The notes under the pieces: model-generated | What the model saw: the letters and a program-made list of their open reading frames with translations, nothing else | Told to the model about the DNA's origin: nothing | The model's database searches: none | Position numbers and translations under genes: made by a program | Assembly: GCA_965263165.1 (NCBI GenBank) | Contig: OZ253584.1 | Span: forward strand, 64,178 to 128,177 | Direction: 5' to 3' | From: Dehalococcoidia bacterium | Lineage (GTDB): Bacteria > Chloroflexota > Dehalococcoidia > Lucifugimonadales > SAR202-VII-2 | Length of the DNA stretch: 64,000 nt | Shown: piece after piece, positions 1-64,000 of the stretch | Layout of the letters: every line of letters starts with the position of its first letter | How positions within the stretch are numbered: position 1 is the stretch's first letter

Positions 1-1
1 C

Positions 2-793
2 TCGTGCCGGGCCGCGATCTGCGGTTCGTGCGCAATGCGCGTGAACGGGCGCGCCGGCCTCGGCTGCAAGACCCGGCTCCTCAGCAACGCCGATGACGAC
101 GGCGTTGTCAGGGTGGAGCCGATGGGCAACCAGCCCGTCGTCAAGGACCTCGTCGTGGACATGAGCGTGTTCTGGGGCAAGATTCGAGCCGTGAAACCCT
201 ACCTTCAACCCGAAGGCCCAGAGCCCGAGGGGGAGTATGTCGCTTCCAACGACTCCATGCTCAAGCTTCTCCAGACCATGGGCTGCATCATGTGCGGCGC
301 CTGCGTCTCCGACTGCACAGTCCTCGAGGTGAACCAGGACTTCCTCGGGCCCGCAGCCCTCGCCAAGTCCTACCGCTTCGTGGGCGACCCCAGGGACGAC
401 GCCACAAACCAGCGGTTCGCCGAGTTGGACGAGGCCGGCGGGATGTGGGACTGCACCCGCTGCTTCGAGTGCGTCCAAGCGTGCCCCAAGGGCGTGGCTC
501 CCATGGACCAAATCATGAAGCTGCGGGAAGAGGCCGCAGCCGCCGGCTTCACCAACACCACGGGCGCCCGCCACGCCGAAATCTTCGCCGAAACGGTGAA
601 GCACAGCGGCTGGGTGGACGAGCTTCAACTCGCCGTGAAGACCCCCGGCATGTTCAACATCGCCGCCCAAATCCACAACATGCCCGTCGGCATTCGCGCC
701 TTCCTACGGGGCAAGCTCCCACCCGTCGTTCACAAGGCCATCCCGGACGTGAGATTCGTGCGGCGCATCTTCGAAAAGGTCGAGGAAGATTAA
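2..793 (+). CDS. sdhB: Succinate dehydrogenase/fumarate reductase iron-sulfur subunit (5' truncated by window edge)
   Basis: SCRAAICGSCAM 2Fe-2S motif at the window start; CIMCGACVSDC and CTRCFECVQACP ferredoxin motifs. Confidence 0.9.
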   Translation, partial: SCRAAICGSCAMRVNGRAGLGCKTRLLSNADDDGVVRVEPMGNQPVVKDLVVDMSVFWGKIRAVKPYLQPEGPEPEGEYVASNDSMLKLLQTMGCIMCGACVSDCTVLEVNQDFLGPAALAKSYRFVGDPRDDATNQRFAELDEAGGMWDCTRCFECVQACPKGVAPMDQIMKLREEAAAAGFTNTTGARHAEIFAETVKHSGWVDELQLAVKTPGMFNIAAQIHNMPVGIRAFLRGKLPPVVHKAIPDVRFVRRIFEKVEED

Positions 794-1689
794 TGAAATA
801 CGCCTTCTTTCCCGGCTGCGTCTCTCGCGGCGGCTGCCCGGAACTGTACCCCTCCGCAGTGAAAGTCTGCGAGCGATTGGGCATCGAACTGGATGAGATG
901 CTGAACGCGTCATGCACCGGCGCAGGCGTACTCCAAGAAAAGAACAAGAAGCTTGGCGACACCCTCAACGCCCGCACGATGGCCATCGCAGAGAAGATGG
1001 GCTACGACACCATCATGGTTATCTGCTCCACGTGCCAGGGAGTGATGAGCCAGGCCAAGAAGGCCCTAGACTCCAACGCCGCCTATCGCGACGAGATCAA
1101 CAGCTACCTTGCCGAGGAGGAGCTGAAGTACACCGGCAACGTCCAACCCAAGCACCTTCTCTGGGTGCTCATAGAAGACATCGGTTTGGACAGAATCCGC
1201 GAGCACATCCAGCAACCCCTGCAAGGCGTGAAGCTGGCGCCGTTCTACGGTTGCTACATCGTCCGGCCAACCAGTGCTCTGGGGTTTGACGAGAACCCTG
1301 CCCGCCAGACGTCGCTAGAAACGCTCATCGAGTTGGTGGGTGCCGATGTCGTGGATTTCTCCGGCAAGACCCGTTGCTGCGGCTTCCCCATTCTCACCAT
1401 CAACGAGCAGGCTTCTGTGCGCATGGTGGGGAACCACACAGGCGAGGCCAAGGCCCTTGGCGCCGACGCTATGGTGACGCCTTGCCCTCTGTGTCACCTC
1501 AATTTGGACGGCTATCAGCCCGCCGCCGCCAAGCAGCGCGGCAAGAGCATTGGCCTTCCCATCCTTCACTTCCCGCAGATGATGGGCCTCGCAATGGGCA
1601 TATCCGCCAAGGAGATGGGCCTACAGCGGCACGTCATAGACACCAAGCCCGTGCAAAAGATGTTGGCTGAAACAAGCCCTACCTCTTGA
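793..1689 (+). CDS. CCG-domain protein (HdrB/SdhE-like membrane anchor subunit)
   Basis: ATG at 793 overlaps the sdhB stop (TAATG); YAFFPGC, SCTG, CSTC, FYGC, RCCG and TPCPLC motifs. Confidence 0.85.
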   Translation: MKYAFFPGCVSRGGCPELYPSAVKVCERLGIELDEMLNASCTGAGVLQEKNKKLGDTLNARTMAIAEKMGYDTIMVICSTCQGVMSQAKKALDSNAAYRDEINSYLAEEELKYTGNVQPKHLLWVLIEDIGLDRIREHIQQPLQGVKLAPFYGCYIVRPTSALGFDENPARQTSLETLIELVGADVVDFSGKTRCCGFPILTINEQASVRMVGNHTGEAKALGADAMVTPCPLCHLNLDGYQPAAAKQRGKSIGLPILHFPQMMGLAMGISAKEMGLQRHVIDTKPVQKMLAETSPTS

Positions 1690-1714
1690 CAACTCCGTAA
1701 ATCGGTATTAGTCT
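1686..1714 (+). promoter_or_regulatory. sigma70-type promoter
   Basis: TTGACA (1686-1691), 17-bp spacer, TAGTCT (1709-1714). Confidence 0.55.
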
Positions 1715-1750
1715 CTCTTACGCCGCCACGAAATTCGTGGCGGTGCGAAG

Positions 1751-1780
1751 AAAAGCCCCAGGTCCCGGGGTTTTCATTTT
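1751..1780. terminator. Intrinsic terminator between convergent genes
   Basis: AAAAGCCCCAGGTCCCGGGGTTTTCATTTT hairpin with A/T tracts on both sides. Confidence 0.6.
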
Positions 1781-1998
1781 GCGCCCGCCCTTTCCTGGGG
1801 CGGGCGCTTCGTTTTGCCACCCATACACGGGGCGTTAGCCCCGAAACGACGGCTCACACACCCAGCGTTGGCGCGCGAGACCCGCTGCGCTTCCACCCGC
1901 CATCGCGCGCCCGGGCCCAACATGCCGGACGACGAGGGCCTCCATCCGCCGCCGGAACGATGGCATTCGCACAGGCTCAACGGCCCATAACTTCTGGG

Positions 1999-3282
1999 CT
2001 ATTTGATTGTTTTGATAGCTTGCTCGAAGGCTTCCAGCGTCCTGTTCACGTCCTGCTGGTCGTGGGCCAGAGACACGTAGAACTTGTGCCCCGAACGCAG
2101 AATACCCTGGTCCACCAGCGACCCCACGAACCGCTTGTGGGTCTCGCCGTCGGCGCGCAGGGTGGACCGGTAGTCAACGATGTCCTCGTCCGTGAAGTAG
2201 ACATCGAACATCGGGGCCACGCCCGACACCCTAGCCGGGATCTCCGCCTCCCCCAGCAGGCGCGCCAGGCCATCCTTGAGCTGATGTCCCGTAGCGAACA
2301 AGCGCTCGTAGGCGCCCGGCTCTCTCAAGACCTCCAACGTCGCCAGACCTGCGGCCGCGGCCACGGGGTTCCCATTGAGTGTGCCGACCTGAGGCACATA
2401 CTCGTCGGCACCGGCCAACTCGACATCAAAGCCCTGCATAATCTCGCGCTTTCCCACGATGCCGGCCAGCGGATACCCGCCGCCCACAATCTTGCCTATG
2501 GCCGCGATGTCGGGCGTCACGCCGTAGTACTCCTGGGCCCCGCCATAGGCAAACCGGAAGCCCGTAACAACCTCGTCGAAGATGAGCGGAATCTCGTATA
2601 GTTCGGTGAGTTTGCGCAGCCCTTGAAGAAATCCCGGCTTCGGTTCGATGACCCTCTGCAGCGGCTCCAAGATCACCGCCGCCAGGTCCTCATGATTCTG
2701 CTCGATGAGCTCGGCGGTATATTCCAGGTCGTTGAACGGCGCCGCGAGCACGGTCTCCTGGATCGCCTTGGGGACGCCGGCGGAGCTGGGGATGGGCTTA
2801 GGAAACGGCGACAGATCCGATGGCGCCAGGCTCATGATCGAGTAATCGTGCATACCGTGGTAGCCGCCCTCGAACTTGAGTATCTTGTCCCTCTTGCGAT
2901 ACGCCCGCGCAATTCTCAGGGCGTAGAAGGTGGCTTCCGTGCCGCTGGACACGAACCTGACTTGGTCGGCGCAAGGCAAGGCGTTGACGATTTCTTCTGC
3001 GAGCTGCACGGCCAACTCGTTCGTAATGAAGAACGTGCTGCCTTTGGCCACCTGCCGCTGCACGGCCTCAACCACCGCGGGGTGAGCGTGCCCAAGCACC
3101 ATCGGGCCGGAACCCATCAGGTAGTCGAGGTATTCCCGTCCGTCCACGTCGTAGACCTTGGACCCCCTGCCCTCCCGGATGATCACCGGCCGGTCCTTGG
3201 ACATCGGGACGTTGCCCACGGTGCCTCCCGGCAAGGCGCGCAGGGCTCGCTCGACGAGATCTCGACTGGAGGCGGCAGCCAT
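1999..3282 (-). CDS. Class III PLP aminotransferase, glutamate-1-semialdehyde aminomutase (HemL)-like
   Basis: SSGTEAT, KFEGGYHG, IFDEVVTGFR, GKIVGGG (PLP lysine), GTLNGNP. Confidence 0.85.
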   Translation of the reverse strand: MAAASSRDLVERALRALPGGTVGNVPMSKDRPVIIREGRGSKVYDVDGREYLDYLMGSGPMVLGHAHPAVVEAVQRQVAKGSTFFITNELAVQLAEEIVNALPCADQVRFVSSGTEATFYALRIARAYRKRDKILKFEGGYHGMHDYSIMSLAPSDLSPFPKPIPSSAGVPKAIQETVLAAPFNDLEYTAELIEQNHEDLAAVILEPLQRVIEPKPGFLQGLRKLTELYEIPLIFDEVVTGFRFAYGGAQEYYGVTPDIAAIGKIVGGGYPLAGIVGKREIMQGFDVELAGADEYVPQVGTLNGNPVAAAAGLATLEVLREPGAYERLFATGHQLKDGLARLLGEAEIPARVSGVAPMFDVYFTDEDIVDYRSTLRADGETHKRFVGSLVDQGILRSGHKFYVSLAHDQQDVNRTLEAFEQAIKTIK

Positions 3283-3458
3283 GAAGGGCTCCTAGGAGAG
3301 GGGGATGGAACTCACTATGTCAAAGGCCGAAATCGGTGTCAACGCCGACGCCGACGATGAGCAAGGGCCGCCGCGAGGCCGCCATCCCATTCCATCTTCA
3401 GAACACCGAAACGGCGCCAGGCGGGTCACAGAATCCGGCCACCCAGGCTGGCGAGCGC

Positions 3459-3992
3459 CTACCCCCGCGGAGCGTGGTCGAGCAGATACAGCGCGGCGAT
3501 GCTCTTGGAGTCCTTGATCCGCCCGGAGGCCACCAGCGCCGGCATTTCCGATGCCGGGTAGCGCTCCAACTCGATGTGCTCGTCCTCATCACCCTGCCTG
3601 GGGCTGGGATGAAGCCCACGGGCCAGGAAGACGCTCATGTACTCGGTGGCATATCCGGGAACCATCCAGAAGGCGCCCAAAGATGTGACCTCGGCGGCGG
3701 CGTAACCCGTCTCCTCCTGTAGCTCCCGTTGGGCGCAGGCCTCAGGCTCCTCGCCCGCGTCAATGCCGCCGGCGGGAAACTCCAGCAACGACTCGCCCGC
3801 GGCCTTCCGGTACTGCCGCACCAACAGTAGGTTGCCGTCCTCGTCCACTGGCACGATGGTCACCGCGCCCGAGTGCTCCACGATCTCCCTCAAGGCCGTC
3901 TTCCCGCTGGGCAGGCGGACCGTGTCGACCCGCAGATTCAACACGCGGCCCTCGTGGATGCGCCGCGTTTCCAGGGTTGGTTCTTGCTCCAT
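3459..3992 (-). CDS. NUDIX hydrolase (ADP-ribose pyrophosphatase-like)
   Basis: Nudix box GGIDAGEEPEACAQRELQEETG; VRQYR. Confidence 0.9.
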   Translation of the reverse strand: MEQEPTLETRRIHEGRVLNLRVDTVRLPSGKTALREIVEHSGAVTIVPVDEDGNLLLVRQYRKAAGESLLEFPAGGIDAGEEPEACAQRELQEETGYAAAEVTSLGAFWMVPGYATEYMSVFLARGLHPSPRQGDEDEHIELERYPASEMPALVASGRIKDSKSIAALYLLDHAPRG

Positions 3993-4025
3993 AGCTACAG
4001 GTCCTCCATCCCCATGAACCCCCTC

Positions 4026-4892
4026 TCAATTCATCGGTTGGCCGTTGTCCAGCCTGAGGCGCTCCCGCACCGTGCTGTAGAAGTACTCTGGCGGGTGGAA
4101 CCGGAGAAATCTCGCGCGGTGCTCGCTTCTTCGGATGCGCACCGAGTCGCCGTCCTGAAGGCTCAGGTCCACATAGCCGTCGACGCTCAACACCGCTTGG
4201 TAGTCCGTGTGGACCGTCAGGTCAATCACGCACGTCGCCGGAATGACCAGCGACCCGGAGAAGCTGATGTGCGGTGCAACGGCAGTGACAACGAGGTCGG
4301 TAGTTGAAGGGTGAAGGATCGGACCCCCCGCCGAGAAGGCATAGCCCGTGCTTCCCGTCGCCGTGGCCACGATCACGGCGTCGGCGGTATAGCGGGTCAG
4401 GTGGACGCCGTCAATGCTGACCTCCACCCGCGCGAGGCGGGGAACGGCCCCGCGCCCCACCAGAGCGTCGTTGAGAGCGTGGAACGGCTGTGGCGCTGAG
4501 ACGGTCGACCGGTCAGGCGCTGTCTCCACCGACAGCATGGCCCGCTCCTCCACCCACCCATCCACACCCTCCAGAAGGCTGGCAAACCCCGACCTTGCCT
4601 GCGATGGCGCCAGCTCCGCCATGAAGCCGACCCGCCCCATGTTCACGCCCAGAAGAGGAACGCCGAAGGGGGCCGCAACCCGGGTGGTCCTCAGGATCGT
4701 GCCGTCGCCGCCAACAGTCACGATGAGGCCCGCGCCCTCTACGTCGGCCTTTCGATGCTCTAGGTCCATGACCGCGCACGACCAGGGGGCGCGGCCCGTA
4801 CCCAGTTGCCCGGCAATGCTGCGGGCGATGTCCTGAGCCTCCGCGACCCAGGCGTTATAGACGATGCCTATGGTGTGATAGGGCATGGACAC
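4026..4892 (-). CDS. nadK: NAD kinase
   Basis: GGDGT, GRVGF, ALND, TATGSTGYAFSAGGP. Confidence 0.93.
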   Translation of the reverse strand: MSMPYHTIGIVYNAWVAEAQDIARSIAGQLGTGRAPWSCAVMDLEHRKADVEGAGLIVTVGGDGTILRTTRVAAPFGVPLLGVNMGRVGFMAELAPSQARSGFASLLEGVDGWVEERAMLSVETAPDRSTVSAPQPFHALNDALVGRGAVPRLARVEVSIDGVHLTRYTADAVIVATATGSTGYAFSAGGPILHPSTTDLVVTAVAPHISFSGSLVIPATCVIDLTVHTDYQAVLSVDGYVDLSLQDGDSVRIRRSEHRARFLRFHPPEYFYSTVRERLRLDNGQPMN

Positions 4893-4984
4893 AAGTGGGA
4901 CACGGCAACTGCTCCGGGATATTAAACCACAACGACCCGGCGCGTGCGCCGGATCGGGGCAGCGAGGCGGCGCGCGGCTTGCCC

Positions 4985-6484
4985 CTACCCGCCGGCGATG
5001 ATCCCCACGGCGGACTCGGCGATTCCGAGGAAGTATCCGGGTATGATGCCCAGCGCCACGATGCCTATCGCCGTGATCGCCAGCGCTCCCCGCCCTGCCA
5101 GCGAGAAGGCCGATCGCTCCCGTTCAGCCGGGGCGCCCGAGTACATCACACGGATCACTCGCAGGTAGTAGTAGGCGGAAATCACGCTATTGATCGCCCC
5201 GATGACGACCAGCCAGGCCAGGTCGGCCCTGACGGCGGCGCTGAAGATATAGATCTTGGCTATGAAGCCTGCGGTGGGCGGAACCCCTATCAGCGAGATC
5301 ATGCTAATTCCCAGGACCGCAGCCAGAAGCGGCGCCTTGAAGCCCATGCCGATAAAGTCATCGATACGCTCGCTCTTGACCCTATTGGAAATGGCGATCA
5401 CGGCGAAGAAGGCGGCCAGGTTCGTGGCTCCGTAGGCCACCAGGTAGAACAGCACTCCGCTGAGGCCAAGGATGGTTGGCCCTTCAGCAACGCGGTCGGA
5501 AACCGCCGCCACGCCCACCATCAGATAGCCGGCGTGGGCCACCGTGCTGTAAGCAAGGAGGCGTTTGATGTTGTTCTGGGCAATCGCAACAAGATTGCCC
5601 ACCGTCATCGACAGCACCGCCAGAACGGCGAAGGCCATGCTCCAGTCCAGACTGATCCCGCCAAAGGCGACGTAGAAGACCCTAATCAATACGGCGAAGG
5701 CGGCGGCCTTGCTCGCCACCGACAGGTAGGCGGTAATGGGCGTCGGCGACCCCTCGTAGACATCCGGGACCCACATATGGAACGGCGCCAGGGACATCTT
5801 GAAGCCGAACCCCGCCACGATGAGCACGATGCCCAGCATCAGAGGCGCCGCGCCGAAGGCAATGTTCTCCACTGGCTGCTCCTGGATCCGCTCCGCGATG
5901 ACGGCAAGCTGCGTGCTGCCCGTGAAGCCGTAGACCAGCACCATGCCGTAAAGGAGCAGCGCCGAACTGACCGCCGCCAGCACGAAGAACTTCATCGCCG
6001 CTTCCGTGGAACGCGCGTCCCGCAAGAAGGCGGCCAACACCACCAGGGGCAGGGTCGCCAGTTCCAGGGCCACGTAGATGGTCACCAGCTCGGTCGTGGC
6101 GGCAAGCAGCATCATGCCCGTCGCTGACAGCAGAATCAGAGCGTAATACTCGCCGCGGTACCGGGAGAACCTCGACGCGTAGTCCTGCGAGGCCATAACG
6201 ACCAGCCCCACGACGGCAATGACCAGCAATTTGAAGAACAGGGCAAAGTGGTCGACGGCAAAGGTCGCAGCCTGCCCCAGTTCCAAGAAGCGCTGCTCCA
6301 CGGGTTCGCCAGCTATGTCCACCCACAGCGCAATGCAGAAGGCCGCTGGCGCGGCAAGCCCGACCACCGTCAGGAACGCCAGGACGCCCTTCTTGCGCAC
6401 GAAAAGATCGGCCAGAATAACCACCACGGCCAACCCGGCCATGCTGATCTCAGGCGATAGTAGATATACGTCGCTAGCCGTCAT
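4985..6484 (-). CDS. nuoN: NADH-quinone oxidoreductase subunit N
   Basis: EAAMKFF, FKMSLAPFHMWVPDVYEGSP, KRLLAYS; last gene of the operon. Confidence 0.93.
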   Translation of the reverse strand: MTASDVYLLSPEISMAGLAVVVILADLFVRKKGVLAFLTVVGLAAPAAFCIALWVDIAGEPVEQRFLELGQAATFAVDHFALFFKLLVIAVVGLVVMASQDYASRFSRYRGEYYALILLSATGMMLLAATTELVTIYVALELATLPLVVLAAFLRDARSTEAAMKFFVLAAVSSALLLYGMVLVYGFTGSTQLAVIAERIQEQPVENIAFGAAPLMLGIVLIVAGFGFKMSLAPFHMWVPDVYEGSPTPITAYLSVASKAAAFAVLIRVFYVAFGGISLDWSMAFAVLAVLSMTVGNLVAIAQNNIKRLLAYSTVAHAGYLMVGVAAVSDRVAEGPTILGLSGVLFYLVAYGATNLAAFFAVIAISNRVKSERIDDFIGMGFKAPLLAAVLGISMISLIGVPPTAGFIAKIYIFSAAVRADLAWLVVIGAINSVISAYYYLRVIRVMYSGAPAERERSAFSLAGRGALAITAIGIVALGIIPGYFLGIAESAVGIIAGG

Positions 6485-6533
6485 CCCTACTCCGCAGACC
6501 CCATCCGGGGCCTGCCGGTAACCTTTGCCTCAC

Positions 6534-8033
6534 CTACGGGAACCTGAACCGGACCAGGTCCGGCAACGCGCTGTCGAGCACATCGGTGATCACGGCGGGG
6601 TACACGCCCACAACCACAATGGCAACGACCAGCGCTATCAAGGGCGCCCTCTCCAGCCAGGACGCGTCGCCGACGCCTTCATGGCGGCCAGACGGCGGCC
6701 CAAACAGGACGCGTTGGAGCGTCCACAGAATGTACCCGGCCGCAAGCACCACGCCGAAGGCGGCGAAGGCCGTGGGCCAAGCGTGCGCCTTGAAGGCGCC
6801 CAGGAACACCATGATCTCCGCAACGAACCCGCTCAGGCCAGGCAGACCCAGGGACGCCAACCCAGCGATAACAAATGTCACCGCAACGAACGGCATCCTC
6901 GGCGCCAGGCCCTTGATGTCCGGTATGTGACGCGTGTGCACCTTCTCATAGACCAAACCCACCAGCGCGAACAGGAGGCCCGTGATGGTGCCGTGCGTGA
7001 ACATCTGCACGGACGCCCCGGTGATGCCCACGGTGGCAAACCCACCGCCAAGCGCAGACACGGACGTCACTCCCAGCAGCACGAACCCCATGTGGCTAAC
7101 GGAACTGTACGCCACCAGGCGCTTCAGGTCGGTCTGTCGCATGGTAACAACCGCTCCGTACAGAATCGAGAACGCCGCCAGCACCGCCAACGGCTTCCCG
7201 TAGTCGCTGGCCACGTCCGGAAACATCGACAGGCAGACTCGCAGAATGCCGTACCCCCCCATCTTCAACAAAACGCCCGCCAGCATCACGCTGACCGCCG
7301 TCGGGGCGTCCGTGTGGGCGTCCGGCAACCAGGTGTGGACGGGCCAAATCGGCAGCTTGACCGCGAAGGCGGCGAAGAAGAAGAAGAAGGCCACCGCCGC
7401 TGGCATGATCATCTTGGAGTAGGGAATCGCCAGCCCCAACTCCTGCGTGATCCGAATCATGTCGAACGTTCCCGTGGCGAAGTAGAGGGCCAGGATGCCC
7501 ACCAGCATAAACGCCGACCCCAGAAACGTGAACGCGACGAACTTCATCGCCGAGTAGGTGGGCCTTCCCGTCCCCCACATAGAGATCAGGAAGTACATGG
7601 GGATCAGTTCGATCTCCCAGAAAATGAAGAACAGCAGGAAGTCCAGGGCCACGAAAACGCCCATGACCGCCGTCCAGAGGAGCAGCAGCCACATAAAGTA
7701 CTCTCTCACCCGGTTCTGCACGCTCCAGGACACGAACACCGCGCAGGCCCCCAGAAGTCCCGTCAGCAACACCATCGGTGCGCTCAGCCCGTCCATGCCC
7801 AGGAAGTACTGAGCATTGAGCGCCGGTATCCAGTTGGCGGCTCTATCTACGAGCTGCACCCCGCCCTGCGCCGAGTCGTAGGAAGCAAAAGCCACGATGC
7901 TCAGGGCGAGTTCGGCTACAGCGACGATGCCCGCGATCCATCGGACCTGCTGCTTGTCCCGCGCCAGAAGCGCGATGACCAAGGCTGCCGCCGCCGGCAG
8001 GAATACCAGGGTAGTGAGAAGGCCTACGAACAC
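6534..8033 (-). CDS. nuoM: NADH-quinone oxidoreductase subunit M
   Basis: FWEIELIPMY, KLPIWPVHTWLPDAHTDAP, LLKMGGYG. Confidence 0.93.
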   Translation of the reverse strand: MFVGLLTTLVFLPAAAALVIALLARDKQQVRWIAGIVAVAELALSIVAFASYDSAQGGVQLVDRAANWIPALNAQYFLGMDGLSAPMVLLTGLLGACAVFVSWSVQNRVREYFMWLLLLWTAVMGVFVALDFLLFFIFWEIELIPMYFLISMWGTGRPTYSAMKFVAFTFLGSAFMLVGILALYFATGTFDMIRITQELGLAIPYSKMIMPAAVAFFFFFAAFAVKLPIWPVHTWLPDAHTDAPTAVSVMLAGVLLKMGGYGILRVCLSMFPDVASDYGKPLAVLAAFSILYGAVVTMRQTDLKRLVAYSSVSHMGFVLLGVTSVSALGGGFATVGITGASVQMFTHGTITGLLFALVGLVYEKVHTRHIPDIKGLAPRMPFVAVTFVIAGLASLGLPGLSGFVAEIMVFLGAFKAHAWPTAFAAFGVVLAAGYILWTLQRVLFGPPSGRHEGVGDASWLERAPLIALVVAIVVVGVYPAVITDVLDSALPDLVRFRFP

Positions 8034-8099
8034 CCGGTTATCCTCCTGGACCTTTCATGTTTACCTTTTCCTCTCTCGCCTGCCTTCCCCGCGGGCCGC

Positions 8100-10160
8100 C
8101 TAGCCCCAAATGAGGAACGCCGCAACAAGCACTATGATTCCCGCCGATATGCCGATGCCGTACACCTGCACTTGCCCCGTCTGAGCCTGCGCCATGGCCC
8201 GGCCCAGGTTGCGCCCGGTCCAGCCCAGGACGTTGACGACGCCGTCCACCAGCCTAGAATCGAATCCAGCCGTGATGAACGCTATACCCTTGTAGAAGAC
8301 CCGGGAAACCAGGGCGCCCTCATAGAGCTCGTCCACGTAGTACTTGCGGTAGACGAGCCGGTATAGCCCCGGCAACGCTCCCGCCACCCGGTCGGTGGAC
8401 ATGCGCCTGGCCACGTAGAACCAGTAGGCAAGCAGGATCCCCGCAATGGCCACAGCGCTGGCCACCAGGGCCAGCCCAACATTGATATCCGCCGCAGGCT
8501 CATGGAACGAAAGCAGCGGCTCCTGGGGCATGACGAGGTTGTGTGAGAACCAGTGCTGTTGAATAACGCCCAGGTCGAACGGCGGATTGGCGATGAATCC
8601 CGCCGCCACCGCCGCCACCGCCAACAGGACCATCGGTAGCACCATCGTCGCCGGCGACTCGCCCAAGTGAACGTGCCCGCCCCTCTTCTCCTCCTCGTCA
8701 GCCGACAGCGTTACCCGTTGTCCGTCAAAGACGGAGGAGGAGGATGCGTCGGCAATCTTCTGCTCAACGCCGCCCCGGAACTCCCCGTGGAAGGTGAGGA
8801 ATATGACGCGGAAGATGTAGAAGGCAGTCATAAGGGCAGCCAGGATGCCCAGAATGTAAACGAGCATCCCCACGCCACCCTGATTGAACGCGTGGGCCAG
8901 AATTTCGTCCTTGCTCCACCACCCTGCGAAGAAGGGGAACCCCGCCAGGCTCAGGCCGCCCAGGAGGAAGGTGGCGTACGTCCACTTCATATGCTTCCGC
9001 AGCCCCCCCATGTACCGCATATCGAAGGTGCCCGCAGCGTGGTTCACGCTGCCCGAACCCAGGAACAGAAGAGCCTTGAAGAAAGCGTGCGTGAACAGGT
9101 GGAAGATCGCCGCGTCGTACGCGCCCACTCCCAGAGCCAGCATCATGTACCCAAGTTGGCTGATCGTGGAATAGGCCAACACCCGTTTGATGTCGTGCAT
9201 GACGAGGCCCATCGTGGCCCCGAAGAAGGCGGTGATCCCGCCAATCAGCGCCACGAGCGTCATGGCCGCCGTCATGCCGACATGGGGGTCGGGCGCAAAT
9301 ACGGGGAAGAATCGCGCCACCAGGAACACGCCCGCCGCCACCATGGTGGCGGCGTGAATGAGCGCGCTGACGGGCGTGGGACCCTCCATCGCGTCCGGTA
9401 GCCATGTATGCAGCGGGACCTGCGCCGACTTGCCTATGGCGCCCGCGAAGATGCCCCCGGCCAGCCATGCCAGCGCCGTGGTCCCCAGAAGGCCCAGCAC
9501 CGCCGCCTGGTGAATGTCGGGGATCTCCAGCGAGTTGAGGCCCGCCGCCGTGAAGGTCTCTTGGTTGAAGAAGAAGTAGAGGATTGCGAGGAGCAGCCCG
9601 AAGTCTCCGATCCGCGTGACGATGAACGCCTTCTTCGCCGCCGCAGCCGCAGCCGCCCGCTGATACCAAAAACCGATCAGCAGGTACGAGCTCAGCCCCA
9701 CCAACTCCCAGAACACGAAGAGTTGAATCAGATTGCGGGCCATCACCAATCCCAGCATGGCCGCAGTGAACAGCGACATGATGGCGAAGTAGCGGGCATA
9801 GCCAGCGTCGTCCTTCATGTAGCCCATGGAGTAGATCTGCACCATCAGGCTGACGCTGGAGGCCACCACGAGCATGATGGCCGTCAGGCTGTCCATATAG
9901 ATGCCGACGGAGAAGATGAATGCCTCTCCGCCCCCAAGGCTCACCCATTCGTGGGCCGCCCAGCCGATGGCTTCCTCGTGGCCAAGCACCGACTGCAAGG
10001 CCCAGCAGGAGAGCGCCAGCGACCCGCCGATCGCCAGGATCGCCAGGTAGGCGCTCACCCGAGCATAGCGGTTGAAAAAGGGCCGAATGACCAGCCCAAT
10101 GACAAGGAAGCTGGCTATAGGCAGGAAGAATATTGCCCAGGCAGCGGCTTCAGAGATCAT
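8100..10160 (-). CDS. nuoL: NADH-quinone oxidoreductase subunit L
   Basis: GKSAQVPLHTWLPDAMEGPTPVSALIHAATMV, HAFFKALLFL. Confidence 0.95.
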   Translation of the reverse strand: MISEAAAWAIFFLPIASFLVIGLVIRPFFNRYARVSAYLAILAIGGSLALSCWALQSVLGHEEAIGWAAHEWVSLGGGEAFIFSVGIYMDSLTAIMLVVASSVSLMVQIYSMGYMKDDAGYARYFAIMSLFTAAMLGLVMARNLIQLFVFWELVGLSSYLLIGFWYQRAAAAAAAKKAFIVTRIGDFGLLLAILYFFFNQETFTAAGLNSLEIPDIHQAAVLGLLGTTALAWLAGGIFAGAIGKSAQVPLHTWLPDAMEGPTPVSALIHAATMVAAGVFLVARFFPVFAPDPHVGMTAAMTLVALIGGITAFFGATMGLVMHDIKRVLAYSTISQLGYMMLALGVGAYDAAIFHLFTHAFFKALLFLGSGSVNHAAGTFDMRYMGGLRKHMKWTYATFLLGGLSLAGFPFFAGWWSKDEILAHAFNQGGVGMLVYILGILAALMTAFYIFRVIFLTFHGEFRGGVEQKIADASSSSVFDGQRVTLSADEEEKRGGHVHLGESPATMVLPMVLLAVAAVAAGFIANPPFDLGVIQQHWFSHNLVMPQEPLLSFHEPAADINVGLALVASAVAIAGILLAYWFYVARRMSTDRVAGALPGLYRLVYRKYYVDELYEGALVSRVFYKGIAFITAGFDSRLVDGVVNVLGWTGRNLGRAMAQAQTGQVQVYGIGISAGIIVLVAAFLIWG

Positions 10161-10163
10161 CGA

Positions 10164-10358
10164 CTACAGTTTCCTCACGATTTCGTCTGCTACGTGCTCG
10201 CGTCCGTGGGGCACCATTACCCGGAAGGGGATCCGTTCCCCCCATTCGAGCACGTCCCCCTCCGGAAGAATCCGCGTGGGGAGGCCCTCCCCCTCGAGGA
10301 TGTTCTTCCACATCTCGGCAATCATCAGATTGGGTGCTTTTTTGTATTCGGCCCACAT
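10164..10358 (-). CDS. Small conserved protein, DUF2007-like
   Basis: AEMWKNILEGEGLP pattern resembles DUF2007; co-oriented inside the nuo operon, 3 bp from nuoL. Confidence 0.6.
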   Translation of the reverse strand: MWAEYKKAPNLMIAEMWKNILEGEGLPTRILPEGDVLEWGERIPFRVMVPHGREHVADEIVRKL

Positions 10359-10447
10359 GGCCGTCTCCCTCTGGCATAGTTCGGCGGGCTTTTCGGCCCG
10401 CTCCTCTCGTCTCCCGCTGCGGCGCCCTCTCTGCCTGGCGCCCTGCC

Positions 10448-10801
10448 CTAGTGCTGCATCTGGTTCATCTCGGTGACGTCAACGGATTGGCGCGTCCGAT
10501 AGGCTGCTATGACGATCGCCAGGCCCACTGCTATTTCAGCCGCCGCCACGGTGATGATGAACAGCGCAAAGGCCTGCCCCGTCAGCACCGACGTCAGGAC
10601 AATGCCCCCCTCGTTCGGGTTGGCCAATATTGCCGCCGGAGTGACGTACCGGGACATCGCTACCGCCGCTATCGTCACCCCCGTGAACATCAGCTCCACC
10701 GACATCAGCACGGTGATGATGTTCCGTTTGGCAAGCGCCCCGTAGAGCCCAATGCAAAATACCACTCCCGACATGACTAGATAGTGTTCAAGTCCCGGCA
10801 T
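10448..10801 (-). CDS. nuoK: NADH-quinone oxidoreductase subunit K
   Basis: LMSVELM, VAAAEIAVGLAI. Confidence 0.93.
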   Translation of the reverse strand: MPGLEHYLVMSGVVFCIGLYGALAKRNIITVLMSVELMFTGVTIAAVAMSRYVTPAAILANPNEGGIVLTSVLTGQAFALFIITVAAAEIAVGLAIVIAAYRTRQSVDVTEMNQMQH

Positions 10802-11314
10802 CTATCGCTCCTTCACCAGGACGATGGCGCCGATTATCGCCGACACCAGCAGCACCGCGGCAATTTCGATTGCCAGCGCGTACTCGTTCAGCAGGACCGA
10901 GCCCAACTGAGAAGTCGTATCGCTGAAGACCAAGTGTATCGGCGACCCACTGGTCAAATCGGGCAGCTTGGTCCACGCGGTCGTGGCAACAACATAGACA
11001 ATCGACGCCAACAGCAGTGACGCCAGCGTCAGCGCCGGCATCTGGAACCGGTTGAAGGGATTGCCCCGATGCACGTCGCGGGTGAGCATGACGGCAAATA
11101 TCACGAGAATGGATATCGCTCCCACGTAGATCAGGAGCTGCACCACCGCCAGGAACTCCGCCCTGAGGAGGATGAAGAATCCAACCACGGACAGGAAGGT
11201 GACGGCAAGCATCAGCGCGGCCTTGAACAGGTCGCGAATGTGAATGACCATCAGAGCGGCAAGAACGATGCCGCCCGCAAGGGAGTACCACACGATGACC
11301 TGAAAAGCGGGCAT
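10802..11314 (-). CDS. nuoJ: NADH-quinone oxidoreductase subunit J
   Basis: AEFLAVVQLLIYVGAISIL. Confidence 0.93.
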   Translation of the reverse strand: MPAFQVIVWYSLAGGIVLAALMVIHIRDLFKAALMLAVTFLSVVGFFILLRAEFLAVVQLLIYVGAISILVIFAVMLTRDVHRGNPFNRFQMPALTLASLLLASIVYVVATTAWTKLPDLTSGSPIHLVFSDTTSQLGSVLLNEYALAIEIAAVLLVSAIIGAIVLVKER

Positions 11315-11953
11315 CTACTCCTCTTCCTCCCCGGAGTCCTCATCGTGGCCGGGCAGCGCCGGGGCCTGGGTCACCGTCTCCAGCGCGCCGGGCGCTTCGA
11401 GCTGCCACTCGTAGTGGGCGCCCGCCGGCCCATGCATCGTCTCGCCCAGGTGCCGCCGCCCAACGTCCCTCCATTCCAAGGGCTGGCCCTCGTAGGGGTC
11501 GTAGCGGCGCTGTTCCAACTGCGGCCGGAACCAGGTCGAAGGGCGCTTCTCCGCCGCCTTCAACTCGTCCACCGTGATCACGAGTCCGTCCCGGCGATAG
11601 CGGCCCCGCTCGAACCCGGAGCCCATGAACAAGGCGTCGTATGGGCACGCCTCAACGCACAGGCCGCAGAACATGCACCGCCCGATGTCAATGTCGAAGG
11701 TGTCGATCTTGTAGCTATCGCCTTCCTGGACGTTCTGCCCGCTGGGGCTGGTCTCGATCTTGATGATGCCCAGGGGGCAGTACTTGGCGCAAGACGCGCA
11801 GCCGGTGCAGCGCTCCTCGTACCAAGCAAACTCCTCGCCCCGGAAGCGGCCATGCTGCGGTGCCCGCTCCTCAGGATAGTTGATTGTCACCGGCGTCCTG
11901 AAGAGGTTGCGAAAGGTGACGCTGAGGCCCTTGATAATGCCTATGCCGTACAT
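11315..11953 (-). CDS. nuoI: NADH-quinone oxidoreductase subunit I
   Basis: TINYPEE; CTGCASCAKYCP and CMFCGLCVEACP. Confidence 0.93.
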   Translation of the reverse strand: MYGIGIIKGLSVTFRNLFRTPVTINYPEERAPQHGRFRGEEFAWYEERCTGCASCAKYCPLGIIKIETSPSGQNVQEGDSYKIDTFDIDIGRCMFCGLCVEACPYDALFMGSGFERGRYRRDGLVITVDELKAAEKRPSTWFRPQLEQRRYDPYEGQPLEWRDVGRRHLGETMHGPAGAHYEWQLEAPGALETVTQAPALPGHDEDSGEEEE

Positions 11954-13168
11954 CTATTGCACCTCTGCAGGCCTACTGCCCAGGGGAACGTCTCGATACA
12001 GACTCGCTATTCTGGGCACCACGTTGTAGCGCCGCTGGCCCAAAACGTTGGCCCAACCAACCAGCGCCACAACGGCCAGGACCGAGTTGATGCCCGCCAT
12101 AATCCAGAGCGTGTTCGTGGTCAGGCTGCCGTCGGGCTCCCGCAGGAAGTAGACCTCCAGCGCCGTAGCAAACAGGGCCACCACGCTCAGTGGCAGCAAG
12201 AATTTCCAGGCGAAGGCCAGTATCTGGTCCACGCGAAGCCTGGGAATGGTTACCCGAATCCACAGGAACAGGAAGATGAACATGCTCATCTTCAGCAGGA
12301 ACCACACCGACGACGGCAGGAACGGCCACCGCCAACCCTGGAGGAAGATCGTCGTCGCCAAGCCGGACGCCACAATCACCGAGGCGAACTCCGCAAGCAT
12401 GAACATGCCGAACTTCATGCCGCTGTACTCGGTGTGATACCCAGCGATCAACTCGGACTCCGCCTCCACAATGTCGAATGGAGCCCGGTTCATTTCCGCC
12501 GAGATCGCCATCATGAAGATCACGAAGGCCAGCGGCTGCACCAGCAGGTAGGGCACATTCTGCGTCTGCACTATCGTGCCCAGCGCCAACGACCCTGACA
12601 GCAGCGCCACCGAGCCCAGTGCGATGATCAGCGGGATCTCGTAGCTGATCAGCATTGCCACCGCCCTGCCCGCCCCAAAGAGCGCATACCGGTTGCCCGA
12701 CGCCCATCCCGCCATGAAGATGGCCAGGGTGGAGAAGCCGGTGATGGCCACGACGAACAGCAAGCCAACGTTGAGATCGGTGATGGCGATGTTCTTGGCG
12801 ATCGGCAGCACCGCCACAATCATCGGCACGGGGAAGAACATCACCACCGGCGCGATGTTGAACACCCACCGGTCGGCTCCGCGGGGAACGATGTCCTCCT
12901 TCCCCAGGATCTTCAACGCGTCGGCGATGGGCTGAAGAAGACCGAACGGACCCCACCGGTTGGGACCCAGCCTGGCCTGGAACCGTCCCATGGCGCGGCG
13001 CTCCACCCAGATGTACAGCGTCGCCAACAGCATCATGCCGTTCACGATGGTGAACATGACAGTGAACCCGGCGATGAAGTAGGCCAGCCAGCCGGGCAGC
13101 ACGGTGTCCAGGGTCAGGTAAATGCCCCGGTACCATGTGTTCAGCTCAAAGAAGCCTCGAGGGTCCAC
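11954..13168 (-). CDS. nuoH: NADH-quinone oxidoreductase subunit H
   Basis: ERR..GRFQARLGPNR, QPIADALK, RAPFDIVEAESELIAGYHTEYSG. Confidence 0.95.
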   Translation of the reverse strand: MDPRGFFELNTWYRGIYLTLDTVLPGWLAYFIAGFTVMFTIVNGMMLLATLYIWVERRAMGRFQARLGPNRWGPFGLLQPIADALKILGKEDIVPRGADRWVFNIAPVVMFFPVPMIVAVLPIAKNIAITDLNVGLLFVVAITGFSTLAIFMAGWASGNRYALFGAGRAVAMLISYEIPLIIALGSVALLSGSLALGTIVQTQNVPYLLVQPLAFVIFMMAISAEMNRAPFDIVEAESELIAGYHTEYSGMKFGMFMLAEFASVIVASGLATTIFLQGWRWPFLPSSVWFLLKMSMFIFLFLWIRVTIPRLRVDQILAFAWKFLLPLSVVALFATALEVYFLREPDGSLTTNTLWIMAGINSVLAVVALVGWANVLGQRRYNVVPRIASLYRDVPLGSRPAEVQ

Positions 13169-14277
13169 TAGCGGTCAACCTCGCCCATGTTGATGTCGGT
13201 GCTTCCAAACGTCACGATCAGGTCGGCTAGCTTGTAGCCGACCAGCAGGTCGCTCAATACCGACAGGTTGATCATGGAAGGCGACCGTATCTTGCAGCGG
13301 TACGGCGCAATTGTCCCATCGCTTACCAGATAGAAGCCCAGTTCGCCCTTGGGCGACTCTACCCTTCCATAGGCCTCGGCGTCGGCCGGGGGCCTGAACA
13401 CATAGGGAACCTCCGCTCGGGCGGGCCCCGTCGGTGGAATCTGATCGCGGCACTGCTTCACGATGCGAAGACTCTGCCGCATCTCCTCGATTCGGATCTT
13501 GTAGCGGTCCCAGTTGTCGCCCCGAGTGCCCACGGGAATGTCGAAGTCCAAGCGGTCGTAGATGTCATACGGGTCCGCCTTGCGAATGTCCCATCGAACA
13601 CCCGTGGAGCGCAGGATGGGGCCGGACACCGAGCCGCTGATCGCCGTCTGTGGGTTCAGCACGCCCACGCCAAAGGTGCGGCCAACAATGATCTCATTCT
13701 CGGTCAGCAGGCGGTCCAGCTCGTCGATGTAACCGGGCATGTCCTGAAGAAAGCTGTCGAGGGCGGGCCAGAACTCGGCGGGGGCGTCCTGAAAGACGCC
13801 GCCGGGCCGCATATAGCTGACGGTGATGCGGGCGCCGCACAGCATCTCGAACATCTCCAGAATGCGCTCGCGCTCGCGAAAGCAATACATGAGGGGCGTG
13901 GCGAAGGCCCCCAGATCCTGGAGGAAGAAGCCGGTGGCCACAAGGTGGCTGGCAATCCGCTGAAGCTCCGCCGCCATGACCCGCAGGAACATTCCCCGCT
14001 CCGACGGCTCGATGCCCGCCAGGCGTTCAACGGCAAGGCAATAGGCCTGATTGTTGGTCTGCGAGGCCACGTAGTCCAGGCGGTCGGTCAGCGTAATGAC
14101 CTGGACGTAATTCCGCTCCTCCGCCAGCTTCTCCGATCCTCGGTGGAGGTAGCCGAAAACGGGTTCAACGTTCAGTATGTCCTCACCGTCGAAGGTAACC
14201 CGCATCCGGAACACGCCATGCGTGCTCGGGTGCTGAGGCCCTATATTGACGGTGATCGGCTCGGTCCTTAGCGCCAT
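13168..14277 (-). CDS. nuoD: NADH-quinone oxidoreductase subunit D
   Basis: NIGPQHPSTHGVFR, GYLHRGSEK, ESPKGE, C-terminal GEVDR; start placed at ATG 14277. Confidence 0.95.
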   Translation of the reverse strand: MALRTEPITVNIGPQHPSTHGVFRMRVTFDGEDILNVEPVFGYLHRGSEKLAEERNYVQVITLTDRLDYVASQTNNQAYCLAVERLAGIEPSERGMFLRVMAAELQRIASHLVATGFFLQDLGAFATPLMYCFRERERILEMFEMLCGARITVSYMRPGGVFQDAPAEFWPALDSFLQDMPGYIDELDRLLTENEIIVGRTFGVGVLNPQTAISGSVSGPILRSTGVRWDIRKADPYDIYDRLDFDIPVGTRGDNWDRYKIRIEEMRQSLRIVKQCRDQIPPTGPARAEVPYVFRPPADAEAYGRVESPKGELGFYLVSDGTIAPYRCKIRSPSMINLSVLSDLLVGYKLADLIVTFGSTDINMGEVDR

Positions 14278-14446
14278 GCCTACTCTGACTTCCCGGCGTA
14301 TAACGGTTTCCGGCAATCTTTGCCAGGGGACTCATTGGACTCTGTGGCTCGCGCCTTGTCTTCATCCTGCCCGCCCACAGGAGTTGGCGTGGAACGCCCC
14401 TCTCGAACATCTCTGGCCTACGGCGCCCCGCCCGCCATGACGGCCT

Positions 14447-14923
14447 CTAGCCGCCGTGCGGCCAGGTGTAGGGCAGCGGTGCCTCCAGGTAGTCCCTTCT
14501 GAGGGGGTGTCCTTCGTAGCCCTCCCACAACAGAAGCCGCCTGAGATCCGGATGCCCCGTGAAGACGATCCCCATCAGGTCGTAGATCTCCCGCTCCTGT
14601 AGGTTTGCGCCCTTCCACAGATCAGCAACCGAGGGCAGCGACGGATCATCCCTACCCCAGCACTTCGCCTTGACCACGCCTGCGTGGTTGTGTCTCAACG
14701 ACGTGAAGTGGTAGATCACCTCGAAATACTCTATGAAGTCCACGGCGGTGATCGCGTTCAGGTACTCGAAGTCCCAGGCCTCGGTGTTCTTGAGGTACGC
14801 GGCCACATCGTGCAACCGCTCGGGCACAACCCACACGGCGGAGTCGTTGGCCCCTTCCACGGCGCCAGGCAGCGCCTCCTCGATGCCCTCGGCGAGGACG
14901 AAACCCCTGAACCACGTGGTCAT
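14447..14923 (-). CDS. nuoC: NADH-quinone oxidoreductase subunit C
   Basis: EREIYDLMGIVFTGHPDLRRLL, GHPLRRD. Confidence 0.93.
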   Translation of the reverse strand: MTTWFRGFVLAEGIEEALPGAVEGANDSAVWVVPERLHDVAAYLKNTEAWDFEYLNAITAVDFIEYFEVIYHFTSLRHNHAGVVKAKCWGRDDPSLPSVADLWKGANLQEREIYDLMGIVFTGHPDLRRLLLWEGYEGHPLRRDYLEAPLPYTWPHGG

Positions 14924-15556
14924 CTACGCCCCTGCCCGATTCCCTATCAAGCTGTAGCGCTTGATTTTCTCATGAAGCTGCATGATGCCGTACAGCAGCG
15001 CGTCAGGCCGCGGCGGGCATCCGGGCACGTAGACATCCACCGGAACGATGTGGTTTACCCCCGGCACCACGCTGTACGCCTGGTAATAGGGGCCGCCGCT
15101 CGTGGCGCACACCCCCATAGATATCACCCACTTGGGCTCTGCCATCTGGTCGTAGATGCGCCGGATGGCCGGAGCCATCTTCCACGTAACGGTCCCGGCC
15201 ACAATCATTAGGTCCGCCTGCCGGGGCGTTGCCCTGAAGGCCTCCATCCCAAAGCGGGCAATGTCGAACCTCGACATTGCCGTGGCCATCATCTCAAAGG
15301 CGCAGCAGGCAAGCCCAAACGCCACCGGCCACACCGCCGACTTCCGGCTCCAGTTGATCAGGGCGTCCACGGTGGTCACCGCTACGTTCTTGTTCAATCC
15401 CTCCGGCGCCTCGATGATCGGCTCTGGGAATGGCTCGATACAGGAGGCCTTGAAGGCTGAGATAGTCTTCCCCTCCTCTATGTCAATGGCCAGCACGGCT
15501 TCCTGGAGGCTCACCCCAGGCTCCACTTCAATCTGCTTCGTCAGGTCAATAGCCAT
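14924..15556 (-). CDS. nuoB: NADH-quinone oxidoreductase subunit B
   Basis: [26 protein letters not shown]; start placed at ATG 15556. Confidence 0.93.
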
Positions 15557-15566
15557 TGAACTCCCG

Positions 15567-15950
15567 CTACTCCCACTCCAACGCGCCCTTGCGCCAGGCG
15601 TAGACCCAGCCCAGCAGCAGGATGGACATAAACACGGCGATGGTGATGAGGGCGAAGCCGCCCAGCGCGTTGAACCGCGTGGCCCACGGGTACAGGAAGA
15701 CAACCACCACATCGAAGGCCACGAAGAGCAGGCCGAATATGTAGTAACGGAAGTTGAACTGCACGTGCTGAAGCCCTATCGGCGTGACGCCGCACTCGTA
15801 GAGGCTAGATTTCACGGGGTTGGGCTTGTGAGGCCGGATGCCAACGAACCTGAGAGCGAAGGAGAGGATGATCATACTGGCCGGGATGAGGATGGCGATC
15901 CCGCTGTAGATCATGATCAGGCCGTACTGGCGAAGATAGTCGTCGACCAT
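15567..15950 (-). CDS. nuoA: NADH-quinone oxidoreductase subunit A
   Basis: [24 protein letters not shown]. Confidence 0.93.
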
Positions 15951-15989
15951 GGGGTTGCCACTCCCGGCGCTGACGGATAGTCGGTGGCG

Positions 15990-16018
15990 ACTATAGCACA
16001 GGGGTTGTGGTTATGCAA
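15990..16018 (-). promoter_or_regulatory. Promoter of the nuo operon
   Basis: Minus strand TTGCAT, 17 bp, TATAGT, with an extended -10 TG. Confidence 0.6.
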
Positions 16019-16127
16019 GTGAATTTTTGAACGAACTTATCTCGAGGCCCCTGCGCCCCCGCTATGCCGCAATCGCCATAACGCTATAATGGAAGCAGCC
16101 GGGTTCCTATTTCTTTTTGGGAGCAAC

Positions 16128-16880
16128 ATGGCCCTCGTCTTTGACCTTGGCTCTCCAAACCATCCCAAGGGACACGCCCTTCTCTACTTCGAGGACAGCG
16201 CACAGCGCGGACGGTGGCTCTCCACCTACGTGGTGGTCCTACCCGTGAAGGTCGACCTCTCCAAGTATCTGCCCCCCATGTTCCTGTCCCAGGCGCAGAT
16301 GGGCAGCCTGGACATCCAGGACATGTCCGCCTTCGCCTTCCCCCCCGTGCCGGAGCCGGTCGACAGCCGAGACTGGCTGGAGCAGCTCGCCTCCCTACGC
16401 GGCGACGACCTCATCAATGGCGGAACACTGTCCAGCCAGGACCTGCAACGCTCGATGATGGCCATCAACGAGTTCGTCCGGGAATACGACAGCCTGTGCC
16501 AGCACTACCAAGGCGCCGCCACCGTCCCCGCCGTTGAGCCTCAACCCCCAGCCGAGCTTTCCGTCTCCCATTTCATGTATGAGTTCATGACCCCCAGCGA
16601 GCGGCTTGGAGATCTGTCCAAGCTGATCGGCAAGCTCCAGTTTGCCGTTGCCGGCCCCGACGCCCAGATGGTGGAGGAAACCAAGGGAGAGCTCCGGGCC
16701 ATCGCATCCCACTTCGCCGAGCACTTCTGGATGGACCGGCTCCTCGACGCAGCCGGAAGCTCGGACGACCGGGACCGGCGGCTTGCCCGACTCTACCTCG
16801 ACCGCTGCTACCGCTTGGTGGACGAGGACTACCTAAAGGCCAAGCAAATAGAGGAAGAGATCCTCCGGCTCGGCTCATAG
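16128..16880 (+). CDS. Hypothetical protein
   Basis: Long ORF with GGGAG RBS before ATG 16128 and TATAAT at 16085; no motif recognised. Confidence 0.7.
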   Translation: MALVFDLGSPNHPKGHALLYFEDSAQRGRWLSTYVVVLPVKVDLSKYLPPMFLSQAQMGSLDIQDMSAFAFPPVPEPVDSRDWLEQLASLRGDDLINGGTLSSQDLQRSMMAINEFVREYDSLCQHYQGAATVPAVEPQPPAELSVSHFMYEFMTPSERLGDLSKLIGKLQFAVAGPDAQMVEETKGELRAIASHFAEHFWMDRLLDAAGSSDDRDRRLARLYLDRCYRLVDEDYLKAKQIEEEILRLGS

Positions 16881-16910
16881 CGGAGACAGGCCCAGGCGCC
16901 CCTCCACGGC

Positions 16911-17402
16911 TCACAGCGGAGGCAGGCCCAGGTGTTCCTTAACGAGGCGAAGGGCGGCGTGGGCCGCCCTTTCCTTATTGGCCATGCGGTCAGCGCTGCC
17001 CCACCGATGCTCCACCGCCGTTTCCACGCCCCCGCCAGCCGACAGGGCGACCCAAAACGTGCCCAGGGGCTTCTCCGGCGATCCTCCAGTAGGGCCCGCC
17101 ACCCCCGTCGCCGAGACCCCCAGGTCCGCGCCGAACAGCGTTCTGGCCTGCCGAGCCATGGCCAAGGCCATCTCCCGACTCACCGCGCCCCGCTCGGGAT
17201 GAATGTCGGGGTCCACGCCCAACACCCGGCTCTTGGCATCCCCCGCGTAGGCGATGATGCCCCCAAGGAAGTACCGGCTTGCCCCGGACGGAGCGCACAG
17301 CAGGTGCCCTATATAGCCGGCCGTATCGGCCTCTGCGGTGGCAATGGTCAGCCCTCGGCGCGTCATTTCTGCGGCCATCGCCTGTATCTCGCTCGTGTCC
17401 AT
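16911..17402 (-). CDS. CinA C-terminal / PncC-like nicotinamide-nucleotide amidohydrolase
   Basis: GAS.YFLGGIIAY, GAVS, ATGVAGPTGG; the usual AESCT motif reads AEADT. Confidence 0.85.
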   Translation of the reverse strand: MDTSEIQAMAAEMTRRGLTIATAEADTAGYIGHLLCAPSGASRYFLGGIIAYAGDAKSRVLGVDPDIHPERGAVSREMALAMARQARTLFGADLGVSATGVAGPTGGSPEKPLGTFWVALSAGGGVETAVEHRWGSADRMANKERAAHAALRLVKEHLGLPPL

Positions 17403-17517
17403 GCGTCCCTCCGCCACTCTTGTAACATGTTCCCGGCAGCGCTGCCACTGAACCCCTGGTCGGCCCGCGACAACCACGCCCGCCCGGCGCGCCCACGCTC
17501 TCGCCAGCCGCCAAAGA

Positions 17518-17555
17518 TTAACAATAACGTCACACCGTTGTAACAACCCTGAAAC
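17518..17555 (+). promoter_or_regulatory. GlnR-type (OmpR family) nitrogen box upstream of amtB
   Basis: TTAAC-n6-GTCAC-n6-GTAAC-n6-GAAAC. Confidence 0.6.
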
Positions 17556-17613
17556 ATTTGCAAGCTACGGTCAGCCTACCGCTTGTGCGCGATTTCACAG
17601 GAAGGGGGTTCCA

Positions 17614-19220
<1,607 letters not shown>

Positions 19221-19263
19221 CCCACTTCCCAGGAACGCTGCTGCAAACGCGAGGAGGGCGAAT

Positions 19264-19370
19264 CCCTACCTTTCCCCGAGTACGGGGAAAGGTAGGGATG
19301 GGGGTCTCGTCCCTTCCCCGTCGCACGAATCAGAGAAAGGGGACGGCAAAATTTGCCGTCCCCTTTCTCT
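19264..19370. repeat. Intergenic palindromes / terminator
   Basis: Hairpin CCCTACCTTTCCCCG-AGTA-CGGGGAAAGGTAGGG at 19264-19297 and a perfect 19-bp inverted repeat at 19332-19370. Confidence 0.7.
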
Positions 19371-19493
19371 TCTCCCCTCTCCACCCGCGGCGCGGCCAAC
19401 TGGGCGCTTCCTGGCGGAACCCGCTGGTTGTATGCTAGTGGCTGGCCCCCCGCCGAGGCGGGAGGGCCTCTTTCCGGCCTCTTGACGAACGAT

Positions 19494-19991
19494 ATGGATA
19501 CCCTCTTTCAGAACATCCCCGGACCGCTGGCCGCGTTCCTATCCGCCATGCTGCCCATTGGAGAACTGCGGCTGGCGATTCCTCTGGCCATCGTCCACTT
19601 CAAGATGCCGTGGCAGCAGGCATTCTTCTACGCCGTCTTGGGCAACCTGGCGCCGGTGATACCCCTGCTGCTGGGCCTGGGGCTGGCATCCAGAATGCTG
19701 ACCAGCTTCTCCAACCCCCTGGGACGGTTCCTCCAATGGCGCGAAAGCCGCCTTCGCTCCTCCTACGGGGCCCGATTCCAGCGTTACGGCGCCATCGCCC
19801 TCCTGCCCATCGTCGCCATTCCCCTGCCTCTCACCGGCGCCTGGACCGGGTGCCTCGCCGCCTGGGCCTTCCAGATACCCTTTCGCAAGGCCTTTCCGGC
19901 CATCGCCGGCGGCGTGCTCATCTCCGGGGTCATCGTCACGGCCCTCGTGCAGCTCAGCGTGGACGTCCCCTTCCTGCGCAGCTTCAATTAG
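19494..19991 (+). CDS. COG2426 small multidrug export family membrane protein
   Basis: MLPIGELRLAIP and VAIPLPLTGAWTG signatures. Confidence 0.85.
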   Translation: MDTLFQNIPGPLAAFLSAMLPIGELRLAIPLAIVHFKMPWQQAFFYAVLGNLAPVIPLLLGLGLASRMLTSFSNPLGRFLQWRESRLRSSYGARFQRYGAIALLPIVAIPLPLTGAWTGCLAAWAFQIPFRKAFPAIAGGVLISGVIVTALVQLSVDVPFLRSFN

Positions 19992-20082
19992 CCTGCCCCA
20001 GTCTGGCGCCGGCCCGCCGTTCCTTGCCACCCCCGCCGCGGCCTCGCTATCATGGCTGGCGTCAGGAAGGGGGCTCAACGCA

Positions 20083-20877
20083 ATGGATCTCGGCATCAAG
20101 GACAAAGTGGCCATCGTCGGCGGCGCCAGCAAGGGCATGGGCAGGGCCACCGCCGGGCGCCTGGCCGTGGAGGGAGCCAATGTGACCCTCGTGGCCAGAG
20201 GCGAAGCCGGTCTCGCCAAAGCCGCCGAGGAAATCGCCGGCATCTCGTCGCCTGGACAGGTCCACGCCGTCTCAGCCGACCTGTCCCGTCCGGAAAGCAT
20301 CGACCGGATCATTCAGGAGACCCTCGACACCTTCGGCAGGCTGGACATTCTCGTGAACAACGTCGGCGGGCCGCCTCCGGCGCTGGCCGCCAACGCCACG
20401 GAAGAGCAGTGGCGAGCCGCCTTGGAGCAGAACTTCTTCAGCGTCCAGCGCATGTGCGTTCAGGCCGTTCCCCTGATGCAGCAGCAGGGCGGCGGCCGCA
20501 TCGTCACGGTGCTCTCCTACTCGCTTAAGGAGCCGGTGGCAAACCTCGTCCTGTCCAACGCCGTCCGAATGGCCGCCCTCGGCTTCAGCAAGACCCTCGC
20601 CAACGAGGTGGGGCGGCACAACATCACGGTCAACGTCGTTGGGCCTGGCGCCGTCATGACGGAGCGGTACCTGTCGCTTGTGAACGGCTGGGCCGGCGAG
20701 GCCGGGGTCTCATCAGAGGAGATCCTGCGCAGGAACGCCGCGGCGATTCCCCTAGGCAGAATAGGGCGGCCCGAGGAGATGGCCGACCTCATCGCCTTTC
20801 TTGTGTCTGCGCGAGCCAGCTACATCACCGGCGCCTTCATACCCCTGGACGGGGGCCTCATCCGGGCCCCTCTCTAA
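20083..20877 (+). CDS. SDR family oxidoreductase
   Basis: GGASKGMG, DILVNNVG, PLGRIGRPEE, LDGG; atypical catalytic SNAVR. Confidence 0.9.
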   Translation: MDLGIKDKVAIVGGASKGMGRATAGRLAVEGANVTLVARGEAGLAKAAEEIAGISSPGQVHAVSADLSRPESIDRIIQETLDTFGRLDILVNNVGGPPPALAANATEEQWRAALEQNFFSVQRMCVQAVPLMQQQGGGRIVTVLSYSLKEPVANLVLSNAVRMAALGFSKTLANEVGRHNITVNVVGPGAVMTERYLSLVNGWAGEAGVSSEEILRRNAAAIPLGRIGRPEEMADLIAFLVSARASYITGAFIPLDGGLIRAPL

Positions 20878-20914
20878 CCCCGGCCAACGCGCCGCTCTAG
20901 ACAAGGAGCATAGC

Positions 20915-22171
20915 TTGCGCTTCCAAGCGCCCAGAGGCACAACCGACACCCTGCCCGACGAGCAGGCGTATTGGCGTTACGTCCAAGAATGCGCCTCCAC
21001 GCTCTCGCAGACTTATGGGTACGGCCGTATAGACACCCCCATCTTCGAAGACACCGGCCTCTTCATACGCACCGTCGGCGAATCTACGGACATCGTCGAC
21101 AAGGAGATGTACACCTTCCAAGACCGCGGCAACGACGCCCTGACCCTGCGCCCCGAAGGCACCGCGCCGGTCTGCCGGGCCTACCTCGAGCATGGTCTCC
21201 ACAACCTGCCGCAGCCGGTGCGCCTGTACTACTTGATACCACTCTTTCGCTACGACCGTCCTCAGGCGGGCCGGTACCGTCAGTTTCACCAGTTCGGCGT
21301 CGAGGCCATCGGGGACAGCGGCCCCGCCGTCGATGCCGAGGTTATCGAGCTTGCCTGGCGCTTCTACGAACGGCTGGGACTGCGCGGCCTCGCGTTGGCT
21401 CTAAACTCCATCGGCGACCGCGTTTGCCGGCCCCAATACCTGGAGCGCCTAGTGGAGTACTACACGCCCCACGCGGAGCGGCTGTGCCAGGACTGCAAGG
21501 ACCGCCTTCAACGCAACCCCCTGCGGCTGCTCGACTGCAAGCAGGCGTCATGCCAGCCCTACGCAGCCCAAGCCCCGGTCTCCACCGATTCGTTGTGCCC
21601 GGACTGCAAGGAACACTGGGAACGGCTCACCGCCTACCTGGATGACCTTGGCATCGCCTACTCCGTGGACCACAAGTTAGTGCGGGGCCTGGACTACTAC
21701 ACCCGGACCGTCTTCGAGATCCTGCCGCCCGCGGAAGGCGCTCAGAGCACCCTATGCGGAGGTGGCCGCTACGACGGTTTGATCGAGGAGTTGAGCGGCA
21801 AGCCCACGCCCGGAATCGGGTTTGCCCTTGGCATCGAGCGCACCATTCTCAACCTCAAGCGCCAGGGCGTCGCCATCCCCCCCATAGCCGCCCCAACCGT
21901 TGCCATCGCCCACCTTGGAGCGGAGGGTGGGCGGGCGGCCGTGAAGCTGGCGGCGGGTTTGCGCTCCTCCGGCATAGGAGCGGTGCTCCTTCCGGGTCAG
22001 AAGAGCCTCAAGAGCCAAATGCGCCACGCCGGCGCCCTCAACGCCCAGTGCGTCGTCATCATCGGCGAGAAGGAAGCCGCCGCCGGCGCGGCCGTGGTGC
22101 GCGACCTCGCCGCCGGAGAACAGCGCGAGGTCCCTCTAAGCGGCGTTGCCCAAGCAATTCACCAGGGATAA
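20915..22171 (+). CDS. hisS: Histidine--tRNA ligase
   Basis: TTG start after AAGGAG; LRPEGTAPV, RPQAGRYRQFHQ, LVRGLDYY, GGGRYD. Confidence 0.96.
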   Translation: MRFQAPRGTTDTLPDEQAYWRYVQECASTLSQTYGYGRIDTPIFEDTGLFIRTVGESTDIVDKEMYTFQDRGNDALTLRPEGTAPVCRAYLEHGLHNLPQPVRLYYLIPLFRYDRPQAGRYRQFHQFGVEAIGDSGPAVDAEVIELAWRFYERLGLRGLALALNSIGDRVCRPQYLERLVEYYTPHAERLCQDCKDRLQRNPLRLLDCKQASCQPYAAQAPVSTDSLCPDCKEHWERLTAYLDDLGIAYSVDHKLVRGLDYYTRTVFEILPPAEGAQSTLCGGGRYDGLIEELSGKPTPGIGFALGIERTILNLKRQGVAIPPIAAPTVAIAHLGAEGGRAAVKLAAGLRSSGIGAVLLPGQKSLKSQMRHAGALNAQCVVIIGEKEAAAGAAVVRDLAAGEQREVPLSGVAQAIHQG

Positions 22172-22249
22172 CCTGCATGCGTCCGTGGATTGCAGCATAG
22201 CCAGATGGAGAAGATGGCACCGCTGGCGGCTTGTTCAGAGGGTCCCTAG

Positions 22250-23116
22250 ATGACACTACGCGAGATCACCATTGAGTCCCATGGGATTCCCACCCGCGTC
22301 TATGCCGCCGGTTCGGGGCCGGCAATCGTCCTGATTCACGGCCTTGGGGGAGCCGCCGTCACCTGGCGCCCCGCGTGGGAAGGGCTGGCGGACCGCTTCA
22401 CCGTCATTGCCCCCGACCTGCCCGGACACGGCCGCAGCGGAGAACCCAAGGGCAAGTACGCCCTGAACGAGGCGCCCCCCTGGGTAGTGGGCCTGCTCGA
22501 CTCCCTAGACATCGAAAAGGCGGCGCTGGTCGGACACTCCATGGGAGGACTGGTGGCCACGGCCACAGCCCTAGAACACCCAGGCCGCGTAACGGGCCTG
22601 GTGCTGGAGGACAGTGCCGGACTGGGCCGGGAAATCACACCTATGCTGCGGGTTCTGTCCATTCCTGTGCTGGGGGAGCTTCTGGTTCTGGCCTTCCGAA
22701 GGAGCATTCCCGTAGCCATCAAGAGGCTCGTCTACGATCCAACCACGGTCCCGCCCGATTTGCTCGAAGCGCTCCGCCGGGAACGAGCCGGACCAAAAAA
22801 CATCAGAGCCTGGCTGCGGATGCTCCGCCTGGGCGTCGGCATTGGCGGCTTCAGGCCCGAAGTGCTCATGCTGGACGGATCGCCCCGCCTGGAGATGCCA
22901 ACGCTGGTGCTCTGGGGGCGGCAGGACGCCGTGGTTTCCTTTCAGCACGGCGAGAGCGCAGCTGCGCGCATCCCCAACGGAATGTTGCACGTCTTCCCGG
23001 ACTGTGGCCACCTACCCCACATCGAGCACGCCGGCGCCTTCAACGACCTGGTCGCCGCATTTCTAACCAACGGCCCAAACTCCCAGACCTCCAACGCATA
23101 CGCGAACCACATTTAG
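22250..23116 (+). CDS. Alpha/beta fold hydrolase
   Basis: HGLGG, PDLPGHG, GHSMGG nucleophile elbow, CGHLPH. Confidence 0.9.
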   Translation: MTLREITIESHGIPTRVYAAGSGPAIVLIHGLGGAAVTWRPAWEGLADRFTVIAPDLPGHGRSGEPKGKYALNEAPPWVVGLLDSLDIEKAALVGHSMGGLVATATALEHPGRVTGLVLEDSAGLGREITPMLRVLSIPVLGELLVLAFRRSIPVAIKRLVYDPTTVPPDLLEALRRERAGPKNIRAWLRMLRLGVGIGGFRPEVLMLDGSPRLEMPTLVLWGRQDAVVSFQHGESAAARIPNGMLHVFPDCGHLPHIEHAGAFNDLVAAFLTNGPNSQTSNAYANHI

Positions 23117-23190
23117 CCCGGCGCCGGCCCCGCCATGCGCTATACTGAATCTGCGCCCTTCACTCAGGCGCCACCGAGGACGACGCCCCA

Positions 23191-24273
23191 ATGACCATGT
23201 CCAACAATATTCCCGTAGCCAGGCTCGAGGGCATCCTGACCCGCTACGAGGAGATCGAACAGCAGATGGCCCGGCCAGAGGTTGCCACCAACCACGACGA
23301 GGTCCTGCAACTGGCCCGCGAGAGGGCAACCCTTGAGGATGTCGTCACCCTCTACCGCGAGTACAAGGCAGCCACCGGCGCCCTGGGGGAAGCGCGGGAA
23401 ATGCTCGGCGACCCCGAGCTGGAAGAATTGGCTCGAACCGAAGCCGATGCCCTGGAAGGGCGCTCGGAGGAACTCGAGCGACGCCTGCAGGGCACCCTCG
23501 TCTCCAAGGACCCCAACGACGAGAAGAACGTGATCATGGAAATCCGCGCAGGCACGGGGGGCGAGGAGGCCGCGATGTTCGCCGCCGACCTCTTCCGGGT
23601 CTACAGCCGCTACGCCGAGAGCCGGCGCTGGCATGTCGACGTCGTGGACAGCAATATGACCCCCACAGGAGGATTCAAGGAAATCGTCTTCGAGATCAGG
23701 GGCCGCGGGGCCTTCAGCCGTTTGAAGCACGAGAGCGGCGTGCACCGCGTGCAGCGCGTCCCTTCCACGGAGGCCAACGGCCGCATTCACACCTCCACCA
23801 CCACCGTGGCCGTCCTTCCGGAGGCCGAGGAGGTGGAAGTCGGCATCAGCCCCGAGGACATTCGCACCGACATCTTTCACTCCGGCGGAGCAGGTGGGCA
23901 GAACGTCAACAAAGTGGCTACCGCCGTCCGCGTCACCCACCTCCCCACCGGCGTCGTCGTGGTCTGCCAGGATGAACGCTCCCAGCACCGCAACCGCAAC
24001 AAGGCCATGACCGTTCTGCGAACAAGGCTGTTGGACATAGAGACTCGCCGGAAGCAGGAAGAGACCGCGGCGGACCGCCGCTCCCAGGTCGGCTCCGGCG
24101 AGCGCGCCGAAAAGGTGCGAACCTACAACTTTGCCCAGAACCGCGTCACCGACCATCGCATCAATCTCACCACCTACAACCTCGATAGAATCCTGGAAGG
24201 GGACCTCGGCGAATTCGTCGACGCCCTCAGGGCCGACGAACACGCCCGCAAGCTGGAAGAGGCCGCCGTTTGA
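23191..24273 (+). CDS. prfA: Peptide chain release factor 1
   Basis: EIRAGTGGEEA, PST (PxT) motif, GGQ. Confidence 0.96.
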   Translation: MTMSNNIPVARLEGILTRYEEIEQQMARPEVATNHDEVLQLARERATLEDVVTLYREYKAATGALGEAREMLGDPELEELARTEADALEGRSEELERRLQGTLVSKDPNDEKNVIMEIRAGTGGEEAAMFAADLFRVYSRYAESRRWHVDVVDSNMTPTGGFKEIVFEIRGRGAFSRLKHESGVHRVQRVPSTEANGRIHTSTTTVAVLPEAEEVEVGISPEDIRTDIFHSGGAGGQNVNKVATAVRVTHLPTGVVVVCQDERSQHRNRNKAMTVLRTRLLDIETRRKQEETAADRRSQVGSGERAEKVRTYNFAQNRVTDHRINLTTYNLDRILEGDLGEFVDALRADEHARKLEEAAV

Positions 24274-25166
24274 ACCCCGGAGAAGCCGTCCGCTGGCTGG
24301 AGACCTCCCTGGACGACGCCGGCCTGGACGACGCCCGCATCGAAGCCGAGGCCTTGGTCATGAGCGCCCTGGCCGCCAACCGGGCATCCCTCTACGCGGC
24401 CTGGCGCGACGACATCGTCACCGCGGCCCAGGAGCGCAGCCTCTCGAACCTGCTCGAAAGAAGGCTCAGTCGGGAACCCCTTGCCTATGTCGTAGGCCAT
24501 CGTGAGTTCTACGGCCTCGACCTCCTCGCTGACCAGCGGGCGCTCATACCCAGGCCCGAGACTGAATTGCTCGTTGACCTTGCCCTGGAAGCAGCCCGCG
24601 GCGTCAACCCTGCGGGACGAGTCGCAATCGCCGACGTGGGCGCAGGCTGCGGGGCCGTCGCCATAGCGCTGGCCCACCATCTGCCGCATGCAACCGTCTG
24701 GGCCGTCGACCTGTCAGCGGCGGCGCTGCAAGTGGCCGCCGCCAACGCCAACCGCTACGGAGTGGCGGAACGCGTTACACTCCTCCACGGCGACCTCCTG
24801 ACCCCCCTGCCCGCCCCTGTCGACATCATCGTCAGCAATCCTCCCTACGTCCCGCAGGACGTCCTCCCCCGCTTGGCGCCGGAGGTGTTGCGGGAGCCCC
24901 GGCAGGCATTGGACGGTGGCGTCAAGGGCCTGTCCGTCATCGAGCGGCTGCTACAACAGGCCCCTGCTCATCTCGCGGCCCCAGGCGCGCTTCTGCTCGA
25001 GTGCAGCCCGGAGCAGGCAAACGACATTGAGCGCTTGGCGCGCCTGGCGTTCCCAAGCGCCGAAATCGAGATCGTGAAGGACCTGGCCGGCAGAGACCGA
25101 GTGCTGAGCGTTCAGGCCCCCGCCGTCCGCCCGCTACACCTCGCCGTATCGGAAGCAGTCAACTAG
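24270..25166 (+). CDS. prmC: Release factor glutamine methyltransferase
   Basis: LIPRPETE, DVGAGCG, SNPPY; overlaps the prfA stop. Confidence 0.93.
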   Translation: MNPGEAVRWLETSLDDAGLDDARIEAEALVMSALAANRASLYAAWRDDIVTAAQERSLSNLLERRLSREPLAYVVGHREFYGLDLLADQRALIPRPETELLVDLALEAARGVNPAGRVAIADVGAGCGAVAIALAHHLPHATVWAVDLSAAALQVAAANANRYGVAERVTLLHGDLLTPLPAPVDIIVSNPPYVPQDVLPRLAPEVLREPRQALDGGVKGLSVIERLLQQAPAHLAAPGALLLECSPEQANDIERLARLAFPSAEIEIVKDLAGRDRVLSVQAPAVRPLHLAVSEAVN

Positions 25167-25691
25167 ATGATCGTTCACCAACCCCTCGGCCTGCATGAAG
25201 GCGTAGCAGATCGTTGGGCCAACGAACTTGAAGCCCCGGCTCTGAAGGTCCTTGCTCATCTCCCCCGACTCCTTCGTCCGCGCCGGCAGTTCATCCACGC
25301 TGTTCCACGAGTTCTTGATCGGTCTGCCGCCCACAAACCTCCAGATGTATGCCGCGAAGCTTCCGAACTCCTCCCGCACCGGTCCGAGCGCCTTCGCGTT
25401 GCCTATGGCCGAAGCGATCTTCTGCCGATTGCGGACGATCCCCGAGTCGGCGAGCAGGTCGGCGAACTTGGAGTCGTCGTATGTGGCAACGATTTCCGGA
25501 TCGAACCCGTCGAAGGCGCGACGGTAGCTCTCTCGTTTCTTTAGGATGGTCGACCAGCTCAGTCCGGCCTGCGCGCCCTCGAGCACCAGGGACTCGAACA
25601 GCCTCCTGTCGTCGTGCTTCGGAACGCCCCACTCGGTGTCGTGGTAGTGCGCCATCAACTCGTCGTTCCCTGCCCAGTCGCAGCGTCTCAT
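25134..25691 (-). CDS. tag: DNA-3-methyladenine glycosylase I
   Basis: RCDWA, YHDTEWG, LEGAQAGLSW, FVGPTICYAFMQA, NDHLVDC. Confidence 0.93.
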   Translation of the reverse strand: MRRCDWAGNDELMAHYHDTEWGVPKHDDRRLFESLVLEGAQAGLSWSTILKKRESYRRAFDGFDPEIVATYDDSKFADLLADSGIVRNRQKIASAIGNAKALGPVREEFGSFAAYIWRFVGGRPIKNSWNSVDELPARTKESGEMSKDLQSRGFKFVGPTICYAFMQAEGLVNDHLVDCFRYGEV

Positions 25692-25849
25692 CCATCCTCC
25701 AGAGCCGTCATTCCTACCTGAGCGACCCATTGTACAATCGCAGTCGCCGGTCCGCGAGTCATCTAGGAGGAACGATGAAGACTGACGAGGCCGACGATGA
25801 ATATCGACAGCCATCACACCGGACGAGCGTATAACAGATTACTTGCAGG

Positions 25850-28800
25850 CTATTCCTCCTCCGGGAGCAGCACGACCCGCACGTAGCGGTCGTCAGTGAA
25901 GTAGCGCTGAGCTGCGGCCGCGACCTGTTCCAGAGTCAACGCATCCAACAACTCATCGAAGCTTACAATCTCCGTGAACAACTCGCCCCGCTGCACCGCG
26001 GCCCGGATCTGGCTGAGCCAGAATCCGTTGTCCCGAAGCTGTTCCTGTCGGGAGGTGCGCAGAAGCTCCTTAACTGTGTCCAGGTAATTCTGCTCACCTC
26101 CCTCGCGCAGCCAATCCACTTCTACCATCACCTCCCCAAAGAGCTCTTCGGCGCGCGAGGGGTCGCTGCCGAAAATTATTGAGACCAGATACTCCGGATC
26201 CGGAAGACTAGAGCCATTTGCGTTCACCCCGATGCCATAGGTGCCGCCAAGCTCCTCGCGCACTCGCTCGCGCAAACGGATTCCGAGAATCTCGCCGGCC
26301 ACGGTAAGCGTCAGCGCCTCCTGGCGGCTCCACTCCATATCCCCGGCATATACCAACATCGTCTGACTGCGTGGTTCGATGCCGCTGCGGACGACGTGGT
26401 CTTCCACTCCCATCGGCGGGTCGATGCCTACGTCCTGCCACTGCTCGGCGCGCCCGGTTGTCGGCAGGCTGGCCAAGTACGTGGCGGTCAAAGAGCGCAG
26501 GTTCTCCCAGTCGAACGCGCCCACGAAAACGAAGGTTGCATCGCCCAGGTCCGCAAACCGGTCGTCGTACACCGCTTCAGCGCGCTCCACGCTCAACTCC
26601 TCCAGCAGTCCGACGGTGAGAGGCCGGCGGCGGAAATGGTCCTGGGCCAGCACAGTTCTTGCGGTGTCGAAGAGAACCGCGTCCGGCTGGGCGGCGTTGA
26701 TCTCGGCGACGCTGCGCAGACTGGACTCGTACCTTGCGAAGAAGACCGGGTCCAGCCGGGGAGCGGTTGCATAGAGCGTAATCAGTTGGAACAGTGTCTC
26801 CATGTCCTCCGGTGAGACGCTGCCCGTGAAGCCTTCAAACAGCTCCCCGATGTAAGGGGACACCGAGACCCTTTTCCCGGCCAGCAACTTCTCCAATGTC
26901 ACATTGTCGTGTGGACCGACCCCACTTCCGGAAACCAGCTGGGCCGCGTAAAGAGCGGACACATGGTCCTCGTCTGCTGCCAGCGAGTGCCCGCCGGGAC
27001 TGAACGCCCTGAATTCCACTTCATCGTCGCGGAAGTCGGTCTGCTTGGCTATCACGGTAATGCCGTTGGATAGCGTCCACTTCTGAGCGTCGATAGACTC
27101 TATCTCCTCTTCCTCAGTGATGCTCCCCGGAGTCGGAAGCGTTGCCAGCAGCGGGACGTCGTCTAGGGCGTCCAGATAGGGGTCCACCTCCAGGGTGTTG
27201 GCCGTCTGGAGTTGTGCCAGCGTCGCCGACGCCAGATCTCCATCTGACCTAGCGTCAGTCTCTTCGGGACGCACTACCAAGAGCGCCGTGTCCGCGGGCT
27301 GAGTCCAGAATTCGGCCAGGGCATTGAACTCCGCCACCGAGATCTGCGGCAGCAGCTCCTGGTAAAGCTCCCACTCAGCCTCTATGCCGGGCGCGGGCGT
27401 TCCGCTGAGAAAGTGGTCGGCGTACTCGTTGACGAAGCTCTGTGACGGAATCTGGTCCCGTTGCTTGTACAAGCTCTCCACTGAGCGCAACAGGTTATCC
27501 TTCTCCCGTTCCAGTTCGGTGTCTGTGAAGCCGTGCTGTCTAATACGCTGCATCTCCTCCAGCACAGCCGCCAACCCGCCCTCTACGCCGTCCGGCTCCA
27601 CCCACGCCGAAAACGTCATGATGTCCAGTGGTTCCACGTACGGTGAACGTCCAGCTTCAGCAGCCAGATACGGGGGATCGGCGACCTGGCCTCGCTCGAA
27701 CAGTCTCGCGTTCAGCATCCCAAATGCAAGCCTTTCAACGACCACACGCCGAAGAGCCTCAAGGTCTTGTCCTGCCTCCGGGGCAAGCTTTCGGACCAGG
27801 ACGAACTGGGTGCCGGGCGACTCGGAATCGGTGAACACTTCGATGCGCGGCGTCTCGTTGCCCGGAATGTCGAAACCCGGCCTATCGGTGGAAGGCGCCA
27901 CCGCGGCGCGCTCCTGGTTGGCCTCGCCCTCTGGTGGCGGCGCAAAGTGCTGTTTCACCTTGGCCTCAATCAACTCAGCATCAAAGTCACCCACGGCAAC
28001 GATGGCCATCAGGTCAGGCCTGTACCAACGTTCGTAGTAGTCCCTCAGGCGCTCTACCATCGCGGTCTCAACGACCTCCGGCAGGCCAATAGGACTCCGG
28101 TCGGCGTAGCGCGAAGAGCCGAAAATTAGTCGGAACAGGTTATCTTCAAGACGCGAGTAGAACCCCTGTGACAGGCGCCACTCCTCCAGGACCACATCGC
28201 GCTCCAGTTCAACCTCAACCGGGTCGAAGCTCACCGCGTAGGCCCAGTCACTGAGAATCTGGAATGCGGTCTCGGTAATCTCAGGATCGTCGGTCGGGAT
28301 CTCCAGCCAATAGAGGGTGTCATCGAAGCCTGTCCGGGCGTTCAGGTCGGCGCCAAAGGTGCTGCCAATGGACTCAAGGTATTCGACGATCTCCTGCTTG
28401 GCGAAACGCTCGGTCCCATTGAACGCCATGTGCTCTGCGAAGTGCGCCAGCCCCCGCTGGTCCTCCTCTTCTAGGACAGAGCCGGCCTTTACCACCAGCG
28501 CTATTTGGGCCCGGTCCCGCGGCTCCTCGTTGTGCCTGATGTAGTAGCTTAGCCCGTTCGAAAGGGAGCCGCGAACCACGGAGGGATCAAAAGCCAGAGC
28601 TTCGGGGGGTTCTGGGGTTGCAGTAGCAGTAGGCACCGGACTTGGCGTAGCAGTGGGCGCTGGGGTTGCAGTAACCGTGGGCGCCGGACTTGGCGTAGCA
28701 GTGGGCGCCGGGGTTGAAGTGGGCGTAGGTGCTACTGGCGCGGCGGTGGGCGTGGGTTCCGGACTTGGGGTGGGTGAGGGTGCTACCGGCACGGCAGTAG

Positions 28801-28939
28801 GCGTGGGCGTCGCTGGCGCGAGTGTCGCCTTGGGTTCAGGCCCTGCAGTGGGCGTGGGTTGGGAACCGCACCCTATCAACGCCACAAGCATCAACGTGAT
28901 GCAGATAACAATGAATGCTGACTTCACATTTGCGCTCAT
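25850..28939 (-). CDS. M16 family zinc metallopeptidase (PqqL-like), probable lipoprotein with a Pro/Thr linker
   Basis: HFAEHMAFNGT (HxxEH), LSNG repeats, LIGC lipobox, PTAT repeats. Confidence 0.9.
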   Translation of the reverse strand: MSANVKSAFIVICITLMLVALIGCGSQPTPTAGPEPKATLAPATPTPTAVPVAPSPTPSPEPTPTAAPVAPTPTSTPAPTATPSPAPTVTATPAPTATPSPVPTATATPEPPEALAFDPSVVRGSLSNGLSYYIRHNEEPRDRAQIALVVKAGSVLEEEDQRGLAHFAEHMAFNGTERFAKQEIVEYLESIGSTFGADLNARTGFDDTLYWLEIPTDDPEITETAFQILSDWAYAVSFDPVEVELERDVVLEEWRLSQGFYSRLEDNLFRLIFGSSRYADRSPIGLPEVVETAMVERLRDYYERWYRPDLMAIVAVGDFDAELIEAKVKQHFAPPPEGEANQERAAVAPSTDRPGFDIPGNETPRIEVFTDSESPGTQFVLVRKLAPEAGQDLEALRRVVVERLAFGMLNARLFERGQVADPPYLAAEAGRSPYVEPLDIMTFSAWVEPDGVEGGLAAVLEEMQRIRQHGFTDTELEREKDNLLRSVESLYKQRDQIPSQSFVNEYADHFLSGTPAPGIEAEWELYQELLPQISVAEFNALAEFWTQPADTALLVVRPEETDARSDGDLASATLAQLQTANTLEVDPYLDALDDVPLLATLPTPGSITEEEEIESIDAQKWTLSNGITVIAKQTDFRDDEVEFRAFSPGGHSLAADEDHVSALYAAQLVSGSGVGPHDNVTLEKLLAGKRVSVSPYIGELFEGFTGSVSPEDMETLFQLITLYATAPRLDPVFFARYESSLRSVAEINAAQPDAVLFDTARTVLAQDHFRRRPLTVGLLEELSVERAEAVYDDRFADLGDATFVFVGAFDWENLRSLTATYLASLPTTGRAEQWQDVGIDPPMGVEDHVVRSGIEPRSQTMLVYAGDMEWSRQEALTLTVAGEILGIRLRERVREELGGTYGIGVNANGSSLPDPEYLVSIIFGSDPSRAEELFGEVMVEVDWLREGGEQNYLDTVKELLRTSRQEQLRDNGFWLSQIRAAVQRGELFTEIVSFDELLDALTLEQVAAAAQRYFTDDRYVRVVLLPEEE

Positions 28940-29129
28940 CTATCTCGTCTCTCACTATTCATCCCAGGATCTTTCAAGAGGCTACGTCGATACGTGTGTA
29001 AGCAACATGAGTCGGCGATCTTCTCAAGAGTTGCTTCAAAGCCTATTCCATCTACATGCCGTGAACCGACGTAAACCTCTCCAGAAACTACATCAGCCGC
29101 AGTCCAACCGCAGGAATCCCTGGCAATGG

Positions 29130-29158
29130 AAAGGGGCGGGTCAATGACTCGCCCCTTT
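29130..29158. terminator. Intrinsic terminator
   Basis: AAAGGGGCGGGTCAATGACTCGCCCCTTT hairpin just downstream of the cupin gene. Confidence 0.65.
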
Positions 29159-29188
29159 ACGCTTGCGCCCAAGTCCCGGGAGCTACAG

Positions 29189-29800
29189 CTAGCTAGAGAA
29201 CATCTCCATGGGAGTCTGACGGGGACCCAGGCCCTGCCAGTACTTGTTGGTCTTGGGGTCGTAGCGCCCCTGCATGAAGCTACCCTGCTTCTCGCTGCGA
29301 ATGATCACCGCCACGCTGCGGACGCCGTGGTTGTTCTCCGCGTGGATCTCCCACGGGCGGACCAGGTCAACCACACCCGGCTCCACGAAGTCGTTGGCGG
29401 TCTGCTCTATCTCCGCGTAGCCCTCTTGCGAGCCGTCGTCCAGCCGCTTGTAGCGCTCGATGTACTCCGTGCCGTCCAGCACGCCATAGAGGGTGTAGAT
29501 GTGGGCGTGGTCGTGGACGAGGCTGACGCCGTCGTACCGGCTGTTGGCGGACTTGGTCAGACCGTTGATCACGAACTTGAAGTCGGGGTCCTCGTAGAAG
29601 AGCAGGTTCTCGGCCCTGCCGTCCTGTGGCACACAATCCGGCCAACTCTTGGATGCCTCAATGACATCAGGGTCGCTCAGAAGCTCCAAGAGGACGGGCC
29701 TCATGGCCTCCCAGCGCTTCTCGGGGTCCGGCTCGCTGGCGAACAACTCCCGGGTCCTGGCAACGAATCTCGTTACTGCGGTTTCTGTCTTGACGACCAT
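29189..29800 (-). CDS. Cysteine dioxygenase-like cupin metalloenzyme
   Basis: HDH...TLYGV and EIHAE metal-binding pattern; LFYEDPDFKF. Confidence 0.7.
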   Translation of the reverse strand: MVVKTETAVTRFVARTRELFASEPDPEKRWEAMRPVLLELLSDPDVIEASKSWPDCVPQDGRAENLLFYEDPDFKFVINGLTKSANSRYDGVSLVHDHAHIYTLYGVLDGTEYIERYKRLDDGSQEGYAEIEQTANDFVEPGVVDLVRPWEIHAENNHGVRSVAVIIRSEKQGSFMQGRYDPKTNKYWQGLGPRQTPMEMFSS

Positions 29801-29914
29801 CCCCTGCCTCCTGGTGCAAACATTCTGATACCCCACGCTGAACATACGCGCCGCACGGAGCCCTTGTCAAGCGCCCCCGCGTCGCTGTACCCGCGTCGCT
29901 CCTATCGACTGCAT

Positions 29915-30002
29915 TGGTGCCGAGGGTGGGAATCGAACCCACACCCCCGTTGCCGGGGAAAGGGTTTTAAGCCCCTCGCGTCTACCTTTCCGCCACCTCG
30001 GC
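29915..30002 (-). tRNA. tRNA-Leu (anticodon TAA)
   Basis: GCCGAGG/CCTCGGC acceptor stem, AGGGG-CTTAAAA-CCCTT anticodon arm, long variable arm, GGTTCGATTCCC, encoded CCA. Confidence 0.95.
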
Positions 30003-30230
30003 CGGCGTTCCAGGAAATTATAGCATCGGCTTGCCTCGCAGACGCTTGGGCCAACCCGACGTTGCGGACTCGATCGGGCCGCCCTGCCCCCGCCGTCCCA
30101 TGGGCGCGGGTGCCCGCCTCATCCCCCAGCCTGTCTTCCACGTATCTGAACGAACACTGCCCATTGCAACCGGCCGCCGATGGAGTATCATGTCGCGGCG
30201 TCGGCGCAGCCGGCGCGGCAAGGAGGCGCT

Positions 30231-31217
30231 ATGAACATCCTCGTAACCGGCGGGCTTGGGGTCAACGGCTGTTGGGTCACCCGGCAGCTCCTGGAAATGG
30301 GCCACAACCCCGTCGTCTTTGACGTCCGCCCCGACTTCTCCCTCGTATCCGACATCGCAACCGAGATCGAAGTGGTCCAGCGCGACGTCACCGACTTTGC
30401 CGCCATACTGCGGGCCCTCAAGGACCACCGCATCGAGCGGATCTGCCACCTGGCCGCAATCTACCCCGACGCCGCCGACGAGAACCCGGTGCGCGGATTC
30501 CAGGTCAACGCCACCACCACCGTGCAGATCCTCGACGCCGCCCGTATCATGGGCGTGGACCGGGTGGTCTTCACCAGCTCGCTCGGCGCCTTGGCGCCTA
30601 TAACCCAGGACTACCTCGTCCCGGAGCGCAAGCCCATCAACGAGGATTACCCCGTCTGGCCCACCAACAGCGTCTACGGCGCCACCAAGGCGGCCAGCGA
30701 GCTCATGGGCCTGAACTATGAGCGGCTCTACGGCATCAAGTTCATCGCCCTCCGGTTCGCCCCCATCTACGGACCCGGCAAGCACGCTCCCCGGCACGGC
30801 AATATCAACGTCCTCTGGAACCGGATCATGGAACACGCTATGCTCGGAGAGCCCATGCGCTTCGAAACCGGCGGCGATGAGCCCTATGACATGACGTACT
30901 CCCGCGACGTGGCCCACAGCGTCGTGTTGGGCTGCTTGGCCCCCACCCCAGAGCATGGCGTCTTTCACATTGGCAGCGGCCGGAGCCATACCCTCCGGGA
31001 GTTCGTCGACGGCGTCAAGGAGGTCATCCCCAGCGCCCGCATTGAGGCCGGCCCCGGACTGGCCAACGGCGCCGGACCAGGGGGTCCCTGGCTCTTCGAC
31101 ACCAGCCGGGCCAGGGCGGAGCTGGGCTACGAGGCCCAGTACGCCCCCAAGGAGGCCGTTCAGGATTGGCTGCACTGGTTGGAGCGGCTGGACCTGGAGA
31201 TCATACCGTCCAAGTAG
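30231..31217 (+). CDS. NAD-dependent epimerase/dehydratase
   Basis: ILVTGGLGVNG, HLAA, YGATK, IYGPG. Confidence 0.9.
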   Translation: MNILVTGGLGVNGCWVTRQLLEMGHNPVVFDVRPDFSLVSDIATEIEVVQRDVTDFAAILRALKDHRIERICHLAAIYPDAADENPVRGFQVNATTTVQILDAARIMGVDRVVFTSSLGALAPITQDYLVPERKPINEDYPVWPTNSVYGATKAASELMGLNYERLYGIKFIALRFAPIYGPGKHAPRHGNINVLWNRIMEHAMLGEPMRFETGGDEPYDMTYSRDVAHSVVLGCLAPTPEHGVFHIGSGRSHTLREFVDGVKEVIPSARIEAGPGLANGAGPGGPWLFDTSRARAELGYEAQYAPKEAVQDWLHWLERLDLEIIPSK

Positions 31218-31221
31218 CATC

Positions 31222-31455
31222 ACCCCCTCCCTCTCGAAAAACGGGGTTGGGGTGAGAGCGAGGCGCCCATCCAGACGGGCGGCGCCACTGCGCTTCCCGC
31301 GAGGCGCCGGGGCTATGCCCCGCCGGGGTTGCAAGGGCAACCCCAAACGTCCCAAAGGAGGGTGCAGGGAACCAAGGTTCCCGCCGGGGGTGTGCGTGTC
31401 CCCCACAACACAAACGTCGGAGGGCGGAGCGGGTGGGAAGACGGCGCAGGCCATA
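31222..31455. repeat. REP/MITE-like palindromic intergenic element
   Basis: GGGTGCAGGG...GCCGGGGG...AAACGTCGGAGGGCGG...GGTGGGAAGACGGCGCAGGCC shared with copies near 42300, 42890 and 43555. Confidence 0.6.
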
Positions 31456-31531
31456 GGGCGCCTCTTCGCCAAGCTTCCCGAAAGCAAAGTATCGATTCAG
31501 ACAGGTGGAGAACCCAGGAAGGAGGAACATC

Positions 31532-32620
31532 ATGGCAGGAACCGCAAAGGCCGCCGTTTTCGTGGGGGCCGGCAAGCCGCTGGAGATCCAGGAATTCCCA
31601 ATACCGGCCATCGAGCCGGGGGCCGCGCTCGTCAGCATGGACATGGCCGCCATCTGCGGCACCGACGCCCACGCCATTCACCTGGAGTCAACGCCCCATC
31701 CCGTCATCTTCGGCCATGAGAACATCGGCGTCCTGGCGGGGCTAAGTTCGGAGGCAACGCAGGATGTCCTGGGCAACCCGCTCAAGGAGGGTGACCGCGT
31801 GATATTCCGCGCCGCCCCCTGCGGCCAGTGCAAGGGCTGCGTGCTGGGCAGCCGATGCCGGAACTCCCCCTCTTACGGGTTCCTCCCTTCGGACGAGCCT
31901 CCCCACCTGCGCGGGGGCTTTGGCCAGTATCTCTACCTCGACCCCGGCCCCTGGATTCTGCGAATCCCCGACGACATGTCATCGGAACGGGCGCTGCTCA
32001 GCGTAGTCGGGAACCATACCGCCCTCCACGGCGTCGAGAAGATCGGCGGCTTCACGCTCTCCGACACGGTGGTCGTGCAGGGCTCCGGTCCCATCGGCAT
32101 CGGCGCCCAGACACAGGCCAAGCTGGCCGGCGCCGAGCGGGTCATCATGATCGGCGCCCCGCCAAACCGGCTCGCCCTGGCCAAGGAGATGGGTGCCGAC
32201 GAGACCATTGACATCACCCAACTCCGCGAGCCCGAGGCGCGCGTCGCTCGCGTCATGGAGCTGACCGGAGGAGAGGGCGCCGACATGGTTATCGAGTGCT
32301 CGGGCGCTCCTTCAGCCTTCCAGGAAGGGCTTGAGATGGTGGCGCAAGGCGGCAAATACCTCGTCATCGGGCAGTGGACCGATTACGGCCCCCGGCCCAT
32401 CAATCCGTCGCTGGTTACCCGCAAGGGCATACGCGTGGAGGGCGTCATCTCGGCCAGGCCCAGCCACATCGTCCGGTCCGTTCAGGCGATGCACACCATG
32501 GTGAAATACCCGGTCGAAAAGCTGATCACCCACCAGTACCCGCTCGCCGACATCAACAAGGGCTTCGAGACCCACGAGAGCCTCGAGGCGATGGTCGCCG
32601 TTATCAGGCCGAACCAGTAG
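31532..32620 (+). CDS. Zinc-binding alcohol dehydrogenase, paralogue 1
   Basis: ICGTD, GHE, CGQCKGC, GSGPIG. Confidence 0.9.
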   Translation: MAGTAKAAVFVGAGKPLEIQEFPIPAIEPGAALVSMDMAAICGTDAHAIHLESTPHPVIFGHENIGVLAGLSSEATQDVLGNPLKEGDRVIFRAAPCGQCKGCVLGSRCRNSPSYGFLPSDEPPHLRGGFGQYLYLDPGPWILRIPDDMSSERALLSVVGNHTALHGVEKIGGFTLSDTVVVQGSGPIGIGAQTQAKLAGAERVIMIGAPPNRLALAKEMGADETIDITQLREPEARVARVMELTGGEGADMVIECSGAPSAFQEGLEMVAQGGKYLVIGQWTDYGPRPINPSLVTRKGIRVEGVISARPSHIVRSVQAMHTMVKYPVEKLITHQYPLADINKGFETHESLEAMVAVIRPNQ

Positions 32621-32726
32621 CCTTCATGCAGTCTTCAAACGCATGGTCTTCCGCCCCGGCGCCCATCAACGGCGGGCGCCGGGGACCCGCTCAGACGAAA
32701 GTAGAAAGCCAACGAGACCGGAGGTA

Positions 32727-33818
32727 ATGATGGCAGACACAGCAAAGGCCGCCGTCTTCGTCGGCATGGGCAAGCCCCTGGAGGTCCAGGAGTTCCCCAT
32801 GCCCACCCTGCAGCCCGGCGCAATCCTGGTCAGCATGGACATGGCCGCCATCTGCGGCTCCGACGCCCATGCCCTGCACCATGAGAGCACCCCCGCGCCC
32901 ATGATCTTCGGACACGAGAACATCGGGACCATCGCCGACCTCGGAAGCGGGCCAAGGGCCGACTGCCTCGGCCAACCCCTCAGAGAGGGTGACCGCATCC
33001 TCTTTCGCGCCGCGCCCTGCGGCCGGTGCCTCAACTGCGCCAAGGGCAACTTCTGCCTCGTTCCACCCCAACCGGGATTCATCAAGTGCGACGAGCCTCC
33101 CCACCTGCAGGGCGGCTTCGGGCAGTACCTCTACCTGAACCCCAACCCCTGGCTCCTCAAGGTCCCGGACGACATGTCTATTGAGCGCGCCCTTGTCAGC
33201 GTCGTGGGCACCCACACCCTCCTTAACGGCATCGAGCGCATGGGCGGCATCGGCCTCGGCGACACCGTGGTCGTCCAGGGGTCGGGCCCTATGGGCATCG
33301 GCGGCCTCATCATGGCAAAGCTCCTCGGCGCCGGGCGCTGTATCGTCATCGGGGCGCCGCCCAACCGGCTGGAGCTGGCCAAGGAAATGGGCGCCGACGA
33401 TACCGTCGACATCGGCGTGTACAACGAGCCCGACGCCAGGGTCGCCAAGATACAGGAGATGACCGGCGGCAAGGGCGCCGACGTGGTTATCGAGTGCTCC
33501 GGCGCCCCGGCGGCGACGGCAGAGGGCCTTGAGATGGTCCGCTTCGATGGCAAGTACCTGATCGTGGGACCCTGGACCGACTACGGCCCGCAACCGGTCA
33601 ACCCCTCCTGGTTCCCCCGCAAGGCCGTCAAGGCCACGGGCGTCCTGGCCTCGGAACCTCGCCACATCATCCGAGCGATGAAGGCCATCCACACCATGGT
33701 CGAAGCGCCCGTAGAGAAGCTGGTCACGCACCAATTCCCACTGGCCGAGATAAACGAAGCCTTCGAGTCCCACGAAAAGCTGACCGCCATGATCGCCGTC
33801 ATCCGCCCCAACGCCTAA
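32727..33818 (+). CDS. Zinc-binding alcohol dehydrogenase, paralogue 2
   Basis: ICGSD, GHE, CGRCLNC, GSGPMG; collinear with paralogue 1. Confidence 0.9.
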   Translation: MMADTAKAAVFVGMGKPLEVQEFPMPTLQPGAILVSMDMAAICGSDAHALHHESTPAPMIFGHENIGTIADLGSGPRADCLGQPLREGDRILFRAAPCGRCLNCAKGNFCLVPPQPGFIKCDEPPHLQGGFGQYLYLNPNPWLLKVPDDMSIERALVSVVGTHTLLNGIERMGGIGLGDTVVVQGSGPMGIGGLIMAKLLGAGRCIVIGAPPNRLELAKEMGADDTVDIGVYNEPDARVAKIQEMTGGKGADVVIECSGAPAATAEGLEMVRFDGKYLIVGPWTDYGPQPVNPSWFPRKAVKATGVLASEPRHIIRAMKAIHTMVEAPVEKLVTHQFPLAEINEAFESHEKLTAMIAVIRPNA

Positions 33819-33862
33819 GCAGCCGCGCGCAGGGCCGCCGTTGGCGCCTGCCCAAGAGCCTC

Positions 33863-33908
33863 GCAAACACAAGAGGCGGGAGCGTGTGCTCCCGCCTCTT
33901 GTGTTTGC
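33863..33908. terminator. Bidirectional terminator
   Basis: Perfect 21-bp stem GCAAACACAAGAGGCGGGAGC-GTGT-GCTCCCGCCTCTTGTGTTTGC between convergent genes. Confidence 0.75.
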
Positions 33909-33921
33909 CCTTTCGAGAGGC

Positions 33922-34647
33922 CTAGGCCTTGAGATGCTGGTTGAAGAAGGTGATTGTCTTCCGCCAAGCGTCTGCCGCGGCGTCCAGCCGGAAGCTTTCC
34001 CTGCTGTCGCAGTGGAAGGCGTGGCCCGCGCCGGGATACATGTGGAACTCATAGGTCTTCCCCAGCCTGTCGAGCTCAGCCTGGATGGTTGCCACGTCGG
34101 CGGGCGTGGGATTTCCGTCGTCCTCGCCGAACAGGCCAAGGATTGGGCAGTTGATGCCGGCGCTGCGCTCCAGGGGCGAAGGCCCCTCGCCGCGAGGCTG
34201 AAGCATCCCGCCGCCGTAGAAGACCGATGCCGCGCCGATGCCCGCAACCGAAGTGGCCGCCAGATACGACACCCGCCCGCCAAAGCAGAATCCAACGATG
34301 CCAATGCGGTCCCCGTCCACGTTCGGCTGCGACTGAAGATAGCTCACGGCGGCGTTGATGTCTGCCAGGATGCCATCGTCGGTCACCCGTCCCGCCCGTC
34401 CGAAGGCCGTCTCCCGCTCCTCGTGGAGCGCCATGATCATAGGGCCTTCCCGGTGGAACATCTGCGGGGCCAGACCCACGAATCCCTGGGACGGGAGCCG
34501 GTCCGTGACCATCTGGATGTGCGAGTTCGCGCCCCAGACTTCCTGGATGACGATGACCGCCGGGTACTTCCCTTCAGCCTCGGGCTCGGCCACGTAGGCC
34601 TCCATGTTTTCGCCACTCACATCGATGTCAACCCACTTGCCAGGCAT
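33922..34647 (-). CDS. Dienelactone hydrolase family protein
   Basis: QEVWG, GFCFGG, YPGAGHAF. Confidence 0.92.
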   Translation of the reverse strand: MPGKWVDIDVSGENMEAYVAEPEAEGKYPAVIVIQEVWGANSHIQMVTDRLPSQGFVGLAPQMFHREGPMIMALHEERETAFGRAGRVTDDGILADINAAVSYLQSQPNVDGDRIGIVGFCFGGRVSYLAATSVAGIGAASVFYGGGMLQPRGEGPSPLERSAGINCPILGLFGEDDGNPTPADVATIQAELDRLGKTYEFHMYPGAGHAFHCDSRESFRLDAAADAWRKTITFFNQHLKA

Positions 34648-34801
34648 ATGCTACCTCCTAAGGGTGTGTCTGAATCAGCGCCGCCCATTGTAGCACGGCG
34701 CCCACCGCCGGATAGCCCCTCGGGACAGGGGGGAACCTCGGCGCATGCCTCGCCCCCGCGTCAAGCGCCCTCTGACGCATAGGGCGCCAACGGCGGCCCG
34801 C

Positions 34802-35149
34802 CTACCGGGCCCCGATGAACAGCGGCCTGAAAAAGCTGTGCAGCAGGTTCCGGTGGTGCGCCCACTGATGCGCCTCCCGGATCAGCTCTGGGGGCGCAAC
34901 GCGGCCGCCATGCGTGATCTTGATCGTCGTAAACCGCGGCCCGGGCGACTGCTTTGACTGCGCAGGGTACTCAATGGCACAGCCGTGACGCTCCACGGCC
35001 GCCTTCAACTCCGCGTAGCCCTTGACCCGCTTGTTGGGCGGAATGAATATCTCGAACTCCGAGCTTCCCACAACCTCGTGTACGTGGTCCTCTCCGGTCC
35101 CGCGCCCGCCACCCTGCCTGAGCTCCCGGCGGCTGATCTGCCTGCTCAC
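34802..35149 (-). CDS. Hypothetical protein
   Basis: GTG start overlaps the hydantoinase B stop (GTGA); plausible coding composition. Confidence 0.55.
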   Translation of the reverse strand: MSRQISRRELRQGGGRGTGEDHVHEVVGSSEFEIFIPPNKRVKGYAELKAAVERHGCAIEYPAQSKQSPGPRFTTIKITHGGRVAPPELIREAHQWAHHRNLLHSFFRPLFIGAR

Positions 35150-36879
35150 GAAGGGTCCTCCTGCGCCACCACCGGCCGACCCCAGCCCAGGAGTGCAGCC
35201 TGCGCTTCTTGTTCAGAGAGCCCGTAAACCTCGCGGGCCGCCTCGGGAGAGATGTACCCATCCAGCAAATCGCCGGCGACCCTGTCCCGGTCCCGATTCT
35301 TGGGGTCCCCCACGCCGCCCCCGCTGCCGGTTTGCAGGCGGAGGAGGTAGCCGGTCTCCAACGCCACGTTCGATACGTGAGACCGGTAGCGTTGCTCATT
35401 CGGCGCCCCGGGGTTCACCACCAACGACCCAACGGCCCCGTCGCCCCCGCCGGCGGCCCCGGGCGGCGCCACCATGTAACGCATGCCTCCGCCGGAGTAC
35501 GTCCCATCCTGGAGAATCTCATAATCGCGGACATAGGCCAAACCGCCCCGGTACTCCCCCACCCCGCCCGAATCCCGGACCAGGGTGAACTGCTGCATCC
35601 GGATCGGGTACTCCGTCTCCAGTACCTCCACGCAGGCAATCTTGGGTCCCGTGCCGCTGAACCCGCACCCAGACCAGCCGTCGCCGCCCATGAACGCGCC
35701 GCCCCCGCCCGGCGTGATCTCGTACTGGAGCGTTGTGCGTCCTCCCGGCCTCCTGCTTCCAATGGTCACATTCCCTCGCGCCCCGTGGTGCGCCCGCGGC
35801 GGCCGGCCCGACGCCTCGACCAGGGCGTCCATGACCATGTCTTCCAGGGTCGCCAGCACGTAGGAGTACAGGCTCACAGGCGCCGGATAGACCGGATTGA
35901 ACACGCTGCCGGGACGGAGCGCGTATTCGATCACCCGCCCAACTCCGTGGTTATTGGCCGGCGGATCGTCCATCATGCTCAGGATGGCATACAGGCAGCT
36001 TCCCGTAATGATGGGCGGGCGGCAGTTCACCGGACCCCGGTTCTGGTCGGGGCTCTGGGAAAAATCAAGCGTGATGTGGTCGTCTTCCTTGATGAGCCGC
36101 ACGTGGAAGCGGATCGGCGTCTCCATATCCACCATGTCGTTATCCAGATACGCCTCGGCCTCGTAGACGCCGTCCTTCCACTTGAAGATCTCCGCCCGCA
36201 GGTACTGCTCCGTCTTGTCGCCCACCATATCGAAGACGCCCAGGACGGTCTCCTTGCCGTATCTCGACATCAACTCCCGGATCCGCCGGCCGCCGATGCT
36301 GCTCTCGGGCCCCGCCTGCGAGTTGTAGTCCCCCAACAGCAGTTCAGGCGTTCGGCTGTTGGCCCGGATGAGAACGTCGGTCTCCTGGACAACCCTGCCC
36401 CGGCTCTTGTACTTCACGGGCGGGACGAGCGTCCCCTCGCCGAAGATGTCCCTGGCGTCCACCTGCCGGCTCCCCGGCGTCAGCCCCCCAATGTCCCCCT
36501 TGTGCGTGATCCCAATGCCGAACGCGACCAGCTCGCCCTCGAAGAAGATCGGCGTGATGGCGGCGCTGTCGAGGCTGTGGGCGCAGCCGCTGTAGTACGG
36601 GTGGTTGACGAAGAAGCAGTCGCCCTCCTCGATCTCGTCGTAGCCATAGAACCCCAGCAGACCCTCGATGCAGGCCGGATAGGAGCCGAGGTGGATGGGA
36701 ATGCTGGCGTGCTGGGCCACAACCCTACCCTCGCGGTCGACGATGCCGCAGCTCATGTCGTGGGTCTCGCGGATCAGCGTGGAGTAGCCCGTCCGGTACA
36801 TGGCGATCTGCATCTCCCGGACGATGCCGTCAAGCTGCGAACGGACAACCTCGAAGGTAATGGGGTCTACGTTGGCCAT
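35146..36879 (-). CDS. Hydantoinase B/oxoprolinase family protein, paralogue 2
   Basis: DPITFEV, NHPY, HSLD, HKGDIGG, EVLETEYP, GSGGGVGDP. Confidence 0.9.
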   Translation of the reverse strand: MANVDPITFEVVRSQLDGIVREMQIAMYRTGYSTLIRETHDMSCGIVDREGRVVAQHASIPIHLGSYPACIEGLLGFYGYDEIEEGDCFFVNHPYYSGCAHSLDSAAITPIFFEGELVAFGIGITHKGDIGGLTPGSRQVDARDIFGEGTLVPPVKYKSRGRVVQETDVLIRANSRTPELLLGDYNSQAGPESSIGGRRIRELMSRYGKETVLGVFDMVGDKTEQYLRAEIFKWKDGVYEAEAYLDNDMVDMETPIRFHVRLIKEDDHITLDFSQSPDQNRGPVNCRPPIITGSCLYAILSMMDDPPANNHGVGRVIEYALRPGSVFNPVYPAPVSLYSYVLATLEDMVMDALVEASGRPPRAHHGARGNVTIGSRRPGGRTTLQYEITPGGGGAFMGGDGWSGCGFSGTGPKIACVEVLETEYPIRMQQFTLVRDSGGVGEYRGGLAYVRDYEILQDGTYSGGGMRYMVAPPGAAGGGDGAVGSLVVNPGAPNEQRYRSHVSNVALETGYLLRLQTGSGGGVGDPKNRDRDRVAGDLLDGYISPEAAREVYGLSEQEAQAALLGWGRPVVAQEDPS

Positions 36880-36941
36880 ATTGTTCCTCTCCCTCAGCGC
36901 AGAACGGTTGCCAATCCTCGCAGCCTGGGGCGGCCTGCTTC

Positions 36942-38663
36942 CTACCGGCCCGCGGCTTGCTGGCGCCGTCCTTCAACGACCCCCTGGACATCCTCGTTGC
37001 TGAGGCCATAGACCTCGCGGGCCGCCTCCGGGGAGATAAAGCCGTCCAAGACATCGCTGGCAACCCGCTCCCGGTCCCGCTCCTTGGGGTCGCCGGCGCC
37101 GCCGCCACTGCCGGTCTGCAGGCGGAGCACGTCACCGGCCTTGAACTCGATGTTGGAGACCCTGGCCGTGAACTTCCGCTCTTCAAGGGTCCCCGGATTG
37201 AGCATGGTGTAACCGCGGGCGCCCGGCCCTCCGCCCTCCACGCCCTGGGGCTGCACCATGTAGCGGGCGGCGCCCCCGGAGTACGTCCCGTCCAGGAGAA
37301 TCTCATAGTCGCGGACGTAGGCGAAGCCGCCCCGGAACCGGCCCGGCCCGGCCGAGTCGGGAACGATGCCAAAGCGGCGCATGCGAATCGGGTACTCCGT
37401 CTCCAGGACCTCAACGCAGGCAATCTTGGGGCCCGTGCCGCCGAATCCGCAGCCCGTCCAACCGTCGCCGCCGGCGAAGGCCCCGCTTCCCCCGGGAGTC
37501 AACTCGTACTGCACGGTCGTGCGGACCCCGGAACGCCTTGTGCCGATGATGATATTCCCCGCCGCCCCGTGGTGCGCCCTCGAAGGACGGCCCGCCGCCT
37601 GTGTCAGGGCATTGATCACCATATCCTCCAGCGTAAAGAGGACCTGGGCGTAGACGCTCACCGGCGCGGGATAGGTGGGATTGAACACGCTCCCCGGCCT
37701 CATCACGAAGTCGATCACGCGGGTGGTCCCGTGGTTGTTTGGCGGAGGGATCTCCATCATGGCGAGGATGGCGTACATGCAACTCCCCATGATGATGGGG
37801 GGACGGCAGTTCACCGGGCCCCGGTTCTGGTCTGCGGTGTCCGAGAAGTCGAGCGTGAGGTGGTCCCCCTCCTTGATCAACCTGACGTGAAAGCGGACAG
37901 GCTTGTCCATGTCCACGAGGTCATTGTCCAGATAGGCCTCAGCCTCGTAAACGCCGTCCTTCCACTTGGAAATCTCGGCCCGCAGGTGCTGCTCCGTCTT
38001 ATCGCCGGCCATGTCGAACACGCTCAAGACCGTGTCCTTGCCGTATTTGGCCATCAACTCCTTGAGCCGCCGGGCGCCGATGCTGCTCTCCGGCCCCGCC
38101 TGCGCGTTGTAGTCCCCCAACAGCAGCTCAGGCGTGCGGCTGTTCGCCCGAATGAGAACGTCGGTCTCCCGGACGAGCTTGCCGCGGCGCCGGTGCTTCA
38201 CCGGCGGGACGAGCATCCCCTCCCCAAAGAGGTCCCTGGCGTTGACCTGCCGGCTCCCCGGCGTGAGTCCCCCGATGTCCCCCTTATGGGTGATGCTTAT
38301 GGCGAAAGCAACCAGTTCGCCCTCGAAGAAGATGGGGGTGATCGCCGCGCTATCGAGGCTGTGAGCGATGCCGCTGAAGTACGGATGGTTGACGAAGAAG
38401 CAGTCGCCTTCCTCAATCTCGTCGTACCCGTAGAACCGCAGCAGGCCCTCGATGCAGGCCGGATAGGAGCCAAGGTGGATGGGGATGCTGGCGTGCTGGG
38501 CCACGACCCTGCCCTCGCGGTCGACGAGGCCGCAGCTCATGTCGTGGGTCTCGCGAATCAGGGTCGAGTAGCCCGTCCGGTAGATGGCTATCTGCATCTC
38601 CTGGACGATGCCGTCAAGCTGGGACCGGACGATTTCGTAGGTTATGGGGTCTACGTCTGCCAT
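36942..38663 (-). CDS. Hydantoinase B/oxoprolinase family protein, paralogue 1
   Basis: Same motifs, collinear with and highly similar to the neighbouring gene. Confidence 0.9.
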   Translation of the reverse strand: MADVDPITYEIVRSQLDGIVQEMQIAIYRTGYSTLIRETHDMSCGLVDREGRVVAQHASIPIHLGSYPACIEGLLRFYGYDEIEEGDCFFVNHPYFSGIAHSLDSAAITPIFFEGELVAFAISITHKGDIGGLTPGSRQVNARDLFGEGMLVPPVKHRRRGKLVRETDVLIRANSRTPELLLGDYNAQAGPESSIGARRLKELMAKYGKDTVLSVFDMAGDKTEQHLRAEISKWKDGVYEAEAYLDNDLVDMDKPVRFHVRLIKEGDHLTLDFSDTADQNRGPVNCRPPIIMGSCMYAILAMMEIPPPNNHGTTRVIDFVMRPGSVFNPTYPAPVSVYAQVLFTLEDMVINALTQAAGRPSRAHHGAAGNIIIGTRRSGVRTTVQYELTPGGSGAFAGGDGWTGCGFGGTGPKIACVEVLETEYPIRMRRFGIVPDSAGPGRFRGGFAYVRDYEILLDGTYSGGAARYMVQPQGVEGGGPGARGYTMLNPGTLEERKFTARVSNIEFKAGDVLRLQTGSGGGAGDPKERDRERVASDVLDGFISPEAAREVYGLSNEDVQGVVEGRRQQAAGR

Positions 38664-38680
38664 CGTGCCCTGCGAGGCGG

Positions 38681-39118
38681 CTAAGAGGCCCAGGCCTGCT
38701 CGAGGGCGGCCAGGCCCACAATCGCCAGCTCCTCGTCCTCCTCGTTGCTGCGCCCGCTGACCCCCACCCCGCCCATCACCGCCCCATCCGACGCCCGCGT
38801 GACCACCAGGCCGCCCATGCCGCCGGTGAAGTTGGGGTTCCCATAGGCGGCGATGCTCCCAATCCCCTGTGCCTGCGCCCTCGCCTCCATGTCGCGGACG
38901 TTAACCCGCATGCAGGCCGAGGTGTAGGCCTTCTTGAAAGCGTTCTGGCGCGCCAGGGCCGTGTTCACCTCCCCCATGGCGGCCAGGCACAGCAGGTCCC
39001 CCCGGTGGTCGACAACGATGGCAGATATGGGGCGGCCCGGCACGCGGTCGGCCTCAGCCATGATGGCCTTGACCGCCCCCATTGCCTCGCGGATCCCCAG
39101 ATACTGCCTCAGATGCAT
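38681..39118 (-). CDS. GlcG/HbpS family heme-binding protein
   Basis: VVDHRG, KKAYTS, GGVGVSG..NEEDE. Confidence 0.85.
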   Translation of the reverse strand: MHLRQYLGIREAMGAVKAIMAEADRVPGRPISAIVVDHRGDLLCLAAMGEVNTALARQNAFKKAYTSACMRVNVRDMEARAQAQGIGSIAAYGNPNFTGGMGGLVVTRASDGAVMGGVGVSGRSNEEDEELAIVGLAALEQAWAS

Positions 39119-39234
39119 GTCCGCCTTCCTTGGATCCCCCAGGGGTGTGGAGCGCTCCCTAGGGTGGTGTCGGCCCAGGCCTCAGCGCGCCGCGTCCCCG
39201 AACCCCCGGCGCCCGCCGGGAACCACGACCTCCC

Positions 39235-39654
39235 CTACGGGCCCGCCGCTTGCAGTCCCAAGCGGGCAATCTCCTCGTCTTCATCGGGCGATGCTCCGCT
39301 GACCCCCACCCCGCCGACCACCGACCCATCCCCGGCGAGGATGGCGACGCCTCCTCGCGCCGAGGCCACAAGGCCGGGGTCGCCGTAGTCGGTCACGCTG
39401 CGGCCTTGGGCGCCCCGTTGCGCCGCAAAGTCCCGCAGGTCGGCGCGCATACGCGAAGCCGTGTAGGCCTTCCGGGTGGCGTAGTGCCGTGCGAAATGCG
39501 TCCCTCCATCCATCAGAGCGAACGCCATCAGCTCGCCCCGGTCGTCCACCACGGCAAGGGCCAGGGGACGCTCCGTCACCCGCGGCGCAGCCTCCATCAT
39601 TGCTTCCACGATGGCGAGCGCATCCGTGTGGTCGAGAACCTGCTTTTCGTACAT
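39235..39654 (-). CDS. GlcG/HbpS family heme-binding protein
   Basis: VVDDRG, RKAYTA, GGVGVSGASPDEDE; start placed at ATG 39654. Confidence 0.85.
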   Translation of the reverse strand: MYEKQVLDHTDALAIVEAMMEAAPRVTERPLALAVVDDRGELMAFALMDGGTHFARHYATRKAYTASRMRADLRDFAAQRGAQGRSVTDYGDPGLVASARGGVAILAGDGSVVGGVGVSGASPDEDEEIARLGLQAAGP

Positions 39655-39988
39655 GGCCTTTCCGATTGCCCCTTTCCGGTTGCCTAGGATACCACATCCG
39701 CCGGACGGCCCGGCGCCGTCGGCTGTCCCCGCGAGAGCCTGTTCAAGCCAATCCCCCCATTGCATTGTCAATACAGGACCGTAAAACGACACATGCGCCT
39801 ACACCGTCAAGGATGAGGCTGTCGTTCCCCAAGCGTGGTGCAGGAGCAACTCCTCTCTTCCTGCCCGGGTGCTCGGGTGCAAGTTAGGAAGGGGCTCTGA
39901 CCCGTCGACCGTGGCGACGGCGTTGGGAATGCTGCTCACGCAACCTCCAGGACAACCGAGGGTATGGGGGCGGGGTCGCAAGCCACAC

Positions 39989-40095
39989 AAAAAAGCCCGC
40001 CTCGGCGAGACGGGCTCCCAGGGACGGGCTGATAAGCAACCAAAGACGGGCCGAAACAGAGCCGGCCCGAAGGGGGCGGGACTAACCTGCTATGG
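39989..40095 (-). ncRNA. Putative small RNA or attenuated leader
   Basis: Minus-strand promoter TTGCGG-17-TAATGT, internal hairpin CGGGCCGG/TCGGCCCG, terminator AGCCCGTCTCGCCGAGGCGGGC-TTTTTT. Confidence 0.45.
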
Positions 40096-40415
40096 GCCTA
40101 CATTAGCACACACGTTCCACTTCCGCAAGAGGGTGTTGGCAGAGTGGACGGCGGGATGGCCTACCAGACTTGGCCTTAGTGTACTGTAATCAGACTGTGT
40201 CCCTAAGATGCGGCAGTCGCCGTTCTCGCAGGTGGAGTTTCTGACCGAGGAGACTGCGGTGAAGCGGCGGTCAAAGCGTTCCTTGGAGAATCCGAATCCG
40301 ATCCTGGTCGCGTGTGCCCACTTGCTGGGTGGGGTTGGAACGACGATAATGTATGGCGATCTTCCCGAAGACTTGTGGGCTCTATTCCGGTGAGTAGGTA
40401 TTATTTCTGGATATT

Positions 40416-41993
40416 ATGGTGAAGCTTGTCGACTTGCTAAAGCCAGGCTACTTCCCTAAAGAGCTTCCCCCGCCGTTCACGACAGAGTCATTCGAATCTC
40501 TTCTAGAACGTGATCCTTCCCTATTCGCTAGTCTGTCTAAGGGGCGTCAGGAAACCGTTCCCGCTCGGCACAGCCTATCTCGAGCGGGAAGTCTGCGACG
40601 CCTTCTTTCTATACCCAACCCGCTGTCGTTTCTTCGATTGTCGGAGTGGTTCGAACAAAATTGGGCTTTCGTGGAGAAACAATGCCGGAAATCCTCGCAT
40701 TCGTTGAGCAAGCCGCAGATGTCCTCGGCGGATCGAGCCGTAGTGGCGGAAGTCCCGTTCAATCAACAACCGACACATCAGGCAGATCTGCGCGCCAAGT
40801 CAAGATATATACTCAAAACGGATATCACCAATTGTTATCCATCCATCTACACGCATAGTATCTCTTGGGCATTGCATACGAAGGCGGAGGCGAAATCTCG
40901 TCGGGGTCCATCTGCCCTAATCGGCAATCAATTGGACAAGCTCGTCAGGGTTGGTCAGCACGGTCAAACTATTGGTATCCCAATCGGTCCTGACACATCA
41001 TTTATCATAGCAGAAATAGTCTTATCCTCGATCGATGAAGAATTCTGTAAGAGTATGAAGAAAGAGAAATTGGAGCTAAATGGCTTTAGATCATATGACG
41101 ACTTCGAATTCGGGTTCACTACTAGAGCCGATGCAGAGAGAGCAGTCTCGATTCTCCAAAAGGTGCTGAGCGAATACGAATTACAGCTCAACCCGGGTAA
41201 AACAACTATAGTGGAACTACCCGTTCCTATAGAATCAAATTGGGCATCGGAACTCCGCGCGTTTAAGTTCGATGACAATTCCCAGACTTGGGACCTGCGA
41301 AGGTATTTTGATCGCGCTTTCGAGTTTTCGAGACTGAACCGCGATTCAGAAGTTCTGAAGTACGCGATCCAGCGGTTGCGCTCTGTCGACATTGCCAGGA
41401 AGAACTGGACGCTATGCCAAGATCTCCTTTTGCAGTGTGCAATGGTCGAGCCCAGCGCATTGCCAGCAGTGGTCGATCATTTGCATTTCTATAAGAACAA
41501 AGGCTTCCCTTTGAACGTGCCCAAAGTTAGCGAGGTTTTCAACGTCCTATTGAGTTCACATGCGCCGCTAGGCCATGGCAGCGAGGTGGCCTGGGCCCTG
41601 TGGGGATGCTTGCTTTTCCATCTCCAGATCAAGAACTCTCCGGCATCGGCGGTTGCTGAGATGGATGACTCGGTTGCAGCGTTGCTATTGCTGCACGCTC
41701 AAGTTTTAGGATTGATCCGTAGCAAGACAGCACTCAAGATGGCACTACGAAATTGGCAGCAAGTGTTGACACAAGATGGACTTCGCGACAGTCAGTGGTT
41801 GCTATCGTATGAGGCGAACATCAAGGGTTGGCTTTCGTCAGCAAAGGACCACGTCTCGAACGATGCCCAGTTCAGCCTTCTAAAAAAGCATGGTGTGTCA
41901 TTTTACGACACTGGTAAAGTGAGGTCGCATACGCCTACCAAACGCTATCTGCCTGGTTCCGGAGCGGGAGGGGGAGATGGTGGCGGTTACTGA
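40416..41993 (+). CDS. RNA-directed DNA polymerase, UG/Abi-like defence-associated reverse transcriptase
   Basis: GYFPKELPPPF N-terminus, KTDITNCYPSIYTHSISWA, GIPIGPDTS, RSYDDF, LNPGKT, helical C-terminal domain; visibly lower GC than its flanks. Confidence 0.88.
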   Translation: MVKLVDLLKPGYFPKELPPPFTTESFESLLERDPSLFASLSKGRQETVPARHSLSRAGSLRRLLSIPNPLSFLRLSEWFEQNWAFVEKQCRKSSHSLSKPQMSSADRAVVAEVPFNQQPTHQADLRAKSRYILKTDITNCYPSIYTHSISWALHTKAEAKSRRGPSALIGNQLDKLVRVGQHGQTIGIPIGPDTSFIIAEIVLSSIDEEFCKSMKKEKLELNGFRSYDDFEFGFTTRADAERAVSILQKVLSEYELQLNPGKTTIVELPVPIESNWASELRAFKFDDNSQTWDLRRYFDRAFEFSRLNRDSEVLKYAIQRLRSVDIARKNWTLCQDLLLQCAMVEPSALPAVVDHLHFYKNKGFPLNVPKVSEVFNVLLSSHAPLGHGSEVAWALWGCLLFHLQIKNSPASAVAEMDDSVAALLLLHAQVLGLIRSKTALKMALRNWQQVLTQDGLRDSQWLLSYEANIKGWLSSAKDHVSNDAQFSLLKKHGVSFYDTGKVRSHTPTKRYLPGSGAGGGDGGGY

Positions 41994-42519
41994 AGTGAAC
42001 TCTGAAGTTTGGACAGATAGTTAAGTTTGAGTTCTGCTTGTAGGACCGCACGGGCAGGAGACGAGGAGGACATAGGAGAAGCCACTCCTTAGCGTTCAAG
42101 GCGAAGGCGCGGTTGGCGTCGGGTTACCGGAACTCGCCGCCAACGAAGCGGCGCATGCCAACCAGAACCTCCGTTGAAGGGGGGCGCAGGCCACAACAAC
42201 ACCCCCCGGGGCGCCTCTCTTCCTGCCCTCGTACTCGGGGGAAGGTTAGGAAGGGGGTCCCCCTCGCGGGAAGCAGAACAACGGCCCCCCCTCATCTCTC
42301 CAAGCGGGGTGCAGGGGACGCAGCCCTCGCCGGGGGTACAGGGGGTGTCCCCCTGTACCCCCGGCGGAGGGTGGGCAGGTGGGACAACGGCGCAGGCCAA
42401 AGCAGACCCTCCGCCGATGGAGGGCGCAAGCCACAACAAATCCATCCGCCCAGGTTATGCCCCACCCCCATTGCAAAATACGACATTGCAAAATACGAAC
42501 GATTGTGCTGTAGTACCCC

Positions 42520-42714
42520 CATGAAGTGGGCCACCGGCCCGCTTCTCTTCCTAGGAGCCTGCCGCATACATGAGCACTGGGGGCTAACCACAGAGAATCC
42601 CCCCTGTGGCAGGAGCGCTGAGGGAACAACCCAAGGGGCAAGACCCTCCGAGGAAGGTTGGGACCGGAGTGAATGCCGTTGTAAGGCACAGGCTTCCTGG
42701 AGCCATCCAACTCC
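42520..42714 (+). ncRNA. Putative structured RNA, copy A
   Basis: Follows TTGCAA-17-TGTAGT; multi-stem fold shared with copies B and C. Confidence 0.5.
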
Positions 42715-42814
42715 GTAACGGCTCGTAACGATTGGTAACGGCTCCGTAACGACTCGTAACAGCTTTGTAACGACTCGTAACGCCCTTGTAACGGCTTGTA
42801 ACGCCTTTGTAACG
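42715..42814. repeat. Phased GTAAC array
   Basis: 10 GTAAC cores spaced 10,10,11,10,11,10,11,10,11 bp. Confidence 0.85.
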
Positions 42815-43127
42815 GCTCCACGCCTACGGAGCGCCGGGGGAGAAGAAAACGCAGTAACGCATACAATCAAACAAAGCCCCGTCCGTCTCCCAAGCAGGGT
42901 GCAGGGGGCGCGCAGCCCCCGCCGGGGGTACAGGGGGAGTCCCCCTGTACCCAAAAACGTTGGAGGGCGGGCAGGTGGGACAACGGCGCACGCCAAACCA
43001 GACCCTCCGCTGAAGGAAGGCGCAGGCCACAACAAGCCCACCCATCCCCAATCCCTGCCCCCTGCCTCGGGGGAAGCCTCTGCCACATCCCCATTACATA
43101 ATACGAACTATTGTGCTATGGTAGCCC

Positions 43128-43320
43128 ATGAAGTGGGCAGCCGGCCCGCTTCTCTTTCTCGGAGCCTGCCGCATACATATTGCACTGGAGGCTAACTACA
43201 GAGAATCCCCCTGCGGCAGGGGCGTTGAGGGAACAACCCAAGGGGCAAGACCCTCCGAGGAAGGCTGGGACCGGAGCCAGTGCCGTTATAAGGCACAGGC
43301 GGTTTGGAGCCATCCCGCTC
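43128..43320 (+). ncRNA. Putative structured RNA, copy B
   Basis: Follows TTACAT-17-TATGGT; same stems as copy A, with pairing-compatible substitutions. Confidence 0.5.
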
Positions 43321-43321
43321 C

Positions 43322-43414
43322 ATGACGGTTCCGTTACGGTTCGTTACGGAACCATTACGGTTCCTTTACAGTTCCTTTACGGTTTGTTACGCCCTATTAC
43401 GCCTTTGTTACGGC
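43322..43414. repeat. Phased TTACG array
   Basis: 9 cores at 10/11-bp spacing. Confidence 0.8.
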
Positions 43415-43919
43415 CCCACGCCTACGGGAGAAGAAAAAGCAGGCGCACAAACAATCAAAGAGTCACAAACAATCAAAGAATGAGGTTGAGGCCGGGAGAA
43501 GCTCCTCCCGTCCCTGCCCGGATGCTCGGAGGAAGGTTAGGAAGCGTCCCATCCCCCAAGCAGGGTGCAGGGGGCCCAGCCCCCGCCGGGGGTACAGCGA
43601 GTCCCCCTGTTTCCAAAAACGTTGGAGGGTGGGCCGGTGGGACAACCGCCTCCGCCACCATAAGCCCCCTCCCGTCCATGCCCGGATGCTCGGAGGAAGG
43701 TTAGGAAGCGTCCCCCGTCATGCGCTTGAATCGCAGTGCGCCCCGCACAGCTTGTTCAGAGATTCCCTAGTGTGAACAGGCCCGAAACGAGGCCCATCCC
43801 TGAGGACGGAAGCAGCCGCCGCAGTGTTTCATGGTAGAATGCCGTGAAGCGAGACCCTTACCGTCCAACCAGGCTGGCAAGGACAATGCTGCCCGCGCCT
43901 GGAGCCTCCAGCGAATGGG

Positions 43920-44696
43920 ATGCGCCTGATGGAAGAGCATTCCCCGCCCCGAGCGCCGGAATCGCTGGCGACCGCCAAGCTTCCCACGGCCCGCATCGTC
44001 CGCCGCCGCCAGTTCGCAAGAGACCTCTTCATCCTCTGGCTCGAACCCCGGGTTCCCTTCTCCTTCAAGGCCGGCCAGTATGCCACCCTGGGCTTCGACG
44101 GCGTCGAGCGCCCCTATTCCATCGCCTCGGCGCCCTCTGAACCCCTGCTCGAAATCTTCATGCGCCGCGTTGGGCCGGACCGAGGCGGCGTCCTCACGCC
44201 CCGTCTCTGGGAGCTTGGGCCGGGCGACGACGTGACGATGCGCCCGCGGGCCAAGGGGCTGTTCACCTTCGACCCGGACGCCCGAGACCACGTCATGGTG
44301 GCGACCACCACTGGCATCGCCCCGTTCGTCAGCATATTGCGCCACCACTTCCGCGACGGCCCCGGCGACAACCGCTTCTTCATCTTCGACGGCTCCAACC
44401 ACCAAGACGAGTTCATCTACGATGCGGAGCTCATAGAGTTGACCCGGCGCCATCCGCAGTCGGTCGAGTTCATCCCGGCGGTCAGCCTTCCGGAATCGGA
44501 CATCAACCGCGGGTGGACGGGGCATACCGGCCTCATCCACGAGCTGGTCAAGGAGCGCCTCAGCCTCTGGGGCTTGGAGAAGGCCCACACCCTGGTCTAC
44601 GCCTGCGGCCACCCCGGCATGATCACCGGCGTCAAGGAAGACCTCCTCCCCGAGGAATGGCGGTTCAAGGAAGAGCGCTTCTGGCGCGACCCCTAA
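43920..44696 (+). CDS. Ferredoxin--NADP reductase-like FAD/NAD(P)-binding oxidoreductase
   Basis: FKAGQY, RPYSIAS, TTGIAPF, YACGHPGMI, ERFW. Confidence 0.9.
   Translation: MRLMEEHSPPRAPESLATAKLPTARIVRRRQFARDLFILWLEPRVPFSFKAGQYATLGFDGVERPYSIASAPSEPLLEIFMRRVGPDRGGVLTPRLWELGPGDDVTMRPRAKGLFTFDPDARDHVMVATTTGIAPFVSILRHHFRDGPGDNRFFIFDGSNHQDEFIYDAELIELTRRHPQSVEFIPAVSLPESDINRGWTGHTGLIHELVKERLSLWGLEKAHTLVYACGHPGMITGVKEDLLPEEWRFKEERFWRDP
44634..44669 (+). repeat. Left copy of a 36-bp direct repeat (inside the reductase 3' end)
   Basis: 33/36 identical to 49865-49900. Confidence 0.75.
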
Positions 44697-44725
44697 ACGC
44701 CCCGCCCCGCCACAGGGAGCCGACC

Positions 44726-45271
44726 TTGCAAAGAGCTCGCTACGCCCGTTCCGCCGGTGTGAGGGCCCTTGGTTGCCTTGGCGCTGTCGCCACAGTGCTA
44801 CTCGCGTCCGTCCTGCTGACCGCGTGCTCGTCTTCCCCTAGCCCAGACATCCCGACACCGGACAGCGTCTCCACAGCGCAGGCTTCTTCAGCAGGAAGGG
44901 ACATTTTCGCCTCAAATTGTGCCGTATGTCACGGAGCCGCTGGCGAGGGTCAACCGGACTGGCATGTCAGTAAGGACGACGGCACACTGCCCCCGCCGCC
45001 GCTAAATGGCGACGGGCATACCTGGCACCATGCGGACGGCCTCTTGTACCTCACTGTAAGCCAGGGTGGAAAGATTTTTGAAGACCCCAGCATTCCGAGC
45101 TTCAAGAGTGCAATGCCTGCATTTGGAGATCGGCTCAGCCGCCAAGAGATAGTCGAAGTGCTCACGTATGTGAAGAGCCTATGGGGGGACAAGTCCAAAC
45201 GGGGAATGTCCATCCAGGAGTCGCAGGCGCTGGCTAGTGAACAAGACCCCTTCCCGTCGGATGGAACGTAG
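44726..45271 (+). CDS. Cytochrome c lipoprotein
   Basis: LLTAC lipobox, CAVCH heme motif, PPLNGDGHTWHH, MPAF; TTG start after AGGGAG. Confidence 0.85.
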   Translation: MQRARYARSAGVRALGCLGAVATVLLASVLLTACSSSPSPDIPTPDSVSTAQASSAGRDIFASNCAVCHGAAGEGQPDWHVSKDDGTLPPPPLNGDGHTWHHADGLLYLTVSQGGKIFEDPSIPSFKSAMPAFGDRLSRQEIVEVLTYVKSLWGDKSKRGMSIQESQALASEQDPFPSDGT

Positions 45272-45422
45272 ATGCTAGCCAGGAGCCTCGGGTGATTCGA
45301 CTCGGTCTGCAGATCCTCATGCCCGCACACCCTGTTCCCGTGCTTGTCAGACCAACATGACGGGTGGTACAACTATCGGGAGCCATCCTGTGCCAGACAC
45401 AACGCAAGCGGAGGGTTTGACA

Positions 45423-46832
45423 GTGCGCAAACTAGTCGCGGCAATAGTGATCATCGCTCTTGTCCTGCTCGGTGCTGCCTGCCGGGGAGATGCGGGGCCT
45501 GCCGGGGAACAAGGGCCGCCCGGGCCTCAGGGCCCGGCGGGTGCTCCCGGACCGGCCGGGCCTACCGGTCCCGCGGGGGACATCGCCTCTCTGGATCAGG
45601 CCACCATTGCCACGGTCATTGAGCAGCTGCAAGAACTGTCGGAGGCGAGGATCGCCGCCGCCAAACCGCCGGCGCCGGCGCCCCCCAAGTGGGAGCCCGC
45701 CGAGTACACCCGGTACTTCGTCAAAGCGGCCATCAGCAAGTACCAGTCGGAAGGTCTCGATGCCACCGTCGCCTACTACAACACCAGCGAGAGCATTGAC
45801 GGCCAGTGGTACGTCTTCATCGTCGACCAAGCCGACATGGTGCTCGCCCACGCCGCCAACCCCGACCTCGTCGGCCAGCCCACCTCCGCAGCCGTCGGGC
45901 CCAACAACTATCCCGCTGGAGAAGCCGTGGTCGCCGTTGCCGACGAGGACGGCGAATGGCTCAGCTACACCTTCATCAATCCCGCCACTGGCGTCGCCGA
46001 GACCAAACATTCCTGGGTGATTGAGTACGACGGCCTGACCTTTGGATCAGGCTGGTATGAGCGCGCGCCTGGCAAGTCAGACGCCCCCGCTTACACCAGG
46101 GCTCTCGTAGGGCGGGCTATAGACCTGTATAACGCCATCGGCCGCGAGGACGCGGTGGCCTACTACAACACTACGGAGAGTGTGGACGGCCAGTGGTACG
46201 TCTTCATCGTCGACCAAGCCGACATGGTGCTCGCCCACGCCGCCAACCCCGACCTCGTCGGCCAGCCCACCTCCGCAGCCGTCGGGCCCAACAACTATCC
46301 CGCTGGAGAAGCCGTGGTCGCCGTTGCCGACGAGGACGGCGAATGGCTCAGCTACACCTTCATCAATCCCGCCACTGGCGTCGCCGAGACCAAACATTCC
46401 TGGGTGGTTGAGTACGACGGCCTGACCTTTGGATCAGGCTGGTATGAGCGCGCGCCTGGCAAGTCAGACACCCCCGCTTACACCAGGGCTCTCGTAGGGC
46501 AGGCTATCGACCTGTATAACGCCATCGGCCGCCAGGACGCAGTGGCCTACTACAACACCAGGGAGAGTGTGGACGGTCAGTGGTACGTCTTCATCGTCGA
46601 CGAGAGCGGCTACACCATAGCCCACCATAATCCGATGTTTCGAGGTCGGGAGCCCAGCCTCCGCGTCGACGCCGCGGGGTACTTCTACGGCGACGACTTG
46701 CTGGGCGCCACCGAGTCGGGACGCTGGGTCGACTACGTGCTGCTGAACCCGGAAACGGGTGATGACCGGCAGAAGCATACCTGGGCAGTGCGCCATGACG
46801 GGTTGATCTTCGCCTCGGGGTGGTACGAATAG
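45423..46832 (+). CDS. Lipoprotein with a collagen-like segment and three Cache-like domains
   Basis: LGAAC lipobox, G-X-Y repeats, three WYVFIVD...KH(S/T)W...GWYE units with a 387-bp period. Confidence 0.8.
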   Translation: MRKLVAAIVIIALVLLGAACRGDAGPAGEQGPPGPQGPAGAPGPAGPTGPAGDIASLDQATIATVIEQLQELSEARIAAAKPPAPAPPKWEPAEYTRYFVKAAISKYQSEGLDATVAYYNTSESIDGQWYVFIVDQADMVLAHAANPDLVGQPTSAAVGPNNYPAGEAVVAVADEDGEWLSYTFINPATGVAETKHSWVIEYDGLTFGSGWYERAPGKSDAPAYTRALVGRAIDLYNAIGREDAVAYYNTTESVDGQWYVFIVDQADMVLAHAANPDLVGQPTSAAVGPNNYPAGEAVVAVADEDGEWLSYTFINPATGVAETKHSWVVEYDGLTFGSGWYERAPGKSDTPAYTRALVGQAIDLYNAIGRQDAVAYYNTRESVDGQWYVFIVDESGYTIAHHNPMFRGREPSLRVDAAGYFYGDDLLGATESGRWVDYVLLNPETGDDRQKHTWAVRHDGLIFASGWYE

Positions 46833-47504
46833 CCGCAAACCGCCTTGTCGCCTGCTGTCCCTAGGGTCTGGACGTTGATGAGGCTCGACGGCCTTATGAA
46901 AGGGCTGCGCGCCGTCAGCCGGGAAATCAAGGGTGGAGCGAAGTTTGGCTGACCTGCCCCCATTCGTTGTGCCAGCTGTTGTGTTACTCCAACGAGCATC
47001 GGGATAGGTGCTAGAGGCAGGATGCTACGGGAAATTGCTCGTCGAGCACTTCGATTGGGGCGAAAGGCACGGTGGACTCGAACCGCCGAGAAGCAGTCCA
47101 TGAAGCCGCAGAAACCCGCGTGCACAGGATAGTGGGCCTACACGTACTGAATCGCGAACTTTTGAGCGGACGTGACGCTCTGGGGTGTCCTATTCCCGAG
47201 TAGCTGCGACAGGTGGCGGCCTTCTGTAAAATGGAGTTCCAGCGGCAAATCCTGCTGTTTGACGACGCACGAGCACCGCTCGTTGCCCGGTGGTACAGCC
47301 TGCCAACTCCCCCCGAACCTACGCCTGAGCGCCACCTGCACGCCTCCAAGCCCGAAGAACTAATGAACTTCGGCTTCTCCTAGGTCGGTAGCCTCTCCGA
47401 CACGAAGACCAGTCTGGCTGCAAGGTCACGATATGGTCGTGATGCGCAGCCCGACGTGTCGGCAGATCCTGGCCGTAGGACGGGCTCTAGCAGGGTAGTT
47501 TGCT

Positions 47505-48158
47505 TCAGGGCTTTGTAAGGCCTCGCTCCGCCATCTGCGACTCAAGGAACTGGCGGCCCGCGGAGGCGAACTCTCCCTCTGCAGCTGTCGCCGCGTCGAT
47601 GTCAAGCCAGAGTGACTGCAACAGAGCCGGTTCGCTCGCCGCTCGCTCCACAAGATCCAGCAGCCAATGTAGGCGCATGAGAGTCTCGCCCCGCGCGAAG
47701 AGTAAGTCCTTCCGATTCAGATCCAAGCGAGTAATCGTCGCCCGGGCACGTGCGCCGCCGCGTGGCAGTGCGAGCGGGCCGCCAAAGGCTACTTCCTCCT
47801 CGACGTCATCTACGTAAGGGTCGAGTAGTCGGCATTCTCGTATGTCGTAGTCTCCCTTGTTCGTGTTGCACTTAGGGCAGGCGATAGTTAAGTTCTCCCA
47901 GTCACAGACCAACTTCGGGTGCTTCCTCTTCGGTAGCTTGTGTTCGATGTGCGTATAGGCGACATCGCTGATTCGTCCCTCGCAATATGCGCACTTCGAA
48001 GCCGTCTCTGCCTCGAGCGCTGAACGGATCTCCGGGTGAGCGTAGCGGAGCGGAGCCGTCCCTATGGGGTTCACGCACCAGTTCACGTACTCAGCAGTCC
48101 ACGCCTCGCCGTTCTCTACGAGAACTTGAGGCCGCGATCCATGGCTCAGGCGGATCAC
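47505..48158 (-). CDS. HNH endonuclease (PtuB/Septu-like)
   Basis: KCAYCE, HIEHKLPK, WENLTIACPKCN, LLDPYVDD; overlaps the ATPase stop. Confidence 0.8.
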   Translation of the reverse strand: MIRLSHGSRPQVLVENGEAWTAEYVNWCVNPIGTAPLRYAHPEIRSALEAETASKCAYCEGRISDVAYTHIEHKLPKRKHPKLVCDWENLTIACPKCNTNKGDYDIRECRLLDPYVDDVEEEVAFGGPLALPRGGARARATITRLDLNRKDLLFARGETLMRLHWLLDLVERAASEPALLQSLWLDIDAATAAEGEFASAGRQFLESQMAERGLTKP

Positions 48159-49414
48159 ACTATGCCGCCCTTGCCTGTGTCATTGGCCGGCAGAAGTCGG
48201 TCTATGACCTTTGGGAACAGGTCACCCAGGCCGATTGAGTTGAGCTGCATTCTAAGTGTGGAGAGCAACTCCGTGGTGAGCTCTTTTTCCCCGACGGAGG
48301 CAACAATCTTATCGACTTCGTCCTCCACCCAGAGGGGAACGGGAAACGGCACCCCGAGAACGTCTGTAAGGATCTGATTTGCGGTAGCGGACCGGTCGAC
48401 ATCAGCGAGCTTTGTGGACTTCACGCGACCGTCTACGAAGTCGAGGACTACGACGTTCGAATCCCGGACCGATGTCACCACAAACGGGTTGTGTGTAGCA
48501 ACGATGAATTGCGCTTTAGGAAACGCGGCAAGGAGTCCAGGAAGCACGGAACGTTGGAGGCGTGGATGGAGGTGGTTTTCAGGCTCGTCCATCAGAACGG
48601 TGAAGGTCGCATCCGAGCGAGACCGCATGTAGATCTGCCAAGCGACGTCCACAAGTGCGGCGATGCCACCCGACGCTGCGTCCAGCGAGAAGTCACCGGT
48701 TCCCGTCTCCAGGATCACCTCTGGCATTTGCATCGCGATCCGTCGGAAGTCGAGGTCAGCGGGGAGCACACGGCGGAGGACTTCAGAGAAGCCCTCGAAC
48801 GTCTCGCGCGCCTCGTCGTTCGGTGTAACGACTTGGTTTCCATAGCCGAACATTGCCAGCGAGATCAGCGCCGCCTTTAGTCGGTAGCTGGGGGACTGAA
48901 TCTGGGCTTTGGGTTGGTAGAACTGGCGAAGATTGTCCAGGTACTGTCTAAACAGTTGATCACCTGCCTTAACGTCGGTAGGGATCTCGGTCACCCTTTG
49001 ATAGGAGTAGACCGGGCGGTGCGAGGTGATGTAGACGCCGGGCACTGCCTGTGAGTCACGGATTGCGATCTGGAAGGTGGCACCTTCCGTGGGTGACTGG
49101 AGGGCCGCGACGGCTCCGTCGTCGTAGGTGAGTTTCCCCACATCGAGGTTCCCGTCGTCGACGTCACTGATGACTCCGGAGAAGTACCTTAGAGCTCCCC
49201 GGCGGTCGATTCGGAGAGTGCCTATGAAGGTCGGTGTCCACCCGAAGTGCTGACTCAAAATGCTGAGAAGCGTTGTTTTGCCAGAGCCATTCGCGCCGGT
49301 GATGATCGTCGCCTGAGGGTGAAATTCAATCTGAACCGAGCCGAACTGGCGCCAACCTGCGATCTCAAGCGCCTGAAACTTAGTCATCTTTGGCCTCTCT
49401 GGGCTTTCTGTCAC
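48155..49414 (-). CDS. AAA/ABC-type ATPase (PtuA/Septu-like)
   Basis: Walker A GANGSGKTT, ASGG signature, LMDEPENHLHP, ATHNP. Confidence 0.82.
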   Translation of the reverse strand: MTESPERPKMTKFQALEIAGWRQFGSVQIEFHPQATIITGANGSGKTTLLSILSQHFGWTPTFIGTLRIDRRGALRYFSGVISDVDDGNLDVGKLTYDDGAVAALQSPTEGATFQIAIRDSQAVPGVYITSHRPVYSYQRVTEIPTDVKAGDQLFRQYLDNLRQFYQPKAQIQSPSYRLKAALISLAMFGYGNQVVTPNDEARETFEGFSEVLRRVLPADLDFRRIAMQMPEVILETGTGDFSLDAASGGIAALVDVAWQIYMRSRSDATFTVLMDEPENHLHPRLQRSVLPGLLAAFPKAQFIVATHNPFVVTSVRDSNVVVLDFVDGRVKSTKLADVDRSATANQILTDVLGVPFPVPLWVEDEVDKIVASVGEKELTTELLSTLRMQLNSIGLGDLFPKVIDRLLPANDTGKGGIV

Positions 49415-49864
49415 TACCCCGACGCCACTCGCACCGAGACGAACGTGGGTATACGAAGGGCGAGAATCTCAGTGCCATGCCCGTGCGGCTATTGTATCCC
49501 CCAGCCCTGTACCACGTCGAACTATGTGGCAAGTCAGGCTTATGACTCATTCCAATTCAGCAAGGACATTCCTTGGTGTCAATTCAGACTCAACGGCGTT
49601 GCCCAATGGGATGGATGTCCCGATGTGCCTCATTGTACCCTCGTGACAAGTTCGAGTCCTTCTGGCCCACCTACATCTTCATCGAGCCACGCGCTGGCTA
49701 TTGGATGCCGCAGGGGCAGAAGTCGCGACCGCGTCGTACTGACCTTTCTCGTTAGGCCTTCAACCCCCCCACCCACCAGCACCCCAGCTTCCGGTGTCTA
49801 TTGTGTACCGCCAACCCTCCCTGACTCGTCCCTCTGTAACCGAAATGAGGCGACGACGAGCCGA

Positions 49865-49900
49865 AAGGAAGACCTCCTCCCCGGGGGATGGCGGCTCAAG
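49865..49900 (+). repeat. Right copy of the 36-bp direct repeat
   Basis: AAGGAAGACCTCCTCCCCGGGGGATGGCGGCTCAAG, 33/36 identical to 44634-44669. Confidence 0.75.
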
Positions 49901-50179
49901 TCGCCGTCCCCTACTCACCTCGCGAGTATGACGGTATCGGAGTCGCCCCAGCAGGCGACGGAGCCGTCCACCCTCACCCCGCAGTTTTAGGAGCGTATCG
50001 GAAAGCCGGCATCTTGTTGCGTCGCATCATCCCAGGAAACCTCTGACCAAGCCGCCCCCCGCCACACCGCGCCCCACCCCGGAGGCGGCTCTGTCCCTGC
50101 CCCCGGACCCGGGGCAGGTTAGGAAGCGTTCCTGTCTCCCCCCTCTTGCAAAATAAGAACGATTGTGCTATGATATGGC

Positions 50180-50380
50180 CATGATGCTAAAGTATCCCCA
50201 GGAAGCGGGCCGGCGGCCCGCTCCTCTTCCTTGGAGCCTGCCGCATACGTCTGTACTGGGGGAGTCCAGAGAGAATCCCCCTGTGGCAGCGTCTGGGGGA
50301 TGTTCCCCAGACGCACAACCGTCCGAGGAAGGGTGGGACCAGAGCGAATGCTGTTTCGAGACAAGCTCTTTGGAGCCATA
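50180..50380 (+). ncRNA. Putative structured RNA, copy C (diverged)
   Basis: Follows TTGCAA-17-TATGAT; keeps GGAGCCTGCCGCATAC, GAGAATCCCCCTGTGGCAG and CCGAGGAAGG. Confidence 0.5.
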
Positions 50381-50470
50381 CGGCTCCGCCACGGTTCATT
50401 ACGGTATCGCTACGACTTCACTACGGCTCATCACAGCTCTCTTACGGCTTTGTTATGCCTCTGTTACGGC
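50380..50470. repeat. Phased degenerate TACGG array
   Basis: 9 cores at 10/11-bp spacing. Confidence 0.65.
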
Positions 50471-50621
50471 TCCGTGCCTGGAAACCTCGAAATCCGGCTG
50501 ATACGCGTAACGAATATACAATCAAAGGGGGCGCCTCTCTCTCTCGGGGGAATCCCCTGTCCCTCCACAGCGACCGCCGCGCCAGTTTCAGCACATCGGT
50601 GTAACATAGCTCGTAGTTCAA

Positions 50622-52172
50622 TTGGCAGAGGTAGGTCGCGTGACGAATCGCATATTCCGGCTGACGTTCTTGGCGGCGGCCGTGGCTGTCCTAGTCATAG
50701 GCTGCAACGACGCGACGGCGGAGCCCAGCGTGGAGGCCACAACCGCGGAGGCTGCGGCTACCGTTCCGCCCCCGTCGTCAACGGCGGCGGCGTCTCCCGA
50801 GCCCACGCCTACTCCAGAGCCGTTCGCCTACGACCCCAACAAGAACATGTTCCTCCTGATGTCGAGCGCAGGTCATCCTCTGGAGTACACGTTGGCGGCG
50901 CTGACGAGGGCGCAGGAGGAGAGAGACGCCTCCCAGGTGCCTGTGATCCTGGAGGCTATGCAGTTCTTCCCCCGCGACTTGGCGGAATTCGGCATAGAGA
51001 CCCTCGCCGCCCTGACCGGCGAGGACTTCGGTCTGGACCGGCACATGTGGTGGGAGTGGATCGGCCCAAGGCTTGACGAATACGCGCCACCCTCCGGTTA
51101 CGCCCTGTGGAAGGTCAACCTTCTCAGCCTGATAGACCCGGCGATGGGCAAGCTCATGGAGCCGGCCATCGAAGGAGGCTCCAGGGCCAACCTTGTCGAG
51201 ATCGTATGGGGAGGCGTGCGGGTCGACGGCATTCCGCCCCTGGAGCAACCGTTGCACGTGAAGCCCGAGATGGCGGGATATCTGGAGCCCGACGACAGGG
51301 TGTTCGGCGTGTCGATCAATGGCGAGCACAGGGCGTACCCGCTGCGGATACTGAATGCGCACGAGCTAGCCAACGACGAACTGGGAGGCGAGCCCATCTC
51401 GCTTGTCTACTGAACGCTCTGCGGCTCCGGAATCGTGTATTCCGGCATCGTAAATGGACAGAGCACCACGTTCGGGACTTCGGGGCTGCTGTACCGCAGC
51501 AACAAGGTGATGTACGACCGCGCCACCCGGTCGCTGTGGCATCAGTTCACCGGGGAGCCCATCATCGGGCCGCTCGCCTATTCCGGCATCAAGCAGCCTT
51601 TCTTCTCGGCCGTCGTCGCGACGTGGGAGGAGTGGCTCGCAGAGCACCCTGACACGACCGTCTTGGCCAATCAGACCGGCGTCTACCAGCCGGAGTTCTA
51701 TGTGCCCGAGGACGACCCGCGGGCCATCTACTACGACTACTTCTCGACGGACGAGATAAGGTTCCCGGTCTGGTTCCGCGACCCCGTGATAGAGCCCAGG
51801 AAGGTGGTCGTCGGGCTCGCCGTGGGCGACGGGAAGAAGGCATACACGGTCGATGACCTGCGCGAGGCCCGGGTAGTCAACGACACGGTGGGAGGCGTCG
51901 ATGTCGTCATCGCGGCATCAGGCGAGTCGCGCTCCGCCCGCGCCTACGAAAGGCACGGGGAGACGTTCTCGCTGGAGGACGGCCAAGATTCTGAGGCCGC
52001 GCCCCGGTCCCTGGTGGACTCCGCCGGCGCCAGGTGGCAGGTCACCGCGGAGGCGCTGGTCAGGGAGGACGACCCCTCCATGACGCTGTCGCGCATCCCG
52101 ACGCAGACCTCGTTCTGGTTCGGATGGTACCAGTACAACCCCGACACCGAGATATACCAGCCGAACGGCTAG
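50622..52172 (+). CDS. DUF3179 family selenoprotein (in-frame UGA read as Sec), probable lipoprotein
   Basis: Two in-frame ORFs joined by TGA 51411-51413, giving LVY-U-TLCGSG; DGIP, RAYPLRIL, FGTSGLLYRSN, YDRAT.SLW, FWFGW motifs. Confidence 0.85.
51427..51445 (+). promoter_or_regulatory. Putative bacterial SECIS hairpin
   Basis: CCGGAAT-CGTGT-ATTCCGG starting 13 nt after the UGA. Confidence 0.65.
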
Positions 52173-52197
52173 CCCCTATCCGCCGCCACCCCAACGC

Positions 52198-52277
52198 TAT
52201 CCAGCAGTCTAACAAGGTTTGGTGGCGCTCACCCCCGAGGACTTGGTCCCTCGCGAACACCCGGTCCGGCGGCTGGC
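52198..52277 (+). pseudogene. IS5/IS1182-type transposase N-terminal remnant
   Basis: QQSN then (frameshift) LVALTPEDLVPREHPVRRL, resembling the P.D.VP.DHP.R N-terminus of these transposases. Confidence 0.45.
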
Positions 52278-52278
52278 C

Positions 52279-53829
52279 CTAACCGACCGGGGGTTGATTT
52301 CCCAGACCGCTGTCCCTTCCCGGCGGAAGCGGCGTGGTCTCACTGAAGAGCCAGGAATCGAAAAGGCCGTCCAGATCCCTGCCCGCAATCTCCTCAGCCA
52401 TAGCCACAAGATCCTCGGTTGTCACGTTGCCCCCGGCATGGCGGGACACATACTCGCGCAGCGTCTTGAAAAACGCCTCGTCGCCGATTTCGCCGCGCAG
52501 TGCGTGGAGGGCCATTGCGCCTCTCTCATAGACGCCGCCGCTGAAAAGGGCGCCGGGTTCGGGATTCGCCGGCGGCCCGTAGGCAGGATACCAGACCATC
52601 TCCCAGAACCCCTCGAAACCGCCGCCGCCGGACTTGTGGTCTAACCACAGCCACTCAGCGTAGGTGGCGAACCCTTCGTTCAGCCACAAGTCCTGCCACG
52701 ACGCGGGAGTAAGCAGGTTCCCAAACCACTGGTGCGCCAACTCGTGGGCTATCAACCTCTCGCCAAAAGACTCCAGGGCCTGTATCCCGTAGACGGGCCG
52801 GGGTTGGGTTTCTAGCGGCGGGATTGCCTCATCAATGACGACGGAGCCGGTGGACTCGAATGGATACGGCCCGAACAAATCATTGAAAAAATCGATTATC
52901 AAAGGGACGCTATCCAGACTGCTCCTTGCGGATTCGTCTATTGACGCTTCAACCGAGTCAACGACAGTTATCCCCCCAGGACTTTCACTGGCGTCGTCGT
53001 TAAACTGAGCGACCGCCAGGAACGCCAGATAGCTGGCCATCTCATGGACGCTTTCCCATACGTATGTCACAGTCTTCCCGTGGTCGGTCGTACTGGTCAA
53101 TTCACCGTTTGAGACCGCTTCATAGGGCTCGGGCGCCGTGATGATGAAGGTGTACAGGGCTTTATCGGATGGATGCTCATTGACCGGGAGCCAATGGGAC
53201 GCCCCCCAGGGTTCGCCGTACGCAATTATCCCGGTCTCGTAGTTTATCCAGCCGACTAGGACACTTGTTCCAGGCACAGAACTGGTCGAAGGCTGACCCT
53301 CGTAAGAGACCGTGGCATTGAAGGTCGTTCCCACAGGGATCGGCGCACCGGGCTCGATTGTCAGCTCGTATCCGGCGCGAGAGTGGTCGGCTGGGAGGCC
53401 ATCCACGGCAACCTGCGTAACCGTCAAGCCTCGAAAGTCCAGATTGAATGAGGAGAGGTCCTGTGTTGCGTCAGCTTCGATTTGAGTCCGGCCCGAAATC
53501 TCGTTGGCGTCTACGTCGATGTCGAGGGTTACCGTGTAGCGGGAAACGTCATATCCGCCGTTGCCCAGCCCGGGAAAGAGAGGGTCGTCCAGCCCCGTCG
53601 CGCCAGGACGAGCGGTCCGAATTGGCGTGGGCGTCGGTTCCCGCGTCGGGGTGGCTGTCGGCTCCGGAGTCGGGGTAGGTATATCTCCGTCATCACATGC
53701 CGACAGCAAGGCTGCGGCCACCAAACACAACAGGCCAATCCATGCCAGCCTGTAGACAGTTCTTGGTAAGTTGATCGATACTCGGGACGCGAGCGCCAAT
53801 ATAGTCACCCGATGCGCACTCCCTTCCAC
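52279..53829 (-). CDS. M1 family metallo-aminopeptidase lipoprotein
   Basis: HELAHQWFG..WLNEGFATY, GNGGYDV, HPSDKA, LLSAC lipobox; start uncertain. Confidence 0.9.
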   Translation of the reverse strand: MEGSAHRVTILALASRVSINLPRTVYRLAWIGLLCLVAAALLSACDDGDIPTPTPEPTATPTREPTPTPIRTARPGATGLDDPLFPGLGNGGYDVSRYTVTLDIDVDANEISGRTQIEADATQDLSSFNLDFRGLTVTQVAVDGLPADHSRAGYELTIEPGAPIPVGTTFNATVSYEGQPSTSSVPGTSVLVGWINYETGIIAYGEPWGASHWLPVNEHPSDKALYTFIITAPEPYEAVSNGELTSTTDHGKTVTYVWESVHEMASYLAFLAVAQFNDDASESPGGITVVDSVEASIDESARSSLDSVPLIIDFFNDLFGPYPFESTGSVVIDEAIPPLETQPRPVYGIQALESFGERLIAHELAHQWFGNLLTPASWQDLWLNEGFATYAEWLWLDHKSGGGGFEGFWEMVWYPAYGPPANPEPGALFSGGVYERGAMALHALRGEIGDEAFFKTLREYVSRHAGGNVTTEDLVAMAEEIAGRDLDGLFDSWLFSETTPLPPGRDSGLGNQPPVG

Positions 53830-53865
53830 GAAGCCCTGCTAACTCTGCAATTCTATAACAATAAA

Positions 53866-53906
53866 CTGAACCGCAACGTAAAAATCCTCGCTCTTGTCCA
53901 GTCTGG
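53866..53906. repeat. 41-bp intergenic repeat, copy 1
   Basis: 35/41 identical to copy 3 and 32/41 to copy 2. Confidence 0.75.
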
Positions 53907-54095
53907 TGGCCGCGATCTACCCCTGAGTCACATCTCATACTCCAGCGTCATTTCGTGCTCCTCGGCATGTCCCGCAGAGAACCCGCCAGTACCCGAAAGC
54001 CATGCAGAGGCGCCCTACCCGTTTAGGCTGCGCAAATAGTCCCACAGGGTCAACAACCGCGCCGCGGATAGTATTCAGCAACCCATAGGCCAATA

Positions 54096-54647
54096 CTACG
54101 GTGCCTCGACCATCTCCAGCAGTGTGAGGACGGTCCGCCAGTTCCGCATGGTGCTCGCGGTTTGCAACTGCGCGGCAAGGTACTCATTCGTCAGCTTGCT
54201 TCGGGCGACGCCGTTGGGATAGTGAAGGTGGACGTTGCGTCCTCGCACCGCAAACGCGTCCGGCGGCGAACGCTGGGGGTCGAGACGGGATACCGCTTCG
54301 GGGCCGGGCGTGTCCTCGAGAAATGCCACTTGGAGGAATCGCGGATCGCCGGAAGTATCGAAGGGGTTTGTTGCCGCGACCTGCCGCAGTTCCTCGCTCG
54401 AACGCACGATGACTGCCGTCTCGTAGCCAAACCGCTGGCGAATGGCCCGATTCACAATCTCAGGCGCCCGTTCGGCCAAGTCCGGCGCTGCTTCGAACAC
54501 GACATTCCCGCTCTGAATGTAGGTCTGCGCCGCCGCGCAGCCGGCCGCAGTGAAGATGTCTCTCAGATCCGCCATCGGCAGCTTGTTCTTGCCGCTGACG
54601 TTGACGCCTCGAAGAAGGGCAACATACCGCTGCTGGCCTGTCGTCAC
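54096..54647 (-). CDS. DUF1697 family protein
   Basis: YVALLRGVNVSG, TYIQSGNVVF, TMRNWRTV. Confidence 0.9.
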   Translation of the reverse strand: MTTGQQRYVALLRGVNVSGKNKLPMADLRDIFTAAGCAAAQTYIQSGNVVFEAAPDLAERAPEIVNRAIRQRFGYETAVIVRSSEELRQVAATNPFDTSGDPRFLQVAFLEDTPGPEAVSRLDPQRSPPDAFAVRGRNVHLHYPNGVARSKLTNEYLAAQLQTASTMRNWRTVLTLLEMVEAP

Positions 54648-54745
54648 AGTTGATTCACCCTGTCGGACCATGCTCGGCCTCCCGCTCACGACAACTCAGG
54701 CTTGCGCCTCACCGGGCTGCGTTAGCACCGATCACAAAGGCCAAC

Positions 54746-54786
54746 CTGAACCTCAGCCTGAAGGTTCTCGCTCCTGTCCAGTCTCG
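54746..54786. repeat. 41-bp intergenic repeat, copy 2
   Basis: CTGAACCTCAGCCTGAAGGTTCTCGCTCCTGTCCAGTCTCG. Confidence 0.65.
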
Positions 54787-54793
54787 CGAGTCG

Positions 54794-55921
54794 TCAATTC
54801 GACAGGAACAGATCGGGAACATCTTTGTCGGGAACGACCGCCTTAGCGATGACCGCACGGCCATCTTGCCAGAGTTCACCTACGGGCTTTATGGTGTCGC
54901 TCTTGTAGCCGTAAAAGAGGTCGCTGATGTCCGGCTGGTTAGACAGAAGATCAATGGCTTCCTCTAAATTGGCGTCCTCTGCGAACTCAAAGTAAGCGTA
55001 TATGGTGCTGGTCTCACCGTCGTTAAGGAAGCCTGCATGGGCATAAAATGTGGGGGGCGGCGGTGAAGAACCGTCACCCTGCCCGTCCTCCAAGGCGCCG
55101 GCAACTAGAAAGTCTACGCGGTCTATGTGGCTGAGCAGCCCCGCCAGAGACGCGTCGAGATCTCCGCCGTCTAGGTGCCGGTCTATGGTTTCTCTAAGGA
55201 GATCCGGGCTGTCAGCCAACAAGAGAGTCTCGGAGTCGGGGACGGCTATGAAGAGGTCGTCATGCCAGGGAAAGACAAACAGTTCCAAGCCGCGATAGGG
55301 ATCGATGACTCCTGGAGGATCGAAGCGGCTGTTGGCATCTGCTAGGGAAGGCGCTTCCCTAAGCACTTCTGAGAATCCTTCAAAGTTGCCCAAGAGAATA
55401 GTAGCGCTGGCATTATCATTGTTGGTGGTTGCAAATGCGATACTTTCGATCTCGCCGGAGGCCAAGAGGTCCGATCCAATTAAGCCATAGGTTCTCTTGG
55501 ACAGTTCTTCGAATCCGTACTCGACCTCCTGACGCATAGAAGACCGCTGCCAGACCAGCTCGACCTCGGCGAAAATGAAGATTAAGCTACCCGTAGGCAG
55601 GAGACTCAGCAGCCTAGCCGGATTGCTCGCCGCCGATTCGTCAGATGGCCCTCCGGTGGGGTTGGCGCCGTCGGCATCGCACGCTGAGGTCAAGTCGCCA
55701 ATCTCCCCGCAGTAGGCCGCAATCTCGGCCTCCGTGAGGTCAGACCCTCCGCTACCCTCCTGGGTCACGGTTGACGTGGGGATGGCCGTGGCCTCGGACC
55801 CACTACTGCCGTTTTGGGACACAGTTTGTGTGGGGGAGTCCCCACCTCCGCAAGCTATCGCTATCAGTACGATGACGGCGCCGGCCAATACCAGTCGCAA
55901 CTTTTCGCCTCCTTCACTCAC
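54794..55921 (-). CDS. Hypothetical acidic lipoprotein
   Basis: IAIAC lipobox, long ORF, no family recognised. Confidence 0.7.
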   Translation of the reverse strand: MSEGGEKLRLVLAGAVIVLIAIACGGGDSPTQTVSQNGSSGSEATAIPTSTVTQEGSGGSDLTEAEIAAYCGEIGDLTSACDADGANPTGGPSDESAASNPARLLSLLPTGSLIFIFAEVELVWQRSSMRQEVEYGFEELSKRTYGLIGSDLLASGEIESIAFATTNNDNASATILLGNFEGFSEVLREAPSLADANSRFDPPGVIDPYRGLELFVFPWHDDLFIAVPDSETLLLADSPDLLRETIDRHLDGGDLDASLAGLLSHIDRVDFLVAGALEDGQGDGSSPPPPTFYAHAGFLNDGETSTIYAYFEFAEDANLEEAIDLLSNQPDISDLFYGYKSDTIKPVGELWQDGRAVIAKAVVPDKDVPDLFLSN

Positions 55922-55998
55922 CGCTTCCCCACGGATGACTCACTATAACAGTGCGTCCGTAGCCCGGCCCTCGCCGGAACACCATGCACAGCATCAAG

Positions 55999-56039
55999 CT
56001 GAACCGCAACGTGAAAATCCTCGCTCCAGTACAGCCAGG
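55999..56039. repeat. 41-bp intergenic repeat, copy 3
   Basis: CTGAACCGCAACGTGAAAATCCTCGCTCCAGTACAGCCAGG. Confidence 0.75.
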
Positions 56040-56112
56040 TGAACTTCCCAGGAGCCTTATTACAGGCGCGACGCGAAAGAATCCCCCCGCCCCCTGAAGC
56101 CCCGGCGAACTC

Positions 56113-57003
56113 CTACCTCCGCCGCAGGGGGTCCCACAGCACCGATCGGGTCCACAGCCCCAGCGTCAGCGCAACCTTCGACGGCGTGCTCAACCGGACC
56201 CGCTCGCTGAAGACGTCATAGCCGCGGGCCTCGATGCGGTCCAGGATGCGCCAGTACAGGCCCTGAAGCACGCTGACGCAGGCCCGCGAACGCAACGGCA
56301 GCAGCGGCAGCAGGTTGCGGCCGTTGCTGGAAAGAGCGCGGGCCCGCTCCACCTGGAAGGCCATCATCTCCCGAAACCGGTCGTTGACCACGCCGTTCCG
56401 CAGCTCCTCTTCACCATAGCCGTACCGGGCCAACTCCTCCTGAGGTAGGTACACCCTGTCCCGCTGAGCATCTTCCTGCAGGTCGCGGAGAATGTTGGCG
56501 AGCTGCATCCCCAGCCCCAGGTCTACCGCATACTCGCGGGCCGACGGGTGGCTGTACCCGAAGATCTGTATGCAGACCAGGCCCACGGTCGACGCCACCC
56601 CGTAGCAATACTCCCGCAACTCGTCAAACGTCTCATAGCGGCGCTTGCTCAGGTCAACCATAACCCCAGCCACAATGTCGTCGAAGTACTCGCGTGGAAT
56701 GTCGAATGTCCGCGCCGCATCCATCACAGCCGGCAACACCGGGCCCGACGGCGCCCCGTCGTAGGCCCTCCGTAGGTCCTCCCGCAGCTCATCCAGGGCG
56801 GCGGCCTGCCCATCAAGGGACAGCTCGGCGCCGTCCGTGATGTCGTCGCACAGGCGGCAGAAGGCGTAGGCCGCGTAGATCGCCGAACGTTGCCGGGGAG
56901 GCAGCGTAATGAAGGCGAAGTAGAAGTTCTTGGCCTGCTCGCGGGTGAGCTCCCGGCAGTGCCGGTAGGCCTCGACGATCTCTGGAGCAGCCGTGGGACC
57001 CAT
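56113..57003 (-). CDS. hpnD: Presqualene diphosphate synthase (squalene/phytoene synthase family)
   Basis: AKNFYFAF, YAFCRLCDDITD, QLANILRDLQED, RVYLP. Confidence 0.82.
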   Translation of the reverse strand: MGPTAAPEIVEAYRHCRELTREQAKNFYFAFITLPPRQRSAIYAAYAFCRLCDDITDGAELSLDGQAAALDELREDLRRAYDGAPSGPVLPAVMDAARTFDIPREYFDDIVAGVMVDLSKRRYETFDELREYCYGVASTVGLVCIQIFGYSHPSAREYAVDLGLGMQLANILRDLQEDAQRDRVYLPQEELARYGYGEEELRNGVVNDRFREMMAFQVERARALSSNGRNLLPLLPLRSRACVSVLQGLYWRILDRIEARGYDVFSERVRLSTPSKVALTLGLWTRSVLWDPLRRR

Positions 57004-57033
57004 GCTCGACCCCCGGGGCGCAACGCGCCTCCG

Positions 57034-57921
57034 CTAGACCAGGTTTCGACGGGTCAGCAGCTTCAGTAGAGTGGAGACTATCAGGCCCGCCTTGCGCCTG
57101 GAGGACACCACGGGGCGTTGGGACAGAACGTCGTAGCCCTGCCTCTCGATGGCGTCCAGCACGCTCAGACCTCCCATGCTGAACAGCGCCACGTCCAGCT
57201 TCGCCCTGCCGCGCATCAGGTCCACCAGCGGCAACCCCTCGTGGAACAGGGCGCGAGCCCGTTCCACCTCGAAGGCCATCAGCCTGCGGAAGTTGTCGTT
57301 GGCCGCGCCCCCAAGGAGCTCCTCCTCTGTGTAGCCGAACCGCTCCATGTCCTCCAGGGGAATGTAGATGCGCCCCATCTCCCCATCCCGGGCCGCGTCC
57401 TGCCAGAAATTGGCCAGTTGAAGCCCAATGCAGGTGGCGTCGGACAACCGCTGGCTCTCGGCGTCCCGGCGCCCCAGAAGGTGGAGGACCAGCCGGCCCA
57501 CCGGCGTCGCCGAATGACGGCAGTAGTGCAGCAAGTCCTCATACGTGGCGAAACGGCCGCTTCCCTGGTCCATCCTGTTCGCCTCGACGAGGCGAAGGAA
57601 GAGTTCCATAGAGATGTCGAAGGCCCGAATCGTCTGCTGCAAAGCGATCAGGTAGGGGTGCTCCGGCGTTCCCTCGTAGCAACGCCGCAGGTCGGCTTCC
57701 CATTCGTCCAGCAGGGCCAACCGATTTCCGGGGGCCTCGTCGCCCAGGTCGTCGACATAACGGCAGAAGGCGTAGACGGCGTGGAAATGCGGGCGCAACG
57801 GCCGGGGCAGGAACCAGGAAACGACTGTGAAGTTCTCGTAGTGGGTGCGGGTCAGCCGCTCGCAGTGAGCGTAGGCCTCTTCGATCGACGCGCTCGCCGG
57901 ACCGGCCGTCGCCGGCTTCAT
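57034..57921 (-). CDS. hpnC: Squalene synthase HpnC
   Basis: HYENFTVVS, DDLGDE, YCRHSATPVGR, QLANFWQD. Confidence 0.88.
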   Translation of the reverse strand: MKPATAGPASASIEEAYAHCERLTRTHYENFTVVSWFLPRPLRPHFHAVYAFCRYVDDLGDEAPGNRLALLDEWEADLRRCYEGTPEHPYLIALQQTIRAFDISMELFLRLVEANRMDQGSGRFATYEDLLHYCRHSATPVGRLVLHLLGRRDAESQRLSDATCIGLQLANFWQDAARDGEMGRIYIPLEDMERFGYTEEELLGGAANDNFRRLMAFEVERARALFHEGLPLVDLMRGRAKLDVALFSMGGLSVLDAIERQGYDVLSQRPVVSSRRKAGLIVSTLLKLLTRRNLV

Positions 57922-57931
57922 GTCACTACCC

Positions 57932-58435
57932 CTAGCATCCAATAACCTGGACGAGGACTTCCCGCTCGCGGGGCCTGTCCAACTCCACCAGGAAGATGCG
58001 CTGCCACTTCCCCAGAAGCAGCTCCGCTCCCATGACGGGGATGAACTCGCTCGTGCCCATGACGAGGTGCTGGCAGTGGGCGTGGCCGTTGGGACACTCG
58101 TCCTCTTCCATGTTCACGGTGCGAATCGTAAAGTCGTTGTGCAGGTAGTAGGCGTCTTTCGGCGAGATGTTCTCCAAGAACCGCTCCATATCCTTGATCA
58201 GCAGCGGCTCGTGTTCGTTCACCTTGATAGCCGCGGTCGTATGCCGGGAAAACACCACGGTGAACCCCGCGTTGATCCCCGCCCTCTTCACGAACTCCCG
58301 CACCTCGTCCGTGATGTCCACAAACTCCGGGGCGCGCGTGGTCTCGGTCTTGATGCTAAAGATCTGAGCATCCCAGCCAACCTGACCATTGCTCACGGCG
58401 GTGGATAGAAGACGGGAGTTCATCATGTTGATCAC
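57932..58435 (-). CDS. YjbQ/UPF0047 family protein
   Basis: HTTAAIKVNE, NGHAH, LGKWQRIFLVELD. Confidence 0.88.
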   Translation of the reverse strand: MINMMNSRLLSTAVSNGQVGWDAQIFSIKTETTRAPEFVDITDEVREFVKRAGINAGFTVVFSRHTTAAIKVNEHEPLLIKDMERFLENISPKDAYYLHNDFTIRTVNMEEDECPNGHAHCQHLVMGTSEFIPVMGAELLLGKWQRIFLVELDRPREREVLVQVIGC

Positions 58436-58515
58436 CCTTGCGCTCCAGGAATTCAGTCTCTAGGCCCCCGGGAAGGCCGGCGGCGGGCCGGTCCTTACTC
58501 GAGAGCGTTGCGTCG

Positions 58516-60579
58516 TTAGTTTGTTCTCACCGGCTCCGGCGAAAATGCTCCTTGCGTCCGCTGCCCAATGCGCCTTCGATACCGACCCAGGGCCATGAGA
58601 GGAAAGTAGTTCCTGTACATATGATAGTTAATCATGAACCCCGCGGATAGCTCTTCCCCTTGGAAGTTGCGTTCCCCCTCCTGAGGCAGGCGGTCCGGCT
58701 GGTCGCCGATACCGTACCCCGGAAAGCCGCAGCCGGTAAAGTAAGGCTCGTCCCAGGCGCCATCGTCCTTCTGGGTTTCCGCCAGGAACGCAGCGCCCCG
58801 CTCCATCGCCGGGTGCTCGCTCAACCCGGCGGCCAACAAGGCCATCAGCGCCCACCCCGTCTGGGAGGGCGTGCTCTCTCCCACCCCTCGCAGCCGAGGG
58901 TCAACATAGGAGGCGCAGGTCTCGCCCCAGCCCCCATCGTCGTTCTGGTGGGCCAACAGCCACTCCACGGCGCGCCGCACCGCCGGTTGCGACATGTCCT
59001 CCCCTAGAGCCTCCAGGGCCGGCAGCACCGCCCCACAACCGTAGAGGCAGTTGACTCCCCAGCGGCCAAACCACGAGCCGTCGTCCTCCTGGCGAGCCAA
59101 GATGAACTCCAGCCCGCGGCGCACAGCCGGGTGCTCCCGGGTATATCCCAAGCGTCCTAGCATCTCCAGGACGTGCGCCGTCACGTCCACGCTGGGCGGG
59201 TCCAGGACCTCCCCAAAGTCGGCAAAGGGGATTTTGGCCACCAGCTTGGCGTCGTTGTCCTTGTCGAAGGCAGCCCACCCTCCATTGCTGCTCTGCATCG
59301 CCAGGGTCCATTCGACCCCGCGGCGGACCGCCGCCCGGCGCTGCTCTTCCTCCTCCTCCGGCAACCGGCACAGGTCCAACCCAATCAGGATGACCGCCGT
59401 GTCGTCCACGTCCGGGTACAGGTCGTTCTCGAACTCGAAGGCCCAGCCGCTTGGCTCCACGCCCTTCACCTTCTTAGCCCAGTCGCCAGGGACCCGTATC
59501 TCTTCCTTGAGGAGATAGCGGCAGGCCTCTTGGAGCGCCGGATGGTCGGGCGGCATGTCCGAATCCAGCATCGCCATCAATGCCAGGCACGTGTCCCACA
59601 CCGGCGACACGCAGGCCTGCACCCGCAGAGCCGACCCATCCTGGTACTCAAAGCTCCAATTGTCCTTGAAGCCCTCTACCCCCAGCTTCATCACCGGATG
59701 CTCCAAGTCATAGCCCCGGTGCTTCAGCGCCAACAGCGCGTAGACCCACGGCGGCTGAATGCCGCCCCAGCTTCCGTCCGCCTCCTGATGCTCCACAATC
59801 CACCGCTCCGCCCGGCGCCGGGACAGCTCCCGCAGCGGATGGAACGGCAGCTTGTTGTAAAACTGCACAGCCTTATCGGCGGCCAGGAATGCGCTCTCCA
59901 GACTGAGAAGTCCTCCGCGCCGGGGCAGGGAGTATTTCACGCTTTCCCGCGGCTCGGGATATAGCTCGTCGATGCCCATCTCGTCTGGGATCAGATAGAC
60001 CGGGCGGTCTGTCAGCAGGATGAGCATGGGAACAATTGTGGCCCGCGCCCAGGAGGAAAAGCTGTAGATATTGAACGGCGCCCAGGAGGGCAGCAACATC
60101 AGCTCCGGCGGCATCGCCGGCGTCCCATCCCAGTCCCACTGCCCAAACAGGGCCAGCCATATCTTGGTGAAGACTCGGACGTTCGGTACTCCGCCCCTTG
60201 AAAGGATGAATTCCTTGGCCCGGACCATCGCCGGCTCGTCCGCTCGGTCGCCGGCCAGCTTCAGGGCAAAGTAGCACTCCACCGAGGTCGAAAGGTCTCC
60301 CGACGCCCCGAAGTACATCCGCCAGGACCCATCCTCTCGTTGACGATTCCGAATGTCCTGGGCAATTTTGCGCCACCGCTCCTCTTCCACGTCCCCCAGA
60401 AGGTAGGAGAGCATCAGGTGCTCCGCTTCCATGGTGGGGTTGGACTCCAACTCCCCCCACCAGTACCCTTCCGGGTACTGGACGCGCAGGAAGTACTCCT
60501 GCGAGCGGTTGATCGTCGAGCTCAGCCGCTCGGGCAGGCCCTTCGATATGGATGGCATCTTCCTCTCTCGCATGCTCAT
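58516..60579 (-). CDS. shc: Squalene--hopene cyclase
   Basis: YPDVDDTA (DxDD), multiple Q.xDG.W repeats, SPVWDT, GGWAAFD, FTGCGFP. Confidence 0.95.
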   Translation of the reverse strand: MSMRERKMPSISKGLPERLSSTINRSQEYFLRVQYPEGYWWGELESNPTMEAEHLMLSYLLGDVEEERWRKIAQDIRNRQREDGSWRMYFGASGDLSTSVECYFALKLAGDRADEPAMVRAKEFILSRGGVPNVRVFTKIWLALFGQWDWDGTPAMPPELMLLPSWAPFNIYSFSSWARATIVPMLILLTDRPVYLIPDEMGIDELYPEPRESVKYSLPRRGGLLSLESAFLAADKAVQFYNKLPFHPLRELSRRRAERWIVEHQEADGSWGGIQPPWVYALLALKHRGYDLEHPVMKLGVEGFKDNWSFEYQDGSALRVQACVSPVWDTCLALMAMLDSDMPPDHPALQEACRYLLKEEIRVPGDWAKKVKGVEPSGWAFEFENDLYPDVDDTAVILIGLDLCRLPEEEEEQRRAAVRRGVEWTLAMQSSNGGWAAFDKDNDAKLVAKIPFADFGEVLDPPSVDVTAHVLEMLGRLGYTREHPAVRRGLEFILARQEDDGSWFGRWGVNCLYGCGAVLPALEALGEDMSQPAVRRAVEWLLAHQNDDGGWGETCASYVDPRLRGVGESTPSQTGWALMALLAAGLSEHPAMERGAAFLAETQKDDGAWDEPYFTGCGFPGYGIGDQPDRLPQEGERNFQGEELSAGFMINYHMYRNYFPLMALGRYRRRIGQRTQGAFSPEPVRTN

Positions 60580-60585
60580 AGCCCC

Positions 60586-61611
60586 CTACAGCATCTGCGT
60601 GACTTTGCGGTTCTCCAGCCAGGGCAGGCTCTCCACGTAGCCGTTGCCCGCAAACCAGGCCACTGATCTCTCAAATGCTTCCTCAATGGACGACTGTGGC
60701 AAACCAAGCTCTTCAACGGCCTTGGAAGCATCCGCGTAGGCATACTTTCGAGCCGTCTTGACTCCCTCCAAAGGTATCTCCGGCGCCCGCCTCAGAAGGT
60801 AACCCTCTATCCACGTGTCCAGATAGCTGAGCGCGAGGGCCACCGGTACGGGAATCTTCAACCTTGGCGGCCTCTTCCCGGCGATCTTCGCCAGCAGGTC
60901 GAAGGCCTCCTTCAAGGTCATGTTGCGATTGCCCAAGATGTACCGCTCCCCCGACCTGCCCTTCTCCCACGCAAGCAGGTGTCCCTGGGCCACGTCCTCC
61001 ACGTCCACCACGTTCAGGCCCGTGTCCACGTACGCAGGCAGCCGCCCGCTCAGAAAATCCACGATGACCTTCCCCGTGGGAGTCGGCTTGACGTCTCCCG
61101 CGCCGATCGGGAAGGTGGGGTTCACGATCACCACGTCCAGGCCCTGCCTGAAGAAGTCCCGCGCCACCTCCTCCGCTTCCCACTTCGACCGCTTGTAGGG
61201 GCCCGATAGCCGCTTAGGCTCTGGGAACCATGTCTCGTCGGCAACCTCTCGCCCGTTGGTCTGAGCCACCGCGGCCACGCTCGACGTGTGCACAACCCGC
61301 CGTACCCCCATGTCCCCGGCGGCCTGAAGGACATTCCGCGTGCCCTCCACGTTGACCTGCCGGATGACCTCGGCCTTCACCGTTAGGGAATAGAGGCCGG
61401 CGACGTGGAACACCGCGTCGCATTCCGTCATTGCCTCTCGCAACGACCCCTCGTCCAGCAGGTCCCCGCGGACCTCCTCGACCTCGACGTCGCCTGCGTT
61501 CAGGGCGCCGCCGCTCCGCACGAGGGCCCGGACTTCAACGCCCGCCTCAACCAGGGCACGGGCCACCGCGCCCCCAACGAAACCCGTCGCCCCTGTGACA
61601 AGCGCCCTCAT
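60586..61611 (-). CDS. hpnA: Hopanoid-associated sugar epimerase
   Basis: LVTGATGFVG, YKRSK, DVKPTPTG; adjacent to shc. Confidence 0.85.
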   Translation of the reverse strand: MRALVTGATGFVGGAVARALVEAGVEVRALVRSGGALNAGDVEVEEVRGDLLDEGSLREAMTECDAVFHVAGLYSLTVKAEVIRQVNVEGTRNVLQAAGDMGVRRVVHTSSVAAVAQTNGREVADETWFPEPKRLSGPYKRSKWEAEEVARDFFRQGLDVVIVNPTFPIGAGDVKPTPTGKVIVDFLSGRLPAYVDTGLNVVDVEDVAQGHLLAWEKGRSGERYILGNRNMTLKEAFDLLAKIAGKRPPRLKIPVPVALALSYLDTWIEGYLLRRAPEIPLEGVKTARKYAYADASKAVEELGLPQSSIEEAFERSVAWFAGNGYVESLPWLENRKVTQML

Positions 61612-62309
61612 GGCGTCACCCCTGCACTGGCGGCCAGCGCGGGCAGGACGACCCCGGCGCCCCTCTTCAGGGAGCGCCGCGCCTTTCGGGAAGCGAGCCC
61701 AAGTCGCACCAGGTTCGGAATCCCCGATGGCGTCGTCAGCGCATATCCCAGGGCGGGGAGAACCCAATCCCGGACTCCCCGTCCCTCCTTGCCCGCCACG
61801 AAGGGAGGCAGCGCCCTGTCAACAGGATCCACCACCGCCCGGAGGGCCAGCCAGGGCAACCCCGCAGCCTGCGCCTCCCAGGCTATCCAGTAGCTCTCCA
61901 TATCAACAACCGCCGCCCCCGTCCGCTGTCCCAGCGCCGCTTTGCTCTCAACAGTCCAAGCCGCGCCATCGACCGTCACACAGTCCCCCAACTCGTAGGA
62001 GATGCCGCTCAGGGCCAACCGCTCCGCCGCCGCTTCCAGAAGCAGGCGGTCTCCGTTCAACGTAGGCTCACCCTCGCAATGAAGGCTTGGGCTCAGCGCC
62101 AGCGCCCCCGCCGTCAGCCCCTCCCGGAGCCCTCCCCCATATCCCAGGCTCAGGACGGCGTCAGGACGGCTGGCCTCCAGCACGCCCCTCGCGACCTGTT
62201 GGGCCGCCTCGCGGCCAACCCCAGTAACCGCCCCCACGACGCCGTCCCCGGCGCTACGCAGGTTGGGGAGCTCCTCTTGGAGGGCCGCTATGACGGCAAT
62301 CATAGTCAT
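61608..62309 (-). CDS. hpnG: Hopanoid-associated nucleoside phosphorylase
   Basis: TGVG, SLGYGGGL, VVDMES, LRAVVD; gene context. Confidence 0.75.
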   Translation of the reverse strand: MTMIAVIAALQEELPNLRSAGDGVVGAVTGVGREAAQQVARGVLEASRPDAVLSLGYGGGLREGLTAGALALSPSLHCEGEPTLNGDRLLLEAAAERLALSGISYELGDCVTVDGAAWTVESKAALGQRTGAAVVDMESYWIAWEAQAAGLPWLALRAVVDPVDRALPPFVAGKEGRGVRDWVLPALGYALTTPSGIPNLVRLGLASRKARRSLKRGAGVVLPALAASAGVTP

Positions 62310-62644
62310 TCGACGGCCTGCCTCGCCTTTTCCTCGTCCTTGCGCCGCTTCCAGGCTTCATACGACTGGCCGGCGGCGGTGTCCCTTCCCGTAAACATGA
62401 TGTTCTCGATGTCCTCTAGGAGAATCCTGTGGGCGGCCCCGTCCTGGTCATAAAGCTGGACGAAAGGCTGTGAAACCTGGGTATTGCGGTTGAAGAGATA
62501 TCCGATTAACTCCGCCCCGTCCTTGCGCACCAGCGTCACGTTGCCCCGGTAGTCGAAGGCGCGCTCCACCACCTCAGCCACGGTGATTCCGCCGCTCAGG
62601 TCCGGCGCCCAGCCCTGGAGACTCTGCTCTTCCTCGTGGATCAT
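62306..62644 (-). CDS. Hypothetical protein in the hopanoid operon
   Basis: AFDYRGNVT...GRDTAAG..YEAW; 4-bp overlap with hpnG. Confidence 0.7.
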   Translation of the reverse strand: MIHEEEQSLQGWAPDLSGGITVAEVVERAFDYRGNVTLVRKDGAELIGYLFNRNTQVSQPFVQLYDQDGAAHRILLEDIENIMFTGRDTAAGQSYEAWKRRKDEEKARQAVE

Positions 62645-62654
62645 CTAGACAGTC

Positions 62655-63677
62655 CTACAGCTTGCCTGAGATAGTCGCTACGGCCGTATCTTTCAAGGCC
62701 CTCAGCGATGAGAAAGTGTGGTTCACGGCTGTCGCCTCGTAGCCGCAGTGGACCATGCAGTCCTGGCACTTGGGATTGCCGCTGGCCTTGCCGTAGTTCT
62801 GCCATTCGGTCTCCTCCAGCAGCTCCTCGAACGTGTCGGCATACCCTTCCTGGAGGAGGTAGCAGGGCTTTTGCCAGCCGAACATGTTGTAGGTTGGGTT
62901 GCCCCAGGGCGTGCACTCGTAGTCCCGCTTCCCCATCAGGAACTGGAGGAACAGCGGCGACTGGTTGAAGTTCCATTCCGACTTCTTGCCTTCCAGGGCT
63001 GTGGCAAACAGCTCCTGCGTCCGCGCCCGGCGCAGGAAATGCTCCTGGTCCGGCGCCTTGGAGTAGCTGTAGCCGGGGGATATCATCATGCCCTCGACCC
63101 CAAGCCCGCTCATCTCGTCGAAAAACTCGCGCATCCGGCTCGGGTCCGCCCCCTCGAAAAATGTCGTGTTCGTCGTCACGCGAAAGCCCCGGTCTTTGGC
63201 CTCGCGCAGCGCCTCCACCGCGATATCGTAAATGCCGTCCCTGCACACCGATTCGTCGTGCTCCTCGCGAAGCCCGTCCATGTGGATGCTGAAGCTCAAA
63301 AACTTCGACGGTTGGAACAACCCCGCTTCCAGCTTCTCCTTCAGCAGAATGGCGTTGGTGCAGAGGTAGATGTACTTCTTCCGTTCGATGAGGGCCTGCG
63401 CCAACTCCCCGATGTACGGGTACATCAGCGGCTCCCCCCCGGCAATGCTCACGATCGGCGCTCCGCACTCGTCGACGGCGCGCAGGCACTCCTCCAGCGG
63501 CAGGTGCTTCTTGATGATCTGCGACGGGTACTGGATCTTCCCGCAACCGGCGCAGGCAAGGTTGCAACGGAAGAGAGGCTCCAGCATGAGCACCAGCGGG
63601 TACCGCTTCCGGCCCTTGAGTTTCTGGCTCACAACGTAGCTGGCGACTGTATAGCTCTGCGACAGGGGAACGGACAT
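62655..63677 (-). CDS. hpnH: Adenosyl-hopene transferase (radical SAM)
   Basis: [43 protein letters not shown]. Confidence 0.93.
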
Positions 63678-63713
63678 TATGCCTTCTCTAGCTGAACTTC
63701 CCTCTGGTCTCGC

Positions 63714-63998
63714 TTATGATTCCCGGTGGAGCAGAAAGGCGGCGAGGTCTTCCAACTCGGTCCTCGCCCACGGCGCCAGGGCCGCGTTGTTGACCTCCTG
63801 CAGCGCCTTCCAACACTGCTCCTCAGCCAACTCCAAGGTCGCCTCGCGGGCGCCGGCGGCCTCCATGACCGCCAACACCTGCGCCACCTCTCCATCCGTC
63901 ATCTCGTCGCTGGACGCGTAAATATCCTGGAGAAACTCAGCGCCGGGACCCGTGGCCCGCTGAAGGGCGTAGACCGCCGGAAAGGCCTTCTTCCTCCG
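63714..63998 (-). CDS. Polyprenyl diphosphate synthase, C-terminal part (5' end outside the window)
   Basis: RRKKAFPAVYAL resembles the KKTLP motif; helical C-terminus ending LLHRES; isoprenoid context. Confidence 0.65.
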   Translation of the reverse strand, partial: RRKKAFPAVYALQRATGPGAEFLQDIYASSDEMTDGEVAQVLAVMEAAGAREATLELAEEQCWKALQEVNNAALAPWARTELEDLAAFLLHRES

Positions 63999-64000
63999 CC

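Follow-up and report, generated by a model that had tools for sequence, protein, structure and literature searches.

The question raised by this locus is what kind of reverse transcriptase (RT) is encoded by a gene that stands alone among metabolic neighbours, and whether the tyrosine at the very end of its Gly-rich tail is the primer of DNA synthesis. From the letters of the window (the whole stretch of 64,000 nucleotides that was analysed), the original prediction described a stand-alone UG/Abi-type defence RT with an atypical SYDD site, using its terminal tyrosine as primer, possibly together with neighbouring RNAs. The open reading frame starts with ATG and its bounds are exactly 40416..41993 on the forward strand, encoding 525 residues plus a stop codon. 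The predicted Gly-rich tail with a terminal Tyr is confirmed in this frame and recurs in the family; the tail end reads GSGAGGGDGGGY and the C-terminus of the protein is ...YLPGSGAGGGDGGGY.

The window RT is a member of the known DRT6/UG12 family, within the class 1 UG/Abi single-gene antiphage RTs. In the PADLOC run the best match is Drt6 (PDLC03748, 585.5 bits, E 2.5e-176), in which protein residues 3-503 are aligned with positions 3-483 of the 511 profile positions. Two older PADLOC models that are labelled Drt4 score nearly as high (551 and 542 bits), so that the DRT6 label rests on the comparisons with PDB sequences and folds; the UG15-derived Drt4 model of PADLOC gives 297 bits and the RT_UG30 model 252 bits. 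When searching the PDB with phmmer, DRT6 (PDB entry: 9wy8) is matched with 302 bits (E 7.5e-89), as against 108 bits (E 6e-30) for DRT4, and when the family profile is used these values become 466 bits (E 1.4e-138) and 224 bits (E 3.7e-65), respectively. The AF2 model of the window RT (pLDDT 93.7, pTM 0.91) has the same entry, annotated as 'hexameric DRT6', as its first-ranked Foldseek match (TM 0.89/0.94, rmsd 2.1 Å, 36% identity), with further matches to DRT4/UG15 (TM 0.78-0.83), AbiK (0.60-0.74) and Abi-P2 (0.56). The prediction of a stand-alone UG/Abi-type defence RT is borne out by profile, PDB sequence and fold match alike. The assignment to class 1, in the UG/Abi definition given in PMC9226505, agrees with the AF2 secondary structure, the fold matches and the single Pfam match. 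The NCBIfam Drt4 equivalog cut-off is missed (268.1 bits against 450), and so are the cut-offs for the group II RT/maturase (TIGR04416, 40.7 bits against 300) and for the retron St85 RT (33.2 bits against 235). The family is large, with 4303 representatives at E<=1e-3; the homolog set used for the counts given below does not contain the characterised DRT6 sequence.

The protein consists of two lobes and a tail. The RT lobe, with fingers and palm, comprises approximately residues 1-273 (40416..41234, forward strand, as are all features of the gene); this limit is approximate, as it is drawn from the alignment to the RT lobe of DRT4 (residues 1-286, domain limits from the preprint 10.64898/2026.10.27.754916). 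The lobe has pLDDT values above 90 and contains the sole Pfam match of the protein (RVT_1, E 1e-10, residues 97-267); a maturase match is not obtained from Pfam at E<=1, in agreement with the predicted absence of a group II maturase domain. The C-terminal α-helical repeat (alphaRep) lobe, approximately residues 274-498 (41235..41909), is defined by the AF2 model and the fold match, being all-helical between residues 275 and 491, and it closes with a conserved GVSFYD motif. The C-terminal tail, residues 499-525 (41910..41990), is delimited by the tail statistics and the AF2 pLDDT values; its proximal part (approximately 499-511) has the conserved pattern KV.SH.PS.R, and its distal part is Gly-rich and ends with Tyr525 (41988-41990).

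The RT motif C is F-R-S-Y-D-D (residues 224-229, 41085..41102), in which the pair of catalytic aspartates, Asp228 and Asp229, is present, with a serine in place of the first tyrosine of YxDD and a tyrosine in the x position. The predicted SYDD motif is thus present as described, and the word atypical needs to be qualified: the first YxDD position is variable in the family, being Tyr in 59 of 105 homologs and otherwise (46/105) S, N, V, A, T, H and others, with the DD pair kept. A small residue followed by Tyr precedes the aspartates in 17/105 homologs, and in three more this place is taken by Phe or Trp. When judged from these alignments, SYDD appears as an inherited subclade variant of the FRYxDD of the DRT6 family and not as a lesion.

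The characterised DRT6 is from Sphingopyxis sp. (PMC12783706, PMC9226505). Under the name DRT6, UG12 has been validated for defence against T5 and ZL-19, which is lost when the RT active site is mutated (PMC9226505). DRT6 is described as an oligomeric abortive-infection enzyme that synthesizes DNA in a template-independent way, this DNA being covalently bound to the protein; phage ORF55 acts as its activator, and it shows toxicity when sbcB is knocked out (PMC12783706). For DRT4, an RNase motif consisting of His160 and Asp192 (the HD motif) is described, as well as a C-terminal segment (residues 508-540) that is not visible in the structure, binds the phage SSB gp44 and is needed for defence and for RNase activation (10.64898/2026.10.21.760695). 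Likewise, the loss of 38 residues at the C-terminus of UG15 abolishes immunity (PMC9226505). The reports of RNase activity concern DRT4 only, in preprints and in one Science paper known by its citation.

Considering these data, it is probable, with some reserve, that the window RT is also a self-contained abortive-infection system, combining a hexamer, self-primed single-stranded DNA (ssDNA), an SSB trigger, an RNase output and a sensory tail. We infer the polymerase chemistry, the oligomeric state, the RNase output, the trigger and the role of the tail from homologs, a transfer that spans 36% identity for DRT6 and 23-24% for DRT4. Going by its characterised homologs, DRT6 and DRT4, the enzyme would most likely assemble as a hexamer, made in DRT6 of two trimers placed back to back. 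One of its own hydroxyl side chains would serve as primer for the synthesis of untemplated ssDNA, which would remain covalently bound to the protein. In infected cells, the attached DNA would be engaged by a phage single-strand-DNA-binding protein, switching on a toxic output. This output is probably the built-in RNase site formed by His147 (40854..40856) and Asp174 (40935..40937), which align with His160 and Asp192 of DRT4; such a built-in site would explain why no effector gene adjoins the RT gene. Both residues are invariant in all sequence sets (105/105 homologs, 17/17 genome-derived relatives and 140/140 non-redundant sequences). His147 is located in RT motif 2, and because a histidine is common in motif 2 of RTs, its invariance is not RNase-specific evidence. 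The sensory C-terminal subdomain of DRT4 most likely has its equivalent in the tail (residues 499-525), which would be a rapidly evolving module for docking, with Tyr525 as the aromatic tip that contacts a partner. The ExoI-type C-terminal domain PF08411 was not found in the host genome, which is 94.85% complete in one contig, and because of this the E. coli restraint model is not transferable unchanged.

It is possible, and rather doubtful, that the tail provides the primer itself, as was originally proposed. The flexible Gly-rich tail would then bring Tyr525 to the RT active site of its own or of a neighbouring protomer, where its hydroxyl would prime DNA synthesis. This proposal is retained because the primer tyrosine of DRT4 is replaced by Val113 and because tails with a Gly run have Tyr or Ser/Thr behind this run and never Phe only. 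In the HMMER alignment to the DRT4 chains, Val113 (40752..40754) is aligned with the DRT4 primer Tyr125, a residue reported to be absolutely conserved in 174 DRT4 systems (PMC12783706); this column is Tyr in 17/105 homologs and in 0/20 members of the subclade. In all 20 of these members a Tyr is present in the distal tail, in most cases behind a Gly run, with 0-27 residues coming after it. The primer position is described as highly variable in class 1 (Y44 in AbiK, Y61 in Abi-P2, Y298/Y303 in AbiA, located in a flexible linker, and Y125 in DRT4; PMC12783706), and a precedent is provided by DRT9, for which two tyrosines near the C-terminus, in the tail (Y496/Y498), have been implicated in priming (PMC12483538). 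When considering the tails of 114 close homologs, the frequency of Tyr is 0.163 in the last five residues, compared with 0.025 elsewhere in the tail and an overall value of 0.035; 88 of these tails contain a Tyr among their five terminal residues, 47 have it as the last residue, and the final column of the MAFFT alignment is Tyr in 74/105 sequences. Among the 36 tails with a Gly run, 30 continue with Tyr behind the run and 6 with Ser/Thr, and there is no tail (0/36) with Phe/Trp only. Judging from these sequences, a Tyr or Ser/Thr after the run fits better with a hydroxyl-dependent role than with pure aromatic docking.

Against tail priming stands the pattern in the non-redundant sequences. 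The conservation of the terminal Tyr, on which the original prediction depends, holds as a strong enrichment, complete in the subclade, and does not hold as a universal feature: of 126 non-redundant relatives, 63 have a Tyr and 89 an aromatic residue within the last five residues, the last residue is Tyr in 22 and Phe in 19, and 27 tails are without any Tyr (99 with Tyr observed, compared with 81.6 expected by chance). The idea that a loop Tyr and a tail Tyr replace each other was rejected, since a terminal Tyr is present as well in 15 of the 17 sequences that carry the loop Tyr; moreover, 15/122 sequences have neither the DRT4-type nor the tail Tyr. The tail tip is also fast-evolving, since the pairwise identity of subclade members, on average 0.58 over the core, falls to 0.40 in the proximal tail and to 0.23 in the distal tail, and the tip types are barely clustered when mapped on the tree of the core (73 Fitch changes, compared with 81.7 +/- 2.8 in shuffles). 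Docking of the tip near the active site is not predicted, unlike in DRT9: in the AF2 model the mean pLDDT is 89 for residues 501-510 and below 50 for residues 515-525. Tail-less DRT4 polymerises normally, and all tested variants of the DRT4 C-terminal domain, including its deletion, retained ssDNA synthesis (10.64898/2026.10.21.760695). According to one sentence in a preprint, the cryo-EM structure of DRT6 captured covalently attached ssDNA, which may indicate that the primer is located in the core, because the DRT6 tail lies outside the 495 chain residues that are modelled in 9wy8; the profile alignment to this entry ends at chain residue 894. The core does have other near-universal hydroxyl residues, including T23, S96, S98, Y465 and Y497. 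A DRT6 primer residue was not found in the literature searched, the DRT6 cryo-EM paper itself being outside that search.

The Gly-rich tail ending in Tyr is a real and recurrent feature of the family, with a possible role as primer or as phage sensor. A more speculative extension, which we consider unlikely as a whole, divides these roles between branches: a large DRT6 branch, having lost the internal primer Tyr of the DRT4 type, would prime from the last residue of the chain, the Gly run being the tether that carries the terminal Tyr (or Ser/Thr) to an active site, either its own or that of the neighbouring protomer; in other branches this tip would have been replaced by acidic ...IPF tips that mimic the C-terminal tip of SSB and serve as bait. 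If true, the polymerase-RNase core would be constant, and the hypervariable tails would be modules, for priming or as bait, that can be exchanged on it. The recurring tip types (Gly run plus Tyr, acidic plus Phe as in the SSB tip, ...LFS... and others) turn over quickly and may provide a handle on trigger specificity.

The genomic setting agrees with the reading as a self-contained defence system. The RT gene has been acquired horizontally into a variable hotspot: it lies alone in a low-GC island (40165..42143, delimited by blastn, GC content and the comparison with a same-genus genome, G002) that is single copy over approximately 40193-42094 when compared with its own genome by blastn. The predicted low GC content is confirmed, being 0.508 for the island and 0.503 for the open reading frame, compared with 0.638 for the genome, which places the frame in the lowest 0.2% of 15,460 genome windows of the same size. 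In the same-genus genome G001 there is a gap of approximately 1.1 kb at the RT site; in G002, homology is lost at approximately 40164 and is found again in the repeats and the right flank, and the site holds a different cargo of eight open reading frames without a Pfam or PADLOC match. A target-site duplication is not seen, as the two ends of the island do not share an exact direct repeat of 8 nt or longer. The gene is the only RVT_1 match in its own genome, and an RT match is found in 3 of the 31 genomes searched, own genome included. Its neighbours are metabolic (two hydantoinase B genes, two HbpS-like genes, an NAD-binding oxidoreductase, a cytochrome c and a Cache-domain protein), and do not form a defence island, which counts against the defence reading. 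A PADLOC match is not found among the immediate ones, so the absence of an adjacent effector holds as predicted; the closest genes of a defence system, a Septu pair, lie approximately 5.5 kb downstream. An upstream frame of 61 residues (40208-40393) is considered spurious, having no Pfam/PADLOC match and not being conserved in L004 (74% identity), which is the nearest relative among the genomes and comes from a Dehalococcoidia MAG. At 13 related loci, the GC content of the RT gene is below that of its flanks in 12 and a PADLOC match lies within approximately 4 kb in 9, and the 13 loci do not have a partner gene in common.

It is very improbable that the gene is an inactive, decaying remnant or a non-defence RT that persists only through its recent arrival. 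Such a reading could point to the in-frame stop at codon 10 of the L004 relative, to the metabolic setting, which is not a dense defence island, and to the serine that replaces the first YxDD tyrosine, a residue that in DRT4 stacks on the 3' base of the primer (10.64898/2026.10.21.760695). However, the frame of the window RT is open over its full length, and the protein has all the residues that are invariant in alignment A1, with D136, H147, D174 and D228 conserved throughout the homologs (105/105) and D229 in all but one of them (104/105). Confidence in the AF2 model is very high, the S-Y arrangement is seen again within the subclade, and the family is large and linked to defence, also when considering the PADLOC matches near 9 of the 13 related loci. 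The alternative of a retroelement RT (group II intron, retron or DGR) with an RNA partner in the repeat-rich flanks, for which the repeats on both sides of the gene and the originally suspected neighbouring RNAs could be quoted, is effectively refuted by the group II and retron NCBIfam scores far under their cut-offs, the missing maturase domain, the group II, retron and DGR RT structures that match the RT core alone (TMq 0.33-0.38), the genome-wide nature of the repeats and the coding-only conservation described below.

The neighbouring RNAs of the original prediction are not borne out. The nucleotide conservation with L004 is limited to 40405-41952, which is coding sequence only; the Rfam search of the RT locus gives nothing at the gathering score, no retron RNA, and two miRNA matches at chance level (E<=1); the fold of the leader is no better than that of shuffles (z-score +0.56), and the promoter/terminator scan of the locus is at chance level. 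The flanking repeats were rejected as part of the system, as they belong to a genome-wide family of 195 loci, covering 2.7% of the genome, and are missing from the flanks of the closest relatives. With metabolic neighbours, no common partner and no RNA match at the locus, the system consists of a single gene.

The gene itself is ordinary, being one more defence RT of the DRT6 type, and its main value is at the family level. The known hosts of such RTs are extended by this genome, the validation of the DRT6 family having been carried out so far only in E. coli. The invariant HD pair suggests that the model in which polymerisation licenses RNA cleavage may extend to DRT6. DRT6-like enzymes do not conserve the Tyr that primes in DRT4, which makes their primer directly testable.

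When compared with known systems, two have a works-like relation to the tail only. DRT9 (UG28, class 2) is the closest precedent for the tail-priming idea, having conserved tail tyrosines that are implicated as primers (PMC12483538), but it needs an ncRNA as scaffold and template and makes a poly-dA product, its fold matches the RT core only (TMq 0.33-0.35), and its tail Tyr is placed by AlphaFold beside the active site, whereas the tail tip of the window RT is undocked. The C-terminal tail of bacterial SSB consists of a Gly-rich linker and an acidic ...D-D-[IL]-P-F tip. This is a useful comparison for the DRT6-like family and not for the window RT: some DRT6-like tips presumably resemble the SSB tip, as far as sequence goes, with 8 of 140 non-redundant relatives ending in ...PF and 16/140 having an acidic tail that ends in Phe. 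Mimicry of the host SSB by the window RT was rejected when comparing the ends of the two proteins (...DQDDLPF, after a Gly-containing linker, and ...GGGDGGGY, respectively), and the SSB-mimicry idea appears to survive only for other branches of the family.

Among the class 1 enzymes, AbiK (from Lactococcus) and Abi-P2 (from P2-like prophages) share protein-primed, untemplated synthesis and the alphaRep lobe; they differ in identity (15-19%), fold (TM 0.56-0.74) and the location of their primers, Tyr44 and Tyr61, in a fingers loop, and the PADLOC AbiK models match the window RT only at approximately residues 21-284. E. coli DRT4/UG15 (PDB entries: 9vdo, 9ltm, 21ou, 9l9s) is closer, with the same class 1 fold (TM 0.78-0.83), the HD pair, a flexible tail after a G-V-x-F motif and single-gene abortive infection, as for the DRT6-type RT. 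It differs by its 23-24% identity, by the NCBIfam Drt4 score of the window RT (268 bits against the cut-off of 450), by Tyr125, which is Val113 in the window RT, and by the stacking Tyr of YxDD, which is replaced by Ser, with the Tyr shifted by one position. The Sphingopyxis DRT6 (9wy8) is the best match by profile, sequence and fold. It differs in sequence (36% identity), in motif C (GFRYVDD, compared with FRSYDD), in the length of the tail (approximately 70 residues by chain arithmetic, compared with 27) and in host, the window RT belonging to a GC-rich genome of 3.1 Mb in which an ExoI-type domain is not found. Nevertheless, the two proteins can be aligned from end to end over residues 2-500, and they share the RT and alphaRep lobes, the single-gene organisation and a tail that is absent from the solved DRT6 model.

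The gene at 40416..41993 (+ strand), predicted with exactly these coordinates, is a new member of a known family, the DRT6/UG12 class 1 UG/Abi reverse transcriptases. It encodes 525 residues, and its ATG start is credible because the N-terminus, MVKLVDLLKPGYFPKELPPPF, agrees with the start of the family consensus. RVT_1 is the sole Pfam match at E<=1 (E 1e-10, residues 97-267), and the scores as a group II intron RT/maturase (40.7 bits, cut-off 300) and as a retron RT (33.2 bits, cut-off 235) are far too low, in agreement with the original prediction of a stand-alone UG/Abi-type enzyme of neither type. PADLOC, which had been proposed as a check, ranks its Drt6 model best (585.5 bits, E 2.5e-176, almost full length), with two older models labelled Drt4 nearby (551 and 542 bits); the Drt4 model derived from UG15 (DRT4, a related class 1 enzyme) scores 297 bits and RT_UG30 252 bits, and the NCBIfam Drt4 equivalog cut-off is missed (268 versus 450 bits). 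The near-tie between Drt6 and Drt4 is settled by the solved structures. When these are searched by sequence, the MBP-fused chain of the DRT6 entry 9wy8 scores 302 bits (E 7.5e-89) versus 108 bits for the DRT4 chains, and with the family profile the scores are 466 and 224 bits, respectively. The AlphaFold2 model, computed from an alignment of 66 sequences, reaches very high confidence (mean pLDDT 93.7, pTM 0.91), and its top Foldseek match is also 9wy8 ('Cryo-EM structure of the hexameric DRT6'; TM 0.89/0.94, rmsd 2.1 A, 36% identity), followed by DRT4/UG15 (TM 0.78-0.83, 23-24% identity), AbiK (0.60-0.74) and Abi-P2 (0.56); group II intron, retron, DGR and class 2 DRT9 RTs align with the core alone (TMq 0.33-0.38). 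The gene is therefore assigned to DRT6/UG12.

UG12 was named DRT6 after it gave E. coli moderate protection against T5 and ZL-19, and this immunity is lost on mutation of the RT catalytic site (Mestre et al. 2022, PMC9226505). The Sphingopyxis DRT6 is described as oligomeric, with an abortive-infection mode, in the Discussion of Wang et al. (PMC12783706), which places the DRT6 data in Supplementary Fig. 9; its DNA, made without a template, is covalently bound to the protein, its activator is phage ORF55, and it becomes toxic when sbcB is knocked out. A review calls DRT6 'characterized at low resolution'. The family is large, with 2228 matches among 8000 scored candidates of a 90%-clustered collection, and a search of 1.84 billion 50%-identity clusters gives 4303 representatives at E<=1e-3, of which 1190 reach E<=1e-30; the named genomes include Pseudomonas, Paenibacillus, Verrucomicrobiae, Terriglobia and the archaeon Methanocalculus. 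A separate cryo-EM study is reportedly devoted to DRT6. P0001, the representative of a public cluster with a listed identity of 100%, departs from the window protein at two residues (P10R and E27G), so near-identical copies are present in public data.

The predicted SYDD motif, C-terminal sequence and low GC are all borne out: motif C is F224-R-S-Y-D-D229, the protein ends in ...YLPGSGAGGGDGGGY, and the GC of the ORF is 0.503 versus 0.638 for the 3.09 Mb single-contig genome, a value as low as this being found in only 0.2% of 15,460 genome windows of the same size. When 105 near-full-length homologs are compared, FRYxDD is the commonest form of motif C, with Tyr in the first position of YxDD in 59 and S, A, N, V, T, H or others in the rest. 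A small residue followed by Tyr (S/T/A/H-Y-D-D) occurs in 17, mostly the closest relatives of the window RT, and Phe or Trp takes the place of this Tyr in 3 more; the catalytic D228 is kept in 105/105 and D229 in 104/105. The SYDD motif is thus an inherited variant and no lesion. In DRT4 the Tyr in the first YxDD position stacks onto the base at the growing 3' end of the DNA (preprint 10.64898/2026.10.21.760695), whereas in the window subclade (20 sequences) the aromatic residue has moved by one position; given the stacking role of the DRT4 Tyr, it is possible that this shift is compensatory.

The same preprint assigns the RNase site of DRT4 to His160 and Asp192, and it and a second preprint report that this RNase is turned on by DNA synthesis together with phage SSB. 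Counted along the HMMER alignment, the counterparts in the window RT are His147 and Asp174, which are invariant in 105/105 homologs, 17/17 genome-translated relatives and 140/140 non-redundant sequences. This conservation fits an effector carried by the enzyme itself throughout the DRT6 family, which would explain why no effector gene is adjacent. His147 lies within RT motif 2, in which many RTs have a His, and the case for a built-in RNase is therefore carried mainly by Asp174 and by homology.

A variable hotspot separates the HbpS-like genes from the NAD-binding oxidoreductase gene. In the same-genus genome G002 (site at G002:C3:95700-101200) both flanks are 94% identical to those of the window, homology ends at window position ~40164, and the 5.05 kb between the flanks hold a different low-GC cargo of ~2.9 kb followed by the same dispersed repeats; 8 ORFs tested in this cargo have neither a Pfam nor a PADLOC match. 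In G001, also of the same genus, the gap at this site (G001:C3:187700-189300) is ~1.1 kb. The RT gene is single-copy and the only RVT_1 match of its genome, and an RT match is found in 3 of the 31 genomes searched (the window's own and 30 relatives), one being a different RT (39% identity, core only) and one a homolog of 51% identity from a different family within the order. RT GC is below flank GC at 12/13 related loci, and at 9/13 at least one PADLOC match lies within ~4 kb (type I R-M, JetD plus PDC-S06, a GajB-like helicase, RmrTA, type IV restriction, SLATT and others), with no partner common to them. These findings mark the gene as a mobile, stand-alone defence cassette that was inserted at this hotspot. 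The neighbouring RNAs considered in the original prediction find no support: around the gene Rfam has no match at gathering score and, at E<=1, just two miRNA matches of chance level that fall on a palindrome, the folding of the 223-nt leader does not exceed that of shuffled versions (z +0.56), a promoter/terminator scan is at chance level, and homology to the locus of the closest genome relative, a Dehalococcoidia MAG (74% protein and 77.6% nucleotide identity), is confined to 40405-41952.

The RT of this MAG (L004:4001-5566) is interrupted in frame by a stop at codon 10, a position that is Pro in the window and Arg in P0001; decay to a pseudogene, an error in the sequence or translation from a later start may account for this, and a 436-aa form (P0014) is on record that is relevant to the last option. 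In three Pseudomonas loci (L010, L013 and L017) a convergent gene on the opposite strand, ~70-470 bp downstream of the RT, matches the RT-associated SLATT models of PADLOC (E ~1e-28 to 1e-29), and it may belong to a neighbouring RT system or be a lineage-specific partner. A Septu pair with slightly low GC (0.58-0.60) lies ~5.5 kb downstream of the window RT at 47505-49414 (-), with PtuA at 48155-49414 (-; PADLOC E 4.7e-146) and the HNH protein PtuB at 47505-48158 (-; E 3.7e-55). Directly upstream of the island, 35146-39792 (-) holds tandem pairs of two hydantoinase B/oxoprolinase and two HbpS-like genes, and G001 and G002 have many more hydantoinase B paralogs, at 21-22 DNA matches per genome. 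A ~600 bp composite repeat, with a GTAACG motif of 10-11-nt periodicity and a GGGGGTACAGGGGG/CCCCCTGTACCCCC palindrome, is present in about 2.7 tandem copies at 42144-43760 and also occurs at 39793-39990. Genome-wide, 830 blastn HSPs merge into 195 loci along the whole chromosome (~83 kb, 2.7% of the genome), which match nothing in Rfam and are linked to no RT; a MITE, a REP-like element and an RNA are all candidates.

The 27-residue tail (residues 499-525, Tyr525 being last) follows the conserved GVSFYD motif (493-498). The tail Tyr was counted in four samples, and because the sequences are related to one another these counts are not independent trials. In the subclade (~50% identity or more) a distal tail Tyr is present in 20/20, usually past a Gly run and followed by 0 to 27 more residues, and Tyr at the DRT4 primer column in 0/20. 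Among the best 120 of the 2228 matches, taken unselected, 114 contain the anchor motif plus a tail no shorter than 10 residues; Tyr is last in 47 and within the final five in 88, at a frequency of 0.163 there versus 0.025 over the rest of the tail. Of 150 non-redundant representatives 126 are scorable, and 63 have Tyr (89 an aromatic residue) within the final five; 22 end in Y and 19 in F, and the tail has no Tyr in 27 and Tyr in 99 (81.6 expected by chance). A terminal Tyr is missing from most of the more distant genome copies (35-43% identity), for example at the three Pseudomonas loci, and the near-invariant Y525 of alignment A1 is a biased figure, Tyr tails being over-represented in this hand-picked set. 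Tip types (n=140: Gly-run plus Tyr 13, acidic plus Tyr 11, other Tyr 41, acidic plus Phe 16, ...LFS... 5, other Phe/Trp 11, no aromatic tip 42, too short 1) are strewn over the core tree, with 73 Fitch changes versus 81.7 +/- 2.8 for 300 label shuffles. Mean pairwise identity in the subclade is 0.58 in the core but drops to 0.40 in the proximal and 0.23 in the distal tail. In the AlphaFold2 model the proximal tail is confident (mean pLDDT 89, residues 501-510) and residues 515-525 are below 50; only 495 residues of the 9wy8 chain are modelled, so the DRT6 tail is absent from that structure.

The best explanation includes a tail that probably acts as a sensor or docking module, a role we place above the priming of DNA synthesis from the tail Tyr, as originally predicted, which we regard as possible but rather doubtful. 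Primer residues in relatives are AbiK Tyr44, Abi-P2 Tyr61, AbiA Tyr298 or Tyr303 and DRT4 Tyr125, positions stressed as highly variable in PMC12783706, whose Discussion does not name the DRT6 primer; a preprint states that the AbiK, DRT4 and DRT6 structures 'captured covalently attached ssDNA products'. Tail priming would fit the alignment of Val113 of the window RT with DRT4 Tyr125, a column with Tyr in just 17/105 homologs, and it has a precedent in the C-terminal tail tyrosines of DRT9 (PMC12483538). Likewise, among 36 tails with a GGG run in the last 30 residues (from 260 sequences of at least 480 aa), 30 have Tyr past the run, 25 of them within four residues, the other 6 have Ser or Thr, and none has solely Phe/Trp; this tail class keeps the hydroxyl-bearing residue itself. 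However, tail Tyr is far short of universal, a very-end Phe is almost as frequent in the non-redundant set, the tip is hypervariable, and loop and tail Tyr are not complementary (15/17 loop-Tyr sequences also have a tail Tyr, and 15/122 have neither). The core, moreover, offers other near-universal hydroxyls (T23, S96, S98, Y141, S143, Y145, T146, T185, S195, T263, Y465 and Y497), and the DRT6 tail lies outside the modelled part of 9wy8. A sensor or docking role is favoured by DRT4, in which the unresolved segment 508-540, homologous to the tail, binds the phage SSB gp44 and is needed for defence and RNase activation, whereas without this segment ssDNA is still made at a level comparable to wild type (10.64898/2026.10.21.760695); DRT4 lacking its 38 C-terminal residues also gives no immunity (PMC9226505).

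The interest of the gene itself is modest, and somewhat higher for the questions that it raises for the family, namely the primer residue of DRT6, the conserved pair of RNase residues and the modular nature of the tail tips. In E. coli, DRT6 is restrained by the exonuclease SbcB (PMC12783706). A search of the host genome (94.85% complete) found no ExoI-type C-terminal domain (PF08411), and for this reason the E. coli restraint model may not be transferable here as it stands. SbcB interacts with SSB and holds DRT6 in check, and the DRT4 tail binds phage SSB; mimicry of the SSB tail by some family members is therefore a hypothesis worth testing. PF stands at the very end of 8/140 relatives (P0237, P0187, P0188, P0219, P0223, P0192, P0247 and P0257), in acidic tails of the forms ...DIPF, ...NIPF, ...KLPF, ...AQPF, ...YPF or ...DPF, and the host SSB (G000:C1:627016-627327, minus strand) ends in ...DQDDLPF; a 'DDIPF' motif is quoted in a preprint. 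Such acidic tails of some DRT6-family members resemble the C-terminal tip of bacterial SSB, whereas the tail of the window RT is no copy of that tip.

Follow-up and report, generated by a model that had tools for sequence, protein, structure and literature searches.

The window analysed here is a stretch of 64,000 nucleotides that carries three copies of a composite element, modules A, B and C, each consisting of a promoter, a foldable leader of about 200 nt that starts with a hairpin followed by a multi-stem junction, a helically phased repeat array and an A/C-rich tail terminating in ACAATCAAAG (Table 1). The stop codon of a reverse transcriptase (RT) gene on the same strand precedes modules A and B by about 490 and 1100 nt, and module C has an ortholog in the sister species within a block of 93% identity. 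GC-rich, REP-like hairpin units precede module A and also occupy 42872-43093 and 43478-43760; copies of these units are present in a third species of the genus, which is devoid of modules of the full type. On the other strand lies a related promoter, followed by a prohead-protease gene that is truncated to its 5' part, about 65 codons. The first-pass annotation had assigned to the start of each module a promoter with a 17-nt spacer. These promoters are found in place and the spacer is the same in A, B and C, but only module C passes a simple promoter scan: the -10 hexamer of A, TGTAGT, has a G at a near-invariant A position (1 of 94 copies) and probably weakens the promoter, and the -35 of B is degenerate. 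Assembled contigs of four sequencing runs break at repeats between 40000 and 52000, and the few contig joints there (e.g. 42257 to 43554, with other letters between) could be yielded by other genomic copies and were set aside.

Table 1. Coordinates of the modules and related features in the window
Feature	Position	Strand	Details
Related promoter and truncated gene	39844..40128	-	TTGCGG...GAACGTGTGTGCTAATGT; exact motif 40100-40117
REP-like context, outside module	42089..42485		GC-rich hairpin units, repeat families D6, D8-D11
Module A	42486..42871	+	promoter, leader, array, tail
Module A promoter	42486-42514	+	-35 TTGCAA 42486-42491; GAAC 42497-42500; GTGC 42505-42508; -10 TGTAGT 42509-42514
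Module A box		+	GAAC-GATT-GTGC, inside promoter
Module A leader	about 42521-42712	+	P1 hairpin, P2/P3/P3a/P4 junction, P5, P6
Module A array	42714-42818	+	GTAACG units; TRF periods 10/21/31
Module A end	42862-42871	+	tail closes with ACAATCAAAC
Module B	43094..43477	+	leader architecture as in A
Module B promoter	43094-43122	+	-35 TTACAT 43094-43099; -10 TATGGT 43117-43122
Module B array	about 43325-43415	+	GTTACG units; TRF periods 11/22 at 43325-43391
Module B tail	end 43477	+	last 18 nt twice (ACAAACAATCAAAG x2)
Module C	50146..50526	+	extra 5' hairpin; variant P4 hairpin CGTCTGGGGGATGTTCCCCAGACG
Module C promoter	50146-50174	+	TTGCAA/17/TATGAT with TG; -35 50146-50151; -10 50169-50174
Module C array and tail	ends 50526	+	mixed (C/A)TTACG/CTACG units; tail ACAATCAAAG

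The three copies initially described are all real, but they represent a large undercount. In the 3.09-Mb genome of the window (G000), modules were located at 147 places by blastn and at 125 by promoter anchors, that is, about 125-147 copies overall and approximately one per 25 kb when the lower figure is taken. Exact matches to GAACNNNNGTGCTANNNT amount to 122 in G000, 103 in the sister species (G002), 42 in G231 and a single one each in G001, the third species of the genus, and G010, with 0-1 matches for the reversed control (0 in G000). The sister species harbors about 103-119 copies. The sole copy of G001 is founder-like and comprises the promoter, a P1-like hairpin and a T-run, without array. 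No blastn match to the module was obtained in plasmid and phage collections. Both GC skew and gene orientation bias are weak in G000.

The promoter of the family, TTGCAA-17-TATAGT, is close to the sigma-70 consensus and holds a conserved GAAC-N4-GTGC box in its spacer. Among 94 blastn-defined copies, the successive positions of the -35 TTGCAA are conserved in 94/94/92/93/91/89 copies, those of GAAC in 94/89/93/93 and those of TGTGCTA in 93-94 each, while three bases between the half-sites show the consensus in only 57/66/68. In the -10 hexamer, the first T, the A and the final T are kept in 94/93/94 copies and the middle positions in 85/80/82, and a CC at -16/-15, upstream of the -35, is present in 92 of the 94. 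The promoter positions are under selection: functional positions are kept in 93-100% of copies and neighbouring ones fall to 60-72%, a difference that disfavours neutral decay or gene conversion. The module had also been proposed to be damage-inducible, which is plausible from the arrangement of the box, given its near-invariant GAAC and TGTGC with a variable centre, the presence of the same GAAC-N4-GTGC variant upstream of recA in the three species of the genus (G000, G002 and G001), and a canonical box, CGAAC-ATTC-GTTC, at lexA of G000. In addition, the promoter of G001 is divergent from a gene for an SRAP (SOS response associated peptidase) protein. Speaking against LexA, the recA promoters of other orders have the TRTG extended -10 and lack GAAC. 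The Gram-positive-type LexA operator is GAAC-N4-GTTC (PMC3323433); the putative operator of the module shares with this type the conserved GAAC, the variable 4-nt centre and the location inside the promoter spacer, but its second half-site is GTGC, which doubles as part of the TRTG extended -10, and not GTTC. Its regulator could be phage-derived rather than LexA.

At the RNA level, the plus strand of module A between 42514 and 42712 folds at -84.1 kcal/mol (z = -2.21; 6 of 200 shuffles do equally well), against z = +0.33 for the minus strand. The stems named in the first-pass annotation exist and fold; the claim that stems are kept despite divergence is only weakly true within the genus. In 48 copies, 89.6% of cells pair versus 89.0% in column shuffles, both partners have changed in just 5 of 45 pairs, and departures from Watson-Crick pairing are G-U 71 times and A-C 66 times. 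Since compensatory change is scarce and A-C, which breaks a stem, is as common as G-U, the fold may be inherited and not selected in each copy. In a cross-order alignment, fitted to the model and for that reason favouring pairing and G-U, 35 of 45 pairs change on both sides, none of 500 shuffles reaches the observed covariation score, and rows other than G000 have 69 G-U versus 18 A-C. Judged from these alignments, covariation is strong at the level of the class but weak inside the genus, and the core hairpin doublet at the centre of the junction was matched in 33 of the 151 genomes sampled from the class. When Rfam 15 covariance models were run over the window at the gathering threshold, only a tRNA (29918-30002) passed, and the E-value mode gave only chance-level hairpin matches over the modules and likewise nothing for the distant homologue locus L102. 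The proposal of a multicopy family holds, and it is one without a match in Rfam 15.

The earlier statement that no consistent ORF is shared by the modules was confirmed as well. It is very improbable that each copy is a gene for a leaderless small protein starting at a conserved ATG (MKWAAGPLLFLGACRIH...), even though the A of the ATG is the seventh base after the -10 in 67 of the 82 copies bearing ATGAAG and the N-terminus resembles, by eye, a short lipoprotein-type signal. ATGAAG is missing in 27 of 109 copies, the ORFs are anywhere between 2 and 200 aa long, substitutions are spread over the codon positions (132/123/173), differing codons are synonymous in 95 cases and non-synonymous in 215, and the same bases form the P1 hairpin.

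The phased repeat array previously noticed is real, as indicated by the TRF periods and by the comparison with shuffled arrays. It is made of 4-12 GTNAC(G) units (logo R-Y-N-A-C-G-N-Y-T), with a median chain of 7 and a maximum of 12 in 80 copies; after shuffling, the median is 2 and no chain exceeds 4. Gaps between units are of 11 nt (304) and 10 nt (174), with a mean of 10.64, and the units differ among subfamilies (GTAACG, GTTACG, GCGACG, GTGACG). In some copies the tail motif is doubled in tandem.

The proximity of A and B to the RT had led to the suggestion that this enzyme uses the module RNA as a template or guide or is regulated by it, in the manner of retron or DRT ncRNAs, or that the modules are spread by it as SINE-like elements. 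The position of both copies shortly downstream on the same strand agrees with such a role, as does the tandem duplication of the tail motif, a feature of some retroelement 3' ends. Nonetheless, G000 has one RVT_1 gene for more than 120 modules, and this RT scores as PADLOC Drt6/Drt4. At the syntenic locus of G002 the RT is absent, a diverged module copy is there and module C is kept. Co-occurrence with the RT family, a check set beforehand, failed: none of the 19 loci encoding relatives of the RT matches model R2 at E < 0.01, and the many copies are scattered without linkage to it. Furthermore, an element copied from RNA would lack the promoter and the bases upstream of the -35, both of which are part of the repeated unit. 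The modules therefore have no link to the neighbouring RT, and the RT-based explanation is already close to refuted. Like retron msr-msd and DRT2-type ncRNAs, the window presents a structured non-coding region beside an RT gene; here, however, the adjacency is coincidental, because it concerns 2 of about 125 copies and none of the 19 RT relatives.

A different association emerges at the terminase genes. All six terL genes found in the genus have a module-type promoter 350-760 bp upstream. In G000, each of the three (Terminase_6N + 6C, 428 aa) lies 400-550 nt downstream of a co-oriented module. At the two of these loci that were read base by base, the whole module constitutes the 5' leader of an operon formed by a small ORF and terL; it retains its array and most of its tail, and an RBS and the small ORF come about 60 nt further on. 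GTCAC repeats are found in the corresponding position, ahead of the small ORF, at the 140-kb locus. In G002, the motif precedes the two terL genes by 717 and 741 nt in the same orientation, and the sole copy of G001 is located about 350 nt upstream of the small ORF and terL. None of the 46 relatives of the small ORF is named or has a Pfam domain, and its AlphaFold2 model is poor (mean pLDDT 57); from its position, we would guess that it encodes the small terminase. The same promoter type is found about 100 nt ahead of a 518-aa portal frame in G000 and precedes an operon of prohead protease S78, HK97 capsid and head-tail adaptor genes, which in its full form is located elsewhere in the genome than the fragment in the window. 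The terL, portal and protease-capsid-adaptor-terminator genes constitute separate operons with one promoter type, and terL and the portal gene are kept in all three species.

These observations bear on a more ambitious proposal, that a domesticated head-filling machine resembling a gene transfer agent (GTA) and probably switched by the SOS response operates on a chromosome seeded with more than 100 arrays acting as dispersed pac/cos-like recognition sites, so that upon DNA damage terminase would enter about every 25 kb while leader RNAs are co-induced. In phage pac regions and in lambda cosB, repeats bound by the small terminase lie beside the terminase genes. As there, short helically phased sites are found here immediately upstream of the small ORF and terL, the 10.64-bp phasing suits DNA wrapped on one protein face, and the copies (about 125 in 3.09 Mb) amount to one per approximately 25 kb. 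The split loci under one promoter type and the head and packaging genes kept across species also recall the GTA RcGTA, and SOS-linked control may apply here. GTAs in Chloroflexi are not described in the titles or abstract openings of the matches listed by a full-text literature search. The location beside terminase genes that is typical of a cos/pac site applies to 3 G000 and 2 G002 copies. On the other hand, the other approximately 120 of the about 125 in G000 have no terminase gene; unlike cosB, the array lies inside a putatively transcribed leader. Moreover, the terL of G001 has no array, genes for a tail tube, a tape measure or any other tail part were not found next to the capsid locus, and the units, putative binding sites, vary among subfamilies, which is awkward for a single recognition protein. 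We therefore regard dispersed packaging as decidedly unlikely.

Somewhat less unlikely, although still improbable, is that the modules are a selfish or neutral dispersed repeat without function, of the REP/BIME, BOX or MITE kind, whose promoter and fold were simply passed on from the founder. Dispersed intergenic repeat families of this sort include E. coli REP/BIME, pneumococcal BOX and Neisseria Correia elements, and the modules resemble them in copy number (more than 100, intergenic), in their modular mosaic build with internal units that vary in number, in their strong hairpins and in being enriched at the 3' ends of genes. Just 2 of 107 copies overlap gene calls, which are crude, and 38 of 107 are placed between convergent genes, an arrangement shown by about 16% of gene pairs; such a distribution is typical of insertions that are tolerated. 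Changes in the stems appear neutral inside the genus, subfamilies are mosaic with arrays that differ between some orthologous copies, copies are present at two G000/G002 rearrangement breakpoints, and a 640-bp TIR-bounded insertion found in G002 only contains one short copy. Orthologous copies of G000 and G002 share 89-90% identity over the promoter, core and tail and 80% over the array, against 91-95% for flanking genes in the syntenic blocks of the window, so constraint on the whole module is modest. Against this reading stand the selected promoter positions and the presence of a copy in both species at 11 of 12 syntenic sites. In contrast to those repeat families, each module has a complete near-consensus promoter with an operator-like box and can be traced to a terminase operon leader.

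The machinery and hallmarks of known mobile repeats were looked for as well. Y1 (RAYT/TnpA) transposases (PF01797) gave no match in G000, G002, G001 or G231, so REP/BIME elements with RAYT were rejected; TnpB (PF07282) had none in five genomes and, together with the absence of PF01797 in G000, this discards IS200/IS605 PATE or TnpB omega-RNA. Inspection of 80 copy ends revealed neither terminal inverted repeats nor target duplications, the ends being CC..TTGCAAAAT and ACAATCAAAG, and MITEs were rejected accordingly. The TIR of the G002-only insertion, GGAGACCT.TGCA, belongs to two IS families and was dismissed as a general module boundary (the loosened pattern is found 3+3 in G000). IS110 is present in 5 copies in G000, 2 in G002 and 9 in G231, and in none in G001 or G086; its apparent co-occurrence with the modules as a bridge RNA was discarded, as the ends defined by aligning five copies (CCCCCATCCTTGTATC... 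and ...GCTAACCTTCC) exclude the module, and the module-type promoter near one IS110 copy lies about 270 nt outside its left end. IS110 inserts into REP-like units. Finally, a ToxI-like type III toxin-antitoxin system was rejected, which would have tandem repeats of about 36 nt ahead of an endoribonuclease toxin gene; the units measure 10-11 nt, and the orphan copies have no conserved gene downstream.

The explanation that we favour, with a probability of roughly 0.55, is that the modules derive from a small ORF-terL operon of phage origin, as orphan copies of its leader and 5' control region that have been dispersed more than 100 times in one lineage of a Chloroflexota (Dehalococcoidia-like) genus and are probably under SOS control. 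Each copy would be a self-contained transcription unit with promoter and operator, leader, phased array and tail. At terminase loci the small ORF follows about 60 nt past array and tail, while behind the orphan copies nothing coding follows and a non-coding leader RNA would be produced. Because one promoter type serves the head operons and the same box is found at recA, orphan units would most likely be switched on jointly with the portal and protease-capsid-adaptor genes and recA, the trigger probably being the inactivation of LexA upon DNA damage. The array, in turn, would most likely function at the DNA level as a binding platform for a small terminase-associated protein or a regulator. The direction of derivation, from operon leader to orphan copies instead of from a mobile element captured as a leader, is suggested by the one simple copy of G001.

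Taken together, the analysis removes a tempting but false link between an RT and a neighbouring ncRNA and replaces it with a putative regulon, in which one promoter/operator type joins more than 100 orphan leaders to recA and to the split genes for phage heads and packaging, in a phylum whose regulation and mobile DNA are little studied. The core hairpin doublet could be put forward for Rfam-type curation as a new structured element. Should the box be a LexA site, some 120 strong operators would represent a major sink for LexA and a source of large damage-induced RNA output, and should the arrays bind a terminase partner, packaging sites dispersed over a chromosome would be described for the first time.

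On reading the sequence, the positions and the anatomy that the first-pass annotation had assigned to the three modules of the window (A, B and C in the table) were borne out. In each of them the -35 and -10 elements are separated by 17 nt, with GAAC and GTGC lying within the spacer. The leader begins with the 5' hairpin P1 (GAAGYGGGCC/GGCCCGCYYC) and continues with a long-range helix (CTTYCTNGG/CCGAGGAAG) and an inner helix (CTGCCGCA/TGYGGCAG) that encloses GGGGG/CCCCC, plus a variable hairpin. The 3' part consists of two small hairpins, an array of 10-11-nt units and a tail ending ACAATCAAA(G/C). Three copies proved to be far too few: in the window's own genome (G000; 3,093,406 bp), blastn with the three copies as queries found 147 merged places, of which 94 measure 330-430 nt and another group about 190-260 nt, while a promoter regular expression gave 125 anchors and the exact motif GAACNNNNGTGCTANNNT occurred 122 times versus 0 for its reversed control. 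The same motif was counted 103 times in the sister species G002, once in G001, the third species of the genus, once in G010, of the same order, and 42 times in G231, from another order of the class. Using blastn, the module was detected in 2 of 41 genomes; R1, a covariance model built from 48 copies, detected it in 3 of the 151 genomes from the order and in 2 of the 151 from the class. The multicopy element is real and matched no Rfam 15 family either at the gathering threshold or in E-value mode; no paper listed by a full-text search on REP elements in Chloroflexi describes it.

Features of the window and of related loci (window coordinates unless marked)
Feature	Position	Strand	Remarks
Module-type promoter (TTGCGG...GAACGTGTGTGCTAATGT) and truncated prohead serine protease N-terminus	39844-40128	-	first ~65 codons
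Reverse-transcriptase gene (RT)	40416-41993	+	PADLOC Drt6 (2.5e-176) and Drt4; defence RT
REP-like units	42089-42485		GC-rich
Module A	42486-42871	+
REP-like units	42872-43093		GC-rich
Module B	43094-43477	+
REP-like units	43478-43760		GC-rich
Cache-domain protein gene	45357-46832
Tandem repeat	45771-46601		387 nt, 2.1 copies, 96% matches; inside the Cache-domain protein gene
PtuB (Septu pair)	47505-48158	-	3.7e-55
PtuA (Septu pair)	48155-49414	-	4.7e-146
Module C	50146-50526	+
terL genes (G000 genome; tblastn)	141035; 2952917; 3021318
Divergent module relative (G000 genome, locus L124)	~647.9-648.2 kb
IS110 copy (G000 genome)	648.2-649.4 kb
Insertion elements with common terminal inverted repeat (G000 genome; two examples)	649366-650582; 976671-977887
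SRAP (SOS response associated peptidase) gene (locus L191, G001:C3:206323-210609)	128-832	-	divergent from G001 module-type promoter

The best-supported reading is that the modules are the multiplied leader of a phage-derived terminase operon, each copy carrying its own promoter. In G001 the single motif match corresponds to a promoter (TTGCGG-17-TATAGT) accompanied by a P1-like hairpin and a T-run; a 76-aa ORF and the terminase large-subunit gene (terL) lie about 350 nt downstream of it. The three terL genes of G000, which encode 428-aa proteins with Terminase_6N and 6C domains, all have a co-oriented module 400-550 nt upstream, and the two of G002 have the motif on the same strand 717 and 741 nt upstream, so that 6/6 terL genes of the genus (one in G001, three in G000, two in G002) carry the module promoter. 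Base-by-base reading of two of the three G000 loci revealed a full module, including its array and the greater part of its tail. About 60 nt further on, GAGGTG precedes a small ORF (MDYR.../(M)HYN..., with a CxxC...CxxxC motif), and this ORF abuts terL. The module is the 5' leader of the small ORF-terL operon in G000 and G002. A promoter of the same type is found about 100 nt upstream of a 518-aa portal frame in G000, and also precedes a cluster of prohead protease (S78), HK97 capsid, head-tail adaptor and tail-terminator-like genes; no tail genes follow the capsid cluster. Of the protease operon, G000 has one full copy (protease, HK97 capsid and adaptor) near 194 kb and, besides the truncated copy in the window, another truncated one near 1834 kb.

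When the 140-kb terL locus was used as a blastn query, 86-125 matches covered its first 250 nt, 16-24 the following 400 nt, where the GTCAC repeats and the 5' portion of the small ORF lie, and 3 covered terL, a decay series indicating that the "short" copies of about 220 nt are 5' fragments of the unit formed by module, small ORF and terL, with 3' truncations at various points. Neither terminal inverted repeats nor target duplications were visible at 80 copy ends, and no Y1 or TnpB genes were found. The copies are old and mostly static: of the 12 G002 copies whose syntenic flanks are clean, 11 have a counterpart at the corresponding G000 site, the twelfth being a short one within a 640-bp insertion bounded by terminal inverted repeats, and two other G002 copies mark rearrangement breakpoints. 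Identity between orthologous copies of the two species is 89-90% for promoter, core and tail and 80% for the array, whose type differs at some orthologous sites. Judged by a crude gene call, based on ORFs and covering 72% of the genome, the copies are intergenic and enriched in gaps between convergent genes (38 of 107 copies versus about 16% of gene pairs), and only 41 of 107 face a co-oriented downstream gene.

Several other repeats were noted in the window and elsewhere in G000. The REP-like units comprise GGGTGCAGGGGGCGCAGCCCCC, GGTACAGGGGG(T/A)GTCCCCCTGTACC, GGAGGGTGGGCAGGTGGG, which is G-rich, and CTCGGAGGAAGGTTAGGAAGCG; such units are very numerous in G000 and also occur in G001, a genome without modules, and their G-rich runs look able to form G-quadruplexes. 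The IS110 family of G000 comprises five near-identical elements of about 1.18 kb (the tabulated copy and four sites, at loci L124, L127, L130 and L132), one of them with a 2-nt insertion near the start of its transposase gene. Every right end abuts a REP-like ...CTAACCTTCCCCCGAGTAC unit, hence these elements appear to target such units. IS110 was considered as a carrier of the module and rejected, given that the ends of the five copies leave the module outside. Just left of an IS110 copy, the divergent relative at L124 has the same promoter and a P1-like hairpin, a different body and a short 11-nt array (TCATCGCGGGG, about 3 units). Two further insertion families of G000 have the common terminal inverted repeat GAGACCTTTGC(G/A)TAA, one being a 1217-bp element present at about 12-13 sites, the other, which starts GGAGACCTTTGCGTAACCAAGGCAGG, at about 17; most of their copies adjoin REP-like units. 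Metagenome contigs pile up on the 387-nt tandem repeat.

Conservation of the promoter was scored on 94 copies chosen by blastn rather than by motif. The -35 TTGCAA is retained per position in 94/94/92/93/91/89 copies, GAAC in 94/89/93/93 and TGTGCTA in 93-94. Within the -10 hexamer the counts are 94/93/94 for the T, the A and the last T, and 85/80/82 for the three positions in the middle; the bases at the three positions separating GAAC from TGTGC match the consensus in only 57/66/68. Neither neutral decay nor blanket gene conversion would give such a pattern, which looks like that of a working promoter (TAnnnT with a TRTG extended -10) under selection together with a putative operator of two half-sites. 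Individual copies depart from it: the -10 of copy A has a G at a near-invariant A position (1 of 94 copies), the -35 of copy B is poor, and among A-C only copy C passes a simple promoter scan. The recA gene of G000 has the box GAAC-GAAT-GTGC, and GAAC-N4-GTGC is retained at recA in G002 and in G001, which lacks the module family and has a different centre (AGAT). This type of promoter is common to the module leader and the portal, capsid and recA genes. A passage of PMC3323433 gives GAAC-N4-GTTC as the Gram-positive LexA motif, and lexA of G000 has such a canonical box (CGAAC-ATTC-GTTC) 3' of its promoter. Modules and recA have the same type of box, which differs from the canonical one. The recA promoters of G231 and of G086, also from another order, have TGTGCTA without GAAC, so TGTGC also belongs to the general extended -10. 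On these sequences, control of the module box by LexA is plausible, a regulator derived from phage being the alternative.

At the RNA level, the structured molecule claimed for the modules was supported for the promoter strand of copy A, which folds better than shuffles (z = -2.21; 6 of 200 shuffles do as well), and not for the opposite strand, which does no better than shuffles (z = +0.33). The proposal that stems are kept despite divergence fared differently at two scales. Within the genus the fold is compatible with the copies but has been little tested by evolution: 89.6% of cells pair versus 89.0% in shuffles, both sides have changed in 5 of 45 pairs and departures comprise 71 G-U and 66 A-C. 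R1 reached distant relatives in G086, G231 and G010, and R2, the model with distant relatives added, matches 33 of the 151 genomes sampled from the class, mostly several times per genome. The cross-order alignment shows both-side changes in 35 of 45 pairs, a covariation score of 0.247 versus 0.121 in shuffles (reached by 0 of 500) and, outside G000, 69 G-U versus 18 A-C, all figures inflated because the alignment is fitted to the model. The class-wide common part is a hairpin doublet, (G)GAGT-CCAGAGGG..CCCTCTGG-CAG-GGGTCTGGGGG(A)TGTCCCCCAGA, often with a G-rich run next to it. Some G231 copies resemble discrete small-RNA genes, one having its own promoter and a downstream hairpin with a T-run; others have a GAAC..GTGCTATAAT promoter in front and repeated CAATCAAG motifs behind, an arrangement that associates promoter, core and CAATCAA tail across orders. 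Only the G000/G002 lineage has the GTNAC array.

In 80 copies, the array units are spaced by 11 nt (304 gaps) or 10 nt (174), with a mean of 10.64 nt and the logo R-Y-N-A-C-G-N-Y-T. Their core in the commonest subfamilies is the palindromic pentamer GTNAC, and units are subfamily-specific (GTAACG, GTTACG, GCGACG, GTGACG). The period of one helical turn and the location immediately 5' of the small ORF and terL point to a putative binding platform at the DNA level. Phased arrays have parallels in small-terminase sites (lambda cosB) and in operators of cooperative repeat-binding proteins. The absence of a consistent shared ORF was confirmed: in 67 of the 82 copies retaining ATGAAG the conserved ATG lies at the 7th base after the -10, 27 of 109 copies lack ATGAAG, and ORFs range from 2 to 200 aa. 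Substitutions by codon position are 132/123/173, and differing codons comprise 95 synonymous and 215 non-synonymous cases. We treat the unit as non-coding.

The link to the neighbouring RT, for which the module RNA had been put forward as a possible partner, did not survive comparison. The RT is the sole RVT_1 gene of G000; the syntenic interval of G002 lacks it and contains a diverged module, and module C lies within a syntenic block that is 93% identical in G002. Nineteen loci with genes for RT relatives, taken from many phyla and including one at 74% identity, had no R2 match at E < 0.01; the single match has E = 0.82. The Septu pair is also missing from the syntenic region of G002, and both RT and Septu pair thus represent strain-variable defence genes.

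For the orphan copies of the terminase leader, the candidate roles are those of RNAs, regulator sinks or packaging-recognition sites.
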